64,000 bases of DNA from Candidatus Cloacimonadales bacterium (GCA_963662275.1 OY759316.1:4192001-4256000); one strand, 5' to 3'; shown: positions 1 to 64,000, numbered from the stretch's first letter. The notes: generated by a model from the sequence alone, not told the origin. Numbers and translations are program-made.

Positions 1-1264
1 CAAAGTTCTGGTTCACAGAAGCTGAACCGAGGTCCACCGTCTGGTTTGCCCAGGTTGTAAACGTAGGTGTCGATGGGGTTCCTGTAGAAGCACCCAATGC
101 GTTTCTTCCTACGACTTTCCAGGTATAAGCCTGGCTATATGACAATTCACCCGGATCCCAGTAAACATAACTGGCTCCGGCATTAGGAACTACGTTCGCA
201 TTCGGGGTACCGGGCATGGTTGTACCAAAGTACACATCATAGGATGTTGCACCGGAAAGTACTGACCATTGCAGGATACCGATATTGCTGACATTGGATG
301 CGCCAGTCGCAGGTACAAAACCTGTGACATTAGTTGTCAGCAATGCACCTGTTGTAAATTTCCAGATCGGCGTATAGGGGGCAGTACCTGATCCATTGTA
401 GGGAACGACCGCCCAATAATAAATTGTCGAAGCAGCGAGGTTTGTGGCGGGAGTATAACTCGTAGCAGTAAAAACATCAGTTCCTAAAGCACCCGCATAG
501 GTTGTTGGAAGCGTTGTACCGGAACCGTCAGTTCCTAAATAAATCTTGTAGCCGGTGGGCGCATTGCCATTACCGGCGTTCCAGGTTATTGTAGGTCTTA
601 AGACAATCCCTGTGGCTGTATGCATAGGATAGGTATATTCAGCCTGTGTGGGAGTGGCTAAGGAAGCTGTAAAAGATGTGAAATTAAGTCTGATATTCGG
701 ACGAGTGGTCGTAGCCGTACCTGTTTCTGTAGTAGGGGCAGTATCATCCTTGCGCAGGTACCAGGCTGAATTTGTTCCTGTTGTAACAGATGCATAATAT
801 TGCGGATACGGGCTGTTGCCACCACCGCCATAATTACTTTCCACCAGGACTTCCAAGTTGTTGGCATTATAATTGAATGCTGTTGGCAAAGTCACGTTTG
901 CCCATGTTTGAAGAGTCAAACTGGCAATTGTACCAGTGTAAACAGCAGTCAAGCCGGTAGTCTTGGTTGCCCAAGTTTCTGCGACTTCTGCCGTCGCTGT
1001 TGTCGTTCTCATATAGACGACCACGGGAACATTGGCAGCTGCCTTCGTAAGGTTTGGCAGGAAGCCTACGGAGCTAATCGAGCCATAGCCTCCAATTTCT
1101 GCTGCCGTATAAATTTGGGCGGAACGATGGTAGCCGTAATAACTGCCCCAACCATCATAGGTTGTGGCTGATCCGCCACCGATTAAAGTAACAGCAGCGA
1201 ACGCCGTTGTTACGCCGAGTATCAGAACAATCAATAAAATCGTTCTCATTAGTAGATTTCTCAT
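1..1264 (-). CDS. Secreted Fn3/Ig-like repeat surface protein, partial (runs off left edge); paralog of 32252..35149
   Basis: Not in ORF track. Manual translation from ATG 1264 (RBS GAGGAG at 1271-1276): MRNLLMRTILLIVLILGVTTAFA signal peptide, then GWGSYYGYHRSAQIYTAAEIG, APTGYKIYLGT, YYWAVVPYN, GATSYDVYFGT, WKVVGRN; frame open to position 2. Confidence 0.85.
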   Translation of the reverse strand, partial: MRNLLMRTILLIVLILGVTTAFAAVTLIGGGSATTYDGWGSYYGYHRSAQIYTAAEIGGYGSISSVGFLPNLTKAAANVPVVVYMRTTTATAEVAETWATKTTGLTAVYTGTIASLTLQTWANVTLPTAFNYNANNLEVLVESNYGGGGNSPYPQYYASVTTGTNSAWYLRKDDTAPTTETGTATTTRPNIRLNFTSFTASLATPTQAEYTYPMHTATGIVLRPTITWNAGNGNAPTGYKIYLGTDGSGTTLPTTYAGALGTDVFTATSYTPATNLAASTIYYWAVVPYNGSGTAPYTPIWKFTTGALLTTNVTGFVPATGASNVSNIGILQWSVLSGATSYDVYFGTTMPGTPNANVVPNAGASYVYWDPGELSYSQAYTWKVVGRNALGASTGTPSTPTFTTWANQTVDLGSASVNQNF

Positions 1265-1674
1265 ATCCATCTCCTCATTTCTTGCTCTCTGGAGAATTGA
1301 TCCGTATTTTCTTCCAGAGATGAAATGTTAGACCTCCCAAACAATTTATACCAGATTGGGAGGCAACCAATTATTACGAAAGTTAACAAAGCAGCTAGAA
1401 CCGAAAATCAAGATAGATTCCGATTTCCTTCATTAAAAAAAGACGTGAACACAAACATCGGCTTGAGCCGCATTCATTTGTGACTTTTCTTACCTATTTT
1501 GTTTCCTTTTATTATGATCGTAGCTATTACACACTATGGAGTTGAAAGGGGACGGCTGATATACCGCCTAAGAAATCTGAAAATCTAAGAAGGAAAAAAC
1601 AAATACATTCCGTAACCTCCTATATCATAAAATTTTACGAATAAATACAGTCCACTCGATAATAATACGACTTT

Positions 1675-1703
1675 ACTTTAATGAATGAGAATTTATTTGT
1701 CAA
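1675..1703 (-). promoter_or_regulatory. Sigma70-type promoter for the left-edge surface protein gene
   Basis: Minus strand TTGACA-17 nt-TAAAGT; implies a leader of about 400 nt. Confidence 0.6.
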
Positions 1704-1899
1704 TGACTTTTTTTACTTCTTAAACTTGTTGGTTGTGTTTTGTATTTATTTCTTATTCTTCTTTCCATTGACATCCTCATATAATAGAATAAGTTATATT
1801 GATATTTAGTTGCTTTTAAAGTCAAAGATATTTGTTCATATCTATTTTTACTTCATATCTTTACAACTATTTTTAAAATACTTTGTTTCTCCCCTGTGA

Positions 1900-1978
1900 C
1901 GCCACCTATCCTTCCTTTGGGGCGCCACCTATCCTTCCTTTGGGTCGCCACCTATCCTTCCTTTGGGGCGCCACCTAT
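1900..1978. repeat. 23-bp tandem repeat CGCCACCTATCCTTCCTTTGGGG, about 3.4 copies
   Basis: Units start at 1900, 1923, 1946 and 1969. Confidence 0.9.
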
Positions 1979-2112
1979 ACTGGTGGTGCTATGTGGGCTA
2001 TCCTGCCCACGTATGCATGAGAAAACTCCAATATAATACGTCCTCTCAAAGAGCACGTAGCACCATCTGAAAAGATGGCGCTCCAAAACGATGACGGGGC
2101 AGTTCCCCTAAG

Positions 2113-2240
2113 AGCATTACGGTAGCAATACGGTAGCATTACGGTAAAAAACCGTATTTCTACCGTAATGATATAGTAATCGTACCTTGTTTCACGAAAC
2201 AGGAATGAACCAGGATTAAAATTGGTATGTAAATTTGAAT
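2113..2240. repeat. Two adjacent palindromes with 11-bp periodic arms
   Basis: (AGCAWTACGGT)x3, AAAAA, ACCGTATTTCT, ACCGTAATGAT; then TGTTTCACGAAACAGGAAT, GAACCAGGATT. Confidence 0.8.
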
Positions 2241-2463
2241 TTAGTCGTATTTGTTCGTTTTGTTGTATGAATCTCATTAATGTAGTAGTATTGAAGAGTA
2301 TGCTCTTTATACCTATTCCACTTCGATTGTATTATCTTGTTTATTAAATTCATTGACCAAAACATATCCCTCTCGGTGTTTTTGATTTAGGTTATCAAAC
2401 TTTTAATAAAGATAGAGAAAATGTTGCAGACAATGCGACGTTCCTGTTACAAAGGAGAATTTT

Positions 2464-3489
2464 ATGAACTACACAGATTTCGCAGTCGAACAAATCGCAA
2501 ACTTATGCCGTATCCCCAGTCCTTCAGGATTTACGGAAAAGATCCGCAATTATCTTATTATGGAAATCCGCAGCCTGGGATTTGAACCCATAATTACAGT
2601 AAAAGGGACAGTCCTTGTCGAACTTGGAGGCGTCGGGAGTCCACTTGTATTGGCAGCCCATGTGGATACTCTGGGTGCCATGGTCAGGGCAATTAAATCC
2701 GATGGTCGGATACGATTTACAAAAATCGGCGGTTACCCGGAAAATAACATCGAAAACGAAAATGTCACAATTCATACCCGAACCGGAAAAACCTATACGG
2801 GTACAGTTTATTTAAATGGACCTGCTGTGCATGTGTATAAGGATACCGGCAGTTCTCCCCGGGATGACAGTCATATGGAAATCGTCCTGGATGAAATCGT
2901 AAAATCAAAGGAAGATACTCAAAAACTGGAAATCGCCACTGGTGATTTTATTACACTTGATTCCCGCACTATTGTCACAGAAAGTGGATTTATCAAAAGC
3001 CGGCACCTGGACGATAAAGCAAGTGCAGGCGTTTTATTGAGCTTGGCAAAAATGGTGAAAGATGGAGAATTAAAGCTTTCCCGTAAAACAACAATCCTCT
3101 TCACCAACAATGAAGAAGTGGGACATGGTGCATCTGCCGGTATTCCCCATGATACGGAGGAGATGATTTCGGTGGATATGGGATGTGTTGGTGATGACTT
3201 AGAAGCTGATGAATACAAGGTTTCTATCTGTGCTAAAGATTCCGGAGGACCCTATCATTATGACGTAACCTCAGCTCTCATCGCAACAGCAAAGAAACTG
3301 GAACTGGATTATGCTGTGGATATTTATCCAATGTATGGCTCGGATGTGGAAGCTGCTTTATCAGCCGGTTATGATATCAGGCATGGTCTTATTGGACCGG
3401 GAGTTTTCGCCTCCCATGGCTATGAAAGGACACATAGGCTGGGGGTGGAGAATACGCTGAAACTGCTGGTGGGATACTTGCAGGATTGA
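2464..3489 (+). CDS. M42 family metallo-aminopeptidase
   Basis: AHVDTLG, RHLDDK, NEEVG, VDMG, SHGYER metal-ligand motifs; RBS AGGAG. Confidence 0.9.
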   Translation: MNYTDFAVEQIANLCRIPSPSGFTEKIRNYLIMEIRSLGFEPIITVKGTVLVELGGVGSPLVLAAHVDTLGAMVRAIKSDGRIRFTKIGGYPENNIENENVTIHTRTGKTYTGTVYLNGPAVHVYKDTGSSPRDDSHMEIVLDEIVKSKEDTQKLEIATGDFITLDSRTIVTESGFIKSRHLDDKASAGVLLSLAKMVKDGELKLSRKTTILFTNNEEVGHGASAGIPHDTEEMISVDMGCVGDDLEADEYKVSICAKDSGGPYHYDVTSALIATAKKLELDYAVDIYPMYGSDVEAALSAGYDIRHGLIGPGVFASHGYERTHRLGVENTLKLLVGYLQD

Positions 3490-4230
3490 AGATTTAAGAT
3501 TTAAGATTGAAGATTAGGTGAGCAGACTGGAAGTCATTTGACCCCGCATGGTGATATCACTTGAAAATATTGTAGATTGATAGGCACTCGGTTCATTGAT
3601 TGTATCAATCTGATTTCTCTATTTGGGATTTCGTTGTAATAAGTATGGAAGATAATATTTTTTGTACTTCATCACAATCTCTATAAATTGATAAATACTG
3701 AGTTTCCTCAAGATAATTAGCATCTCGAATTAGCTTGAGCCAATAAGCAGTTTCTCGCGCTTCTTTATAGGCAATGCTGATTTTGGAAATAAAATCTTTT
3801 TTGGATTGAGCTCCATTTGCTTCTTCAATATTTGCCCCAATAGAAGTACCAGATCGAAGTAACTGCTTCGCAAGAACCCACTCTTGTTTTTCCTCAACCA
3901 GATACTTATATAACTTAACAATTCGTAGTGCAAAGGCATAAGTCTTTTGAGCTGTGATGTTTATTTTTTGCATTTTTACCCCCCCATTTCTATTTAAGAT
4001 TTAAGATTTAAGATTTAAGATTTAAGATGGAATATCCGTAATTGTATCATGCCTGTCAATATTTATTATTTAAATTACGTGTTTAGTGTTTTATTTGTTT
4101 CACCGTATCTGCCTCTATTTGCTCTAACTCCGTTCTTCTTCTGCCAATCTTAAATCCTAAATCTTAAATCTCCAGTCTGCTCTTCATCTGCCAATCTTAA
4201 ATCTTAAATCTTAAATCTTAAATCTTAAAT
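3484..4230. mobile_element. Putative cassette: four-helix-bundle gene bounded by inverted heptamer arrays and a 12-bp inverted repeat
   Basis: (GATTTAA)n at 3484-3518 and 3992-4028; (TTAAATC)n at 4146-4170 and 4193-4230; GAGCAGACTGGA 3520-3531 versus TCCAGTCTGCTC 4171-4182. Confidence 0.55.
3605..3973 (-). CDS. Four helix bundle protein (23S rRNA-IVP / Avd-like fold)
   Basis: QLLRSGTSIGANIEEA, SKKDFISKISIAYKEARETAYWL. Confidence 0.92.
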   Translation of the reverse strand: MQKINITAQKTYAFALRIVKLYKYLVEEKQEWVLAKQLLRSGTSIGANIEEANGAQSKKDFISKISIAYKEARETAYWLKLIRDANYLEETQYLSIYRDCDEVQKILSSILITTKSQIEKSD

Positions 4231-4371
4231 TCTGAAAGTCTTGACAAATCAAGTGATTGCTATTTTTTGCAATTTGTCGGATTCTCCAATTCTTGGATGA
4301 TCCTGTTAAAGTATAATTATGGGATGTAAAAAAATAGCATCTCAACCGATGAAATCACAGAAGGGGCAAAT

Positions 4372-5709
4372 ATGGACCAGGATATTTGGCAGAATATACT
4401 CGATAAACTGGAAGAGCATATCAATCCACAGAGTTTCCGGACTTGGTTCAATGACACACGCCTGATCGATCTCATGGATAATGAGTTGAAGATCCGCGTT
4501 CCTACCCAGTTTGCTGCGAATTATTTAAATCAGAATTACACGGATATGCTTTCCGATATTTCCTATGGACTTTATAAGAAAAAATATAAGATTCGCTTTT
4601 CCTCACAAGTACATAAGAATACACGTTACAATGGTATCGGTGGAGAAGATAAAAATCCTTCCAATAACAAGATTATCCATTCAAAATTGAATGAGAGATA
4701 TACTTTTGAACAGTTCGTTGTTGGTAAGAACAACAATTTTGCCTATTCAGCAGCGCTGGGGGTTGCCGAATCTCCGGGAAATACTTATAACCCATTGTTT
4801 ATCTATGGTGAATCGGGAATGGGAAAAACGCACTTGATGCAGGCAATCGGTAATTTTCTCCTTACCGAAGGACGGAATACGACTATCTATTATACAACCT
4901 CAGAGGAATTTACGAATGAGATGATCGAATCCATCCGTTCGAACAGGATGTCGGAATTTCGCAGTAAATTTAGATCAGTCGATCTTTTATTAGTAGATGA
5001 TATCCATTTTCTTTCCAAAAAAGAAGGAACACAGGAAGAGTTTTTCCATACATTCAATGCCTTATCTGAACATAAAAAACAAATCATCCTGACCTCAGAC
5101 AGATCACCCAAGGATATTCCTGACTTGGAAAAAAGATTAGTCACCAGATTTGAAAGCGGATTATTGGCTGACTTGAAGAATCCGGATTTCGAGACACGTG
5201 TGGCAATTCTCAAGAAGAAAGCAGAACCGGAAAACTTATACTTGGATAATTCCGTAATCGAATTTATTGCTGAGCATATCACAAGCAGCGTCCGTGCACT
5301 TGAAGGTTCGTTGATCCGCATTCTTGCTTATGCTTCTTATAATAAGATTAACCCGGAGGAAATAGACGCTAACCTGGCACGTGAAGTACTGTCTGACATG
5401 ATCTCAGATAAGATCAGGGAAATAACGCTTGATAACATCATCCAGAAGGTATGTAATGCCTATGGTATTTCCATTGCACAAATGTTGGATAAGACACGTA
5501 AACAGAATATTGCTTTTCCGCGCCAGGTCTCAATGTACCTGGCAAACCTGTTGATTCCGCAGTTATCTCTCAAAGAGATAGCAGAATATTTCAAACGTAA
5601 AGACCATACTACAGTTCTTCATGCCAAAAAGCTGATTGAAAACCTCTTTCGAAATGACCAGGAATTACGTATTCAAATTGAAAAACTAATTAAAGAAATC
5701 AAAGGATAA
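4372..5709 (+). CDS. dnaA: Chromosomal replication initiator DnaA
   Basis: YNPLFIYGESGMGKTHL, LLLVDDIHF, TQEEFFHTFN, DHTTVLHA. Confidence 0.99.
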   Translation: MDQDIWQNILDKLEEHINPQSFRTWFNDTRLIDLMDNELKIRVPTQFAANYLNQNYTDMLSDISYGLYKKKYKIRFSSQVHKNTRYNGIGGEDKNPSNNKIIHSKLNERYTFEQFVVGKNNNFAYSAALGVAESPGNTYNPLFIYGESGMGKTHLMQAIGNFLLTEGRNTTIYYTTSEEFTNEMIESIRSNRMSEFRSKFRSVDLLLVDDIHFLSKKEGTQEEFFHTFNALSEHKKQIILTSDRSPKDIPDLEKRLVTRFESGLLADLKNPDFETRVAILKKKAEPENLYLDNSVIEFIAEHITSSVRALEGSLIRILAYASYNKINPEEIDANLAREVLSDMISDKIREITLDNIIQKVCNAYGISIAQMLDKTRKQNIAFPRQVSMYLANLLIPQLSLKEIAEYFKRKDHTTVLHAKKLIENLFRNDQELRIQIEKLIKEIKG

Positions 5710-5739
5710 CATGACCGTAATAAGCAGCAATAACCTTAA

Positions 5740-5970
5740 TAGAAGATACTTATACACAACATGTGCAATAATCATGTGTATAGCTGTTAATAACCATGAA
5801 CAATGGAACATCAGCAGAAAAAGTGTGCATAAGTTCATTCAGAACGCTCAGTTATCCACAAGTTATACACATGCCTTTATCAACTCTATCCTCATACTAA
5901 ATGGATGTTTAAAATGAATTTTTATAGTGGTTCCACATATACACAACCCCTACAACGACTACAAATTTAT
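5740..5970. other. Probable oriC: DnaA-box cluster with DnaA-trio-like tract
   Basis: TTATACACA 5750 and 5863, TTATCCACA 5852, TGTGCATAA 5824, TGTGTATAG 5775, ATATACACA 5937 followed by ACCCC and TACAACGACTAC. Confidence 0.8.
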
Positions 5971-5996
5971 GTATGAATGAAAAAGGAATAAGAAGA

Positions 5997-7223
5997 ATGA
6001 ATATAGGAAAATCTCTCTCTCTGTTGTTACTGGTAACTCTTTTCTTTCTTGGCTGCACAACGAAAAAAAATCCTATCGGGACGGACTGGTCACATACAAG
6101 ACCTGCAGCAATAACGGATTCTTTAATAACAAATCAATTCAGCTATTTCACAGCAGCAAAAATAACTGGCGAAGAACAAAGACTGATTGTGGGAAAAAAC
6201 GAACAGAAAGAAGCTAAGGCACTCATACAGTTTACATCAATGCCTGAGAATATTTATCAAATCATAGGAACACCCTCCTTAAAACTTGTCGTGAATAGAA
6301 GTTTTACTTCCTTGCCTCTAACCTTGCATTTCGATAAAATTGTCCAGAACTGGTCTGAAAGCCAGGCTACCTGGACAAATGCGTATACAGATACAACCTG
6401 GCAGGCGACCTATATCAATACATCAGGGATATCTGATGTCCACGATATTCCGGATACCACAGAAGCCAGGGTAGATACACTAAACATAGAAATTCCAACT
6501 AATTCAATTCAAAACTGGAAGATTCCAACCATTAACGGATACTCATTACAGATTTCCACAGAAGATTCTAAATTTTTAGAAATACGTTCTTCCGAAACTC
6601 TGTATGCTCCGCAATTGGTTTTTAAATACAAGGCAACAGAATCAGACACAGTAACATATACTTATTCACGATATGCATCTTATGACACTTTTATACTTCA
6701 AGACCATGATACCCAAGTGACTTCAAATGATCTAATCCTACGTAGTATTTCACCCACAAGAATATTCATGAAATTCGATACTCCCAGGACATTATTCAAA
6801 TATAACGAAACAGACACAACTTCCTTGTCATCAATCGATTTTAAGCATATGACGATCAATAAAGCTGAACTTGTCCTGAAAGTGAAAGATAATCCCTATT
6901 TCGGTACTGATGCAACCTTCATGGCAACATTGTATCGGGTCAGAATTCCTGTCACAGAAGAAACTGTCCTGACCGATGATGATATGGAATTCATTTACTA
7001 TACACCGATTACGACAACTTCTCCAGGATTGGGATTTGTGAGTATGAATTTTACACCTTTGTTCCAAGCCTTTACTTCCGCTGAAAAACCAAACTATGGT
7101 GTCATTATCCGCTTATTAACGGAAAGTCAGGATTATGCAAAGGTTGAATTCTATGGGATAGCTGACCCTGATATTTCTAAAAGACCGAAGATCAACATTA
7201 TCTATACACCACCGGTGTTTTAG
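5997..7223 (+). CDS. Lipoprotein of unknown function (DUF4270/DNRLRE-like beta domains)
   Basis: Lipobox FLGC; WSESQATW, INKAELVL, NYGVII and PKINIIYT motifs; alternative start 5973. Confidence 0.6.
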   Translation: MNIGKSLSLLLLVTLFFLGCTTKKNPIGTDWSHTRPAAITDSLITNQFSYFTAAKITGEEQRLIVGKNEQKEAKALIQFTSMPENIYQIIGTPSLKLVVNRSFTSLPLTLHFDKIVQNWSESQATWTNAYTDTTWQATYINTSGISDVHDIPDTTEARVDTLNIEIPTNSIQNWKIPTINGYSLQISTEDSKFLEIRSSETLYAPQLVFKYKATESDTVTYTYSRYASYDTFILQDHDTQVTSNDLILRSISPTRIFMKFDTPRTLFKYNETDTTSLSSIDFKHMTINKAELVLKVKDNPYFGTDATFMATLYRVRIPVTEETVLTDDDMEFIYYTPITTTSPGLGFVSMNFTPLFQAFTSAEKPNYGVIIRLLTESQDYAKVEFYGIADPDISKRPKINIIYTPPVF

Positions 7224-7257
7224 AAGTGCGAAGTACGAAGTTCGAAGTGCGAAGTTG
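7223..7257 (+). repeat. Heptamer tandem repeat (GAAGTNC) x5 beginning at the stop codon
   Basis: gaagtgc gaagtac gaagttc gaagtgc gaagttg. Confidence 0.85.
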
Positions 7258-7276
7258 AAGAGAAGAGATAAGATTT

Positions 7277-7460
7277 TGGAGTTTTCATGAATGCTAAGAG
7301 CCGGTTCATTGAGTGATTTCGACGAAGGAGAAATTGTATCGAAATGACCCAAGGTAACCTTATAAGGTTGTGCAATGTCGTCTCCTCGATAAAAATAGAT
7401 AAATCTGTTCTCTCGGAGAACTCAGTTTCATCCTCGATATCGAAAACTTGTTTTCAGAGA
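7277..7460 (+). repeat. Dispersed modular repeat (MITE-like), copy A
   Basis: Closely similar reverse complement of 53177-53375. Confidence 0.85.
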
Positions 7461-7503
7461 AATTCAAACATGATTCGTGTTTAAAGTTAGATTATTTGGA
7501 GAT

Positions 7504-8304
7504 ATGATGTCTAAGCTGCTGCTCCTTTTACTTGTGACAGTCATCCTTTTTGGATGCCAACATGCTGGAAAAGCCAGCATAGTTGCACAAGTGAATAACG
7601 AAACGTTATCTATGAGCGATTTTCAGTCGATGTTCAGCAAAACTGAATGGGATGAAATGAATATCGGGCAGAAAAGGGAATTCATTCATCAATGGATAGA
7701 TTTGACTTTATTAGCTCAAACAGCAAAAGAGATGAAACTGGAAAATAGCAACCAGGTACAGGAAAAGATAAAACTTGCCGAGAAAAAAGTACTTACAAAT
7801 GCAGTTATCGCGGAAAAGCTGAAATCCATCCAAGTTTCTGAAGAAGAGTTATTTAATTATTATCGGATTCATATGGGTGAATTCAACCAAGCTGGAAAGA
7901 TACTAAAAGTGCAGCGGATCTATTTACAGGACAGAACGAAAGTAGATGAAGTCATGGTTGAATTGAGAAAAGGGATGAATTTTGCCGATGCTGCGAAAGC
8001 TTATTCACAGGAAAGTTTGGGACAGAACGGAGGTTACGCAGGAATGGTCACAGTCAGTGATTCTGTAAAAACCTTCTGGAATGCCCTGCAGAACCTGAAG
8101 GTCTATGAGATCGCTATAATACCCGTTAATGAAGGTTATTATTTAGCACGGTCTTATGAAGAAACATTAGGAACAGGAACTCCTACCTTTGATACACTTC
8201 GCGAAGAAATCAGACAAAGGGTTTTAAAGGAAAAAAGACAGCAGATCTATGATGACCTGCTGCGTAATTTGAAAAGTAAAGCAGATATAACGATCAGTAT
8301 CTAG
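7504..8304 (+). CDS. PpiC/parvulin-type peptidyl-prolyl isomerase lipoprotein (PrsA/SurA-like)
   Basis: Lipobox LFGC, IVAQVN, FADAAKAYSQ..NGGYAG. Confidence 0.75.
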   Translation: MMSKLLLLLLVTVILFGCQHAGKASIVAQVNNETLSMSDFQSMFSKTEWDEMNIGQKREFIHQWIDLTLLAQTAKEMKLENSNQVQEKIKLAEKKVLTNAVIAEKLKSIQVSEEELFNYYRIHMGEFNQAGKILKVQRIYLQDRTKVDEVMVELRKGMNFADAAKAYSQESLGQNGGYAGMVTVSDSVKTFWNALQNLKVYEIAIIPVNEGYYLARSYEETLGTGTPTFDTLREEIRQRVLKEKRQQIYDDLLRNLKSKADITISI

Positions 8305-8407
8305 AAAAATGTATTGGTGTGCGGAATTAAAACATGTTCTTAATCCTGTCTGATTTCCCTCCCTTTGGATAAAGGGAGGGATTAAGGGAGAGTTTGATTC
8401 TGCGACT

Positions 8408-8606
8408 GTGGATATTTACATGAAAGCTAAGAGTTTGGAGTTCAAATGCCCTAAACAAATTATCATTGAATACTTGACTAAAAGGGTATTCGGACTTCAA
8501 ACCCGACCTTTTATCGTCGATAGCGAAAACCTGTTTTCAGGGAAGTACAAACCTGATTTGCTTGAAGTTGAATATAACTGTCGATTTTGAACTCCAAACT
8601 CTTAGC
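8408..8606 (+). repeat. Modular repeat copy B with internal 21-bp inverted repeat
   Basis: TTTACATGAAAGCTAAGAG start, TCGATAGCGAAAACCTGTTTTCAGGG motif; GCTAAGAGTTTGGAGTTCAAA 8426-8446 versus 8586-8606. Confidence 0.7.
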
Positions 8607-8644
8607 CAGTTAGTCTTGAAATAAGATTTTAAGAAGGAATAAAG

Positions 8645-9907
8645 ATGAGAAAAACACGTTTTATCATACTCTTGGCAATGTTAATCACATGTTGCCTCCA
8701 AGCAGAAGTGATGGACCGAATCGTAGCAAAAGTTGGTGATGAGATTATTCTTTATAGCGATTTGCAAAAGCAAATGGCACAAATGAAAAATGCCAAAATG
8801 CTAAATGAAAACGAGACGGAAAAGGATGTTTTAACCGAAATGGTAGAATCCCGCTTAGTCATTCAGAAAGCCAGGGAATTGAATTACCAGGTGGATGAAG
8901 ATCGCATCAAAACCATGGTAGATAAGCAAATGAAAGGGATCCAGGCAAATTTTAAAACAGAAGAAGCCTTCTATTCTGAATTACGTAAAACACATCTTAC
9001 AAAATCTGAATTAATGAAGTATTTTAGCGATCTTTATACAGAACAAATGCTCAAGGAACAGATCATAGATAGCCAGATTAAAAGAAAAGTGAAAATATCC
9101 GATGCTGAAGTGGAGGATTATTTTCGTGAACATAAGACAGATTTTCCGATGCGACCTCTCATGTATCAGATTGGCATGATCATGAGACAATTTCATGTGA
9201 GCAAGGCAACGAAAGACCAGAAAAAAGCTGAAATACAGGATATTCTTTCCAAGTTACGAAAAGGTGATGATTTTGCAGAAAAAGCAAGGAAATTCAGTGA
9301 AGATCCAGGGAGTGCGGAAAATGGAGGAGATCTAGGTTTTGTCAGCAGGGGAATGATGGTCAAACCATTCGAAGATGCTGCATTCAGTCTTAAACCAGGT
9401 GAAATCAGCGGGATTGTTGAAACGCAGTTTGGTTATCATATAATAAAAATGGAAGAAAAGAATGGAGAAGAAATTAAAATCAGCCATATCCTGAAGATGT
9501 TAGTTCCTGATCATACAGATTCCCTAGCCACAAGAGAATTGATGGATACAGTACTTGCCCGCTTAAAAGGGGGGGAATCCTTTACGGAATTAGCAAAGAA
9601 ATATTCGGAAGATGATTCCTCTGCCGTGAATGGCGGTATCATCGGAGAGTTTAATGATGATAACTATCCGGATATGTTCAAAACGATCCTCAGCGCCTTA
9701 CCTCTCGGTCAATATTCCGATGTGATAGATAACGGTGATATGTTATATATATTTGGAAAGTTGAAGGAATTGCCTTCCCGAGTCTATACATATTCGGAAA
9801 TCAAACCACAGTTGACAGAATATGTCACTTCACAGAAACAGTTGAAATTGTATCAGCAATGGATTGACCAACTGAAGAAAGATATTTACACGGAAATACT
9901 TCTCTAA
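8645..9907 (+). CDS. surA: SurA-like periplasmic chaperone with two parvulin domains
   Basis: DRIVAKVGDEII N-domain; FAEKARKFSEDPGSAENGGDLGF; ETQFGYHIIK. Confidence 0.85.
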   Translation: MRKTRFIILLAMLITCCLQAEVMDRIVAKVGDEIILYSDLQKQMAQMKNAKMLNENETEKDVLTEMVESRLVIQKARELNYQVDEDRIKTMVDKQMKGIQANFKTEEAFYSELRKTHLTKSELMKYFSDLYTEQMLKEQIIDSQIKRKVKISDAEVEDYFREHKTDFPMRPLMYQIGMIMRQFHVSKATKDQKKAEIQDILSKLRKGDDFAEKARKFSEDPGSAENGGDLGFVSRGMMVKPFEDAAFSLKPGEISGIVETQFGYHIIKMEEKNGEEIKISHILKMLVPDHTDSLATRELMDTVLARLKGGESFTELAKKYSEDDSSAVNGGIIGEFNDDNYPDMFKTILSALPLGQYSDVIDNGDMLYIFGKLKELPSRVYTYSEIKPQLTEYVTSQKQLKLYQQWIDQLKKDIYTEILL

Positions 9908-10447
9908 ATGAATTTCAAACAAGTTACAGTGAATGGTCTGGCTACCCTGGGTGTAGGATATATACCCTTTGCTCCCGGAACATTTGGTTCCTTATTGGGC
10001 TTGCTAATTTGGATATTGATACCGGATAAATGGATTGGATTAACATGGAAAATTTATCTGCCAACGCTCAATATAGTGCCGAACATTCATGATTACCTGG
10101 TTTATTCAATCGCTTTGGGAATTACATTAATTTTTTCCCTGGCAGCAGTTTGGATCACGAGTAAAGCTGAAAAGAACCTTGGACATGACAGTCCAAAGAT
10201 CATCTTGGATGAAGTATGTGGTATGTGGCTCAGCGTCATGTTTCTTCCTCGGACCTGGATGCTTTATATATATGCATTTGTCCTGTTCAGAGTCTTTGAC
10301 ATTAGTAAACCTTATCCGGTCAACGAAATACAAAAACTGCCGGCAGGATGGGGAATTGTAGCAGACGACTTGACAGCAGCGATATATGTGAATCTTTTGC
10401 TCCAGATTTTACTTCACCTAAAACCATCTTTTTTTTTCCTGCTCTAA
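9908..10447 (+). CDS. pgpA: Phosphatidylglycerophosphatase A
   Basis: PFAPGTFGS, HDSPKIILDEVCG, FRVFDISKPYP, GIVADD. Confidence 0.93.
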   Translation: MNFKQVTVNGLATLGVGYIPFAPGTFGSLLGLLIWILIPDKWIGLTWKIYLPTLNIVPNIHDYLVYSIALGITLIFSLAAVWITSKAEKNLGHDSPKIILDEVCGMWLSVMFLPRTWMLYIYAFVLFRVFDISKPYPVNEIQKLPAGWGIVADDLTAAIYVNLLLQILLHLKPSFFFLL

Positions 10448-10586
10448 GAATCAGGGAAAATTAAGATTGAATCAATAAATAAACACTCAAAAACATGCAG
10501 AACAGGAATTGCATGATATGTTGAAAGGAAAGAATTAGTCTTTCAAAAAGTACCCTCTGAAGTGGACGGTACAAAGGAGAACGAAA

Positions 10587-10940
10587 ATGTTATATACAAT
10601 AATTGCAATGGCAACACAGCCCGCAGCAGCAGGTGCTAAAAGTGGCGGTGCTGGCGGACTCATGGGGATGATTCCGTTTATTCTGATGATTCTTGTTTTC
10701 TGGTTATTGATCATCCGTCCCCAAGCGAAAAAACAAAAAGAATTGACTGCGATGCTATCCACGTTAAAAGAAGATGACAAAGTAATTACAACAAGTGGTA
10801 TCTATGGAAAAGTTTTTTCCATATTGCCAGATAAAGATATTGTCGTAGTTGAGATTGATGAAACCAACAAAGTTCGTGTTAGATTCCAACGCGGAGCGAT
10901 AGCAACCATCCTTCCGAGAAAGGACAACCAAGAGGATTAA
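10587..10940 (+). CDS. yajC: Preprotein translocase subunit YajC
   Basis: FWLLIIRPQAKKQK, DKVITTSGIYG. Confidence 0.95.
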   Translation: MLYTIIAMATQPAAAGAKSGGAGGLMGMIPFILMILVFWLLIIRPQAKKQKELTAMLSTLKEDDKVITTSGIYGKVFSILPDKDIVVVEIDETNKVRVRFQRGAIATILPRKDNQED

Positions 10941-10949
10941 TCCAGCTTT

Positions 10950-11495
10950 ATGAAATCAAAGATGCTTCGGATTCGTCTTGTCGGAGACCCAATTCTAAAG
11001 AAAATAGCTGAACCTGTCAGGGAAATTACACCTGAACTAAAAGCCTTTATCAAAGATCTTACTTTCACGATGTATGAAACAGATGGTGTTGGTCTTGCAG
11101 CACCCCAGGTTGGTCTTTCGCAAAGAATATTTGTAATTGATACTACGTGGACTCAGGATGATGGAAAAAAAGAAGCATTTGTCCTGATCAATCCGGTCAT
11201 TCGAGAAAGCTTTGGTGAACTGCTTTATGAAGAGGGATGCTTAAGTGTTCCCGGTATCTTTGAAAAAGTACGCCGATATAATTCAATTATCATAGAATAT
11301 ACGGATGTAAAAGGTGAACTATGTCGTATAGAAGCAGAAGGAACACGTGCCGTCGTGTTGCAGCATGAATATGACCATTTGGAAGGTATTCTGTTTATCG
11401 ATAGGCTTCCAAAATTAAAGCTTTGGCCTTTAAAAAAGAAAATCAGACAATTTGAAAACATGATCGATAAAGATGGTAACAACTTTCGACCCTAA
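10950..11495 (+). CDS. def: Peptide deformylase
   Basis: GVGLAAPQ, EGCLS, QHEYDHLEG. Confidence 0.98.
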   Translation: MKSKMLRIRLVGDPILKKIAEPVREITPELKAFIKDLTFTMYETDGVGLAAPQVGLSQRIFVIDTTWTQDDGKKEAFVLINPVIRESFGELLYEEGCLSVPGIFEKVRRYNSIIIEYTDVKGELCRIEAEGTRAVVLQHEYDHLEGILFIDRLPKLKLWPLKKKIRQFENMIDKDGNNFRP

Positions 11496-12438
11496 ATCAA
11501 TCAAGTCACTCATATTTATGGGGACTCCCCTTTTTGCTGCCTATTCCCTGCAATCTTTAAATGATTCAGGATTTAAGCCTATTTTAGTCATCACACAACC
11601 CGATTCAGCCCAGGGAAGAAATTTACGTTTAACACCACCACCGGTTAAAGTTCGTGCCTTAGAGATGGGGATTGATGTCCTTCAGCCTGAAGATATCAAT
11701 GCAGAAGCTGTATTGAATATTCTGACACACCTTTCACCGGATATTATTGTAACCACAGCTTATGGTGGTTATATTGGAAAACAAATAAGATTGCTGCCTA
11801 AATTTGGATGTATTAATCTGCATCCATCCATGTTACCGAAGTATCGTGGTTCTTCACCCATTCGTACCGCATTATTAAATGGCGATAGTATAACCGGAAA
11901 TACAATTTATCGTCTGACCTCCAAAATCGATGCTGGACCGATCTATCTCCAGGAAACGATTCAAATCACAGCAGAACATAACTTATCTCTTCTTGAGCAT
12001 GATTTGGCTGTCCAGGGGGCAAATTTATTAGTGAAAGCTTTAAGACAGATTGCTAATAATTCCATTTGTGAACAACCCCAGGATAATGATTTAGCAACTT
12101 ACACAAAGAAGCTTGCCAGTGAAGATCAAAAAATTGATTGGAACTATACAGCCAAAGAGATTTATCATCAGATTCAGTCTCTTTCTTTTGAACCTGGAGC
12201 TATCACTTCATTTAGAGGGAAGCCAATCAAAATTCTAGCTGCTAAAGTAAGTGAAATTACTTCCAATGCCTCTCCCGGTATTGTTAGGTCAATTGAGAAA
12301 CACCAAGGAATCCTAGTTTCTACAAAAGATTATGATTTACTGATTACATGTGTTCAGCCTACAGGAAAGAAAATCATGGATGCATACACTTTTCATATCG
12401 GTGCCAGGATCGAAAAAGGAGAACAAATTGGTTTCTGA
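11473..12438 (+). CDS. fmt: Methionyl-tRNA formyltransferase
   Basis: FMGTP, INLHPSMLPKYRGSSP, IDAGPI; follows def. Confidence 0.96.
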   Translation: MVTTFDPKSIKSLIFMGTPLFAAYSLQSLNDSGFKPILVITQPDSAQGRNLRLTPPPVKVRALEMGIDVLQPEDINAEAVLNILTHLSPDIIVTTAYGGYIGKQIRLLPKFGCINLHPSMLPKYRGSSPIRTALLNGDSITGNTIYRLTSKIDAGPIYLQETIQITAEHNLSLLEHDLAVQGANLLVKALRQIANNSICEQPQDNDLATYTKKLASEDQKIDWNYTAKEIYHQIQSLSFEPGAITSFRGKPIKILAAKVSEITSNASPGIVRSIEKHQGILVSTKDYDLLITCVQPTGKKIMDAYTFHIGARIEKGEQIGF

Positions 12439-13192
12439 ACGCATCTTTGGTAGAAAATCTGATTTCTTGTTATTAACAACTTTATCGTTTGGCATCTGTC
12501 TATTGGTTTGGGAAGTGCTTTGGTGGCTAGTATCACCTCGCTTTCATCATTTGTATATTAACCTGCATCTGGTGATGAACAGCCTGGTACAAAGCTGTGC
12601 ACTCATCTTTGTATTATCTTTTCTATTACTGATCATTCATGTATTAGCTGAAAGAATTACAATTCTTGGCTTTTATACGCGATGGTTTTTTTTACATACT
12701 TATCCTATTGCATATCGTCTAGGCAGATTATTTGGTTTGAAAAAAGAAAGATTAAGTATCACTTTTATCATGGTTAATAATATCCTGGTTAGTAAGATAA
12801 AAAAAAAATACGAATCAGAAGACATGATGATACTTCTACCGCATTGCCTGCAAAAACAGAAATGCAATCTTAGAATCCAGAATGAAATTGATAACTGTAA
12901 AGCCTGCGGAGCTTGTAACCTCACGGAATTCAAGCAATTAACCAAAGAAACTATGATCGGTGTCCATGTGGCAACAGGTGGAACTTTGGCTAGACGTATC
13001 ATTTCGAGTAACAAGCCCCTATTTATCATCGCTGTTGCTTGTCACAGGGACTTGGTTGATGGGATTGTAGAAGCTTATCCGATTCCTGTTTATGGGATTT
13101 TGAATGAAAGACCGGAAGGACCCTGTATCAATACAATCGTTGATATGGATCTGGTAAGAAAGGCCGTTAATTATTTTCGAAAAGGACAGTAG
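12428..13192 (+). CDS. DUF116 family membrane protein (Cys-rich)
   Basis: LLPHCLQ, CKACGAC, VATGGTLAR, IAVACHRDL, GPCINT; start uncertain (ORF from 12350). Confidence 0.85.
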   Translation: MVSERIFGRKSDFLLLTTLSFGICLLVWEVLWWLVSPRFHHLYINLHLVMNSLVQSCALIFVLSFLLLIIHVLAERITILGFYTRWFFLHTYPIAYRLGRLFGLKKERLSITFIMVNNILVSKIKKKYESEDMMILLPHCLQKQKCNLRIQNEIDNCKACGACNLTEFKQLTKETMIGVHVATGGTLARRIISSNKPLFIIAVACHRDLVDGIVEAYPIPVYGILNERPEGPCINTIVDMDLVRKAVNYFRKGQ

Positions 13193-13305
13193 GGATTTAT
13201 GGCTTTAAATATGTTTACGAATTCATTAATATTTTGAACAATGCGTGTATACGACCGCAAATATCTATGTAGCAGAACTCACTTATAAACAAAAAAAAGA
13301 GGATT

Positions 13306-14466
13306 ATGATGAAAAAGGGACATATCTTTCTGCTCTTATTCTTCGTGTTGATTGTGAATACATTGATCAGCATTATCATCAATGAATCAAAGGATCAGGA
13401 CAAGGATTCTAATGGTTTTTTTACGACTTCTACACAAAAGCGAAATGAAGATAACATCAATCTCTCAACATCTCGCAGGAACTCCATCACAGAGGCAGTG
13501 AATTTGATCGAACCTGCAGTCGTTAGCGTAAATGTATTCAAGACACAGATCGTCAGGAACGGGAATAATTTTTTTGGAGATCCTTTCTTTGGATTTTATA
13601 ATATGCCTCCGATGAAACAGCAGGTACAGAGCATAGGTAGTGGAGTAATCATCAATAAAGATGGTTATATTGCGACAAATGGACATGTTGTTGAGGGTGC
13701 TTCCCAGATTAAAGTAGTTTTATCAGATGGCAGGGAATTTGATGCGAAATTAATTGGCATTGATAAAGGACATGATATTGCAGTGATCCAAATTAAAGGA
13801 GAAAAATTGCCATTTGCTATCATGGGTTCTTCTGATGATCTAATTATTGGTGAATGGGCAATTGCCTTGGGAAATCCATACGGCTATCTCATGGGAGATG
13901 CAAAACCCAGTGTTTCTGTTGGTGTAATTTCTGCCTCAAACCGTAACTTTGCAGGCAGGCAGGATGGAATCGCTTACAAAGGTATGATTCAAACAGATGC
14001 CCCCATTAATCCAGGTAATAGCGGTGGTCCCTTGGTTAATATTTATGGTGAAGTGATAGGACTTAATACATTCATTTTTTCAGAGAGTGGAGGAAGTGTT
14101 GGTATCGGATTTGCCATCCCTGTAGATCGAGTAAAAAGAGTAGTTTCTGAATTGATTAAAAACGGTAAAATTCAAGAAATAAACTATGGTTTCAAGGTGC
14201 AGGATATGAATCCAAACCTGGCAAAATACTTGAATACAGCCGACCAGGATGGTGTTGTCGTTGCTCAGATTGATCCAAAAGGTCCTGCATCTGAAGCAGG
14301 ATTACAGTTAAAAGATATAATCATCAGCATTAACGATTATCGCACGAAAAACTCAAATGATATCCAACTGGCAATAGCTGATATTTTTCCAGGGGATAAC
14401 ATTGCAATCCAAGTGGAGCGCAAAGGGAAGAAGATAATTCTGAATATGAAAGCAGTCGCTTTATAG
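13306..14466 (+). CDS. HtrA/DegP-family serine protease with one PDZ domain
   Basis: GSGVII, TNGHVV, DIAVI, TDAPINPGNSGGPL. Confidence 0.95.
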   Translation: MMKKGHIFLLLFFVLIVNTLISIIINESKDQDKDSNGFFTTSTQKRNEDNINLSTSRRNSITEAVNLIEPAVVSVNVFKTQIVRNGNNFFGDPFFGFYNMPPMKQQVQSIGSGVIINKDGYIATNGHVVEGASQIKVVLSDGREFDAKLIGIDKGHDIAVIQIKGEKLPFAIMGSSDDLIIGEWAIALGNPYGYLMGDAKPSVSVGVISASNRNFAGRQDGIAYKGMIQTDAPINPGNSGGPLVNIYGEVIGLNTFIFSESGGSVGIGFAIPVDRVKRVVSELIKNGKIQEINYGFKVQDMNPNLAKYLNTADQDGVVVAQIDPKGPASEAGLQLKDIIISINDYRTKNSNDIQLAIADIFPGDNIAIQVERKGKKIILNMKAVAL

Positions 14467-15177
14467 AAGATTTTCCTCCGCAAAACTAAAATAGGCATTA
14501 TCTCCAACAATGACGTGATCTAGTACTCTCACGTTCACAAAATCCATAGATTGTTTAATTTTCCTGGTGATTTGAAGATCATCCTGGGAAGGTTTCATTG
14601 TACCGCTGGGGTGATTGTGAATCAGCATGATCGCTGAACTACCATAATGAAAAACTCTTTCCATTAACTCCCTGATATAAATCTTAGCCTCATTCACGGT
14701 ACCTGTTGAGATCGTTTCATCCCGTAAGATCATATTTTTATTATTCAAAAACAAGACTCGGAATTCTTCTTTTTTCTCACCTTTATATTTCAGTTGCAGA
14801 TAAGAGAGAACATCGCTTAATGATGAAACGCAGTCTGCATTCAGTACCTTTTCTCGTAAACAAAAGACAGCCGCATCTTTCATAAATCTCAGAAAAATGA
14901 TCGATCTTTTGCTGATTCCTGTAATCTTCTCAAGCTCGTCAACAGAAGCGTTCAGAACATTATTCAGACTGCCGAATTCTTGAATCATAATCTTGGAAAG
15001 AAGTTTATTATCTTTACGTATCAGTACTAACCCAAGCATTAATTCTAATACTTCCTGGGACGTAAAGTTATCTAGCCCTTCACCAAGATAACGCAGAAGC
15101 ATTCTTTGACGATGTCCGGTTTGGAATTTGGTTAGTTGTTCTTTTTCAGAAAAGTTTGAGGAATCGTGGATTTTCAT
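14461..15177 (-). CDS. radC: RadC/JAB-domain protein
   Basis: GHRQRM N-terminus; EEFRVLFL; HNHPSG..PSQDD; LDHVIVG. Confidence 0.93.
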   Translation of the reverse strand: MKIHDSSNFSEKEQLTKFQTGHRQRMLLRYLGEGLDNFTSQEVLELMLGLVLIRKDNKLLSKIMIQEFGSLNNVLNASVDELEKITGISKRSIIFLRFMKDAAVFCLREKVLNADCVSSLSDVLSYLQLKYKGEKKEEFRVLFLNNKNMILRDETISTGTVNEAKIYIRELMERVFHYGSSAIMLIHNHPSGTMKPSQDDLQITRKIKQSMDFVNVRVLDHVIVGDNAYFSFAEENLL

Positions 15178-15543
15178 AGGTACCCTCCTTATTTAAATGC
15201 TAATTTACTAGAACCTCAGAACTTTGGCAATATATTTCTAGTTCCATAGCTATCATTTAACGCATTATCGAACCTCAGTTAATGATTTTATGAAGGTAAA
15301 GGGGAATTGCGCTTAAAATGAAGTTTTGACACACGCTAAGCGAAATAAACAAATGGAAAAAGAATGTTGTCCGTATAAAGGTTGTTTTATAAAACAATTG
15401 CAATATTATGCAGATCTAGTTTCTGTAGAATGACATCCTGAATCAGTAAAAGAATGCTGTACATGTATGATAATTAATTCAAAGAAAGTCATTGTAAGAT
15501 GTATCTAAGAAGATATAAGTTATCTGGTATCTTTTCACTCTGA

Positions 15544-15559
15544 TGTTTCACGTGAAACA
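15544..15559. other. parS centromere site
   Basis: Perfect TGTTTCACGTGAAACA. Confidence 0.92.
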
Positions 15560-15603
15560 CAGAAAACAAACAATCAATATCTATTTCTTTCATTTATTAA
15601 AAA

Positions 15604-15633
15604 TGTGTATAAATGAGAAATTCATGTGTATAA
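15604..15633 (-). promoter_or_regulatory. Two DnaA boxes between the parS sites
   Basis: TGTGTATAA at 15604 and 15625 (reverse complement TTATACACA). Confidence 0.55.
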
Positions 15634-15713
15634 GTTAATTTGTTATTGCCAGAAATCGACTAGATCTTACTTCACCTGATGGTATGGATGTGTATATCTG
15701 ATGAATAGTCGGA

Positions 15714-15729
15714 TGTTTCACGTGAAACG
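15714..15729. other. parS centromere site
   Basis: TGTTTCACGTGAAACG (15/16 match). Confidence 0.88.
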
Positions 15730-15730
15730 A

Positions 15731-16204
15731 TTAACTGTTAAAAGCCTTTCGAAACTCTCTAATTTTCTTCCGTATTTCCGGATTTGAAAGAGCTAGGATT
15801 TCTGCTGCGAGTATTGCTGCGTTCTTCCCTCCATCTATGGCAACCGTAGCCACAGGTATGCCGGTTGGCATTTGAACAATTGCCAGTAAAGAATCCTGTC
15901 CATGCAAAGCGGAACCTGAGAGGGGTACTCCAATAACCGGCAGCAGGGTATAGGAAGCTAGTATTCCTGGTAGATGAGCTGCCATACCTGCTGCTGCAAT
16001 AATTACCTGGATACCTTCTTCTTCTGCTTTTTCAGCAAGATCAATCGTTTTTCCAGGATTACGATGGGCTGAAGAAATGTAGAAATCATAGGGAATCTGG
16101 AAAACCTCGAGTTGTTCTCTGATAGAATTGCCAGCAAGAATATCAGATTTGCTACCGATAATTATTCTTATCAATGGTGATTGTCTGTCTTCTAATGATT
16201 TCAT
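15731..16204 (-). CDS. purE: N5-CAIR mutase
   Basis: GSKSD, SAHRNP, AGMAAHLPG, QMPTGIPVATV. Confidence 0.97.
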   Translation of the reverse strand: MKSLEDRQSPLIRIIIGSKSDILAGNSIREQLEVFQIPYDFYISSAHRNPGKTIDLAEKAEEEGIQVIIAAAGMAAHLPGILASYTLLPVIGVPLSGSALHGQDSLLAIVQMPTGIPVATVAIDGGKNAAILAAEILALSNPEIRKKIREFRKAFNS

Positions 16205-16225
16205 TACATTGATAGATTATTAATT

Positions 16226-16882
16226 TTAAATTGAAGTAAGGGCTTTATGAATTTCTTCAACTGAATTCGTTGTTTTAAGTAATTTGATGATGGTTTCATT
16301 CATAAGTAGTTTTGATATGTAGGATAAAGAAAACAGATGCTGCTTATCATTATGCAGCAAGAGCATAAAAAATAGGCTAACAGGTTTATTATCGGGGGCA
16401 TCGAATTCTACACCTTCATCAGATCTCCCGAATAAAATGGAAGGAGTTTTGATTTTCGTCGGATGTAAATGCCTGGGATGTAAGAGAGCAACTTCATTTC
16501 CAACTGCTGTGGAAACGAGTTCTTCACGAGCCACAACTACTTCATAGAGCCATTTGGCATCTCTCACAATTTTCAATTCTTTCGCTTTCTCAGCAGTAAT
16601 GCGGATTGCTTCATATTTATTATCAGCGTGAAAATCCAAGAAGATGTTCTCCGGTCTAAAGTATTCTTCAAATCGACAGATAGTTCTTTGCATTGCAAGT
16701 TGTTCTTCATCGTTCTGAGATAAGTTTTCCAGCCACCCATCAACAGAATCCTTATCAATCTTGATTGATTTACCGGCTCTTGCAGTTGTGAATACATTAT
16801 CTTTTATCATTTCATGTATTACTTTCTCACTGACTTTCAAGTATTTTGCTGCTTCGATAAACGTAAGCATCTTCTTTGTCAT
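16226..16882 (-). CDS. Excisionase-type HTH fused to PTS EIIA (Ntr/Fru-type) domain
   Basis: MLTFIEAAKYLKVSEK HTH; REELVSTAVGNEVALLHPR; FDAPDNKPV; RBS GGAGG. Confidence 0.88.
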   Translation of the reverse strand: MTKKMLTFIEAAKYLKVSEKVIHEMIKDNVFTTARAGKSIKIDKDSVDGWLENLSQNDEEQLAMQRTICRFEEYFRPENIFLDFHADNKYEAIRITAEKAKELKIVRDAKWLYEVVVAREELVSTAVGNEVALLHPRHLHPTKIKTPSILFGRSDEGVEFDAPDNKPVSLFFMLLLHNDKQHLFSLSYISKLLMNETIIKLLKTTNSVEEIHKALTSI

Positions 16883-16968
16883 AAATCCTCCACTCTTGTT
16901 TAGATACGCTATACACACTTATAAGTTAATGCTTGACAGATAATATTCATAATTTTATGTAATATGTC

Positions 16969-17472
16969 ATGGTCAAGAAATTAATAGTCTATATCGGGAT
17001 TTTTTTCACTTTATTCGGCTGTTCTTATTCCGTTCATTCAACAGCTTATCCGAATTTGAAAAAAATACTCATTCAACCTTTTGAGAATAAATCTACCGAA
17101 TACAATCTCGGTGATGATCTTCTCATATTCCTGAATAACTCATTTCGGGATGATGGAAGATTGCGTCCAGTGACAATCGCTCCTGACTGCCAATTGGAAG
17201 GAAACATACTCGACTTCTCAGAGACAGCTTTTAGTTACGATCAATCTAATAATGTACAGGAGTTTCAAGTCAAGATACTTTTTTCTATCACCCTGACTGA
17301 TTTACAGAAAAGCCAAGTAATTTACGAAAATAAGAGTCTTTTTTTATCAGAAAATTATGCCCCTCGTCCTGGTGAGGGTACAAGCAGTTTTAAAACAAAA
17401 CAGGAAGCTGAAAAACAAATCTACAAAGATCTTTTTCAAGATATCCTGAAAAATAGTTTGGAGTCCTGGTGA
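16969..17472 (+). CDS. lptE: LptE-like LPS assembly lipoprotein
   Basis: Lipobox LFGC-SYS, IQPFENKS, C-terminal W. Confidence 0.7.
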   Translation: MVKKLIVYIGIFFTLFGCSYSVHSTAYPNLKKILIQPFENKSTEYNLGDDLLIFLNNSFRDDGRLRPVTIAPDCQLEGNILDFSETAFSYDQSNNVQEFQVKILFSITLTDLQKSQVIYENKSLFLSENYAPRPGEGTSSFKTKQEAEKQIYKDLFQDILKNSLESW

Positions 17473-18233
17473 GGATAAACCGCTTTTTAGCGCAAGCAAA
17501 TCTCGGTTCGCGACGACAAGTAGAAGAGTATATTTCAAGAGGAAAAGTAACGGTTAATGGTAAAATATGTCAGGATCTAAGTACTCAGATTGATACTGCT
17601 AATGATATTGTGACATATGATAATAAAGTCGTTCATATACAGAATGAATTAATTTACATTATGCTCAACAAGCCTCTTGATTATGTCGTAACAAAATCTG
17701 ACGAATATGGCAGAAAGACAGTATATGACTTGCTTCCTGAGTTTGCCCGTGCATTAAATCCAGTTGGCAGGTTAGATATGGACAGCGAAGGTTTACTTAT
17801 CCTGACTAACGATGGTGATCTGGCAAATCAGATTACACATCCACGCTACAAATTGGAAAAAGTTTATAAAGTTGAAGTCCAAGGTAATCTGACAAAGGAT
17901 GCTATTGAGAAGTTACGTCTTGGAGTTGAGATAGAAGGTATCAAGACACAGAGCGCACGTGTTTTTGTAAAAAGTCATGTTGGTGATCATTTTATTTTGA
18001 GAATAACGATTAGGGAAGGGAAAAAGCGTCAAATCAGGAGGATGGTCGAAGCGGTTAACTGTAAGGTTCTGCATTTAAAGCGGTTACAGATAGGAGACAT
18101 CAATCTTGATAAATTGCCAATTGGCATGTGGCGTTTCCTGAAACCGACTGAAATTATCTCTTTGAAACGCAGCATTTCACCAGGGAGCTTTCATAAAACA
18201 GGAGATAATACAAAACAGAACGGTGATGTATGA
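17469..18233 (+). CDS. rRNA pseudouridine synthase (RluB/RsuA family)
   Basis: S4 domain SRRQVE; VGRLDMDSEGLLILTNDG; EGKKRQIRRM. Confidence 0.93.
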   Translation: MRINRFLAQANLGSRRQVEEYISRGKVTVNGKICQDLSTQIDTANDIVTYDNKVVHIQNELIYIMLNKPLDYVVTKSDEYGRKTVYDLLPEFARALNPVGRLDMDSEGLLILTNDGDLANQITHPRYKLEKVYKVEVQGNLTKDAIEKLRLGVEIEGIKTQSARVFVKSHVGDHFILRITIREGKKRQIRRMVEAVNCKVLHLKRLQIGDINLDKLPIGMWRFLKPTEIISLKRSISPGSFHKTGDNTKQNGDV

Positions 18234-19309
18234 AAATTGCATTAATAGGCATGCCGAAAAGCGGTAAAACAACTATCTTTAACGCATTAACAGGTCTTCA
18301 GAAGGAAGTTGGGGCTTTTATCAGTCCGGAAAGTGAAACACATCATGGTATCGTAGAAGTACATGATGCTCGAGTAAGCTGGTTATCTGATCATTATAAA
18401 CCAAAGAAAACGATTTATGCAACGATTGAATATATGGATTTTGCAGGCATGTCTTCCGGTTCTGAAGCAGAAGAAGGTTTTTCTGTTCAGATACAGGAGG
18501 GAATGAAGACTGCAGATGCTCTGGCTCTAGTACTCAGGAATTTTGATGACGAGATTATTTCGGATATCGTTGGATCTCCTCAAGTGCTGCATGAGATTAG
18601 AACATTGGAAGAAGAAATGCTGATTTCAGATCAAATCCTGGTCGAAAAGAGATTAGAGAAGATTGAACTTGCCTACAAGCGAGGACAGAAGACACCTCAA
18701 CTTCAGATTGAAGAGAAGGTGCTTCGTTCTATCCTTGAACATCTTGAACAATCCAAACCGATTCGAACTATGGAATTAGCAGAAGAGGAAGATAAAGCGA
18801 TTCGTGGTTTTCAGTTTTTATCGCAAAAGCCAGTTTTAGTTATTTTGAATTCAGATGAAAATCATTATAGACAGGACGTAGATTTAATAGAGAAGATAAA
18901 ATCTCAGTATCCTTTTGTTGAATTTGCAGGTAAATTTGAAATGGAATTATCAGGGCTTTCACAAGAAGAAGCTAAGATGTTTATGGATGATATGAATATT
19001 GAGGAATCTGCCCGTGATTTACTGACCCGTTTTTCCTATTTGACCTTGGGATATGTCAGTTTCTTTACTGTAGGACCAGATGAAGTGCGTGCTTGGACGA
19101 TTTCAAATCATGAAAATGCCGTTGATGCAGCGGGGAAGATTCATTCAGATCTAGCCCGTGGCTTTATTCGAGCTGAATGTTTCAGTTATGCAGATCTTCT
19201 GGCTCATGGATCTGAAAAAGTACTTCGCGAAAAAGGACTCTTCCGCCTGGAAGGTAAGAATTATATTGTGAAGGATGGAGACATTCTTAATATCAGGTTC
19301 AGTGTATAG
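18230..19309 (+). CDS. ychF: YchF/Obg-like ATPase
   Basis: GMPKSGKTT, FFTVGPDEVRAW, AGKIHSDLARGFIRAE, EGKNYIVKDGD. Confidence 0.92.
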   Translation: MKIALIGMPKSGKTTIFNALTGLQKEVGAFISPESETHHGIVEVHDARVSWLSDHYKPKKTIYATIEYMDFAGMSSGSEAEEGFSVQIQEGMKTADALALVLRNFDDEIISDIVGSPQVLHEIRTLEEEMLISDQILVEKRLEKIELAYKRGQKTPQLQIEEKVLRSILEHLEQSKPIRTMELAEEEDKAIRGFQFLSQKPVLVILNSDENHYRQDVDLIEKIKSQYPFVEFAGKFEMELSGLSQEEAKMFMDDMNIEESARDLLTRFSYLTLGYVSFFTVGPDEVRAWTISNHENAVDAAGKIHSDLARGFIRAECFSYADLLAHGSEKVLREKGLFRLEGKNYIVKDGDILNIRFSV

Positions 19310-19311
19310 AA

Positions 19312-21591
19312 ATGGCAACAAGAAAAAAAGCGGTACTCAAGAAAAAAGCTAAACCAAATCAACTACCCAGAATCTTGGTTTCAATTCTTTTTGCCATCTT
19401 TTCCTTTCTTTTATTGATCGCCATATCGATTAGAACCTCTGATTTGCAGTTGGATTTTTACAATCTTACCAGTCATACTCAATCTGTCCTGGATTATATT
19501 CTATTTCGCTTCCCAGGAGATAGTATCAATCCCATTGGTCCATTTGGAGTGATCTTCGGATATTTTGTGGTATATTTATGTGGCAAATTCTTTTCCTTTT
19601 TTTTACTGCTGGGGATTTTTGCAGTCAGTTTAATACGTGTAATAAAACCTCATGAATATCGCCATTATTTTCGTATTCTATGCGGTATTCTCTTTTTCTT
19701 TTTTGTGCAATTACTTATCCTGACAACGAAAAATGAAATCAATTATGGTATGGGTCAAATTCCATGGGTTATCTTATCAGTTCTGGTCAGGATTTTTAGT
19801 ACAACAGGGACAATTATTATCTCCTTATTTGCTTCAGCCTGTTTTTTGATTCTTTCTATTGAAGCAGCAACCATTAAAAATTGGTACACGACATTCAGGA
19901 ATGTTCAAATCAACTCACCAACGGTAAATGGTCAAGTGAAGCCATTACCTAAGCAAAATAATGCTGTGACGATTCAGCGTCCCAATTCATCTTTTGCAGA
20001 GGATACTAAGGATATTGAAGAAGCGATGCCAACGATCATTGATCATGTGTTAAAGCAAATTGGTGAAGAAGATATGGAATCAGAAACAGCTGCAAAGCTG
20101 AAATTGAAGCAAAAACCAAAACCAGCGATTGATATTGAAGATGACCGGGAATATGTGAAACCCAGTATCAATGATTATTTGTTAAGCCCTGTCAAATTGA
20201 CGAAGCGTGATCGTGAGGAAACAGAAGAGGCGATCAAAAATGTAAGTCGAATCCTGAGAGACAAACTCAGTGAGTTTGGCATTGATGCCGAAGTGATTAA
20301 TGTGAATATCGGTCCGATCATTACGCAGTATGAATTGAAACCCGCACCAGGTGTGAAAGTTGCTAAATTTCTCTCTCTTGCTGATGATCTTGCATTGGCG
20401 ATCAAGGCAAAATCGATTCGAGTACAGGCTCCCATACCGGGGAGAGGATTAATAGGTATCGAAATTCCCAATGTCAATCGGGATATGATCTATTTGAAGG
20501 ATATCCTGCTCTCAGAAGAAATGAAGCAAAATGATAAACCTCTGACCATTGGATTAGGCAAGGACATTGCTGGGAATCCGCTGGTTGCTGACTTGGCAAA
20601 AATGCCGCATCTGTTGATTGCAGGTGCAACCGGCTCTGGTAAAAGTGTTTGTATTAATACGTTAATCATTAGTTTGCTTCTACGAACTACCCCATCTGAG
20701 CTGAGACTTGTTTTAATCGATCCGAAGCGTGTTGAATTAGCAGGTTACGAAGGGATTCCACACCTGATCGGTGAAGTTGTTACAGAACCTGATGATGCTC
20801 TAGGTACGATGCATTGGGCTGTCAGGGAAATGGAAAAGCGATATGAAATGCTGCAGGATCTGACAGTTCGAGATATAAATAGTTATAATCTTAAGCTTTC
20901 AGAAGATAAAAAAGGTGAATACAAGGATTATTCTCCACTTCCATTTATTGTCATTGTTGTGGATGAATTTGCAGATTTGATTATGACTGCCGGAAGAGAT
21001 ATTGAAATGCCTATTACACGATTAGCTCAAATGGCAAGAGCTGTAGGAATTCATTTGATCCTGGCAACACAGAGACCTTCCATCAAAGTCATTACCGGTA
21101 TCATTAAGGCGAACTTCCCAGCCAGGATAGCTTTCCAGGTATCTTCCAAGGTGGACTCCCGGGTCATTCTTGACATGATGGGAGCTGAGAGGCTTTTAGG
21201 ACAAGGGGATATGTTGTTTGTTCCCCCGGGCAGAGCAATACCGGATCGTATTCATGGGGCTTTTGTATCGGATGTGGAAATATCGAAGATATGTGCGTAT
21301 CTGAAAGATCAACCTAAGCCAAAGACAGAATTATTCATTACATCATCAGAGAAGAGTGGACTTGAGAAATTTGAATTTGATGATGAATTATTCCCGGAAG
21401 CTGCACGGATAGTCATTTCTGCTAATATGGCTTCAGTTTCCATGCTCCAAAGACATTTTAAAATTGGATATGCCCGTGCTGGAAGATTAATCGATATGCT
21501 GGAACAGGCAGGTATCATCGGACCGCATGTTGGCAGTAAATCAAGGGATGTTCTTGCTTCTGAATCAGATTTGGAAATCTATGGATTATAA
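19312..21591 (+). CDS. ftsK: DNA translocase FtsK
   Basis: N-terminal TM segments; PHLLIAGATGSGKS; ATQRPS; gamma domain SMLQRHFKIGYARAGR. Confidence 0.98.
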   Translation: MATRKKAVLKKKAKPNQLPRILVSILFAIFSFLLLIAISIRTSDLQLDFYNLTSHTQSVLDYILFRFPGDSINPIGPFGVIFGYFVVYLCGKFFSFFLLLGIFAVSLIRVIKPHEYRHYFRILCGILFFFFVQLLILTTKNEINYGMGQIPWVILSVLVRIFSTTGTIIISLFASACFLILSIEAATIKNWYTTFRNVQINSPTVNGQVKPLPKQNNAVTIQRPNSSFAEDTKDIEEAMPTIIDHVLKQIGEEDMESETAAKLKLKQKPKPAIDIEDDREYVKPSINDYLLSPVKLTKRDREETEEAIKNVSRILRDKLSEFGIDAEVINVNIGPIITQYELKPAPGVKVAKFLSLADDLALAIKAKSIRVQAPIPGRGLIGIEIPNVNRDMIYLKDILLSEEMKQNDKPLTIGLGKDIAGNPLVADLAKMPHLLIAGATGSGKSVCINTLIISLLLRTTPSELRLVLIDPKRVELAGYEGIPHLIGEVVTEPDDALGTMHWAVREMEKRYEMLQDLTVRDINSYNLKLSEDKKGEYKDYSPLPFIVIVVDEFADLIMTAGRDIEMPITRLAQMARAVGIHLILATQRPSIKVITGIIKANFPARIAFQVSSKVDSRVILDMMGAERLLGQGDMLFVPPGRAIPDRIHGAFVSDVEISKICAYLKDQPKPKTELFITSSEKSGLEKFEFDDELFPEAARIVISANMASVSMLQRHFKIGYARAGRLIDMLEQAGIIGPHVGSKSRDVLASESDLEIYGL

Positions 21592-22198
21592 AAGAAAAAT
21601 CGTTTGTGCAATTGTCATGTGTTGCATTACTCTATTATTTTCGATTGATCTCGATGACTTCTACCAGCAAGTCCATTCCAGATTCGATAGTATCTCTACT
21701 CTACAGGCAGATATTGCCCAGACAAATGAATATGCCCAATCTAAAACGAAACTAACATCCTCTGGAGTATTGTACTATAAGCCAAATAATCTGATTCTTG
21801 ATTATTCCAAACCACATATACAGAAACTGATCATCCAGGGAAATAAAGTCCAAATGTATGACAAAGAAAGCAAGACATTGATCAAGACAACAAATAATCA
21901 AGGTGTTTCTAATCCAATGCAAATTGTGGATAAATATTGGACAAAGAGCAGAAAGGAACTGATTTCTGAGGATTCTGTTTCGATTCGTGTGAGATTATTC
22001 CCGTCCTCAGATGAGAATATAAAAAAAATTGAAGTGAGTTTTAATAATCGAACAAAAATGATCTCTGAATTATCTTATTGGGATAAACTTGGTAATAAAG
22101 TCAGATTTCGATTTCAGAATATTCGTATTGGCATTGCAATACAATCATCAAAATGGACATTTACTCCACCGCATGGAGTGAATGTCATCCAGCAATAA
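21581..22198 (+). CDS. lolA: Outer-membrane lipoprotein carrier LolA-like protein
   Basis: Follows ftsK; LQADIAQ, SGVLYYKPN, FTPPHGV. Confidence 0.8.
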   Translation: MDYKRKIVCAIVMCCITLLFSIDLDDFYQQVHSRFDSISTLQADIAQTNEYAQSKTKLTSSGVLYYKPNNLILDYSKPHIQKLIIQGNKVQMYDKESKTLIKTTNNQGVSNPMQIVDKYWTKSRKELISEDSVSIRVRLFPSSDENIKKIEVSFNNRTKMISELSYWDKLGNKVRFRFQNIRIGIAIQSSKWTFTPPHGVNVIQQ

Positions 22199-22202
22199 CA
22201 GC

Positions 22203-22268
22203 GTAGAGCATGATGCCGATCCTGCTGAATTGTGATGTTATTATTGCAGGATCAGCTTCCTTTTCTAC
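22203..22268. repeat. Inverted pair of GTAG-type REPs
   Basis: GTAGAGCATGATGCCGATCCTGCTGA ... GCAGGATCAGCTTCCTTTTCTAC. Confidence 0.7.
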
Positions 22269-22289
22269 TTATCATAAGGAGCAGATGAT

Positions 22290-23345
22290 ATGATAGCATT
22301 AATCATGGCTGGTGGTGCCGGAACCCGGTTCTGGCCTTTAAGCAGAACTAATCTTCCCAAGCAATTTCTTTCAGTAGTTGCCAATAAATCAATGATTCGC
22401 CTGACAGTGGATCGTTTGTTAAAGAAAATACCCATTGAAAGGATATTTATTGTAACGGCTCGTAACCAAGTGGAATTGATATTTGAACATATCCCGGAGT
22501 TACCGGTAGAAAATATTATTATTGAACCCTTCGGTATGAACACGGCACCATGTATCGCTTTGAGTGTGCAATATATCAAGCGATTATACAATGACAAAGA
22601 AACAATGATCGTGTTACCTTCAGATCATGTTATTGGTAAAGAAGATGTATTTTTGGAGAGCTTGGATAGTGCAGAAATTCCTGCAAAAGAAGGATATCTT
22701 GTCACTTTTGGTATCATTCCGGACTTTGCTGCTACAGGATATGGCTATATTGAGGAAGCTGAATCCTATCGTGAAGGTATGTATCATGTTCGGCAATTCA
22801 AGGAGAAACCGCAGCAGGAGGTTGCAGAACAATTTCTGGCAAAAGGTGGTTTTTATTGGAACAGCGGTATGTTTTACTGGGAATTGGCAACCATCTCCAA
22901 AATGTATGAGAAACATCAGCCGGAAATGTTTAATGTCCTTTCTGAAATTGAAAAGAAATGGAATGAAGAAGGAGTGGATGCAGACATATCTGAACTCTAT
23001 GCAAAGATGCCTAAGATACCAGTGGACATAGGTATTATGGAAAAAGCAGAAAAGCGGATTGTAATTCCGGTATCCTACAATTGGAGTGATGTTGGTTCCT
23101 GGCGTGCATTAGCAGAGATATCAGAGAAGGATGAGTGCGGTAATACAATCAAATCTGAGCATATGAATATCAATAGCAGAAAGAATTATATTTACACGGA
23201 TAAATTCACGGCTATCATTGGAATTGAAGGTTTGGTTGTGATAGAAACACCGGATGCCATCCTGATTGCTAAGAAAGAATGTTCTGAAGACGTGAAGATA
23301 ATCGTTGAAAATTTACGAAAAGAAGGGAAGACAGAGCTTCTATAA
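22290..23345 (+). CDS. manC: Mannose-1-phosphate guanylyltransferase
   Basis: MAGGAGTRFWPLSR, PKQFL, FKEKP, WNSGMF, WSDVGSW. Confidence 0.93.
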   Translation: MIALIMAGGAGTRFWPLSRTNLPKQFLSVVANKSMIRLTVDRLLKKIPIERIFIVTARNQVELIFEHIPELPVENIIIEPFGMNTAPCIALSVQYIKRLYNDKETMIVLPSDHVIGKEDVFLESLDSAEIPAKEGYLVTFGIIPDFAATGYGYIEEAESYREGMYHVRQFKEKPQQEVAEQFLAKGGFYWNSGMFYWELATISKMYEKHQPEMFNVLSEIEKKWNEEGVDADISELYAKMPKIPVDIGIMEKAEKRIVIPVSYNWSDVGSWRALAEISEKDECGNTIKSEHMNINSRKNYIYTDKFTAIIGIEGLVVIETPDAILIAKKECSEDVKIIVENLRKEGKTELL

Positions 23346-23363
23346 AAGCTCTGAAGAGGAAAA

Positions 23364-23714
23364 ATGAAAGACGGAAAACTAGTCAGTCTCCTGTATCTAC
23401 AAAATGCAACCGATAATGATGAAGAGCTAATCCGAGAAATCTTGGACATCTTTCTGCAGGATACAAAACAGGAATTGGATAAACTACAGCAAGCCGTCAC
23501 TGAAGATCGCTGGAAAGATGTAGGTAAAATTGCGCATCGCTTGAAGTCGAGTATGTTGAATCTTGATTTAGAAGAAATCTCACAGGAATTGCTTAGCATT
23601 GAAGATAGCATCAATAAAAATACTGGCTTGGATGAGATCAAACAACGGGTAATGAAAATATTTGATATCTGTCAGGAAGTCTTCCAGGATGTGATGGATA
23701 TTCTAGAATCGTAG
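23364..23714 (+). CDS. Stand-alone Hpt phosphotransfer protein
   Basis: AHRLKSS motif in a small helical protein. Confidence 0.85.
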   Translation: MKDGKLVSLLYLQNATDNDEELIREILDIFLQDTKQELDKLQQAVTEDRWKDVGKIAHRLKSSMLNLDLEEISQELLSIEDSINKNTGLDEIKQRVMKIFDICQEVFQDVMDILES

Positions 23715-23780
23715 AGAGTCCCTACTCGTGTATCTCCCTATGCGAGATTCTCATGAATTAAAATAATTAGAGGTATCTTA

Positions 23781-24149
23781 ATGTATAAAATCAATGTCAG
23801 TGACACTTTCTCAGCAGCACACCAGTTGAAGGGCTATGATGGTGCTTGCCGTAATGTACATGGTCATACTTGGAAGGTTCGAGTCGGGATAGTATGTGAA
23901 ACAACGGATGATATTGGTTTATCAATTGATTTCAATGTCATCAAGAAGCATCTTCGTGAACTCATTGAAACATTGGATCACCAGTTTCTTAACGAGCTGG
24001 AGATTTTTAAATCTTTGAATCCCACATCTGAAAACATCGCCCGTTATATGTATAGGCATATCAAGCAAAGGATCAATATTCCTGACTGTTATCTTGCAGA
24101 TGTGGAAGTGTGGGAATCAGATAAATCTTCTATTATTTATAGTGAATAA
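23781..24149 (+). CDS. queD: 6-carboxytetrahydropterin synthase
   Basis: FSAAH, CRNVHGHTW, LDHQFLN, PTSENIA, VWES. Confidence 0.95.
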   Translation: MYKINVSDTFSAAHQLKGYDGACRNVHGHTWKVRVGIVCETTDDIGLSIDFNVIKKHLRELIETLDHQFLNELEIFKSLNPTSENIARYMYRHIKQRINIPDCYLADVEVWESDKSSIIYSE

Positions 24150-24152
24150 TTG

Positions 24153-24267
24153 GTAGGAATAGACCCGCGTGTCTATCCTCTTCGAAAATTTAATGATAAA
24201 CACAAGGATAGACACACGGGTCTATCCCTACTTCAACGGAAATAGCAGGATCAGCATCCTGCTCCAC
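24153..24267. repeat. REPIN-like inverted REP pair plus a third REP
   Basis: GTAGGAATAGACCCGCGTGTCTATCC ... GGATAGACACACGGGTCTATCCCTAC; AGCAGGATCAGCATCCTGCTCCAC. Confidence 0.8.
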
Positions 24268-24284
24268 AAGGTAAAAGGATTAAA

Positions 24285-24911
24285 TTGAGAATCGTGGAAT
24301 CTAATTTCATTAAAAGTGCAATCAAACCCTCACAATATCCAGAGGATACATGTGCAGACATTGCCTTTGCCGGGAAATCAAATGTAGGAAAATCATCTTT
24401 TATCAATACCCTGACAGGTAGAAAACTCCTGGCAAAAACTAGTAATACACCAGGGAAAACACGATTATTGAATTTCTTTCGGATTCGCTATAAATTTGAT
24501 GCCTATGAAGAAACAGGTTTTCTGAACTTCGTTGATTTACCCGGTTACGGTTATGCTAAAGTTCCTATCAGTGAAAAAGAAGCATGGAAAACGATGGTCT
24601 CTGACTATGTTAAGCAAAGAAAGAACTTGATGGGATTCATAGTCCTGGTAGATATTCGTCATCCTGCTGATCCCAAGGATATCATCCTTTTAGAATTATT
24701 AAAACAGGAATCGATTCCTTTCTGTGTTTGCGCCACGAAATCCGATAAGATCGGGAAAACAAAGTTGGCTGCAACCCTTGCCGCATTGAGAAAAGACCTT
24801 GGCATTGCCCCAGCTCCTATTTTTGCCATTTCCTCCCTGGAAAAGAGTGGTATTGAACCAGTACTGGAATGGATGTATGCCTGTTTAACCATTTATCATC
24901 AAGATCATTAG
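24285..24911 (+). CDS. engB: Ribosome biogenesis GTPase YihA/EngB
   Basis: GKSNVGKSS, TPGKT, DLPGYG, TKSDK; TTG start. Confidence 0.96.
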   Translation: MRIVESNFIKSAIKPSQYPEDTCADIAFAGKSNVGKSSFINTLTGRKLLAKTSNTPGKTRLLNFFRIRYKFDAYEETGFLNFVDLPGYGYAKVPISEKEAWKTMVSDYVKQRKNLMGFIVLVDIRHPADPKDIILLELLKQESIPFCVCATKSDKIGKTKLAATLAALRKDLGIAPAPIFAISSLEKSGIEPVLEWMYACLTIYHQDH

Positions 24912-24920
24912 GATAATACA

Positions 24921-26780
24921 TTGCGCTGCCAATATGATGTGATCGTAATCGGTGCTGGTCATGCCGGTATCGAAGCAGCTCTTGCTTCTTCACGAATGGG
25001 TGCTAAGACAGCCATGTTCGTCATTAAACTGGAGAGTATTGGCAGAATGTCCTGTAACCCATCTATTGGTGGACCTGCAAAGGGACACCTGGCTCGTGAA
25101 ATTGATGCTTTAGGTGGAGAGATGGGATATGCTGCGGATTTGAGCGGTATCCAATTCAAAATGCTTAACCGGACAAAAGGACCAGCCGTCTGGGCTCCCA
25201 GGTCTCAAAATGATAGGCAATTATACTCACTAATTATGCGCCAGTCTGTCGAAAACATAGCAAATCTGCATATCATAGAATCTACCATCTCGAGTCTTAT
25301 TTTCAATACGGCAATGAATCAGGTAATTGGCGTTATCTCCAATATCGGTAAAGAATATCATGCACCTAAGGTAATCATTTGCAGCGGTACATTCTTACGT
25401 GGCTTGATCCATGTGGGTGCCATTTCCTACAGTGGTGGACGATCCGGGGAACCTGCAGCAGACCAGTTGACAGAATCACTCCTGAAGTGTGGTATAAAAG
25501 TCAGACGTTTTAAGACGGGTACTCCACCCCGAATTGATATTCGTACCTTAGATTTGTCAAAGATGGAAGTTCAGCCAGGGGATGAACCAACAAGTGGATT
25601 TTCCTATTACAGAGATGTGAAACTAGTGAACAAAGTTCTTTGCTGGCTTACCTATACAACAGAAAAAACACATGAGATCATTAGGGAAAACTTGACTCAA
25701 TCAGCATTATATGGAGGATATATCAAAGGTGTTGGACCACGGTATTGTCCTTCCATTGAAGACAAAATTGTTAAATTCCCTGCTAAGGAAAGACACCAGA
25801 TCTTTATCGAACCTGAAGGAACAGAGACTTGTGAAGGGTATGTAAATGGTATTTCCACGAGTTTACCACCCTGGGTTCAGGAGCAGGCACTCCATTCGAT
25901 ACCAGGTTTGGAAAAAGCCAGATTAATGCGTTATGCCTATGCGATAGAGTATGATTGTGTTGCAACAGAAGAAATTAAAGCAACGCTGGAAACCAAAAAA
26001 GTGAAGGGACTCTATCTTGCTGGTCAGATCAATGGTACATCAGGCTATGAAGAAGCTGCCAGCCAGGGTTTGATTGCCGGCATAAATGCAGTTTTGTCTT
26101 TGGATAAACAGGAACCGTTTGTGTTGGATCGATCTCAAGCCTATATCGGAGTATTGATAGACGATTTGATTACAAAAGGTACAGAAGAGCCGTATCGAAT
26201 GTTTACTTCCAGGGCAGAATATCGTCTATGGCTTCGACAGGATAACGCAGACGAGAGATTAATGCCCATTGGCAGAAAGTTAGGCTTGGTGGATGAAACT
26301 CGCTGGAATCGCCTCCAAAGGCAGTTGAAGATCAAGGAAAGGGTCATGGCGGAGTTGAAGGAGATGACTTCGATAAAACATGAGAATCTGTCTGAACCAA
26401 TGCGTTTGTACCAGATATTGAAAAGACCGGAAATTACTTTCCAGGATCTTCCAAGTTATGGATACACTATCCCACTTGATTTGGATGAAGATCTTCAAAC
26501 TCGAATTACCCTGGAATGTAAATATGAAGGTTATCTGAAAAGGCAATTAGCAGATATCGATAAATTTGAACACTGGGAACATGTGGAGATTCCTCCAAAA
26601 TTGAACTTCATGAAGATAGATTCCGTTTCTTATGAAGCCAGGGAAAAATTGCAGCGTCTGAATCCGACGAATATTGGACAGGCAATGCGTATTTCTGGAG
26701 TAAATTATCCGGATATATCTGCTATACTGATTTACCTGAAAAAGAAGAAATACCTTTCAGGGGGAGATATCGAATCATGA
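24921..26780 (+). CDS. mnmG: tRNA uridine 5-carboxymethylaminomethyl modification enzyme
   Basis: GAGHAG, MSCNPSIGG, GPRYCPSIEDK, GQINGTSGYEEAA. Confidence 0.99.
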   Translation: MRCQYDVIVIGAGHAGIEAALASSRMGAKTAMFVIKLESIGRMSCNPSIGGPAKGHLAREIDALGGEMGYAADLSGIQFKMLNRTKGPAVWAPRSQNDRQLYSLIMRQSVENIANLHIIESTISSLIFNTAMNQVIGVISNIGKEYHAPKVIICSGTFLRGLIHVGAISYSGGRSGEPAADQLTESLLKCGIKVRRFKTGTPPRIDIRTLDLSKMEVQPGDEPTSGFSYYRDVKLVNKVLCWLTYTTEKTHEIIRENLTQSALYGGYIKGVGPRYCPSIEDKIVKFPAKERHQIFIEPEGTETCEGYVNGISTSLPPWVQEQALHSIPGLEKARLMRYAYAIEYDCVATEEIKATLETKKVKGLYLAGQINGTSGYEEAASQGLIAGINAVLSLDKQEPFVLDRSQAYIGVLIDDLITKGTEEPYRMFTSRAEYRLWLRQDNADERLMPIGRKLGLVDETRWNRLQRQLKIKERVMAELKEMTSIKHENLSEPMRLYQILKRPEITFQDLPSYGYTIPLDLDEDLQTRITLECKYEGYLKRQLADIDKFEHWEHVEIPPKLNFMKIDSVSYEAREKLQRLNPTNIGQAMRISGVNYPDISAILIYLKKKKYLSGGDIES

Positions 26781-27619
26781 AACAAATGATCATATTTCTT
26801 TTACTCCTTTTCAGTTTCTTAGGATGTGCAACTAATCAGAGTAATCAACCGAAGCAAAAGGTAGAACTATCTGTTAGTACACAACAACCTATATCAACAA
26901 TCGCTCCTCAAACTACAAAACTTTCTGTCCCTGATTGGTTCATAAGCTTACCTGATGGTGACATAGAAGCGATTGGCATCGCCCATGATAAGTTATTCAA
27001 AGAAGAAGAAACAAAACAATTAGCGAAGGAGCATGCTGCCGTATTACTTTCACGGTGTCATGGTTCCTTCAATGTCAATAAACGGGCAACTTTTACCAAT
27101 GATGCTGATGCTATGGGATCAGATGAGCAATCAGCGCAATTTGAAGTAATTGTCAGTTCCGATCTGAATTATTTGAAGCAAGTAGCAGATTCATTGAAAA
27201 TCTGTGATCATTTTCGCTTACATAATTACTATATTTCCTTACTTGGCAATAAAACTGGTTCATTCAAGCCCTCGATGGTTGAAATCTCTGACGATTCTCT
27301 ACCTGTTTGGTGTAAACAAAATGCGATTCAAACCAAAGATACTGAAGTTTATTCTCTTGGTGTCGGAAAATCTGAAGATCTGATTTCTGCCTGGGATAAA
27401 GCTTATGATGCTGCCTTGAAACAGTTGGCAGGATACAAACAGACCCAAGTTTCCAGTGTTACCCAGGAAACTTATGATAATCAGTCAAAATCAGTTGCTC
27501 TTGAAACAAGCACGGTATTAGGAAATGTGAAGCCTTTAAATCATTATGTCACTTGCCAGACAAAGGAAGGATTAACGACTTATCAAGTCTGGTGTCGTCT
27601 GAAGTATCATATGGAGTAA
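26777..27619 (+). CDS. Lipoprotein, LPP20-like duplicated domain
   Basis: Lipobox FLGC; two PxW..G.(A/G) helix modules. Confidence 0.55.
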   Translation: MKQMIIFLLLLFSFLGCATNQSNQPKQKVELSVSTQQPISTIAPQTTKLSVPDWFISLPDGDIEAIGIAHDKLFKEEETKQLAKEHAAVLLSRCHGSFNVNKRATFTNDADAMGSDEQSAQFEVIVSSDLNYLKQVADSLKICDHFRLHNYYISLLGNKTGSFKPSMVEISDDSLPVWCKQNAIQTKDTEVYSLGVGKSEDLISAWDKAYDAALKQLAGYKQTQVSSVTQETYDNQSKSVALETSTVLGNVKPLNHYVTCQTKEGLTTYQVWCRLKYHME

Positions 27620-27621
27620 AT

Positions 27622-28353
27622 ATGAAAATTATTGCTGTTGTACCAGCTCGTTTTGCTTCCACACGTTTTCCAGGGAAAGCCCTTGCGCTTCTGAATAACA
27701 AACCAATTATTCAGCATGTTTATGAAGCTGCTATCAATGCAGGAATCTTCTCAGAAGTCATCATTGCTACAGATGATGAACGGGTTCGGGAAGCTGTCAG
27801 CCTTTTCCAGGGAGTTGTTGTGATGACATCTCCGCATCATAAAAGCGGATCAGACCGTATTGCCGAAGTGATATCAAAATTAGACTGCGATGTGGTATTT
27901 AATATCCAGGGAGATGAACCGTTTATATCCAAACAGCCGTTAGCAGATTTACGTGATGTCTTTGCAGATCCTACGGTACAAGTGGCTTCCCTAATGCATA
28001 TCATGAATGAACACAGTGAAATCAATGATCCGGGAAATGTGAAAGTGATATGTGATCGTCTTGGGAATGCTCTCTACTTTTCAAGGTCTGTTATTCCATA
28101 TGATAGAGATGGTAAATTCCCCGTTACTTATTGGAAACATATCGGTGTTTATGCCTATCTAAAAAAGACACTGATGCGATTTGTTGCTACCCCGCAAGGT
28201 ATTTTGGAAAGAATTGAATCCTTGGAGCAATTGAGATTACTGGAGAATGGAATCCAGATCAGGATGGTGAAAACAAATTACACAGGAATTGGCATTGATA
28301 CACCGGAAGATTTAGAGAAAGCGCGGGAGATACTTGTTGCTGATATCATATAG
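27622..28353 (+). CDS. kdsB: CMP-Kdo synthetase
   Basis: PARFASTRFPGK, SGSDR, NIQGDEP, YFSRS, LEQLRLLENG. Confidence 0.97.
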   Translation: MKIIAVVPARFASTRFPGKALALLNNKPIIQHVYEAAINAGIFSEVIIATDDERVREAVSLFQGVVVMTSPHHKSGSDRIAEVISKLDCDVVFNIQGDEPFISKQPLADLRDVFADPTVQVASLMHIMNEHSEINDPGNVKVICDRLGNALYFSRSVIPYDRDGKFPVTYWKHIGVYAYLKKTLMRFVATPQGILERIESLEQLRLLENGIQIRMVKTNYTGIGIDTPEDLEKAREILVADII

Positions 28354-28476
28354 GTCTGAGGGAAAGGAAGCTCTTTAATCTCCATCTTGTCTTGACATAT
28401 TTCATCACATTATTCATAAATGATATAACCGTTTAAACTTATCTCTTTCAAATACACCCCCTCTTCGCTCCTTCAT

Positions 28477-28578
28477 TATTCCAATCTTATTCTAATCTCT
28501 TACCTATCCCATACCAATCTCATACCTGTTTCACGAAACAGGAATGAAACAGGATTGAAACAGGATTGAAATTAGTAT
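28477..28578. repeat. Palindrome with 11-bp periodic arms
   Basis: TATTCCAATCT/TATTCTAATCT/CTTACCTATCC/CATACCAATCT/CATACCTGTTT, CAC, GAAACAGGAAT/GAAACAGGATT/GAAACAGGATT/GAAATTAGTAT. Confidence 0.85.
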
Positions 28579-28786
28579 AATATATGAGGTTCTCTTTTTA
28601 GTTCAGTAAGCTGATGTTGTTTGATTTGAGCGGGCTAATTATAGTTACAATTTCTGAACGTCTCCTTGAATCGAGATTGTTCAGAAGTTTGAATCGAGAA
28701 AAGTATCCCTCCAGATTAACCTTGACATATATATGACAATAACTTATTTAAGTGAAATGCTTTGTAAATATCAACTGGAGGTTACA

Positions 28787-30337
28787 ATGAAGATTAGGTT
28801 ACTTTTTATTATTCTGTTAGGTATACTGCTATCCTTATCTCTCACATCTTGTTTTGATACAAGCACTGACTCCAACAACAACACAGATGTAAGTGCCGCC
28901 AATGTCATAGCCCGGCAAGGTATGGATTTGCTAAACAATGAAATCACCAGGCTTAATAATACTGAACCAAGCCCAAACATGCAGAGTGTGTTACCCACAG
29001 CGACATATAATGTGATTAAAGCGAAATTTACGCAAGCTCTTGAAAGTGATTCCGATAATCCCATGGCAAATGTAGGTCTCGCAATTCTGGATATTGTCGA
29101 TTTGAACTATGATAACGAACTATGGTCATTATATGAAGATGTGGATAGTCTTAGTGCTGGTGATAAGGGATTTTTAAATAATCAGTTCGGTTTCTTAGCC
29201 AATTCACCCACTGTTTTGTTTAAATCATTCCAGATGTCGAGATCAAATCCTCTTTCCATTATGCGTTTCCAGAATTTCGTAAAGAATTCTGTCATTCCTC
29301 GTTTGGATAATGCCAAACAAAGACTCACCAATGCTATTAACCTGGCAGAAAGTGATTCAATCCTAGTGAATACAGGTGAAGAAAATTTAGTGATTAATGC
29401 GGGAGAGATCTATGCTTTCAAAGCAGAAGTTGAATTATTTACTGCAGCCTTCCAAATGATGACGGCATATGATTGGGATATGATTGACCAACAGCATAGT
29501 TATCAATGGATAACGGATATGCAGAATATAATAGGACAGGAATATGACAGCAATGATGCTTTTGCTTATGATATCAGTAACGATGTATTAACGATTAAAT
29601 ACTGGGATCATGATTTGAACGATGCCGATGTGAAACAGCAGGAAAAAGCAGCTAAAATATTGAAATATAATATTGATAGTAATCCGAGCTTTGCCACATT
29701 GACCAGTCAATCGAGTTTGGCTTCAGCTAAAGCTAATATCCAGGCAGCAATCCAAGATGTGCAGGATGGTATGGATCATATTCTTGCTGAGACAGGTCCC
29801 CAAACAAATCACGTTATCAAGATTCAGAATATCTTAGATATGAATTCAGATATTGCAAATCACGATCCAGATGCACCTCAATTCATGCACGACTGGAATA
29901 GTGTTTCAGATGTCGTGACGTGGTTGCAAGGCATTTTTAACGCACCTTATACAACAACAGTCAATGATGTCTCCGTAACCATCGATGTCAGTGCTTATTT
30001 CAACGGCAACCTGGATGATCTCAGGGATGTTCAGCCCTATTCACAGTGGAATAACGTCAGTTCATCATGGATTGTCAATACACTTAGTTGGGATTACCAT
30101 TGGTATAATACGTCAAATTATACTTTTACTTATCTTGGACAAGAGTTTACTCCAATAGGGACATATCATACGATTCATTTTATGTATTATGATAAAACTG
30201 TTGAAGTTGGTCACCTAACCAATGGACCTTCAGGTACTGAAATCGGTCATGACGAACAACCATATTTTCCCGATTATACATTCAAAGGGCTATTTCCCGG
30301 TATGACCAGGGCGAAATTGATCAGTCTTAGTGATTAA
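28787..30337 (+). CDS. Large acidic lipoprotein of unknown function
   Basis: RBS GGAGG, lipobox LTSC, TPR-like FTQALESDSDNPMAN. Confidence 0.7.
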   Translation: MKIRLLFIILLGILLSLSLTSCFDTSTDSNNNTDVSAANVIARQGMDLLNNEITRLNNTEPSPNMQSVLPTATYNVIKAKFTQALESDSDNPMANVGLAILDIVDLNYDNELWSLYEDVDSLSAGDKGFLNNQFGFLANSPTVLFKSFQMSRSNPLSIMRFQNFVKNSVIPRLDNAKQRLTNAINLAESDSILVNTGEENLVINAGEIYAFKAEVELFTAAFQMMTAYDWDMIDQQHSYQWITDMQNIIGQEYDSNDAFAYDISNDVLTIKYWDHDLNDADVKQQEKAAKILKYNIDSNPSFATLTSQSSLASAKANIQAAIQDVQDGMDHILAETGPQTNHVIKIQNILDMNSDIANHDPDAPQFMHDWNSVSDVVTWLQGIFNAPYTTTVNDVSVTIDVSAYFNGNLDDLRDVQPYSQWNNVSSSWIVNTLSWDYHWYNTSNYTFTYLGQEFTPIGTYHTIHFMYYDKTVEVGHLTNGPSGTEIGHDEQPYFPDYTFKGLFPGMTRAKLISLSD

Positions 30338-31691
30338 ATTCATTTTCAATCGAAGAACATTTATCATGATTGGAATACACCTTCTGGTGTATTCCAATTT
30401 TTTGTATGCTGATCTGACCGAGAAGCAATTCCAATATGATGATAATTATCTTCCCAGAGATAGAAGTTATTCGAGTGCCCAGTATAAGGATATCTATCGA
30501 TGCCATGATGTGATCAATCCTGGTGGATATATTCTTGCCTATGAATACGTAGTGGGAGCTGGTTCCAGGATTGGGAATTTTTACTTGGACATTTCTTATC
30601 GACGCAATATGTTAAATGGAAAAATAGATAACCTGGCAGAAATGAAAGATGCCGTACAATTTAAATACACAGAAGAATCTACCAAAATTTCAGGGTTGAC
30701 AAAACTCGGAAAAAGTCTTGTTACTGTATCTGTTTTTGCAGGCTATACGCCCGGGCTGGAATTAAGTTTTCAAAGACAGTTCGGTAATTTCTTATGCAAA
30801 GGTCTTGCCTCCTATCTGGAAGATCAAGCCAATATCTCATATGATGTGAAGAATGATGATGGAGCCATACCATTTAACTGGTCTAAGCAGACTTTTGAAG
30901 GAAACATTAGTACAGATAAGACAAAATCAGGTATCCGATATACTTTCTGGTTACCAGGAGCAGGAATAGATCAATTTGATAATCGGTTATATTTACAGGA
31001 TATGTTGATTCAAAATACGTTCGAGCTAACAAAGACTATTCAGACCAGTTTATCTGCCAGATATCGGGAATTCTCAGGGAAACTTATTTATTCAGAAGGA
31101 ATATACAGCAAAATTGACAATTTGCAGATGATGGATTTTCATTTCAGCATAAAAAAGCAATCAACACATTCTGTATTTACTTTCGGAAGCGATTATTATC
31201 AAACATGGTCTGGTTCAGATAGTTACTTTGATATATGGCCTTTTACTGCCTGGGATATGTTTCTAGCTAGTCGAACAAGACTGAAACAACTCAACATTGA
31301 TTGTCTAGTTCCAGAAGTATGTTATGAGTATAGTAATTTAATCAGGATCGGTAATGTGGAAATTTCATATAGGCTTGGATCAGAATACCATCATATTTTT
31401 CACCAGGAAGAAATTGAAATTAAAAATCGAGTGGTAGTCCTTTATCCTTTTTTATTTGGTTATGATACATATCATTATCAAGTTAAAAATCTGGATGGGT
31501 ATTTTGTCATACCATTGAAATCTGATATCTATGCTGGACATTTCACAATTACTGCAAAAGTAACACAAATGATTCCGATACATTGGAAAACAGCTATGCA
31601 AACACCATCTTCTCATGAACCCTCTGCTGCAAATAAAAAAAGCGAGTGGGGCGGAACCTTTTATGGATTGACTATCTCGTTTCCGTACTAA
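30330..31691 (+). CDS. Probable outer-membrane beta-barrel protein
   Basis: Aromatic-rich alternating strands, terminal WGGTFYGLTISFPY; overlaps the lipoprotein stop. Confidence 0.6.
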   Translation: MIKFIFNRRTFIMIGIHLLVYSNFLYADLTEKQFQYDDNYLPRDRSYSSAQYKDIYRCHDVINPGGYILAYEYVVGAGSRIGNFYLDISYRRNMLNGKIDNLAEMKDAVQFKYTEESTKISGLTKLGKSLVTVSVFAGYTPGLELSFQRQFGNFLCKGLASYLEDQANISYDVKNDDGAIPFNWSKQTFEGNISTDKTKSGIRYTFWLPGAGIDQFDNRLYLQDMLIQNTFELTKTIQTSLSARYREFSGKLIYSEGIYSKIDNLQMMDFHFSIKKQSTHSVFTFGSDYYQTWSGSDSYFDIWPFTAWDMFLASRTRLKQLNIDCLVPEVCYEYSNLIRIGNVEISYRLGSEYHHIFHQEEIEIKNRVVVLYPFLFGYDTYHYQVKNLDGYFVIPLKSDIYAGHFTITAKVTQMIPIHWKTAMQTPSSHEPSAANKKSEWGGTFYGLTISFPY

Positions 31692-31940
31692 TCTATTATC
31701 CCTTTTAACAGGTAAGTGACTAAGAGGATGTGAATTAAGCTGGATTCTATGAATATCCATATATATTCAACAGGGATTGATATTCTAGACTATTCGCACA
31801 TTATGTTTATTCTATTTGCATTATTCTGATTATGATTTATTTTATACTATTATTCTAAGTGAAATAAACTAAAAATAGAATAATATACGAAAAAGTCGAA
31901 ATGTTAAAAGTATTTGCGTGTAGGGGAATCAATAAATTTA

Positions 31941-31968
31941 TTGACAGAAAACGTTTCTGTAATATAGT
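31941..31968 (+). promoter_or_regulatory. Sigma70 promoter with an overlapping palindromic operator
   Basis: TTGACA-16 nt-TATAGT; ACAGAAA-ACG-TTTCTGT dyad 31944-31960. Confidence 0.55.
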
Positions 31969-31996
31969 GAGTTTGTTATTCAAAAATAAAAAAAAT

Positions 31997-32218
31997 TAGC
32001 TTGTAATAATCTAGTATTAAATAGGTGAGTACAAGCTATTTTGATCTGTAAAACAAAGTAATAGACGATAACATGATTGTCATGTAGTGTAGAAAATTTC
32101 GATCATCAGTACAAGGGGAAAATGTACTAAACAAAAAGACGACTTTTGTCGTTTTCTTAACTTCTTCATAGGGGTGAAGAAGTTACAAATACAACTTTTT
32201 GAGATTTAGTTGTATTTG
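31997..32218 (+). other. Highly structured 5' leader (stacked hairpins)
   Basis: TAGCTTGTA/TACAAGCTA, AGTACA/TGTACT, AAGACGAC/GTCGTTTT, TAACTTCTTCA/TGAAGAAGTTA, CAAATACAACT/AGTTGTATTTG. Confidence 0.6.
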
Positions 32219-32251
32219 GCAGAATGCAAATTATGAGGAGTAAAAAAAAGG

Positions 32252-35149
32252 ATGAAAAAGCTACTATGTAGAACAATTATGGGGATTGTTCTGGTACTTA
32301 GTGTGTCTGCATTAATGGCGGATTTCAGAACAATCGGGCCTGGGACAAATCATACAGGCAATTATGAACCATGGGGAAGCCAGGAAGGCTATCACCGATG
32401 TGCCCAGCTTTACTTAGCATCAGAACTTGGTAACATGGGTAGTATCACGACCTATGCATGCAATCCGCACTCAACCAAAGAGAGCATTGATATTCCTCTC
32501 AAAATTTACATGAAGATGACCACTGCGACTTCAATATCTGCTTCTGCTACGTTTAATTCTATGAAAACAGGAGCTACTCTTGTTTATACTGGAACGATAT
32601 TCGCAATTCATGGTGGAGAATGGAATTCGGTAACGTTAAATACACCATTTGATTACACCGGTGGAAATTTGTTGATAATAACAGAATCAAACTGTACCAG
32701 TTCCGGACATGCAAATGCGGTATATCATTTTACTACTTCAACAAACAGAAATTGGTATTATCGGGTAAACAATACTCCACCTACTGGTAACGAAACCGGT
32801 ACTCTCAATAGTAACCGTGCCGGTATCCAATTAGGCATCAATAACTTCCCTCCTGTACCCAATCCTGCTGTTGCCACAAATCCATTGCCTTCAGCAACGC
32901 TGATGGGACCTACTTTCAATTTCACATGGACAGCTCCAACTTCTGGTACACCTCCTTTGGGATATAAGGTTTATCTTGGAACAAATAATCCACCGACGAA
33001 CCTTGTATCTGGAACAGACTTGGGTAATGTTCTTTCTTATACCTATGGTTCTGCATTTAACGCAGGAACAACTTACTATTGGAAAATAATACCCTATAGC
33101 ATAGCCGGTGATTGCACAAGCGCTACCGTATGGAGCTTTTCAACGCAACCAGCAGTGACAGCTATTGCCACGAATCCAAGCCCTGCCAATGGGGCAGTCT
33201 CAGTATTGACAAATGCCTCTCTTTCCTGGGATGCTGTCGCCAATGCAACATCATATGATATCTATTATGGCAGTCCGATTTCAACAACACCTGTTGCCAC
33301 TGTGACAGGTACGAGCTGGACACCGCCTATAATGACGAATGACACTAATTATTCCTGGAAGATTGTACCAAAGAATGTTTTTGGTGCTACTTCCGGAACA
33401 CCTGAAGTGTGGTCATTTACATCTGTCGTTCCAGCACCGTTAGCAGCAGTACTAGTTTCTCCTGTGAATGGTGGTGTTGGTATATTAAAAGATGCATCTC
33501 TTGATTGGACACCAAATAGCAGTGGATATGCACCAACAGGTTATAATCTGTATTTTGGTACAAACTATCCACCAACCAACCTTGTCAATGGGACAGATAT
33601 CGGTAATGTAACAACATTCACACCAGGAACAGATTTGTTACCCGGAACAACCTATTATTGGGAAACAGTTCCTTACAATGCTGGTGGATCTTGTGCAGCA
33701 CCGACAATCGGTTCCTTTACCACAGAACAGGCTGTCACAGGCATTGCTGGAAATCCAAGTCCTACTGACGATGCAACTTCAGTAGCAACGGATGCAAGTC
33801 TTTACTGGGATGCAGTAGCCAATGCCACATCTTATGATGTCTATTTCGGCAGTCCGCTTTCCGAGACACCGGTTGCCACAGTAACCGGCACTTCCTGGAC
33901 ACCTCCGGCAATGGACAACGGCACAGCCTATTCTTGGAAGATCGTACCTAAAAACAGTTTCGGTGTTACTTCCGGTACCCCTGAAGTCTGGACATTTGAT
34001 ACAATCATCGCGGCACCTGAAGCCGTAGTACTGGTCAGTCCGGCGACTCCTGCAACAGACGTTGCAGATAACCCTACTTTTACCTGGACTCCTTCCGAGA
34101 CAGGTACCGCTCCGACTGGTTATAAGTTCTATTTTGGAACAGATAATCCGCCGACCAGCCTGATCGATGGAACAGACCTGGGCAATATCCTTACCTATAC
34201 ACCGGGTGCAGATTTATTACACGGCACTACCTATTACTGGGAAGTTGTTCCTTATAATGAAGGTGGAGATTGCCCTGCACCAACCTTTGGTTCCTTCACA
34301 ACAGAACAGGCTGTCACAGGCATTGCTGGAAATCCAAGTCCTACTGACGATGCAACTTCAGTAGCAACAGGTGCAAGTCTTTCCTGGGATGCAGTAGCCA
34401 ATGCCACAGCTTATGATGTCTATTTCGGCAGTCCGCTTTCCGAGACACCGGTTGCCACAGTAACCGGCACTTCCTGGACGCCTCCGGCAATGGACAACGG
34501 CACAGCCTATTCTTGGAAGATCGTTCCAAAGAACAGTTTTGGTGTTACTTCCGGTACACCTGAAGTCTGGACATTTGATACCATCATCGCGGCTCCGGCA
34601 CCTGTTATCCTGCTTACTCCAACAGAAGCAGCAACAGATATAGCACAAGTACCTACTTTCACTTGGACTCCTGCTGAAACAGGAACAGCTCCAACCGGTT
34701 ATAAGTTCTATATAGGAACTGATAATCCTCCCACAGATCTGGTAGAAGCCATAGACTTGGGTAATGTTCGAACATATACGTTAGGAACTGATTTATTACC
34801 CGCTACGACTTATTATTGGGAAGTTGTATCTTATAATGCAGGTGGAGAAGCTGTGGGGAGTACGATTAGCAGTTTCTCTACGGATGATACTGTTGGTCCC
34901 CCCTATTTAACAATTACACCTGATTATCCTGAAACTGATCAGATGAGTTCCGTTAATGTTACTGGTGCTCGCTTGGACTGGAATGTTGTTCGAGGAGCAA
35001 CTTCCTATAAAATCTACGCATCTGCTGATCCCTATTCAGATTTCAGTACCTGGACATTTCTTGCTGAAGTGCCCACAAATTACTATATCGATTCTGTAGA
35101 AGCTGGATTTAAATTCTATAGAGTCTCTTCAGTCTGTAGCAAAAAGTGA
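32252..35149 (+). CDS. Secreted Fn3/Ig-repeat surface protein, 965 aa, C-terminal FYRV domain
   Basis: Signal peptide; seven alternating GYKVYLGT..YYW and SYDVYFG..YSWKIVP modules; ends KFYRVSSVCSKK. Confidence 0.85.
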   Translation: MKKLLCRTIMGIVLVLSVSALMADFRTIGPGTNHTGNYEPWGSQEGYHRCAQLYLASELGNMGSITTYACNPHSTKESIDIPLKIYMKMTTATSISASATFNSMKTGATLVYTGTIFAIHGGEWNSVTLNTPFDYTGGNLLIITESNCTSSGHANAVYHFTTSTNRNWYYRVNNTPPTGNETGTLNSNRAGIQLGINNFPPVPNPAVATNPLPSATLMGPTFNFTWTAPTSGTPPLGYKVYLGTNNPPTNLVSGTDLGNVLSYTYGSAFNAGTTYYWKIIPYSIAGDCTSATVWSFSTQPAVTAIATNPSPANGAVSVLTNASLSWDAVANATSYDIYYGSPISTTPVATVTGTSWTPPIMTNDTNYSWKIVPKNVFGATSGTPEVWSFTSVVPAPLAAVLVSPVNGGVGILKDASLDWTPNSSGYAPTGYNLYFGTNYPPTNLVNGTDIGNVTTFTPGTDLLPGTTYYWETVPYNAGGSCAAPTIGSFTTEQAVTGIAGNPSPTDDATSVATDASLYWDAVANATSYDVYFGSPLSETPVATVTGTSWTPPAMDNGTAYSWKIVPKNSFGVTSGTPEVWTFDTIIAAPEAVVLVSPATPATDVADNPTFTWTPSETGTAPTGYKFYFGTDNPPTSLIDGTDLGNILTYTPGADLLHGTTYYWEVVPYNEGGDCPAPTFGSFTTEQAVTGIAGNPSPTDDATSVATGASLSWDAVANATAYDVYFGSPLSETPVATVTGTSWTPPAMDNGTAYSWKIVPKNSFGVTSGTPEVWTFDTIIAAPAPVILLTPTEAATDIAQVPTFTWTPAETGTAPTGYKFYIGTDNPPTDLVEAIDLGNVRTYTLGTDLLPATTYYWEVVSYNAGGEAVGSTISSFSTDDTVGPPYLTITPDYPETDQMSSVNVTGARLDWNVVRGATSYKIYASADPYSDFSTWTFLAEVPTNYYIDSVEAGFKFYRVSSVCSKK
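33722..34593 (+). repeat. Intragenic direct repeat, about 290 bp, offset 579 bp
   Basis: 33722-34014 is almost identical to 34301-34593. Confidence 0.9.
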
Positions 35150-35176
35150 TTACATAAAAACTACTCTAATCAAATT

Positions 35177-35209
35177 AGGCGGAGATATTTTATATCTCCG
35201 CCTTTTTTT
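35177..35209 (+). terminator. Intrinsic terminator
   Basis: AGGCGGAGATA/TATCTCCGCCT followed by a T run. Confidence 0.9.
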
Positions 35210-35300
35210 ATTGAATAGAATGCTAATAGGATTCAATAAATAATCAATTGATTTATCTCTACTTTTGACTACGTAATAGGTTAGCTTAATCCCTTTATAT

Positions 35301-35332
35301 AAAAAAAAGGACTCATCATAAATGATGAGTCC
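35301..35332 (-). terminator. Intrinsic terminator downstream of the tRNA
   Basis: GGACTCATCAT/ATGATGAGTCC with an A8 tract on the left. Confidence 0.8.
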
Positions 35333-35341
35333 AATTCTTTT

Positions 35342-35418
<77 letters not shown>

Positions 35419-35541
35419 TCATGTAAATTTTTGGTATCCTGTCTGGGGTTTTATTCTTTTCTGGAGAAATTTAACAAGAAAAGAAAAATGATTTCCTGGT
35501 CCTCCTCGATGCTAATCCAGCAGACGGACGTTTAGTTACGA

Positions 35542-35721
35542 CTAATAACGATTGTTGCTGCGGTAGCCACGGTTTTGGTTTTGTTGTTTTTTAGCACGTC
35601 TGCAGTCGTTACAACGCTGAGGTTCGTTTTCGAATCCTTTTTCTTTGTAGAAAGTTTGTTCGCCTTCTGTGAAGATAAATTCTTTGCCACAGTCTTTACA
35701 AACTAAGGTTTTGTCTGGCAT
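35542..35721 (-). CDS. Small zinc-ribbon protein (zf-trcl-like), 59 aa
   Basis: Not in ORF track. MPDKTLVCKDCGKEFIFTEGEQTFYKEKGFENEPQRCNDCRRAKK...; RBS AGGAG. Confidence 0.9.
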   Translation of the reverse strand: MPDKTLVCKDCGKEFIFTEGEQTFYKEKGFENEPQRCNDCRRAKKQQNQNRGYRSNNRY

Positions 35722-35865
35722 ACGGGTCTCCTTTTACTTTTGTGGATGCATCGTCCTCCTTGCTATAACAAGCTCACAGGAAGGCTCCACTTTTCTAGTG
35801 TCCATCTTTCATAGTCATTCATTAAGTGTCAACATATATTATGAAACACTAAGTAAAATATAAAT

Positions 35866-37821
35866 TTATTGGGAAGTAACTTCTTTACTTTTTCGTTCTC
35901 CATACTTCACTAGAAGCATCTCAAATACAAATAACAAAAGAACAGCAGCAAGCAGCCATTTCCATAATTCATAACCGAACCTGGTCTGTAGTATTTTATC
36001 CTGCCAGTTACGACCCAACAGTTTCAGATTTTGTCCTTTTATTGTTGTCATTGGCAGAAATGAACTTTCATCATATTCATGATTTACTGCAAGAGCGGTG
36101 TTTTTTCCATTTTTATCTTCCAAACCATAAATTCCTGGTTGAGCCAGGATATAGCGACTGTTATTCATTTCCAGTCTAGAACCATTGGGAAGTATGAGAT
36201 AAGAGGTTTGCACAGATTCGCCCAGTTTTTGAGCCGGTGACTGGAAATGGCTGTTCGACATGAATTGCAATGTGCGATAGGCAAAAACGGGAAAGCTGCT
36301 ATTCAGTAGAAAGCTATTTCGAATACTGCCAATATCGAATAACCAGAAGAAATCAGGATATTTGGTTACTGCGAAAGGTATATTACCATTTGCAAGTAAA
36401 GTAATGCTTTCACCAGAGGGCTTTGTGCTCCAGAAATCCGTTATTTGAATTTGGTTTTCAATATCTCGATTCAATAACGAAGTGACTGCATGATATTGAT
36501 TAATAAAAGTGACTGGGTTATTCTGTGTGTTAAAGGTATTCCATTTCAATCCGAACTCATTGCCTAAATAATTCTGCCAATCCGGGCTGAAGGTTTTATC
36601 TGCAATATAGAGAATCCCTTTTTTCTCTTGTTGCCAGTTTTGCAGCAATTGTCGCACTCGTGGAGTGAGTTCTTTGATATTGTAGACAATCAATAACGAT
36701 AAATCACTCATAGAAGTGATACTGGTTTGAGAAGGATTGATGTATTCAATTGCGGTAGCTTTTCCTGAATAAATCTGCAACATGGAGTATAAAGAAGGGG
36801 GCAATTGTTTTAAATCCGTGATTATTCCAATGTGCGGATTCAAATCAAAGTAAAAACTGAAATAAGAACGATTATCAGCAGGAAGTCTTTCATCCTGGAT
36901 TTCCACATAACCGCTATGCCAACCGGTGTTTTCGACTTGGATTGGAAAAGAGTCTACTTTCTTTTTCATAGAAGCAACGTCTGTGAATTTCTCCGAAATA
37001 GTTCTTCCATCCATATACAATCGGCACAACACATCAGTATGTATCTCTTTGGAATGATTCACAAGCTCAAATGAGATGGCGTTACTTATCTTCCGATTCA
37101 CAAGCTGTGCATCAGGTCTGGCATTCTGACAGCTCAGGTTTGACCAGTTCTCTAAATGCGAAGCAGGTATCAGGAAAACAGGATATTCATTCTTTGCTGG
37201 CAATTCCTGTTTTTGAGCATCAGTGATAATATAAATTTCCCGATTGGGCATCTGGCTTTGTGATAATTTATCCTGGGCTTCCTTGATCAGCTTAATATAA
37301 GATGTCGGTAGATAAGTGATTCCGATGTCTTCCATTTCCTTCAAAGGTAATTTTCCGAAATGAAGATTGCTATTCAGGCGATTCCATTTTTCATCAGAAG
37401 TCAGCAAGATCACGATATCCTGATCAGAAAGCAGTCCATTGATTTTGGAGATGATCTCTTTGCTTTTTTCCAGATTGGATTGAGTATCCACAAGGTAATC
37501 CATACTATAGGATGTATCCAGAATAATGGCAATTGCTGTTGGTGGATGCTGCGTCGAAGATTTCAGATAGGGTGATTTCAGGGTAGGTCTTGCCAAGGCA
37601 AGAATCGTAAATAGGATGATCATCATTCTAATAATCAGAAGAAGTATATTCAGCAGGTTGATTCTTTTGTTTTGTTTTTTCTGACTTGAAAGGATAAACC
37701 TGATTGAGCTGAACTCCACTCTTCTCGGTTTTTTCTTGGCAAAGAGATAGATCAGCAAGGGAATGATCGTAGCTGCTGCAACGGCAAGGACACTACTGTT
37801 CAGAAAAGATAAACCAAACAT
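35866..37821 (-). CDS. BatA-domain / vWA membrane protein
   Basis: IPLLIYLF..RVEFSSIRFI, LARP, MIDAS DTSYS, C-terminal ELWKWLL TM helix. Confidence 0.85.
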   Translation of the reverse strand: MFGLSFLNSSVLAVAAATIIPLLIYLFAKKKPRRVEFSSIRFILSSQKKQNKRINLLNILLLIIRMMIILFTILALARPTLKSPYLKSSTQHPPTAIAIILDTSYSMDYLVDTQSNLEKSKEIISKINGLLSDQDIVILLTSDEKWNRLNSNLHFGKLPLKEMEDIGITYLPTSYIKLIKEAQDKLSQSQMPNREIYIITDAQKQELPAKNEYPVFLIPASHLENWSNLSCQNARPDAQLVNRKISNAISFELVNHSKEIHTDVLCRLYMDGRTISEKFTDVASMKKKVDSFPIQVENTGWHSGYVEIQDERLPADNRSYFSFYFDLNPHIGIITDLKQLPPSLYSMLQIYSGKATAIEYINPSQTSITSMSDLSLLIVYNIKELTPRVRQLLQNWQQEKKGILYIADKTFSPDWQNYLGNEFGLKWNTFNTQNNPVTFINQYHAVTSLLNRDIENQIQITDFWSTKPSGESITLLANGNIPFAVTKYPDFFWLFDIGSIRNSFLLNSSFPVFAYRTLQFMSNSHFQSPAQKLGESVQTSYLILPNGSRLEMNNSRYILAQPGIYGLEDKNGKNTALAVNHEYDESSFLPMTTIKGQNLKLLGRNWQDKILQTRFGYELWKWLLAAVLLLFVFEMLLVKYGERKSKEVTSQ

Positions 37822-38841
37822 CTACATACTCAAACTGACAGAAATCAGATAGTTACATTGTTCAACCTTGAAGTTGGGTCCTACGATGGAAAAATCAATG
37901 CGAAAAGTCTTATAATAATAACCGGAACCGACACTATAGTATATTTTATCCTGTTGTGAGAAGTTATCACTATAAACTCCAGCCCTGAAACCAAGCATTT
38001 GTTTTTCCTGTGGTGTTCCTCCCACCTGAACATCTTTTACAATACCGAGATGATACGTTGTAATAGGGTCTTTCTCGAATGTCATCATCGCACCTGAAAG
38101 GATTTTGATATCTTCCTGTCCCACTTGAATACCCAAAGCACCACGTCGTGTAAGAGTTTTACTGCTTTCCGTCTGCCAGAACAAACCATTCAGGATATCA
38201 TAAAATGCCAAACCATAACTTGTTGACTCAGTTTTATATGCAAAGCCTAAGTCTGTAGATATACCTTTTACCTTATCATCGTTAAAATCTGTGAATGTTA
38301 AATTGATGTCATTCCTGCTGAGATAAACAAGTCTGCCATGAAGATATTTAACCGTAAGACCTGCAGCAAAGTTTTTATCTTTGTCTGAAGTGCCTCCAAA
38401 GGATATCTGCGCTTTTTGGAGTGTGTAATCATAGTATATTTTATCTCCGCTTGTATTCAATGATTCATTGATATGAATGTTTGAAACAGCCTGGTACATC
38501 ATTGCTCCAGTAGAGCTATTGATTACGATGGCAGAGAATTGATTGTTTCTCAGCAGACTACCGATTTGCATAAGTTGGTAGGGAGCAAATTCATCATTCC
38601 TCACAATAGAAAACGATGCTGCAACAGAAGTGGTTTTATTATATGCCAGTAACGCTGGATTATCATAGGAAATGTAATAATCACTCGTATCTGTAAGGTT
38701 TAATCCACCCATAGCTGTAACCAATGGAGACGGATTATGATCCGGTGTGTGGTAATCAAAGCGTTCAATCGGAAAGGCATTTAAAGCAAAAGCTGCAAGG
38801 CATAGCGATGCGATTAGGATGATCCTCATGATATTCCTCAT
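37822..38841 (-). CDS. Probable outer-membrane beta-barrel (PorV/FadL-like)
   Basis: Signal peptide, AMGG..SYDNPALLA, AGLTVKYL, DLGFAY, FRAGV, terminal strand; start uncertain (38829/38841/38889). Confidence 0.6.
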   Translation of the reverse strand: MRNIMRIILIASLCLAAFALNAFPIERFDYHTPDHNPSPLVTAMGGLNLTDTSDYYISYDNPALLAYNKTTSVAASFSIVRNDEFAPYQLMQIGSLLRNNQFSAIVINSSTGAMMYQAVSNIHINESLNTSGDKIYYDYTLQKAQISFGGTSDKDKNFAAGLTVKYLHGRLVYLSRNDINLTFTDFNDDKVKGISTDLGFAYKTESTSYGLAFYDILNGLFWQTESSKTLTRRGALGIQVGQEDIKILSGAMMTFEKDPITTYHLGIVKDVQVGGTPQEKQMLGFRAGVYSDNFSQQDKIYYSVGSGYYYKTFRIDFSIVGPNFKVEQCNYLISVSLSM

Positions 38842-38889
38842 TTTATTAGAAGAGCAGAACCGGCTGAACCCGGAGCTACATGTTCTCAT

Positions 38890-39786
38890 TTAATTAACTT
38901 CCTGTTGTGATACTTGATTCCTGGAAGCTACAGGCAATTTCTGATATAAATAAACACTGACAGGATAAAGGATAAGTGCTGTCAAAATTCCTGCAATTAC
39001 GTCAATAAAGTAATGATAATGGGCATGAACCGTAGAGAGACATAGCATTAGAGTGACGGGTATCATGCAATAGCCTACATATTTCACATAGCGAATTGCA
39101 GCAAGTGTAATGACGATTGATATCGCCACATGCGAACTGGGAAAAGCTCCTCCTAAATGAGGAGATTTGTTATAAATGAAAGCCATTATTCTAGTAAAAA
39201 TCCCATACTGATATGTCGTACTGGCTTGCATAGCCTCGGGATAAAATCTCCCACCAATGACAGGCAGCCATGAATAAATGAAGTAACAGAAATAAAAAAC
39301 GAAAGTGATTGCAAACAGTGTCTCATGAAAAGCGGTTCTTTTTTTGACATATAAATAAATGGGAATAGCTGCAATCATTAGATAATAGGAAAAATAGGAA
39401 AAATGAGATAGTTCCTGTATCAAATAACCGGAGTACATTTTCCCCCAAAGCAAAGCAGGCTGGAATCCGAATATAGCCTGGTCTATATTTTGGAAGAATG
39501 GATCAAGGAAATTACGAAAGATTATATGATTAACACTTGAGGTAGACTCAAAAAAATAACCGAAAAGAAAGATGGGATAAGCATAACGGATGAATCTTAA
39601 TAAAGTTGAAGAATATTGTTGTTCCATCCATATCACGAGCAGAATTCCCACACCTATGTTGAAATATCTGAGCAAATGGGTTAATGAAGATTCAGCTCTT
39701 GTCCAGCCTATACTCACATAAACCAGGTTCCACAAGATTAGGGCAAAGTTGAGATAATCAATTCCTATAAAGGCTTTTTTTCTCAT
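38890..39786 (-). CDS. PAP2-superfamily membrane phosphotransferase, Aur1/Ipt1-like
   Basis: IDQAIFG, FSYFSYY, GGAFPSSHVA, HYHYFIDVIAG. Confidence 0.8.
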   Translation of the reverse strand: MRKKAFIGIDYLNFALILWNLVYVSIGWTRAESSLTHLLRYFNIGVGILLVIWMEQQYSSTLLRFIRYAYPIFLFGYFFESTSSVNHIIFRNFLDPFFQNIDQAIFGFQPALLWGKMYSGYLIQELSHFSYFSYYLMIAAIPIYLYVKKRTAFHETLFAITFVFYFCYFIYSWLPVIGGRFYPEAMQASTTYQYGIFTRIMAFIYNKSPHLGGAFPSSHVAISIVITLAAIRYVKYVGYCMIPVTLMLCLSTVHAHYHYFIDVIAGILTALILYPVSVYLYQKLPVASRNQVSQQEVN

Positions 39787-40901
39787 ATCTTGCTATCTAA
39801 AATCCTGAATTTCTTATAGGCACGTGCCATTAAATCTACGGCAATCTGATTCATCATTGTATTTGTTTCCAATACCCATGAATATTCACCTTGGTAGAAG
39901 CCCTTTTTGTGACCATTGATGAAAGAATGATAGTAAAACATAATATCAATTCCTCGGTTCTGGAATTCTTTCACAACCCCCATTGTAAGAACTCTGGCTC
40001 TTCCCAGTTTCTTTGGGAAGAATTTCGTATAATACAACATCCAGAAAATACCTAGAGGAGTAATCCTGCCATTGAACTTCTTTAAGATAACATTATAGTC
40101 AGGCAGACCAACACAAAAACCTGCTGGTTTTCCATCCACTTCCGCAATGAATACCATCTCCGGATCAACGATCGGTAATAATGTTGCTACCAAATGATCA
40201 AATTCCTTCTTTGTCATTGGAACAAAGCCCCAGTTTCTTTCCCAGGCAGCCTGGTACACCGTGAAAACAGTTTCAATATCATGTTTCAAGTCTTTTTTAT
40301 TTAATGTCCTTATTGTGAAGGTGTTCTTTCTTTCGATCATTTTTGCCAATCTGATAAGTCTTTCAGGTACTTCCAATGTTTCAGTCAGCCAAGCATTGAG
40401 ATCCATTGCTTTCACAAATCCAGCTTTTTCTATAAGACCAAGGTAGTAGGGATGATTGTGAACCATCATGACAAAAGGAGGTGTGTCAAAACCTTCAATG
40501 AGAAGCCCACATTCATCATTGGTTGAAAGATTCATTGGTCCGCGGAGTGTATCCATCCCATGTTTGCAATTCCAATCCTTGGCTGTTTCTAATAAGGCAT
40601 CTGCCACTTTCTGATCATTGATGCATTCAAAGAAGCCAAAGAAGCCAACTTTGTCTTCATGGAATTTGTTATGCTGAGTATTGGTATGGGCAGAGATACG
40701 TCCTACGACTTTCCCCTTGCTGATAGCTAGGAATAATTGGACTTCTGAATGTTCATAGTAGGGATTTTCCAATGGATTGAAGTATTTCATTTGTTCAGAA
40801 ATCATGGGTGCAACCCAGTTGGGATCTTTCTTGTACAAGGAAAAAGGTAAGAGGATGAATTGTTTTAACTGCTGCTTTGTTGTTACGGGAATGATTTGCA
40901 T
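39783..40901 (-). CDS. Tandem-GNAT N-acyltransferase resembling bacterial ceramide synthase / YghO
   Basis: DPNWVAP, NPYYEH, VVGRISA, GFFGFFEC, GPMNLSTNDECGLLIEGFDTPP, NWGFVP, EYSWVLETN. Confidence 0.8.
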   Translation of the reverse strand: MQIIPVTTKQQLKQFILLPFSLYKKDPNWVAPMISEQMKYFNPLENPYYEHSEVQLFLAISKGKVVGRISAHTNTQHNKFHEDKVGFFGFFECINDQKVADALLETAKDWNCKHGMDTLRGPMNLSTNDECGLLIEGFDTPPFVMMVHNHPYYLGLIEKAGFVKAMDLNAWLTETLEVPERLIRLAKMIERKNTFTIRTLNKKDLKHDIETVFTVYQAAWERNWGFVPMTKKEFDHLVATLLPIVDPEMVFIAEVDGKPAGFCVGLPDYNVILKKFNGRITPLGIFWMLYYTKFFPKKLGRARVLTMGVVKEFQNRGIDIMFYYHSFINGHKKGFYQGEYSWVLETNTMMNQIAVDLMARAYKKFRILDSKI

Positions 40902-41524
40902 TAGATCTCTCCTAATCTTTTTGATACAAGGATATTCAAAGAGCCCATGATTAGGGCTGCGATTACTAATGGAAACGTTGGAATAGAAGTTAACGCTTCA
41001 CTTGTATGAGGGATAAATTGTCTGATAGACAAATTCACAAATGCCGGTAGGATGACAATCATGTACTGGCCAAAGCGAATTTGTTTAAAACCGAAGATCA
41101 CGATAAATGCACCAAGAACACTTAATGTCATAGGTAACCAGGCAAAAAATGCAACTAGTCCGATGTATGTGAAAATTCCTCGTCCACCTCTTAAGTGGTG
41201 AGTTAATGGCAAGCAATGTCCAATAAGGACGAAGATACCAAAAAGTACCATGTCATTAGTTTGAGTTAAGGGCTCAGCTATAAATCCTAGAGCAAATTTA
41301 AGGACTAATAAAAAAACATAAGTTTTAGCAACATCAATCGCTCCAACCAGAATGCCGAGTATTTTACTGACATTTGTATAGATGTTTTCTGTATCAGCCA
41401 GTCCACTACCGATTCTATCCAAGTTTAGATTTCGATAGGTACGGGCTATAAACCTGGATGTTGAAGCGCAGCCAAACAGATATGAAAGCAGACAAACACC
41501 GATTATAATTAGAACATTAATCAA
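40901..41524 (-). CDS. PlsY-like acyltransferase paralog with altered motifs
   Basis: SYLFG, GSG, DVAK, IGHCLP, RGGRG; canonical motif-1 Arg and motif-3 HxxNIxR absent; TTG start. Confidence 0.75.
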   Translation of the reverse strand: MINVLIIIGVCLLSYLFGCASTSRFIARTYRNLNLDRIGSGLADTENIYTNVSKILGILVGAIDVAKTYVFLLVLKFALGFIAEPLTQTNDMVLFGIFVLIGHCLPLTHHLRGGRGIFTYIGLVAFFAWLPMTLSVLGAFIVIFGFKQIRFGQYMIVILPAFVNLSIRQFIPHTSEALTSIPTFPLVIAALIMGSLNILVSKRLGEI

Positions 41525-42232
41525 TTATGCTCCTTTGCCATATTCACGTGGACCGAAGATTGCACTGCCAACTCGAATGATATTTGCACCTTCTTCAATA
41601 GCAATTTCAAAATCATCTGACATTCCCATAGATAGATAATCCATGTCAACATCAGAAATGTGTAAGGATTGAATTTCGTCAAAGAGGTTTTTCATTTTTT
41701 TAAAAAATGGTCTTACAATTTCAGGATCAGGACTGAATAAACCGATCGTCATCAAACCTCTGATATGGAGATGAGGTAGCCTGGCAATGCTTTTCACTAA
41801 CGATATTGTATCTTCTGGATTAATTCCACTTTTAGAAGTTTCTCCTGTGATATTGACCTCAATCAGGATATCTTGTTTCTTACCTAGCTTTTCTATACTC
41901 GTATTCAAGCTGGAAGCTAATTGCATTGAATCAATGGAATGAATCAGGATAGGGTTCAGTTTCATTAATTTGTTGATTTTATTGGATTGAAGATGACCGA
42001 TAAAATGAAATTCAGGATGTGGTTCTAATAAATAAGGAATCTTTGTTTCTGCTTCTTGGACTTTGTTTTCACCAATCGCTGTTATACCGGCATTGATTGC
42101 TTCCCTGATCATTTCTACTGGATGCGTTTTAGAAACAACGACCAGTTTGATATTATCTATACTCCTGCTACTTTTTTCAGCAGCTCTTTGTATTCTCTTG
42201 TTTACCATGAGTATATTCTGGGCAATTTCCAT
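41525..42232 (-). CDS. yggS: PLP homeostasis protein YggS/PROSC
   Basis: VVSKTH, GENKVQE, HFIGHLQSNK, LSMGMSDD, RVGSAIFG. Confidence 0.97.
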   Translation of the reverse strand: MEIAQNILMVNKRIQRAAEKSSRSIDNIKLVVVSKTHPVEMIREAINAGITAIGENKVQEAETKIPYLLEPHPEFHFIGHLQSNKINKLMKLNPILIHSIDSMQLASSLNTSIEKLGKKQDILIEVNITGETSKSGINPEDTISLVKSIARLPHLHIRGLMTIGLFSPDPEIVRPFFKKMKNLFDEIQSLHISDVDMDYLSMGMSDDFEIAIEEGANIIRVGSAIFGPREYGKGA

Positions 42233-42287
42233 TTTGCCTCCATTCAGATAATGCAAAAAAATGACATACTATGATGTCAAGTAATAC

Positions 42288-42357
42288 GTAGGGATAGACC
42301 CATGTGTCTATCCTCTTATATTATCTGTTTTGGATAGACACATGGGTCTATCCCTAC
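42288..42357. repeat. REPIN-like inverted REP pair
   Basis: GTAGGGATAGACCCATGTGTCTATCC ... GGATAGACACATGGGTCTATCCCTAC; same family as 24153. Confidence 0.85.
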
Positions 42358-42386
42358 ATTTAGTATTAGAGGAAAGGTGTCCTGCT

Positions 42387-43739
42387 CTACTTTCCTATAC
42401 AGAATTCATTAAAGATTTGATGTAACAAATCATCGGTGCTGATGATACCGACTATTTCCTCAAGTGCATGGCTGGCTTCTTTCAAGTCAAAGGCTGTGAA
42501 TTCAAAACCCATTTCATCATCCAACGAAGTAATTGCCTGGTCAATTCCTTGAAGAGCTTTCTGGGCAGCATTGATTTGGCGAGTATTTGTTAATAAACCG
42601 GATTCAATGTTTGATTCTGAAATACGAATTTCTTCTAAAAGTGCTTCCTTTAAATCCAACATGCTTGATTCTGATAATGTGGAACAGGGAATAAATCCTT
42701 CTAAGCGCATTTGATTTAGTTCTGCATCAGAATACAGATCAGATTTATTAAAAACCGGAATAATCTTGGCTAAGCTCAAAACAGGGGTAAAATGATGATA
42801 ACTTGTTTGTTTTACTAGTGGAGAATCAGTGATATATAGAACGATATCGGCATCCTGTGTGATTTTAAGAGTTCTTTCAATTCCCTTTTTTTCAACTTGA
42901 TCATCTGTCGAACGCAAACCAGCCGTGTCAAAGAACCTGACAAGATAACCTTCCATAGAAATTGCTTCTTCCAAAAAGTCTCTTGTTGTACCTGGTACCG
43001 GTGTGACAATAGCACGTTCAGTTTTCAAAAAAGCATTGAAAATACTTGATTTTCCTACATTAGGCTCTCCTGTGAGAACCACTTTCAAGCCTTCCCTAAT
43101 TATCTTTCCCTGTCTTCCTGTCTCGATCAAATCAGAAAGTTCATTTCTAAATCCATGTAAATTCGTAGCCAGCCGAGTGAGATTTATCTCTGGCTGATCC
43201 TGTTCGAGGAAATCGATCTCCATTTCCAGTTGTTTCCGATAATATGTCAGTTCTTTTAACAGTGCTTTCAATCGATGAAAGAGACTTCCCTCCAATTGAT
43301 TCATAGCACTTCGGTGGGTCATTTTGGTTTGAGAGTGAATCAGATCGTTCACCGCTTCAGCTTTTGTTAGATCCATCTTATGATTGAGAAATGCTCTCAA
43401 CGTAAATTCACCCGGTTTAGCCATTCGGATTTGTTTCAGCAGGATTTCCATCATCAGATTGGCGATATACGGTGAGCCATGCCCTGAAATTTCAACTACG
43501 TCTTCCCCTGTATAACTGTGTGGTTGGCGATAGATCGTTATCATGACTTCATCAAGGATATCACCTTTATCAAGGAAATGAGCGAAGTGGACAGTATGAG
43601 AATGAACCTGTGTCAAATCGTACTTTGATTTGCATGATTTAGAGACAACTTCAAAAGCTTTTGGTCCACTAATGCGTAAAACAAAGATGCTGCTGATACC
43701 GCAGGGAGTAGCGAGGGCAACGATAGTATCATTCAACAT
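42387..43739 (-). CDS. mnmE: tRNA modification GTPase MnmE
   Basis: DTIVALAT, GEPNVGKSS, GTTRD, DTAG, NKSD, FCIGK. Confidence 0.98.
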   Translation of the reverse strand: MLNDTIVALATPCGISSIFVLRISGPKAFEVVSKSCKSKYDLTQVHSHTVHFAHFLDKGDILDEVMITIYRQPHSYTGEDVVEISGHGSPYIANLMMEILLKQIRMAKPGEFTLRAFLNHKMDLTKAEAVNDLIHSQTKMTHRSAMNQLEGSLFHRLKALLKELTYYRKQLEMEIDFLEQDQPEINLTRLATNLHGFRNELSDLIETGRQGKIIREGLKVVLTGEPNVGKSSIFNAFLKTERAIVTPVPGTTRDFLEEAISMEGYLVRFFDTAGLRSTDDQVEKKGIERTLKITQDADIVLYITDSPLVKQTSYHHFTPVLSLAKIIPVFNKSDLYSDAELNQMRLEGFIPCSTLSESSMLDLKEALLEEIRISESNIESGLLTNTRQINAAQKALQGIDQAITSLDDEMGFEFTAFDLKEASHALEEIVGIISTDDLLHQIFNEFCIGK

Positions 43740-43751
43740 TTGCGCTGAAAT

Positions 43752-44051
43752 CTATTCCGGAAGTACCAAAGAGCGTTTGGAGGGGTCAGGATTTTGTCTA
43801 TATAGCAAGACTACATTACCAATGATATCCACCTGTGCAGCAGCAGTTAGGTCACAAATTTCCTGGGTGATTGCTTCCTTTTTATCTTGTAAATCTTGGA
43901 AGCGAAGTTTTACTAATTCATGGATTTCCAATGTTTTATCAATTACTTGAATGAGGGTTGAGGTCAAACCATTTTTACCTATCATTACAAAGGGTTTCAA
44001 TGCATTGGCTCGCTTCCTCAGAAAAGATCGCTGATTATTTGTAATGGTCAT
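43752..44051 (-). CDS. yhbY: YhbY/CRM RNA-binding protein
   Basis: LKPFVMIGKNGLT, HELVK, IGNVVLLYR. Confidence 0.92.
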   Translation of the reverse strand: MTITNNQRSFLRKRANALKPFVMIGKNGLTSTLIQVIDKTLEIHELVKLRFQDLQDKKEAITQEICDLTAAAQVDIIGNVVLLYRQNPDPSKRSLVLPE

Positions 44052-44075
44052 TTGCTCTCCATTTTTTGATGGTTT

Positions 44076-45953
44076 CTATTTTTGATCGAAAACGCCTGAA
44101 TCTTGAAGTACTTTATAGATACTTACAGGGGTTAGGTTCAGTAGATTCATTAATTCATCATTCTTGCCGTGTGGGACAAATTTATCAGGATAACCAAAAG
44201 AAATGACTTTTACATTCGAATTCACGTAATAAGACTTAATGGTATCTCCGAAACCGCCTATTAGAGCATTGCTTTCAAATGTCACGATCGTTTCAATTCC
44301 TGCGTTTAATTGTTCAAGTAAGGGTACATCTAGTGGTTTTAGAAATCTGATATTCACAAGAGTGGGATCGAAATCCGGATGCAGTTGGAGGATATAAGAA
44401 AGGACTTCTTCTGCAAGCTGCAGACCATCACCGATACCCAAGAAAGCCACTTTCCTTCCTTCTTTGATGAGTTCTGACTTACCCTTTTCTACTTTAACCA
44501 ATGGGCGGTTCCTTACAGGAGCATTTCCTCGTGGGTAACGAATCACAATAGGTCCTTCCAAGTAGGTAGAAGCATACTCCAGCATCTCAGCAAATTCTAG
44601 ATCATCTGATGGTGCCATGATAAGAAGATTGGGGATAAAATTTGTAAAGGAAAGATCGAAAGCACCGTGATGTGTTGCTCCATCTTCTCCAACCAATCCA
44701 GCCCGATCAAGGCATAATACGATAGGCAATTTCTGGAGTGCTACATCATGAATGAGTTGATCCAAGGCACGTTGTCCAAATGTGGAATATATTGCTACAA
44801 ATGGTTTCATACCTTGTGTGGCAAGACCGGAGGCAAATGTGAGTGCATGTTGTTCCGCAATGCCAACATCAAAGAATTGATGAGGAAATTTCTTCTCGAA
44901 TTGAGACAACCCCGTTCCATCGCACATGGCGGCTGTGATTGCAATGATCTTTGGATGATTCACTGCTAGTTTGCATAGAGTTGAACCTAAAATTGAGGAA
45001 TAAGTGATTCCACCTGGTTTTCTTAATTCACCTGTAAGCGGATCAAAGGGACCGATTCCATGAAATTTTGCTGCATTGCATTCTGCATGTGAATAACCGC
45101 GTCCTTTCTTCGTAACGACATGAATCAGGATAGGACCAACCATATTATTCTTAGCTTTATGAAATATCCTGATCAATCGGGGAATATCATGACCATCTAT
45201 TGGACCTACATATTTGAACCCGTAATCTTCAAAAACGATATTGGGGACAAGAATGTTGATCAGGCTTTCTTCCAGTTTTTGAGCACCTACGATAAATCGC
45301 TTACTGATACTATGAGGAAGATTATGCAAAACATCCCAGACTTGTTTTTTTAATACATTATAATGACGACTGACCAACACGGAAGCCATGTAATTCTGAA
45401 GAGCACCAACGTTTTTGGAAATGGACATTTCGTTATCATTTAAAATAACAATGAGTTTTGACTGTTGTAAGTGACCGGCATGATTAATGGCTTCAAATGC
45501 CATCCCTCCTGTCAAGGCTCCGTCTCCAATAACCGCTACAGTATGTCCGGTTTCACCATTCATTTCCTTTCCGATGGCTATTCCAACTGCAGCCGAGATG
45601 GAAGTACTGCTATGCCCCACACCAAATGAATCATACTTACTTTCAGAACGATTGATGAAACCACTTATACCATCCAATTGACGGAGAGTATGAAAACGTT
45701 CTTTTCTACCTGTCAGTATTTTATAGGCATACGCTTGATGTCCTACATCCCAAACAATACTGTCCTCATCAAGATTAAATACTTTAAGCAGGGCAAGTGT
45801 AAAATCTGTTGCTCCTAAACTGGGTGCAAGATGACCACCGTTCATAGAAGTAACCCTGATCATTTCCTTGCGCAGTTCTTTCGCAAGCAGGGTTAATTCC
45901 TCATAACTTAGGGCATGAACATCATTCGGATGATTTATTCTTTCTAGAATCAT
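44076..45953 (-). CDS. dxs: 1-deoxy-D-xylulose-5-phosphate synthase
   Basis: GGHLAPSLG, WDVGHQ, GDGALTGG, NDNEMSI, GIAEQH, DRAG. Confidence 0.98.
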   Translation of the reverse strand: MILERINHPNDVHALSYEELTLLAKELRKEMIRVTSMNGGHLAPSLGATDFTLALLKVFNLDEDSIVWDVGHQAYAYKILTGRKERFHTLRQLDGISGFINRSESKYDSFGVGHSSTSISAAVGIAIGKEMNGETGHTVAVIGDGALTGGMAFEAINHAGHLQQSKLIVILNDNEMSISKNVGALQNYMASVLVSRHYNVLKKQVWDVLHNLPHSISKRFIVGAQKLEESLINILVPNIVFEDYGFKYVGPIDGHDIPRLIRIFHKAKNNMVGPILIHVVTKKGRGYSHAECNAAKFHGIGPFDPLTGELRKPGGITYSSILGSTLCKLAVNHPKIIAITAAMCDGTGLSQFEKKFPHQFFDVGIAEQHALTFASGLATQGMKPFVAIYSTFGQRALDQLIHDVALQKLPIVLCLDRAGLVGEDGATHHGAFDLSFTNFIPNLLIMAPSDDLEFAEMLEYASTYLEGPIVIRYPRGNAPVRNRPLVKVEKGKSELIKEGRKVAFLGIGDGLQLAEEVLSYILQLHPDFDPTLVNIRFLKPLDVPLLEQLNAGIETIVTFESNALIGGFGDTIKSYYVNSNVKVISFGYPDKFVPHGKNDELMNLLNLTPVSIYKVLQDSGVFDQK

Positions 45954-46096
45954 TGAAGACCTCATCTACTACGAAATAAGATAATGTGATATGAGAAAAA
46001 CAAGGCAACCTTATTGTCAATAAGATAGTTGCTTAAGTTTTATGCAACTGATAACTCATTGGAAGAGAGAAGATAAGATGCGAGAATAAATTAAAA

Positions 46097-46136
46097 AAAA
46101 AGAACCGCAAGAAAGAACAGTTTTCCTGCAGTTCTG
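46097..46136 (-). terminator. Probable intrinsic terminator of the DUF2147 gene
   Basis: AGAACCGCAAGAAA/TTTCCTGCAGTTCT imperfect stem with an A tract on the left. Confidence 0.5.
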
Positions 46137-46173
46137 TAGTCGTCGTTTGATAAGTGATTTCTTTATGAACCTG

Positions 46174-46614
46174 TTACTTCGCCCTTAACCACGTTTCTGT
46201 TCGTCCTAAAAGACTAACTCCAATAAAGCCGCGTAAAAGCATTGTATTTTTATCTTTCAGTTTGATTGTACATTTGTAAGTATTTCCGCTTTTAGGATCA
46301 TAGATGTTTCCACCTGTCCATTCATTATTGCCCTTGGCTAACAAATTCACTAAAATTACCATACCTAGACGTTTCCTATTGTGCAATTCAGGTTTTGGAT
46401 TCTTGGGATCTGCTTTAATATTACCTTTTTCATCTAATGGTGTTTTTAACCAAGTGATTTTACCTTGAAATTCATTTCCAACTTTGTAGATTTCAACTGT
46501 ACTTTCTTTCCCTGATGTCCACCAAGTACCCAAGATGGAATCAGTTGCTTTTGCCTCCTGCGCAAGCATAAATAATGGTATGATGAGCAGTAATATACTT
46601 AGATAGGTTTTCAT
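46174..46614 (-). CDS. DUF2147 family secreted protein
   Basis: ILGTWWT, DPKNP, GGNIYDPKSGNTY, LRGFIGVSLLGRTETW. Confidence 0.92.
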   Translation of the reverse strand: MKTYLSILLLIIPLFMLAQEAKATDSILGTWWTSGKESTVEIYKVGNEFQGKITWLKTPLDEKGNIKADPKNPKPELHNRKRLGMVILVNLLAKGNNEWTGGNIYDPKSGNTYKCTIKLKDKNTMLLRGFIGVSLLGRTETWLRAK

Positions 46615-46860
46615 GATGAACTCCTTATTCTATTTGTTGAGCATGATTCAAGTTTATCATTTGAACTTCTATGTAAAGAAATTTTTACGAATACCAATAC
46701 TCACCACGATCTTCCAGTTTTTCCTAGCAATTTTCTAAATTGACGATAATCGAAGTATTTTTTATTTTGTAATTGGTTTGAACTTTGCATATATCTATTA
46801 TCCGCAAAGTAAATATATAAAAAAAATCTTAAGAAAAGAAATCCAAGGAGAATTGGCATT

Positions 46861-48255
46861 ATGAAATTATATCCTATTGTTCTTTTTTTATTCGTCGTTG
46901 TAACGATACTAACTATTTCGTTATTTACTTCTGATTTAAAAGCAGCTAATAATTCAGGTGGTATGGTCAAAATTATTCCACACTACAGAACGAATGGTAC
47001 GGTAAATTTCCAAGTTCTGACTGTTACAAATCATGGAACGTATACTCCTCGTAATATTGGAGCTATATGGGTGACGACAGAAAGTGGGACGTTTGTTAAA
47101 ACATTGCAACGGTGGGGCAATTCATATCTTCAATTCCTAACAAAATGGCATTCTTTCACTGCGAGCGGAAATGTTACCGGAGCCATCACTGGAGCAACTA
47201 AGAGTAATCACACAGCAGTACATAATTTAAATTGGAATTGCACAAATACCAGCAACGTAGAAGTCCCTGATGGTAATTATAAGATATGGGTTGAATACAC
47301 TGAATCAAATGGTACCGGTCCCAATACTTTCGTTACTTTTACGAAGGGTGCAGGCACTCAGCATGTCACTCCAGCAAATTTAAATTATTTTCATGATCTC
47401 TTGTTAGATTTTACTCCAACTATTGTCATAAGTGCTCCTTCTAATTTACAGTCTACCTTCACAGCACCTAATAATGTAAATTTATCCTGGTCTGCTCCTT
47501 CAGCTCCTTATGGTATGACTTCCTATAAAGTGTATCGAGATAATGTTTTGGTTATGATGATCACTCCAGCCACAACTACTACATATACAGATAACCCATC
47601 TTCTGGAACACATAGTTATTATGTAACTGCTGTATTTGGTACTACAGAATCAGCACAGTCTAATACTATCACTGTTGATGCCACACCAATTATCGTTGGA
47701 CCTCCTCTTGGTTTAGAAGCCATTATCTCTTCTCCCAATAATGTAAATTTAACATGGTCTGCTCCTACATCCATTACAGGACTGACTTTGTATAAGGTAT
47801 ATCGGGATGGAACGATGATTATATCAGTTACCCCCCCAATAACATCATACGCTGATACACCTTCACTCGGAGACCATTCATACTATGTTACTGCCATGTT
47901 CGGTGAGACAGAATCGAATGCTTCAAATATTGTACCCGTTACTATTACAGCCAACCAGGATGATGTTGAATTACCGGGAATGACTACTTTAAAGGGGAAC
48001 TATCCAAATCCTTTTAATCCTGAAACCAATATCAGTTTTTCTTTGGCAAAAAGCCAAGAAGTACGTCTCTCAATTTATAACTTCAAAGGTCAAAAAGTGA
48101 AAGACCTTACGAAGGGAAATATGACTGCTGGTCTTCACGTAGTTTCATGGAATGGAACGGATGATCATGGTAACATCGTTGCCAGTGGTATTTATTTCTG
48201 TAAACTGGAGACAAATCATCAGACTTTCATGAAAAAGATGATTATGCTTAAATAA
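46861..48255 (+). CDS. DUF2271-like domain + 2 Fn3 + FlgD-Ig/T9SS-type C-terminal domain protein
   Basis: AIWVTTESGTFVKTL, AITGAT, VPDGNYKIWVE; YKVYRD x2; NYPNPFNP...SGIYF...KKMIMLK. Confidence 0.8.
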   Translation: MKLYPIVLFLFVVVTILTISLFTSDLKAANNSGGMVKIIPHYRTNGTVNFQVLTVTNHGTYTPRNIGAIWVTTESGTFVKTLQRWGNSYLQFLTKWHSFTASGNVTGAITGATKSNHTAVHNLNWNCTNTSNVEVPDGNYKIWVEYTESNGTGPNTFVTFTKGAGTQHVTPANLNYFHDLLLDFTPTIVISAPSNLQSTFTAPNNVNLSWSAPSAPYGMTSYKVYRDNVLVMMITPATTTTYTDNPSSGTHSYYVTAVFGTTESAQSNTITVDATPIIVGPPLGLEAIISSPNNVNLTWSAPTSITGLTLYKVYRDGTMIISVTPPITSYADTPSLGDHSYYVTAMFGETESNASNIVPVTITANQDDVELPGMTTLKGNYPNPFNPETNISFSLAKSQEVRLSIYNFKGQKVKDLTKGNMTAGLHVVSWNGTDDHGNIVASGIYFCKLETNHQTFMKKMIMLK

Positions 48256-48262
48256 CAATTCC

Positions 48263-48365
48263 GTAGAGCAGGACTCCGATCTTGCTCTTTTTTTGTAGGG
48301 GTCCGCGTCAGCAGACCCGCTCAATCTTTGATTATTTGATTGGGTCTGCTGACGCGGACCCCTAC
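48263..48365. repeat. REP plus REPIN-like inverted pair
   Basis: GTAGAGCAGGACTCCGATCTTGCTC; GTAGGGGTCCGCGTCAGCAGACCC ... GGGTCTGCTGACGCGGACCCCTAC. Confidence 0.85.
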
Positions 48366-48453
48366 AATAATAAATACCTATTTTTTTCATTGTAAAAAAA
48401 AGAACCATTTGATAATTGGGAACATAGAAGATTAGCAAACAAATAAGGAGCTT

Positions 48454-50202
48454 ATGAAGACTTTTGACATCGTAAAACCATATCTGCAGAAAAGTATAGG
48501 AAAGATAGCACTCGGAATCCTTGTACTGCTTGCAGTTGATGCAATTCAACTGGTGATTCCCAAGATCATGCAGTATGCAATCGATCATATTGGAAGCCAT
48601 AGTATCAATCAGAATGGTCTTGCTCTTGTTGGACTGGCAATCTTTGGTATGGCAATCGGAATCATGGTTATGCGTTATTTCTGGCGTATTCTAATCATCG
48701 GTAATTCCTATGAAATCGAAGCTGGATTAAGGCAGGACTTTTATAATCATTTACTCCGCTTATCACAAAACTACTTCAATAGAAGCAAGATAGGTGATCT
48801 TATGGCACATGCCACCAATGATTTGAATGCTGTCCGTATGCTCTTTGGCATGGGTTTCATTGCAGGTTCCGATATTCTCATCATGACTATCGCTTCCTTC
48901 ATTTTTATGGTTTCCATCAGTTTCCATCTCACTATGCTGGCTATCATTCCTCTGCCAATACTATCCCTTATTATCAGCTATTTCGGCAAGAAAATGCACA
49001 AACGATTTGCCCAGGTCCAGGGTTCCTTTTCCGCTATGTCTGGGGCTATCCAGGAAAATATTACAGGCATTCGTGTGGTAAAAGCATTTGTCCAGGAAGA
49101 AAGTGAGATAGAAAAAATAGATGCTCATGCGATCAATTATGTAAAACAAAATATCTCCATGGCTAAGATATCCGGTGTATTCCACCCGATGATGGGGTTT
49201 GTTATCAGTATCAGTATGATCTTGAACCTTGTCTTTGGTGGTAAGGCAGCCATTGATGGGAACATCACCATCGGTGAATTCATTGCTTTTTATTCCTACC
49301 TGGGGATGCTTGTGTGGCCTATGATAGCAGTAGGAATGATTGTAGACATGTACCAAAGAGGAACTGCTTCCCTGAAAAGATTGAATAAGATATTCCTCGA
49401 AATTCCTGAAATGAATGATGATAAAGCGGATACTTCCATTACTTCCATCGCCGGGAAAATCGAAATACGTAACCTATCTTTCCGATATAATGAAGACAGC
49501 CCTGATATTTTCCTGGATGTATCCACTTCTATCGATGCAGGTAAAACACTTGCTATTGTCGGACCAACAGGTTGCGGAAAAACTACACTAGTTGATCTTT
49601 TAACACGTGTATATCCGCCAGCAGAAGGTTCTATCTTCATAGATGATCATGATCTGTATAACATCCCTGTAATGCTATTGCATACACAGGTTTCCATGGT
49701 ACCCCAGGATATCTTCCTATTCTCAGATACGATTACCAATAATATTCGACTCGGCAGACCGGATGCCACGATAGAGCAAGTAACTGAAGCTGCAATTGCA
49801 GCCCAGGTACATGAAGATATTTCAGGATTTGAACTTGGCTATGAAACTATCATCGGTGAACGCGGAGTGACGCTATCAGGTGGACAGAAACAGCGTGTTG
49901 CTATTGCTAGGGCTTTACTGTGTAACCCGTCGATCCTGATTTTGGACGATGCTCTTTCTGCCGTTGATACAAAGACGGAAAAATACATTTTGGAAAATCT
50001 CATTCAACAGAGAATGGGGAAGACGACTATCATTATTGCTCATCGTATTTCATCAGTACAACATGCGGATAAAATCATTGTCATCGAGAAACAGCGCGTA
50101 GCAGAAAGTGGCAGCCATGATCAATTGATTGCCCTGGATGGCATTTACAAGGCGTTGGATGATAAGCAGATGATTGAAGAAAGACTGGCAGGTGAATTAT
50201 GA
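48454..50202 (+). CDS. Heterodimeric ABC exporter subunit A (MdlA/YheI-like)
   Basis: 6 TM domain + GPTGCGKT, LSGGQ, non-canonical Walker B LDDALS. Confidence 0.92.
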   Translation: MKTFDIVKPYLQKSIGKIALGILVLLAVDAIQLVIPKIMQYAIDHIGSHSINQNGLALVGLAIFGMAIGIMVMRYFWRILIIGNSYEIEAGLRQDFYNHLLRLSQNYFNRSKIGDLMAHATNDLNAVRMLFGMGFIAGSDILIMTIASFIFMVSISFHLTMLAIIPLPILSLIISYFGKKMHKRFAQVQGSFSAMSGAIQENITGIRVVKAFVQEESEIEKIDAHAINYVKQNISMAKISGVFHPMMGFVISISMILNLVFGGKAAIDGNITIGEFIAFYSYLGMLVWPMIAVGMIVDMYQRGTASLKRLNKIFLEIPEMNDDKADTSITSIAGKIEIRNLSFRYNEDSPDIFLDVSTSIDAGKTLAIVGPTGCGKTTLVDLLTRVYPPAEGSIFIDDHDLYNIPVMLLHTQVSMVPQDIFLFSDTITNNIRLGRPDATIEQVTEAAIAAQVHEDISGFELGYETIIGERGVTLSGGQKQRVAIARALLCNPSILILDDALSAVDTKTEKYILENLIQQRMGKTTIIIAHRISSVQHADKIIVIEKQRVAESGSHDQLIALDGIYKALDDKQMIEERLAGEL

Positions 50203-52358
50203 TGCACGGTGGTGGAATGGGTGGAGGACGTGGCGGTGGAGGTCACGGTTTAGCAAATGATGAAGTTATGGGCAAGATCTATGATGCCAGACTATTCAAG
50301 AAACTGATTCGATATCTCAAACCATACCTTGGTTTAGTCATTCTCTCATTTGCAATCCTGATGATTGCAACTACCGTGGAGTTGATTCTTCCCCTGATTA
50401 CTAAAACTGCTGTGGATGAATATATCGTTTCTAATAAATCAATGATTCAATTCAAAGATCAAGCGGAGTGGAATCGTTTCCAGGCGAAGTATGCCAAACT
50501 GAAACTGCAAAACTATGAATGGGATGGCAAATACTTCTCTGTTTTGCCCACAAAAAAGCGCTCTCATATCAAACAAGCAGACATGAAAGCTCTGACATTA
50601 AGTCATGAACTTTCTAGAAGCAATTATTACTTCATTCCGGCAAATATGGAAAATACGAAGCTACTCAATTCACTAGCGGTGGATCATAAATATCACCTGA
50701 CTTATGTGCAAGTCTCGCAAGGACTGTTTGCTGTATCCCAACCGGAATTGAATCGTATTCCCACCTCTATTCGTAAAGTATTGCGACAGGATGCATCCAG
50801 GCACCTGCGTTTTTATGGATTCCTCTTCTTTTGTGTCATCCTGATTCGATTTATCACTTCGTATTTCCAGGTGTACCTGACCAATTTCTTTTCCCAGAAT
50901 GCTATGCGTAACCTGCGTATGGATCTATTTAAACACGTCCAGAAGATGCCTGTATCCTTTTTTGATATCAACCCTGTGGGGCGTCTTGTTACTCGTACCA
51001 CCAATGATATTGCAGCCTTGGATGAGATGCTTTCTTCAGGAATGATTACAATCATCCAGGATGTCATCCTGATTATAGCACTCATTATTATCATGCTTCT
51101 TTTGAATTGGCAGCTTGCCCTCGTCAGTTTTACTGTTCTTCCTTTCGTGATCTTCATGATTCAATTGTTTAAAAGTAAAACTCGGGTCGTTTATCGTGAT
51201 GCCAGGAAAAAGCTTGCTGAACTGAATGCAACCTTGTCTGAACATATATCCGGTGTGAAGATCATCCAGTTGTTTAATCAGTATCTTTCAAAACGTAAGC
51301 AGTTTTCGGATATCAACCGGCAATACTTCAATGTTTCCTTCAGACAGCTTAAGCTGTTTTCATTCTTCCGACCCATCATTAATCTTTCTTCCCAATTTTC
51401 CATTGCTTTGATCATATGGTACGGTGGCGGGCAGATTCTGAACGATGTGATCACGATTGGTTTATTCATGGCGTTTACACAGTATATTGGTAAACTCTTC
51501 GAACCTATTAACGATTTCAGCGATAAGTTCAATATCCTCCAAGGTGCTCTTGCAGCTTCAGAAAGAATTTTTAATCTTCTTGAAGAAGACCCCGCTGATT
51601 ACCGTGAAAATTTGAAACAGGATGCGAAACTGAAGGGAGAGATCGAATTCAGGAATCTTTCCATGGCTTATAATGAGAATGAATGGATTCTGAAAAACGT
51701 TTCCTTCCATGTGAAGCCTGGCGAAAAAGTAGCTCTTGTCGGGCATACCGGTTCTGGTAAAACAACAATTGTGAACCTGATCCTAGGCATGTACCCATAC
51801 CAGAAGGGGCAGATACTCCTTGATGGAAAAGAGCTTTCTGAATACGCTACAGATGATATCAGGCATAATATCGGTATCGTTCAGCAGGATGTATTCCTCT
51901 TTGCGGGAACGATTCGTGATAATATTGTCTTGAGTAATGAATCTATCACCCATGACGAAATGGTGAAAGTTGCAGATTATGTGAATGTGAGTAAGTTCAT
52001 CAACAGTCTTCCAGAGAAATTCGAAGAACCTGTGATGGAACGCGGTGCTACTTTCTCTGTGGGACAAAGACAGCTTATCTCCTTTGCCCGTGTACTTGCT
52101 TATGACCCTTCCATCTTTATTCTCGATGAAGCCACTTCCAATATCGATACAGAGACCGAATTCCTCATCCAGGATGCCCTCACCAAGATCATGCAGAATC
52201 GTACATCTATCGTAATTGCACATCGTCTTTCTACTATCCAACATGCAGATCGTATCATCGTGATGCATAAGGGTGAGATCGTGGAAGAAGGGAATCACCA
52301 GGAATTACTGCAGAAAGAAGGCTTGTACTACGACTTGTATAGGTTGCAGTACCAGTAG
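50199..52358 (+). CDS. Heterodimeric ABC exporter subunit B (MdlB/YheH-like)
   Basis: GHTGSGKT, FSVGQ, LDEATS; large insertion after TM1. Confidence 0.92.
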   Translation: MMHGGGMGGGRGGGGHGLANDEVMGKIYDARLFKKLIRYLKPYLGLVILSFAILMIATTVELILPLITKTAVDEYIVSNKSMIQFKDQAEWNRFQAKYAKLKLQNYEWDGKYFSVLPTKKRSHIKQADMKALTLSHELSRSNYYFIPANMENTKLLNSLAVDHKYHLTYVQVSQGLFAVSQPELNRIPTSIRKVLRQDASRHLRFYGFLFFCVILIRFITSYFQVYLTNFFSQNAMRNLRMDLFKHVQKMPVSFFDINPVGRLVTRTTNDIAALDEMLSSGMITIIQDVILIIALIIIMLLLNWQLALVSFTVLPFVIFMIQLFKSKTRVVYRDARKKLAELNATLSEHISGVKIIQLFNQYLSKRKQFSDINRQYFNVSFRQLKLFSFFRPIINLSSQFSIALIIWYGGGQILNDVITIGLFMAFTQYIGKLFEPINDFSDKFNILQGALAASERIFNLLEEDPADYRENLKQDAKLKGEIEFRNLSMAYNENEWILKNVSFHVKPGEKVALVGHTGSGKTTIVNLILGMYPYQKGQILLDGKELSEYATDDIRHNIGIVQQDVFLFAGTIRDNIVLSNESITHDEMVKVADYVNVSKFINSLPEKFEEPVMERGATFSVGQRQLISFARVLAYDPSIFILDEATSNIDTETEFLIQDALTKIMQNRTSIVIAHRLSTIQHADRIIVMHKGEIVEEGNHQELLQKEGLYYDLYRLQYQ

Positions 52359-52596
52359 AATAATGTGTTAGATGCCAGGTACTATTTTTATATGAAACTT
52401 TGCCAATATATTGATTAATTCTGTGTCTTTCCAACTGGATTTTCAAAATAATTCTCCACGGCATATTCATGATAATAATCATAAAATCTATAAAACGACG
52501 TCTTAAAGCAAAAGAGAACCTCCCTTCCAAAGATATTAATTTCCATTTCACAGAAAAAGATTATCTTTATTAGATAACACCAATTTTGCATGAAAC

Positions 52597-53097
52597 GTGG
52601 AGGAAAATATGAATCTTTTCGAAGAGGCAATGTCCCTGGAAATTTCTATGGAAGAGTATTATCGGCATTTAATTGAAGACTGCAATTACAATCCGGAAAT
52701 AAAGAAAATCCTTTGTATGCTTGTAGAAGACACGAATAGTCACATTAATAGTTTAAGAAACATGAACCAATTCATAAAAGCAGAACCAAATGATTCAGAT
52801 TTTTTCCTGAAAGCAAAAGAAATTTTCCATTCGCTTCAGGAAAAAAAGAAATACGGGATTTGTAACTTAGACCAGATAGAAGCCTACGAGAATGTTAGGG
52901 TGAATCTGAAAAAGACAATTGCCTTGTATGAAGAGATGATTACCAATACACATGATGATCGTCAATCTGAAATCATAACCTTAATCTTTAATGAAAAAAG
53001 AAAACATGTCTATCTATTGGACAATATCATTGAATTACTGCTTCATCCTGAGCAATGGGTTGAGAATGGCGAATTTAATCACATGGAAGCTTATTGA
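52597..53097 (+). CDS. Ferritin/rubrerythrin-like protein
   Basis: AMSLE..YY, EKRKH, PEQWVENGEF C-terminus; start 52597 or 52609. Confidence 0.75.
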   Translation: MEENMNLFEEAMSLEISMEEYYRHLIEDCNYNPEIKKILCMLVEDTNSHINSLRNMNQFIKAEPNDSDFFLKAKEIFHSLQEKKKYGICNLDQIEAYENVRVNLKKTIALYEEMITNTHDDRQSEIITLIFNEKRKHVYLLDNIIELLLHPEQWVENGEFNHMEAY

Positions 53098-53104
53098 CCT
53101 TCCC

Positions 53105-53164
53105 GTGGAGTAGGATTCCGATCCTACTGAAGATATGCGTAGAGGAGGACTCCTTTCCTGCTGA
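53105..53164 (+). repeat. Two tandem REPs
   Basis: GTGGAGTAGGATTCCGATCCTACTGA; GTAGAGGAGGACTCCTTTCCTGCTGA. Confidence 0.7.
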
Positions 53165-53176
53165 AGATGTCGCTCC

Positions 53177-53375
53177 TGTACTCCCCAGAAAACGGATTTT
53201 CGCTACCGATGATGAAAGGTGAGTTCTCCGAGTGAACAGATTTATCTATTTGTATCGAGGAGATGACATTGCACAACCTTATAGGGTCACATTGGGTCAT
53301 TTCGATACAATTTCTCCTTCGTCGAAATCACTCAATGAACCGGCTCTTAGCTTTCATGTAAAGTCCACTTGCCCT
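53177..53375 (-). repeat. Modular repeat copy C
   Basis: Reverse complement of 7277-7460; ends shared with 8408 and 57275. Confidence 0.85.
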
Positions 53376-53460
53376 CTAGCCAGGTATTCAATGGGCATAT
53401 GAACTCCTGATTCCGAACTTATTCTCTCCTTTGAACCTCATTCAGCGCACTTGTAAAACA

Positions 53461-53555
53461 ACCACACCACCACCGCAACACCACCGCAGGACTACCGCAG
53501 GAGAACCGCTCCTTTGAGCGGTTGTGTTTTGGTTATGTTGTGGTTGTTGAATAGT
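53461..53555. repeat. Palindrome with 11-bp periodic arms
   Basis: ACCACACCACC/ACCGCAACACC/ACCGCAGGACT/ACCGCAGGAGA, ACCGCTC-CTTT-GAGCGGT, TGTGTTTTGGT/TATGTTGTGGT/TGTTGAATAGT. Confidence 0.8.
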
Positions 53556-53658
53556 TTATCTTCTTTTGTGTTATTAGTGGGTTATGGGTGGGTTAAAACT
53601 ATCGGTAGTTATTACTTTAGGGATGGTAAAGTTTACTTCAGCGGGTAATTCCGGATAA

Positions 53659-53826
53659 GCATCCTACTCCACAACCGCGAAATGCGGAGCTACGTGTTCA
53701 GTAGGATCGGCATCCTACTCCACAACCGCGTAAATGCGGAGCTACGTATTCAGTAGGATCGGCATCCTACTCCACAACCGCGAAATGCGGAGCTACGTGT
53801 TCAGTAGGATCGGCATCCTACTCCAC
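53659..53826 (-). repeat. BIME-like tandem array, 51-52-bp unit x3.3, overlapping the ruvB stop
   Basis: Units start at 53659, 53710, 53762 and 53813. Confidence 0.9.
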
Positions 53827-54852
53827 ATCAGAATCAAAGAGATTGAGTTGCTGAAGTTCAGGCTCTTTGATGCCGAAATGACGATATGCTTTTCTTGTTG
53901 CTCTTCTACCCTGTAATGTCCGATCCAGGAACCCTTGCTGAATCAGGTAAGGTTCAAAGATTTCTTCGATTGTACCCGGGTCTTCACCCACAGCAACCGC
54001 AAGCGTTTTTATTCCAACAGGTCCACCCTGGTAGTTTTCCATGATCGTCACGAGTATGCGTTTATCCATATCATCCAGTCCGGCATGATCTACATTCAGC
54101 ATATCCAGCGCTTTCAGGCAAAGAGGATGTGTAATCTTTCCATCTCCCATGATCTGGGCATAATCACGCACGCGACGTAACAAACGATTGGCAACACGTG
54201 GCGTTCCCCTGCTTCTTTTGGCAAGTTCAACAGTGGCTTTATCTTCCATTGGTAAATCAAGAAGTTTAGCTGTCCTTTTCAAAATAGCTTCAATAGACTT
54301 CTGATCATAATAATCCAATCTCAGGACGATTCCAAACCTGTCTCTCAGGGGAGAAGTCAGTAATCCTGCACGGGTAGTGGCACCGATCATAGTGAAGGGT
54401 TCGAGTTCTATTTTTAAACTGCGGGCACTTGGACCGCTATCAATAATAATTTCCATTTCAAAATCTTCTATTGCAGGATAGATATATTCTTCAATCACAT
54501 GGTTGAGACGATGAATTTCATCTATAAACAGTACTTCATGACGTTTCAGATTCGTAAGGATTCCTGCTAAATCAGAAGGTTTCTCCAGTACCGGACCGGA
54601 ACTGACTGCCAGCGGAACACCCAATTCATTTGAAATGATATGCGCCAGGGTAGTTTTGCCTAAACCGGGAGGACCGAAAAGCAGCACATGATCGAGAGGT
54701 TCTTTACGCAATTTAGTTGCTTGGATAGAGATATCCAGTAATTGCTTAATTTGATCCTGCCCAATGAAATCTGCAAGTGTCTTGGGTCTGAGGGCACGGT
54801 CAAAGTCTTTTTCTTCTGTCATTTCGATGGGATTTGTGATGCGTTCTAACAT
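53818..54852 (-). CDS. ruvB: Holliday junction branch migration helicase RuvB
   Basis: LRPKTL, GPPGLGKTTLA, FIDEIHR, GATTRAG, SRGTPR. Confidence 0.98.
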   Translation of the reverse strand: MLERITNPIEMTEEKDFDRALRPKTLADFIGQDQIKQLLDISIQATKLRKEPLDHVLLFGPPGLGKTTLAHIISNELGVPLAVSSGPVLEKPSDLAGILTNLKRHEVLFIDEIHRLNHVIEEYIYPAIEDFEMEIIIDSGPSARSLKIELEPFTMIGATTRAGLLTSPLRDRFGIVLRLDYYDQKSIEAILKRTAKLLDLPMEDKATVELAKRSRGTPRVANRLLRRVRDYAQIMGDGKITHPLCLKALDMLNVDHAGLDDMDKRILVTIMENYQGGPVGIKTLAVAVGEDPGTIEEIFEPYLIQQGFLDRTLQGRRATRKAYRHFGIKEPELQQLNLFDSDVE

Positions 54853-55350
54853 AATTCCTCACATTTTGTGATACATTGACAAAACAAGGTTGAATTGCAG
54901 ATTGTCAAGAATTTATGAAATTGGAACTTAATAGATATTAAACAGGGCAGTACAATCTTCCTCGACTTGGTCAGAGGTTAAAAAACCAGTTGTATCTTAC
55001 CGCTCATTATCTCGCTTGAAAAGGGATGAAGACAATCCCCCCCTTGAGAAGGGGGGTAGGGGGGTCTCTGCTCTTTGCTGTAGCATAGAGTGTCACTCTG
55101 TTGTATGAAGGGATTGGTAATCCCCGATGGAATCAGCATTCGACAATACCATTGTCAATACAACAGATTTCCAATCTACAATCATTGGTGGCTCATCCTT
55201 CAGGCGTTGTCTGCTATGATAAAAGCAAGTTACCTCCTGAAGTTGGTGCTACGAAGCATGGTAAACCATGCTGCCACGATTCCTAAAGTAATCACCACCA
55301 TCGCAGCTTACAAAGTTATGGTACATTGCAAAAAGGGAAAAACACAAAAA

Positions 55351-56478
55351 TCAAGGGGAAATCCTGACACAACGGAAGCCTAACATGTAGCTGTTGTCAG
55401 TCGATTCGTCCATGTTCCGAACGGAAATTTTGCAGGAGTAGGCAGCGTCGCTCCAGCTACCACCGCGATACATGCGGTCCCACCCGTTAACATCATTATG
55501 CGGGTTAGTCTGGGCACCACTCGGATATGTGTCAAACAAGTCCCAATTCCACTCCCAGACGTTACCGGACATATCAAATATGCCTAATTCGTTGGCTGCC
55601 AATGTTCCTACAGTATTAGCTGTGTAACCTGAGTTGCCACTATAATAAGCCCCCCACCAAGCCACCACATTGATATCATTGCTTCCGCTATAAGTATAAT
55701 TATGGGTCGAATTACCACCTTGTGCCGCAAATTGCCATTCCATCTCGGTAGGAAGGCGGTAGCCATTAGCAGTCCAAGAGCAATATACATGAAATTGATA
55801 GATGGGATCGGAATTCCAACTCCCGGGCCAGGTCGCAGGATTAGTACCATAATCAGCGCCATTGTTGTAAATACTGTTGTTGTAACTATAACAGGGAGTC
55901 AACCCTTCCTGCAGACTCCGACGATTACAATACTCTATGGCATTGAACCAGGAGACCCTCTCTACAGGTCCGTTGGTTACACCTGTGAACCAAGATGGAT
56001 TCACTCCCATCACAGCTTCATAGTCTGCCTGGGTTGTTTCATATTTATCCATAAAGAAGCTGGAGAGGGTTACATCAGAAGTTCCATTATTGAAAGTACC
56101 GCCGGCTACTTTGATAAAGGATTGAACCTGAGTGGCATCCTCGACCGGATTGTCTCTGGCAATTACTTTCACTTTGTACTGCGTGCCTGCCACCATACCA
56201 TCTCCGGCTGGAGTCCAGATCATCGTTTTTGCTACGGGAAGTTTGGGGACACTGTTACCAATGTCTCCGCTAACGGCAGTTGGGTAGATATTATAGGTGC
56301 TGCCACCATCATTGGAAACCATAAGAGTTACTTTACAAATACCATCGGCTGTCAAATTATAGGTAATCGTGACTTGTCCTGAAGAGAAAGTGGCGGCAAC
56401 GTTTTCTACTACAGGTGCGGCGGCAAAGGCATAAGATGCTAGGATTACGAGGAATATTGCTAAGATAAGTTGTTTCAT
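55351..56478 (-). CDS. Secreted Ig-like + FGE-sulfatase (CLec-fold) protein
   Basis: Signal peptide; YETTQ, GYRLPTEMEW, DMSGNVWEW, RGGSW...GFRCVR. Confidence 0.92.
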   Translation of the reverse strand: MKQLILAIFLVILASYAFAAAPVVENVAATFSSGQVTITYNLTADGICKVTLMVSNDGGSTYNIYPTAVSGDIGNSVPKLPVAKTMIWTPAGDGMVAGTQYKVKVIARDNPVEDATQVQSFIKVAGGTFNNGTSDVTLSSFFMDKYETTQADYEAVMGVNPSWFTGVTNGPVERVSWFNAIEYCNRRSLQEGLTPCYSYNNSIYNNGADYGTNPATWPGSWNSDPIYQFHVYCSWTANGYRLPTEMEWQFAAQGGNSTHNYTYSGSNDINVVAWWGAYYSGNSGYTANTVGTLAANELGIFDMSGNVWEWNWDLFDTYPSGAQTNPHNDVNGWDRMYRGGSWSDAAYSCKISVRNMDESTDNSYMLGFRCVRISP

Positions 56479-56489
56479 TTTACTCTCCC

Positions 56490-57188
56490 TTACTTCAGCA
56501 AGACCAGTTTTTTGGTCATATTTACAGAAGGCGTTAACAGTTTATAAAAGTAAATACCGCTGCTGTTGCCTTTACCATTCCAAATCAAATCATGAGTTCC
56601 GGCAGTTAGCGGGAATGTTTTCACGGCTTGTCCACGCAAGTTATAGATAGTTACGCTACCGGTTTCTCCTGTCTTCACAGATACACTGATGTTTGTACTT
56701 TTGCCTGTCTGGAAGGGATTGGGATAAGCACTATTCAGGAATGATATTGCTGTAATTCCGGGACTCTGGCTATCTGTGACGGTAACACTCACAGGTCCGT
56801 GCATCGTGTTTCCGGCACTCATCTCTACGCTTTCCAGCCAATAATAATAGGTATTGCTGCTTTCGACTTCATTGTCCAAAATCGTATAACTATGCTGCTC
56901 AGAAGTATTGGACGCAGTTACAAGGGCTTGATTTAAACGTAACGCGTCGCTAAGAATACCGGTTTGAGAACGGTATGCATTGAAACCAAGCAATGCTGTT
57001 TCGGATTCTGTTACCCAGGTTAAATTTACAAAGTAATCAGTCGTGGCAATTGCTGTGAAAGAGCTGAGTTCCACAGGCAGAGTCTCGTTCGTAATTGCAA
57101 ATGTTCCTGATTCTCCGAAACCGGTCAGGGCAAAGATGCTTCCTGCGCTGAAAAGCAGCAGGAGAGCGAAGAGTAGTTTGTGTTTCAT
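56490..57188 (-). CDS. Small secreted protein: LPVELSSF Ig domain + T9SS-type C-terminal domain
   Basis: RBS AGGAG; signal peptide; TLPVELSSF, WVTESE, YYYWLE, YPNPF, SGIYFYKL, KKLVLLK. Confidence 0.85.
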   Translation of the reverse strand: MKHKLLFALLLLFSAGSIFALTGFGESGTFAITNETLPVELSSFTAIATTDYFVNLTWVTESETALLGFNAYRSQTGILSDALRLNQALVTASNTSEQHSYTILDNEVESSNTYYYWLESVEMSAGNTMHGPVSVTVTDSQSPGITAISFLNSAYPNPFQTGKSTNISVSVKTGETGSVTIYNLRGQAVKTFPLTAGTHDLIWNGKGNSSGIYFYKLLTPSVNMTKKLVLLK

Positions 57189-57274
57189 GTCTTGCTCCTT
57201 TTTTGTTGTATGTATGAAACCTAGATTTTGGAGTTCATTTGCCCAAGCTAATTTCATATGAACAGATAATTAAA

Positions 57275-57340
57275 AGGGCAAGTGGACTTCATAATCAACA
57301 CTTTCATCATCGGTAGCGAAAACCTACTTTCAGTAAAGTT
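57275..57340 (+). repeat. Modular repeat copy D (ends only)
   Basis: AGGGCAAGTGGACTT, about 12 nt, then TTTCATCATCGGTAGCGAAAACC. Confidence 0.7.
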
Positions 57341-57804
57341 TAACCCCCTTGTACACCCCCGTTAACAAATTCTGGTTTGCATACCAACTTGCCTTGTGAA
57401 ATGTCATTTATCACATTTAGTCAAAGTCTTAAATAATGGTTATGAATAACCATTCAACATTGCTTCGGCAAGTTGAAATCCAAAGATCGCCAGAAGTAGA
57501 TGGTGGAATCATTTACGTAACCATTTTATTTTATGTCTATGCAGGTATTTTTGTCAATAAAAATATCAGTGATATCCGTAAGCACATTCTAAGGTTACAA
57601 TAATTAGGATATTGCATTACAATAAAAGCCTGTAAAATATGATCCGATATTTCTTGGATTTTGGGTAGTCTGTTTGTAATCAACAAAAAATGCATAGAAT
57701 TATGACAACTATAATTAGTAAAAAGGAAAAAATCCTTGCTCTTTAAATTTCATTTTAAAAGATGTCGCAATTAAAGATAGTATTTTCCAGTAAAAGGAGA
57801 AGCA

Positions 57805-59130
57805 ATGAGACTCAAATCTTTTCCTGGAGGTGTACACCCTCATGACAATAAGCACTATTCCAAGAAAGCGCAAGTGGAAGAAATGCCTTTGCCAGGCAAA
57901 GTTGTCATACCTCTATCGCAACACATTGGGGCACCTGCCAAACCGATCGTGCAAGTGGGTGATAAAGTTCTTACCGGTCAGATGATCGCTGAGCCGGGCG
58001 GATTTGTTTCAATTCCCATGCATGCCTCGATTTCAGGCACTGTTACCAAAATCGATCTCTTTTCTCATCCAGCAGGGAATCGTCAAATGGCTATCGAAAT
58101 AACCGGAGACGGCACCGATGAATGGGTGAAGTTAGAAGACAATCCGGATTTCTTGAATATGTCTGCCAAAGACATGAAAGAGAAAATAGCCAAAGCAGGT
58201 ATCTGCGGAATGGGTGGTGCTGGATTTCCGACACATGTCAAACTTAGTCCCCCTCCTGAAAACGCCATTGATACTGTTATTTTGAATGGTGTAGAATGTG
58301 AACCTTACCTGACATCAGATTATCGACTGATGATGGAAAGGGGAGAAGACATTGTTTCCGGATTGAAAGCCATTATGAAAGCACTCAATGCTGCCAATGG
58401 CTATATTGGAATTGAAGTCAACAAGCCGGATGCAATCGCTAAGATGGAACAAATAGTCAAAGGCGAAAAAAACATCAGTGTTGTTGGTTTGCAACTGAAA
58501 TACCCCCAAGGTGCTGAAAAGCAACTGATCTATGCAGCAACCAAACGCAAGGTTCCAGCAAAAGGCGGATTACCGTTGGCTGTTGGTGTTGTGGTTCAGA
58601 ATGTGGGCACAGCAGTAGCTGTTTATGAAGCTCTGCGTTTTGGAAAACCTCTCATTCAGCGCATCGTTACTGTCACTGGAAAGATCGTGAAGAATCCGAA
58701 GAACCTGAAAACACGTATTGGTACTTCCATGCAGGAAATGCTTGATTTCTGTGGCGGAACAACAGGAGAGATCGGTAAGGTCATTTCCGGTGGACCAATG
58801 ATGGGTATTGCCATCGCAACACTGGATACTCCAATTGGAAAAGGCAGTTCAGGCATTGTGATTTTTGATCCAAAAGAAGCTGGAAAAGATGATGAGAATG
58901 TTTGCCTGCATTGCGGACGTTGTATCGATGTCTGTCCCATGGATCTCTTCCCAGCCCAGATAGCTGCCTGTGTCCGAACTGATAAGCTGGAAGAATCACA
59001 GAAAGCTGGTTTGACTGACTGTATGAAATGCGGTAGTTGCGCATATGTTTGTCCTTCGCATATCAAAATTGTCCAGTGGATTGAGATCGGTAAACAGAAA
59101 GTTGCTGAACTGCAACGGAATAAAAAATAA
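57805..59130 (+). CDS. rnfC: Rnf complex subunit C
   Basis: QHIGAP, GMGGAGFPT, ECEPYLTSD, YPQGAEK, two CxxCxxCxxxCP. Confidence 0.97.
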   Translation: MRLKSFPGGVHPHDNKHYSKKAQVEEMPLPGKVVIPLSQHIGAPAKPIVQVGDKVLTGQMIAEPGGFVSIPMHASISGTVTKIDLFSHPAGNRQMAIEITGDGTDEWVKLEDNPDFLNMSAKDMKEKIAKAGICGMGGAGFPTHVKLSPPPENAIDTVILNGVECEPYLTSDYRLMMERGEDIVSGLKAIMKALNAANGYIGIEVNKPDAIAKMEQIVKGEKNISVVGLQLKYPQGAEKQLIYAATKRKVPAKGGLPLAVGVVVQNVGTAVAVYEALRFGKPLIQRIVTVTGKIVKNPKNLKTRIGTSMQEMLDFCGGTTGEIGKVISGGPMMGIAIATLDTPIGKGSSGIVIFDPKEAGKDDENVCLHCGRCIDVCPMDLFPAQIAACVRTDKLEESQKAGLTDCMKCGSCAYVCPSHIKIVQWIEIGKQKVAELQRNKK

Positions 59131-59166
59131 TCGAAATTATATAAAGTCATCCTTCAAGGAGGATTC

Positions 59167-60255
59167 ATGGAGAATAAATTTGTCGTCTCTGCTGCGCCTC
59201 ATTTACATGATAGGACATCAGTTTCCTTTGTAATGTGGCAGGTGGTCATTGCCCTTATTCCGGCTTTGATTGCTGCTGTTTATTTCTTCGGAATTCAATC
59301 TCTGCTTCTTACTCTTTATGGTGGCTTTGCTGCCATGGCTGCAGAAGCCCTGATTCAGAAATTCCGTAAAAAACCTATTACGATTATGGATGGCAGTGCT
59401 TTCCTAACTGGTATGCTGGTTGCCTTCAATCTGAATGCCGGTACACCCTGGTGGCTGACAGTTGTTGGCTCAGTATTTGCCATTGCGATCGGAAAACATG
59501 CCTTTGGTGGTTTGGGAATGAACCCGATGAACCCGGCACTCTTAGGACGTGCCTTTGTTCTTGCTTCCTGGCCTACAATGGTAACAGCCGGTTGGATACC
59601 AACACTGAAGAATTCCATCAATGGAATAAATATGGCTGATATTCCAATCCCTAATCTCCAGGCAATTTCACCGAAAGCCTATACGCTCCTGACTTCAGCA
59701 ACCCCTCTGAATGTTGCCAAGTCAATGCGGGATACTACCTTTGTCCAAACCATGACAACGAATCCTGTCCAAAACTCACAACTTCATGATCTCATACAGA
59801 ATAGCCTCGTGAACTTTCAAAATCTTCAGAACCTGTTCTGGGGAAATATTGGCGGTTCCTTTGGTGAAGTTTCTGCTTTCGCACTTTTATTTGGTGCTTT
59901 ATGGCTAATTCATAACCATATCATTGAATGGCGGATACCACTCAGTTATATCATAACTGTATTTGTGTTGGGCTTCTTAATTGACGGGATGTCAATTTCA
60001 AATGCTCTCTTCCAAGTATTGGCTGGTGGTTTGGTTCTGGGTGCCTTCTATATGGCAACAGATCCTGTTACCTCTCCCATGACTAAGAAGGGAAGGGTCA
60101 TCTTTGGAATTGGCTGTGGTATTGTTACAATGTTCATCAGGTTTAAGGGTGGATATCCGGAAGGTGTCTGTTATGCTATCCTGTTAATGAACATTGCCGT
60201 ACCTTTAATTGATAAATATACGGTTCCTCGTGCTTTCGGGGAGGTGAAGAAATGA
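59167..60255 (+). CDS. rnfD: Rnf complex subunit D
   Basis: FGGLGMNPMNPA, SATPL FMN site, MATDPVTSP. Confidence 0.97.
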   Translation: MENKFVVSAAPHLHDRTSVSFVMWQVVIALIPALIAAVYFFGIQSLLLTLYGGFAAMAAEALIQKFRKKPITIMDGSAFLTGMLVAFNLNAGTPWWLTVVGSVFAIAIGKHAFGGLGMNPMNPALLGRAFVLASWPTMVTAGWIPTLKNSINGINMADIPIPNLQAISPKAYTLLTSATPLNVAKSMRDTTFVQTMTTNPVQNSQLHDLIQNSLVNFQNLQNLFWGNIGGSFGEVSAFALLFGALWLIHNHIIEWRIPLSYIITVFVLGFLIDGMSISNALFQVLAGGLVLGAFYMATDPVTSPMTKKGRVIFGIGCGIVTMFIRFKGGYPEGVCYAILLMNIAVPLIDKYTVPRAFGEVKK

Positions 60256-60854
60256 AAGAAATCATCAAATTAGGTGTTATCTTATTTTTGTTCTGTGCCA
60301 TTGGCAGTGGCGTTCTTGCTTATGTGAATGAAATCACCAAAGACAAGATCAAAGAAAATAAAAAATTAACGGAAGATGCTGCCCGATCTGAAGTCTTACC
60401 AAATGTGAAGTTCGATGGTCCTTTCACGGCAAATGCCGGAAAACCGGATTCCCTGGTTTATTATATGGGAAAAGACACGGATGGTAATATCGTAGGTTAT
60501 ACTTTTGTAGCAGCAGGTCGTGGCTATAGCAGCACCGTGAAAACAATGGTATCTGTCAGTCCTGAATTCCAGGTATTGAAAATCAAAGTTATCGAACAGA
60601 ATGAAACCCCCGGTCTTGGAGCTAATTGTTTGAAGGACGATTTTGCACCACGTTTCGAAAAGATGAATATTACAGACCTGGTTGTTGATAAAGATGGGGG
60701 AAAGATCAAATCTATCACTGGTTCCACCATTTCAACAAGAGCTATAACCAAATCAATTCGCAATGCATTAATGATTATGAAGAATGAAATCGAAACGAAT
60801 CCTAAATCAGCAGAACCTGCTGTGAAGGTTGCGTTAGCAGGAGGTTCCTTATGA
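60252..60854 (+). CDS. rnfG: Rnf complex subunit G
   Basis: ETPGLG, ITGSTIST FMN site. Confidence 0.95.
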   Translation: MKEIIKLGVILFLFCAIGSGVLAYVNEITKDKIKENKKLTEDAARSEVLPNVKFDGPFTANAGKPDSLVYYMGKDTDGNIVGYTFVAAGRGYSSTVKTMVSVSPEFQVLKIKVIEQNETPGLGANCLKDDFAPRFEKMNITDLVVDKDGGKIKSITGSTISTRAITKSIRNALMIMKNEIETNPKSAEPAVKVALAGGSL

Positions 60855-61450
60855 ATCTGATAAAGGAATTTACCAAAGGGTTTGTGAAAGAAAACCCGAC
60901 ATTTGTTTTGGTTTTGGGAATGTGCCCAACACTTGCCACGACTACTTCACTGAAGAATGCCATTGGTATGGGTGTGGCAGCCACATTTGTCCTCGTATGT
61001 TCAAATATGATGATTTCCCTGATCAAGAATGTGACTCCTTCCAATATCCGCATTCCGATATATGTTGTGGTTATTGCAGCTTTCGTTTCCATTGTGGATA
61101 TGATGATGGCTGCCTATACACCACCTCTATATAAAGCGCTTGGAATATTCATTCCTTTAATCGTGGTGAATTGTATCATTCTAGGAAGAGCAGAAGCATT
61201 TGCTGGTAAATACGGTTTTCTTCCTTCCACAGCAGATGGATTGGGAATGGGTATTGGCTTTACCTTAGCGCTATCCGTGATGGCAACCATACGTGAACTA
61301 CTCGGGACTGGTCAGATTTATGGTACGGATATCATGCCACAAGGTTATCTCGCTAATCCTATGTTAGCTGCTGTATTAGTTCCCGGTGCTTTTTTCACAT
61401 TGGGATTCCTGATGGCATTAGTAAAAATATTAAGAAAACAGGAATCGTAG
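60851..61450 (+). CDS. rnfE: Rnf complex subunit E
   Basis: LGMCPTLA, IPLIVVNCIILGRAE. Confidence 0.96.
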   Translation: MNLIKEFTKGFVKENPTFVLVLGMCPTLATTTSLKNAIGMGVAATFVLVCSNMMISLIKNVTPSNIRIPIYVVVIAAFVSIVDMMMAAYTPPLYKALGIFIPLIVVNCIILGRAEAFAGKYGFLPSTADGLGMGIGFTLALSVMATIRELLGTGQIYGTDIMPQGYLANPMLAAVLVPGAFFTLGFLMALVKILRKQES

Positions 61451-61459
61451 GAGATAAGT

Positions 61460-62065
61460 ATGGAATATTTAGGCAATATCTTCATTATGGCGATTAGCGC
61501 CATACTAATACAAAACTTTATCCTGGCAAGATTCCTGGGTCTATGTCCCTTCCTGGGTGTTTCCACAAAAATGGATTCTGCTTTTGGAATGGGAATGGCG
61601 GTTATTTTCGTTATGACCCTGGCATCTTCGCTAACTTACTTGATTTATGCATACCTGCTGATTCCCAATCAACTTGAATATTTAAGCACAATTGCCTTTA
61701 TATTGGCAATCGCTGCCTTGGTTCAATTTGTAGAAATGGTAATCAAGAAGAACGCACCTGCTTTGTATAAATCATTAGGTATTTACTTACCTTTGATCAC
61801 AACAAACTGTGCTGTCTTGGGTGTAGCTTTACTGAACTTTATTGATAAATGGCCTAATGGTAAATCTTATAACTTCTTAGATTCTACATTGAATGGTTTC
61901 TTTTCCGGTGTGGGATTTACGGTTGTATTGTTACTCATGGCTGGAATTCGTGAAAGATATGAATTCATAGAAATACCCGAATCCATGCGTGGTTTTCCCA
62001 TTGCCCTCATTACGGCTGGCTGTATGGCTCTTGCCTTTATGGGCTTTGCCGGATTAAAGTTGTAA
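61460..62065 (+). CDS. rnfA: Rnf complex subunit A
   Basis: FLGLCPFLGVS, LPLITTNCAVLG. Confidence 0.96.
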   Translation: MEYLGNIFIMAISAILIQNFILARFLGLCPFLGVSTKMDSAFGMGMAVIFVMTLASSLTYLIYAYLLIPNQLEYLSTIAFILAIAALVQFVEMVIKKNAPALYKSLGIYLPLITTNCAVLGVALLNFIDKWPNGKSYNFLDSTLNGFFSGVGFTVVLLLMAGIRERYEFIEIPESMRGFPIALITAGCMALAFMGFAGLKL

Positions 62066-62075
62066 GGGGGGATAT

Positions 62076-62891
62076 ATGTTATCTATCATTTTATTACCCG
62101 CTCTTCTCATCGGTGGTTTGGGTTTATTATTTGGACTTGGCTTAGCTTATTCTGCCAACAAATTCCTCGTGGAAACTGATCCGCGTGTGGACTTGATCAT
62201 CGAAGCTTTACCTGGTGCCAATTGTGGTGCTTGTGGAATGCCCGGCTGTGGAGGTTATGCTGAAGCAATCGTTAATGCGGGTGCTCCTATTGATAAATGT
62301 GCTCCAGGTGGAGCTGCAACCTCAAAGAAAATAGCTGAGATTATGGGTACAGAAGCTGGCAATCATGTAAAAAAAGTAGCTTTCATCCATTGCTCTAGCG
62401 GTGGAAGTAATAATACAAATCTTCATTACAAATATGAAGGAATTGGTACCTGTGTTTCCGCTGTCAGTTATGCTGATGGTCCTAATACATGCCGTTGGGG
62501 ATGTGTATTCCAGAATGACTGCCTGCGGGCTTGCCCATTCGATGCAATATCCTTGAACGAAAATGGCATGCGTATTATTGATGCAGAAAAATGCACAGCT
62601 TGCGGTAAATGCGTCAAAGCCTGTCCTCGTCATCTGATAGAACTGTATCCTTATGAAAATCATGATGTACATATTGTATGTTCTTCACATGATAAGGGTC
62701 CTGAAGCCAAACGCGTATGCGGTGCTGGAAAACCTTGTATCGGTTGCGGTATTTGCGTTAAGAACTGTCCTGTAAATGCGATCAAGCTGGATAATAACCT
62801 GGCTGTTATTGATTATAAGTTATGTACAAACTGTGGTAAGTGCGCTACAGTCTGCCCAACCAAATGTATCATTGATTGCAGGGTTTCATAA
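62076..62891 (+). CDS. rnfB: Rnf complex subunit B
   Basis: LPGANCGACGMPGC, multiple ferredoxin motifs. Confidence 0.96.
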   Translation: MLSIILLPALLIGGLGLLFGLGLAYSANKFLVETDPRVDLIIEALPGANCGACGMPGCGGYAEAIVNAGAPIDKCAPGGAATSKKIAEIMGTEAGNHVKKVAFIHCSSGGSNNTNLHYKYEGIGTCVSAVSYADGPNTCRWGCVFQNDCLRACPFDAISLNENGMRIIDAEKCTACGKCVKACPRHLIELYPYENHDVHIVCSSHDKGPEAKRVCGAGKPCIGCGICVKNCPVNAIKLDNNLAVIDYKLCTNCGKCATVCPTKCIIDCRVS

Positions 62892-62903
62892 CCTGTTTAT
62901 AAA

Positions 62904-62935
62904 GTAGAGACGCCCAACTTGGGCGTCTCTTTTTA
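62904..62935 (+). terminator. REP-like hairpin acting as rnf operon terminator
   Basis: GTAGAGACGCCCAA-C-TTGGGCGTCTCT followed by TTTT. Confidence 0.75.
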
Positions 62936-62953
62936 GTTTGCCCAGAATGTTTT

Positions 62954-64000
62954 CTGCGCCGATGGACTGGAAGAAGTCCTGACACCTAATCAGCGGGAAG
63001 TCAACTCGAGGTCAAGGGCGTTGCCGGCAACGGCAGGGTCTGAAGTAAGACGCAGAGGGAATATGGAACATAGCGCAAGTGAACTGATGTTGGTTTGTAG
63101 AGTGGGTAACCTTTCTAAAAGTGGGAAAGCCCGAAAGCTGGATAACTCTACAGATTATGACAGATGGCTTCATATTCAGGCAGGAAAACTTAACTGGGGA
63201 AGCCTGTTATTGTCTACTTAAGGTAGTAGCTTCGATCAAGTTGAAAGATAAGTGAGAAGCCAAGCGATAGCAGGTGGCAGATGATTCCGTAGTAGTGATT
63301 AACCTTTTGCCTATGAAAGCTGGTGACAGTCTGGAGGATAAAACAAAAGGGACAGCATTCACGGTAATGCTGAGGGCTGTATCTCAAAAGGATACAGTTC
63401 ATGCGAAGGGATGAAGATAATCCAAAGGGATGATTTGAAATGTGGAAAGTAATCGATGAAAAGTGAGAAACGAAGGAAGAAGCTGAAATGCTTCGAGGCT
63501 CGGTTTGACAGTGGTGACGAACTTCCTTTCAACCCCGACCGCACGAGACTGATTAGTCAGGCAAAGCTCAAAAGCAGCAGTTCTGTCATATTGCTATATG
63601 CTAAAGAAGGCAGGACACCCTGATGAAGAGACATTCATCCTCGATGAACACCGCAAAACGAATCACAATGAGACAGGAAATGTCATGAGAAAATACTACA
63701 GTTTAATCGACAAAGTGTACTCACTGTCCAACCTGTATGCTTCCTTCACTTCGGTGAAACAGAATAAAGGTGCATCAGGCATTGATGGGCAGAGTCTAGA
63801 AAACTTTGATGAACAACTGGTAGTGAACATCAACCAACTTCACGATGAACTAATGGCAGGCACTTATGAGCCTTCACCGGTAAGACGTGTAGAGATACCC
63901 AAACCCAATGGCAAAATGAGACCGCTAGGCATTCCAACGGTAAGAGACAGAGTAGTGCAGCAGGCAATCCTGAATATCATACAACCGATATTTGAGCCTG
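62954..64000 (+). mobile_element. Group II intron, 5' part (truncated by window end)
   Basis: About 730-nt purine-rich non-coding segment with domain-I-like motifs (GGGAAAGCCCGAAAGC, CCGTAGTAG, GGTGACAGTCTGGAGG) followed by an intron-type RT; 5' boundary uncertain (62936-62955). Confidence 0.85.
63685..64000 (+). CDS. ltrA: Group II intron reverse transcriptase/maturase, partial
   Basis: Manual translation: MRKYYSLIDKVYSLSNL...NKGASGIDG...YEPSPVRRVEIPKPNGKMRPLGIPTVRDRVVQQAILNIIQPIFEP. Confidence 0.95.
   Translation, partial: MRKYYSLIDKVYSLSNLYASFTSVKQNKGASGIDGQSLENFDEQLVVNINQLHDELMAGTYEPSPVRRVEIPKPNGKMRPLGIPTVRDRVVQQAILNIIQPIFEP

Follow-up and report, generated by a model that had tools for sequence, protein, structure and literature searches.

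Six minus-strand genes in a stretch of Candidatus Cloacimonadales bacterium DNA (GCA_963662275.1 OY759316.1:4192001-4256000; 64,000 nucleotides, hereafter the window) form a row that is well supported, by computation, as a phosphosphingolipid operon. The row quite likely encodes late steps of a phosphosphingolipid pathway, including an Aur1-like head-group transfer, with the early steps encoded elsewhere in the genome. From the sequence comparisons, phosphosphingolipids are probably made in this bacterium, and by a route that is in part undescribed. The operon had been proposed from the sequence alone; of that original prediction, the assignments of the GNAT and PAP2 proteins, the existence of an SPT-like gene elsewhere and the synteny stood, and a link between YggS and sphingolipid synthesis, lipid export by the barrel and novelty for the lineage did not.

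Organization and conservation of the gene row

The genes abut or overlap throughout. The first, yggS (PLP-binding YggS family), lies at 41525..42232; its open reading frame reaches back to a TTG at 42256, and the ATG at 42232 is the likely start. It abuts (41525/41524) the gene of a divergent PlsY paralogue (40901..41524; 207 aa, TTG start), hereafter PlsY-like, which shares base 40901 with the gene of a GNAT protein of the YghO/bCerS family (39783..40901; 372 aa). This gene in turn overlaps by 4 bases (39783-39786) that of a PAP2_3 membrane protein (38890..39786; 298 aa). Abutting junctions at 38890/38889 and 37822/37821 lead to the genes of an outer-membrane beta-barrel of the FadL/BamG/PorV kind (37822..38889; a signal peptide follows the likely start, M21 at 38829) and of a BatA-like protein with an N-terminal double-TM domain and a VWA domain (35866..37821), a conserved downstream neighbour. 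The junctions agreed with those originally given for the operon. Further downstream, a terminator-like GC hairpin at 35309..35332 has a 10-pair stem and T runs on both strands. No other terminator-like site that follows the row on the minus strand has a long stem (5-6 pairs in the remaining minus-strand sites listed), and the hairpin is likely the 3' end of the minus-strand unit.

Synteny was examined in 80 loci, namely 31 of Cloacimonadota type and 49 from other phyla, which were the closest relatives of the PAP2 protein chosen by one motif pattern; all locus counts given here are valid for that sample. Within 3 kb of the PAP2 gene, the 31 Cloacimonadota-type loci contained PlsY-like in 30, the GNAT gene in 29, the BatA-like gene in 28, yggS in 26 and the barrel gene in 21. 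yggS was located upstream of PlsY-like in 27 of these loci, the other four being cut by a contig end, and the BatA-like gene was located downstream of the operon in 28. The row is thus conserved across the Cloacimonadota-type loci, and because the partners recur so close to the PAP2 gene, it is not a chance arrangement. PlsY-like, yggS and the BatA-like gene were each found in 0/49 of the other loci.

The PAP2 protein as a candidate head-group transferase

The PAP2 protein scored 49.5 bits with PF14378 (PAP2_3; cut-off 27) and 27.4 bits with PF01569. In an alignment of 60 family sequences, H219, H258 and D262 were invariant, and neither lysine nor arginine was found among the columns conserved in at least 90% of the sequences, so that the C1 Lys/Arg is absent. 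An absent C1 motif is taken as a mark of transferases. When the single sequence was searched against the PDB, nothing useful was obtained, and the search with the family profile succeeded. The profile matched yeast AUR1 (9vj3_A) with an E-value of 2.9e-5 over nearly the full length (profile 18-281, Aur1 48-316). When the predicted structure (pLDDT 94.9) was compared using Foldseek, IPC synthase gave the sole matches at E ≤ 0.001, which were 9vj4_A (E 1.5e-4, TM 0.61/0.64) and 9ivc_A (E 3.4e-4). Furthermore, the motifs GAFPSSH and HYHYFIDV, named in the original prediction, indeed correspond in the alignment with yeast Aur1 to its GAFPSLH and HHYFVDL. The proposed likeness to Aur1/IPC synthase was accordingly borne out in the sequence profile, the fold and the motifs. 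These results suggest that the PAP2 protein is a candidate ceramide phospho-headgroup transferase.

We also searched the genome for genes that would supply the head group. A PI synthase was not found in the genome, the sole CDP-alcohol transferase being PgsA; Psd was not found there either, and MIPS was present. Since no PI synthase was found, the donor of the PAP2 reaction may be PG rather than PI.

The GNAT protein as a candidate ceramide synthase

The GNAT protein scored 24.8 bits with PF00583 (cut-off 20.7) at residues 215-318; a PDB search with its single sequence gave nothing useful. When it was compared with E. coli YghO, which here stands in for the characterised Caulobacter bCerS as its homologue named in the literature, full-length homology was observed (35% identity, residues 8-372 against 25-390, E 6e-78). 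The motifs likened in the original prediction to those of bacterial ceramide synthase, VGRISA, GPMNLSTNDECGLLIEGFDTPP and NWGFVP, are matched in YghO by VGRITA, GPFSLNINQESGLLIEGFDTPP and NWGFVP. In E. coli BL21, the genes next to yghO are spt and those of an ACP, an epimerase/dehydratase-family protein and a fatty acyl-AMP ligase. The Caulobacter gene CC_1154 is taken by us to be CCNA_01212. Both yghO (ECD_02850) and CC_1154 have been designated as 'aca' N-acyltransferase genes, and YghO has been named as a homologue of the Caulobacter ceramide synthase CC_1154 (PMC9386255).

In a tree of 69 GNAT rows, made by a quick method with a midpoint root and including no biochemically characterised bCerS, a split with 100% SH-aLRT joined the window GNAT, YghO, the GNATs of Verrucomicrobiota Spt clusters and CerR-adjacent GNATs; YghO itself formed a long, unresolved branch. 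The proposed ceramide-synthase likeness was thus upheld as membership in the YghO/bCerS family, by full-length homology and by the grouping in the tree, and the GNAT protein is considered a candidate ceramide synthase on the basis of its sequence.

A second YghO-family GNAT paralogue is encoded in the same genome, and relatives of this paralogue type adjoin PAP2 or Spt genes in Bacteroidota. Either of the two is a candidate for the ceramide synthase of the genome. In a subset of genus g6 and in two further loci (L037 and L045), the PlsY-like and PAP2 genes were kept and the operon GNAT was absent, and it is therefore dispensable there. Presumably the second paralogue type replaces it in these genomes.

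Candidate genes for the early steps in the genome and the phylum

As the original prediction placed the serine palmitoyltransferase outside the window, we searched the genome for Spt and CerR, and both were found, 1.5 and 3.2 Mb away from the operon, respectively. The Spt-like gene (G000 2701226-2702404, ~2.70 Mb) encodes a protein 39% identical to BL21 Spt; it scored 587.7 bits with NF047600, below the cut-off of 640, and 410 bits with the next family, 178 bits lower. The protein encoded by the CerR-like gene (G000 1047939-1048907, ~1.05 Mb) matched the BL21 reductase best, and it was also the top match, with 140-197 bits, to CerR-like open reading frames of the clusters in other phyla.

Among 151 Cloacimonadota genomes, the GNAT family was found in 132, the CerR-like gene in 127 at a threshold of 1e-45 (at E ≤ 1e-70 the count is 43/151, many orthologues lying at 1e-60 to 1e-70), the Spt-like gene in 121 and the PAP2 gene in 101. 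Hand cross-tabulation showed that the same 19 genomes were without all four, that every genome with Spt and every genome with PAP2 had a GNAT, and that 94 of the 101 genomes with PAP2 had Spt. The remaining seven were without Spt at E ≤ 1e-120, and two of them (G036 and G067) are 99-100% complete. Spt, GNAT and CerR-like genes are thus jointly present or missing across the 151 genomes, the same families and genera lacking all three. Of the 49 loci from other phyla, 18 had Spt as a neighbour of the PAP2 gene, 25 a CerR-like gene and 37 a GNAT of any kind; 44 had at least one of the three and 13 had them all. Every other neighbour family was limited to 6 of these 49 loci or fewer.

The PlsY-like protein

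PlsY-like scored 73.4 bits with PF02660, above the cut-off, and fell below the TIGR00023 equivalog (43.3 bits versus a cut-off of 137.2). A canonical PlsY is encoded elsewhere in the genome (183.8 bits), and PlsX is present. Against the Aquifex PlsY structure 5xj5, PlsY-like gave 24 bits and the genome's own canonical PlsY gave 117 bits. The acyl-phosphate 'phosphate hole' is kept, with His92 and the GG(K/R)G loop (H103 and G113-G114-R-G116 invariant). In the glycerol-3-phosphate (G3P) pocket, Arg45 gives way to T/S/C/M and Ser142 to Gln, and another segment takes the place of that with His177 and Asn180; Asn37 and Thr41 are likewise substituted, and Lys104 is changed to Arg, while a Ser/Thr at Ser35 and Asn42 are kept. 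The replacements are conserved in orthologues of 45-71% identity, in the motifs GTGLADTEN, KQIRFAQY and VSKRLGE, and hence we argue for a constrained new site. From these residues, PlsY-like probably still binds acyl-phosphate and probably no longer binds free glycerol-3-phosphate.

A total of 234 homologues of PlsY-like were found at E ≤ 0.001, and every named one among the 120 listed was from Cloacimonadota. A search of the ESM Atlas returned PF02660 clusters only, the first of which was from Cloacimonadota. PlsY-like stays adjacent to PAP2 even where the GNAT gene has been lost. Considering these features of sequence and position, we infer that PlsY-like may acylate another acceptor tied to the PAP2 step, for example a head group containing glycerol or inositol, or ceramide itself.

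Open frames of 413-562 aa at some loci were suspected to be fusions of PlsY-like and PAP2; they turned out to be overlapping frames instead. A predicted complex of the two proteins gave a score of 0.00, which is no answer and weighs neither way.

The barrel, YggS and BatA-like proteins

In 20 orthologues of the barrel protein with a start codon, the N-termini were hydrophobic and signal-peptide-like by eye. The predicted structure (pLDDT 84.2) gave TbuX, BamG, CymD, FadL and PorV as the top Foldseek matches (E 7e-9 to 8e-8, TM 0.5-0.58), and the sequence scored below the family cut-offs of NCBIfam PorV_fam (29.4 bits versus 90) and BamG (18.5 versus 250). This fold does not separate a lipid channel such as FadL from a subunit of a protein machine such as BamG or PorV. 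The proposal that the barrel exports the lipid was found to be a guess from the fold. The gene was absent from 10 of the 31 Cloacimonadota-type loci.

YggS scored 213.4 bits with TIGR00044 (cut-off 106.25). It had been suggested to support the serine palmitoyltransferase; no evidence linking the two was found, and yggS is absent from all 49 of the clusters in other phyla. The BatA-like protein scored 58.7 bits with PF07584 and 59.4 bits with TIGR02226.

Alternative explanations

The PAP2 protein might instead be a lipid phosphate phosphatase of the PgpB, LpxE, C55-PP or ceramide-1-phosphate type, in a row that remodels envelope lipids. Indeed, B. subtilis PgpB gave the best E-value of the profile in the PDB (1.2e-6), LpxE and E. 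coli PgpB matched as well, LpxE was the third structural match, and the PF01569 score points the same way. However, the phosphatase matches are confined to the C2/C3 portion at the C-terminus (profile 204-287), whereas the alignment with Aur1 begins at position 18; moreover, the conserved Lys/Arg of the C1 motif is absent, IPC synthase alone reached E ≤ 0.001 by fold, and Spt, CerR-like or GNAT genes adjoin PAP2 in 44 of the 49 other loci. We thus regard a phosphatase as very unlikely. It is also conceivable that what the GNAT protein and its partners produce is an N-acyl lipid without a sphingoid base, for instance an N-acylated amino acid or some other aminolipid, and that the likeness to bCerS reflects only a common acyltransferase family. 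The family is very large (7647 matches among 8000 candidates scored), it has two paralogue types in this genome, and NCBIfam models give the protein no name. Against this, its joint presence and absence with Spt-like and CerR-like genes across the 151 genomes, and the finding that Spt-CerR-PAP2 clusters contain genes for GNATs that share its side of the tree split, make such a product highly improbable.

With ceramide synthesis and head-group transfer as the preferred reading of these two proteins, PlsY-like could still be one more acyltransferase for glycerol-3-phosphate, or a remnant without activity, and YggS, the barrel and BatA could be there by conserved gene order only. The PF02660 score, the absence of YggS, barrel and BatA genes from the clusters of other phyla and the incomplete distribution of the barrel are in accord with this. 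We nevertheless consider it unlikely, as most residues of the G3P pocket are replaced with the replacements conserved, a canonical PlsY is present in the genome, and PlsY-like remains beside PAP2 where the GNAT gene is lost.

Proposed pathway and significance

We propose the following pathway, based on homology, motifs, fold, synteny and phyletic co-occurrence, from which each substrate and product is inferred. The Spt-like enzyme would form a keto-sphingoid base, which the window GNAT would N-acylate, and the CerR-like reductase would reduce the N-acylated product. The His-His-Asp site of the PAP2 protein would then transfer the phospho-alcohol head group of a glycerophospholipid, with phosphoglycerol or phosphoinositol as candidates, to the C1-OH of ceramide with release of diacylglycerol. 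PlsY-like, as a Cloacimonadota-specific paralogue, would acylate a different acceptor tied to this step, and the lipid may reach the outer membrane by way of the FadL-like barrel. More tentatively, and with considerable doubt, PlsY-like could be a new branch of PlsY that moves the acyl group of acyl-phosphate to a sphingolipid-linked acceptor rather than to G3P, for example a free hydroxyl of the phosphoglycerol or phosphoinositol head group that the Aur1-like enzyme has just attached to ceramide, giving a three-chain phosphosphingolipid that the barrel would deliver to the outer membrane. If true, PlsY-like would be the first member of the PlsY family to use a non-G3P acceptor, and its reaction the first in sphingolipid synthesis to depend on acyl-phosphate.

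The original prediction was not aware of sphingolipids in this lineage, yet the potential had been published: Ding et al. (2024) report Spt-like genes in 33 Cloacimonadota MAGs, and sphingolipid synthesis has been predicted for Cloacimonadota. In that study, no bCerS or CerR was located near these genes, and whether they had moved or been replaced was left open. The present analysis locates bCerS and CerR candidates that occur together with Spt throughout the phylum, and it extends the pathway by a candidate for head-group transfer. As Cloacimonadota are uncultured, knowing which lipids their membranes are likely to contain makes it easier to trace sphingolipids found in the environment back to the organisms that make them. 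Of the components, it is PlsY-like that lacks a described counterpart, and it offers a way into new lipid chemistry that experiments can follow up.

Comparison with known systems

The PAP2 protein resembles yeast Aur1 and BT_1522 in the PAP2_3 domain, the His/His/Asp residues in the GAFPS-H and H-Y-x-x-D motifs and the lack of the C1 Lys/Arg. Aur1 is its best structural match, yet the identity is ~15%, and unlike yeast Aur1 it has, to our knowledge, no Kei1-like partner. The resemblance extends to bacteria, in which the Aur1 homologue BT_1522 has been shown to be a PI-dihydroceramide synthase. BT_1522 adjoins inositol-lipid genes, whereas the PAP2 subfamily of the window adjoins ceramide genes; of these two relatives, yeast Aur1 was the one compared in sequence and fold. 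The GNAT protein shares with bCerS/aca the full-length homology, common motif blocks, the GNAT domain and the co-occurrence with Spt and a CerR-like reductase; it differs in that spt and cerR do not adjoin it, that its operon is shared with PlsY-like and PAP2 and that a second paralogue type is present. PlsY-like belongs to the same family as PlsY, with the same length and with His92, the GGxG loop and Asn42, but differs in most residues of the glycerol-3-phosphate pocket. The barrel protein is like FadL, TbuX, TodX, BamG and PorV in its predicted barrel, signal peptide and best structural matches, and is shorter than FadL-family proteins, BamG and PorV (335 versus 360-430 residues). Finally, the Spt-CerR-PAP2-GNAT clusters of Verrucomicrobiota, Bacteroidota and others (L056-L104) encode homologous PAP2, GNAT, Spt and CerR-like proteins; there these genes are clustered with no PlsY-like, barrel, YggS or BatA gene (0/49), whereas in Cloacimonadota the Spt and CerR-like genes are dispersed.

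Organization of the gene row

The listing of ORFs in the window yielded six minus-strand genes in the order and with the junctions given in the original prediction: yggS (41525-42256, with a likely ATG at 42232), a plsY-like gene (40901-41524), a GNAT gene (39783-40901) sharing base 40901 with it, a PAP2 gene (38890-39786) overlapping the GNAT gene by 4 bases, a barrel gene (37822-38889) and a batA-like gene (35866-37821). The family labels were backed by Pfam and NCBIfam; NCBIfam gave no name for GNAT or PAP2, and the barrel had nothing but sub-threshold matches to PorV/BamG. The window corresponds to G000:C1:4192001-4256000 of a complete 4.38-Mb genome (G000), and named homologues assign it to Cloacimonadota. 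The sole long-stem terminator-like site on the minus strand, at 35309-35332, lies beyond batA and a gene for a 59-aa zinc-ribbon protein (35542-35721, minus strand; PF13451 zf_Tbcl, 88.9 bits), with which the unit may end.

Directly downstream and convergent to the row is a gene for a 965-aa secreted protein (32252-35149, plus strand) composed of numerous repeats, each about 90 aa long and nearly identical to the others, with motifs such as 'GTTYYWxxxPYN' and 'SWDAVANATSYD'. mnmE (42387-43739, minus strand) is located immediately upstream of yggS here; in at least 19 other Cloacimonadota loci it follows batA at a distance of about 1.8 kb, so a local rearrangement has taken place.

Neighborhoods of PAP2 across phyla

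A whole-library search with PAP2 gave 2196 representatives at E<=0.001. Species genomes were also scanned with the PAP2 alignment, all matches being found via one motif pattern, and, of at least 598 confirmed matches, the best 80 were kept (31 Cloacimonadota-type loci and 49 from other phyla, namely Verrucomicrobiota, Bacteroidota, delta-proteobacteria, Planctomycetota and Lentisphaeria) and their neighbors within 3 kb labelled by BLASTP. As the predicted synteny required, in the Cloacimonadota-type loci of these best 80 PAP2 was accompanied by PlsY-like (30/31, the exception being cut by a contig end), operon-type GNAT (29/31), BatA-like (28/31), YggS (26/31) and the barrel (21/31), and the row is a real, conserved operon. 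In the 49 other loci of the same 80, PlsY-like, barrel, BatA-like and YggS were each found in none, whereas operon-type GNAT (25), second-type GNAT (12, versus 0/31), any GNAT (37, versus 29/31), CerR-like (25, versus 0/31) and Spt (18, versus 0/31) were present. At least one of Spt, CerR-like and GNAT was present in 44/49 and 29/31 loci, and all three in 13/49 and 0/31, respectively; no further family recurred in more than 6 of the 49. These counts tie the PAP2 subfamily to Spt, CerR-like and GNAT genes, and PlsY-like and the barrel are additions seen only in Cloacimonadota-type loci of the best 80.

Two of the 31 loci, on MAG contigs labelled Armatimonadota (L043 and L048), carry the Cloacimonadota-type operon with GNATs nested in the Cloacimonadota clade, and a contig labelled Bifidobacterium (L079) groups with Akkermansia and Verrucomicrobiota; the three labels are probably binning or labelling errors. 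A MAG labelled Akkermansia muciniphila has a pair of PAP2 and bCerS-like GNAT genes (L104 9848-12008).

GNAT, Spt and CerR-like proteins

Residues 8-372 of GNAT showed 35% identity to E. coli YghO (E 6e-78), and the sequence blocks earlier attributed to bCerS were conserved in this alignment. In PMC9386255, 'yghO ECD_02850' is given alongside Caulobacter CC_1154 as acyl-CoA N-acyltransferase genes required for dihydroceramide. The neighbors of yghO in E. coli BL21 are spt, an ACP gene, an epimerase/dehydratase-family gene and a fatty acyl-AMP ligase gene. Additional paralogues of lptF and lptG flank this spt cluster (L020:2273-4419); the abstract of a 2026 preprint describes Lpt homologues as needed for sphingolipid transport in Caulobacter.

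G000 encodes a second paralogue of 384 aa (L015:1429-2583, G000:C1 about 3799393-3800547, minus strand), with 29% identity to the window GNAT and 30% identity (156 bits) to YghO. It stands alone beside a transposase-like ORF; its Bacteroidota relatives adjoin PAP2 or Spt genes. A 69-row tree, computed by a quick maximum-likelihood method from all GNATs above 180 bits in the 80 loci together with YghO and both G000 paralogues, divided in two with 100% SH-aLRT. The side of 56 rows contained YghO, Verrucomicrobiota Spt-cluster GNATs, GNATs adjacent to CerR and the Cloacimonadota operon clade (29 rows, the window GNAT among them), and that of 13 rows the second paralogue and Bacteroidota GNATs also near PAP2 or Spt. 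The window GNAT fell with YghO and the Spt-cluster GNATs, as predicted, in a tree that has an arbitrary root, a long and loosely placed YghO branch and rows exclusive of biochemically characterised bCerS. Two Cloacimonadota loci were irregular: L033:6731-9067 has two tandem GNAT genes, the first highly divergent (branch 1.93), and in L028:5628-6761 GNAT is split into two ORFs.

The original prediction called for Spt and CerR genes elsewhere in the genome, and candidates for both were present. Of 14 aminotransferase-class matches, three alpha-oxoamine-synthase-like ones were scanned; one was Spt-like (NF047600, 587.7 bits, below the cut-off of 640; next family 410), with 39% identity to BL21 Spt, and the other two were Kbl. 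In the stretch L113:3135-6069 (G000:C1 about 2700134-2703068), the Spt-like gene begins 13 bases past an AI-2E family transporter gene and is followed by a convergent DedA/VTT-domain membrane protein gene. The CerR-like candidate, a 323-aa epimerase-family protein, was the best match of the BL21 reductase (79 bits, 27% identity) and of CerR-like ORFs from other-phyla clusters (140-197 bits). Its gene and the one downstream, which share 28 bases, span L112:3731-6408 (minus strand, G000:C1 about 1046230-1048907); the downstream gene encodes a 577-aa protein with a hydrophobic, signal-peptide-like N-terminus and no Pfam family. About 1.3 kb beyond, on the opposite strand, is a gene for an AMP-binding (acyl-activating) enzyme.

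Among 151 Cloacimonadota genomes including G000, whose relatedness makes the counts descriptive only, we found the GNAT family in 132 (E<=1e-25), CerR-like in 127 (E<=1e-45), Spt-like in 121 (E<=1e-120) and PAP2 in 101 (E<=1e-20). By hand cross-tabulation, all four were absent from the same 19 genomes, most of them 96-100% complete; family and genus tallies agreed for the four queries (family f12, 0/6; genera g20, 0/6, and g2, 0/2). Spt was present in 94 of the 101 PAP2-positive genomes, and 27 Spt-positive genomes, among them every one of family f13, had no PAP2.

PlsY-like protein, barrel and head group

G000 contains PlsX and, elsewhere, a canonical PlsY (183.8 bits), which matched Aquifex PlsY with 117 bits versus 24 bits for the operon protein. 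Residues were mapped on the alignment with the definitions in PMC5700162. In the acyl-phosphate hole, PlsY-like retains His92 and the GGxG loop; it has Arg for Lys104 and Ser or Thr at Ser35, and it is substituted at Asn37, Thr41, Arg45, Ser142 (to Gln) and the His177/Asn180 segment, with replacements that are themselves conserved across orthologues. The search for homologues gave only 234 at E<=0.001, and every named one among the 120 matches listed was from Cloacimonadota. In several genomes of genus g6 and in loci L037 and L045, the operon GNAT is lost and PlsY-like abuts PAP2 directly. We infer that PlsY-like may use acyl-phosphate to acylate a new acceptor, in a reaction coupled to that of PAP2.

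The barrel orthologues have signal-peptide-like N-termini, and the closest structures to the barrel model (pLDDT 84.2) were TbuX, BamG, CymD, FadL and PorV. The barrel may have a part in lipid passage, and the modelled fold would also fit a BamG- or PorV-like role.

Regarding the head group, G000 has myo-inositol-phosphate synthase, and its single CDP-alcohol transferase is PgsA; PS decarboxylase was not found in this genome. Phosphoglycerol (from PG) and phosphoinositol are the candidates. A PF04464 (CDP-glycerol glycerophosphotransferase-family) gene directly follows the myo-inositol-1-phosphate synthase gene, and this pair (L109:145-2580, minus strand, G000:C1 about 1177460-1179895) may serve to make a polymer of inositol phosphate or, by another route, an inositol lipid.

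PAP2 and comparison with known systems

In a 60-sequence PAP2 alignment, H219, H258, D262, P216 and S217 were invariant; no Lys or Arg was conserved, and the phosphatase C1 motif is accordingly absent. The PAP2 profile matched yeast AUR1 with E 2.9e-5 (profile 18-281, Aur1 48-316), and its matches to PgpB, LpxE and acid phosphatases were confined to the C-terminal motifs. The AlphaFold model (pLDDT 94.9, pTM 0.93) gave just two Foldseek matches at E<=0.001, both IPC synthase. Taken together, the operon very probably supplies the later half of a putative phosphosphingolipid pathway made of known enzyme families, and its PlsY-family partner is previously undescribed.

In the literature searched, Cloacimonadota and sphingolipids were mentioned together only by Ding et al. 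2024 and the corresponding preprint; a term search of the article returned zero for PAP2, inositol, phosphoglycerol and phosphoethanolamine, and five mentions of 'headgroup', all general. The one PAP2 enzyme that the literature search returned for sphingolipid synthesis in bacteria was BT_1522, a bacterial Aur1 homologue whose deletion is reported to abolish PI-dihydroceramide in B. thetaiotaomicron. Aur1-type activity in bacteria has a known precedent in this enzyme.
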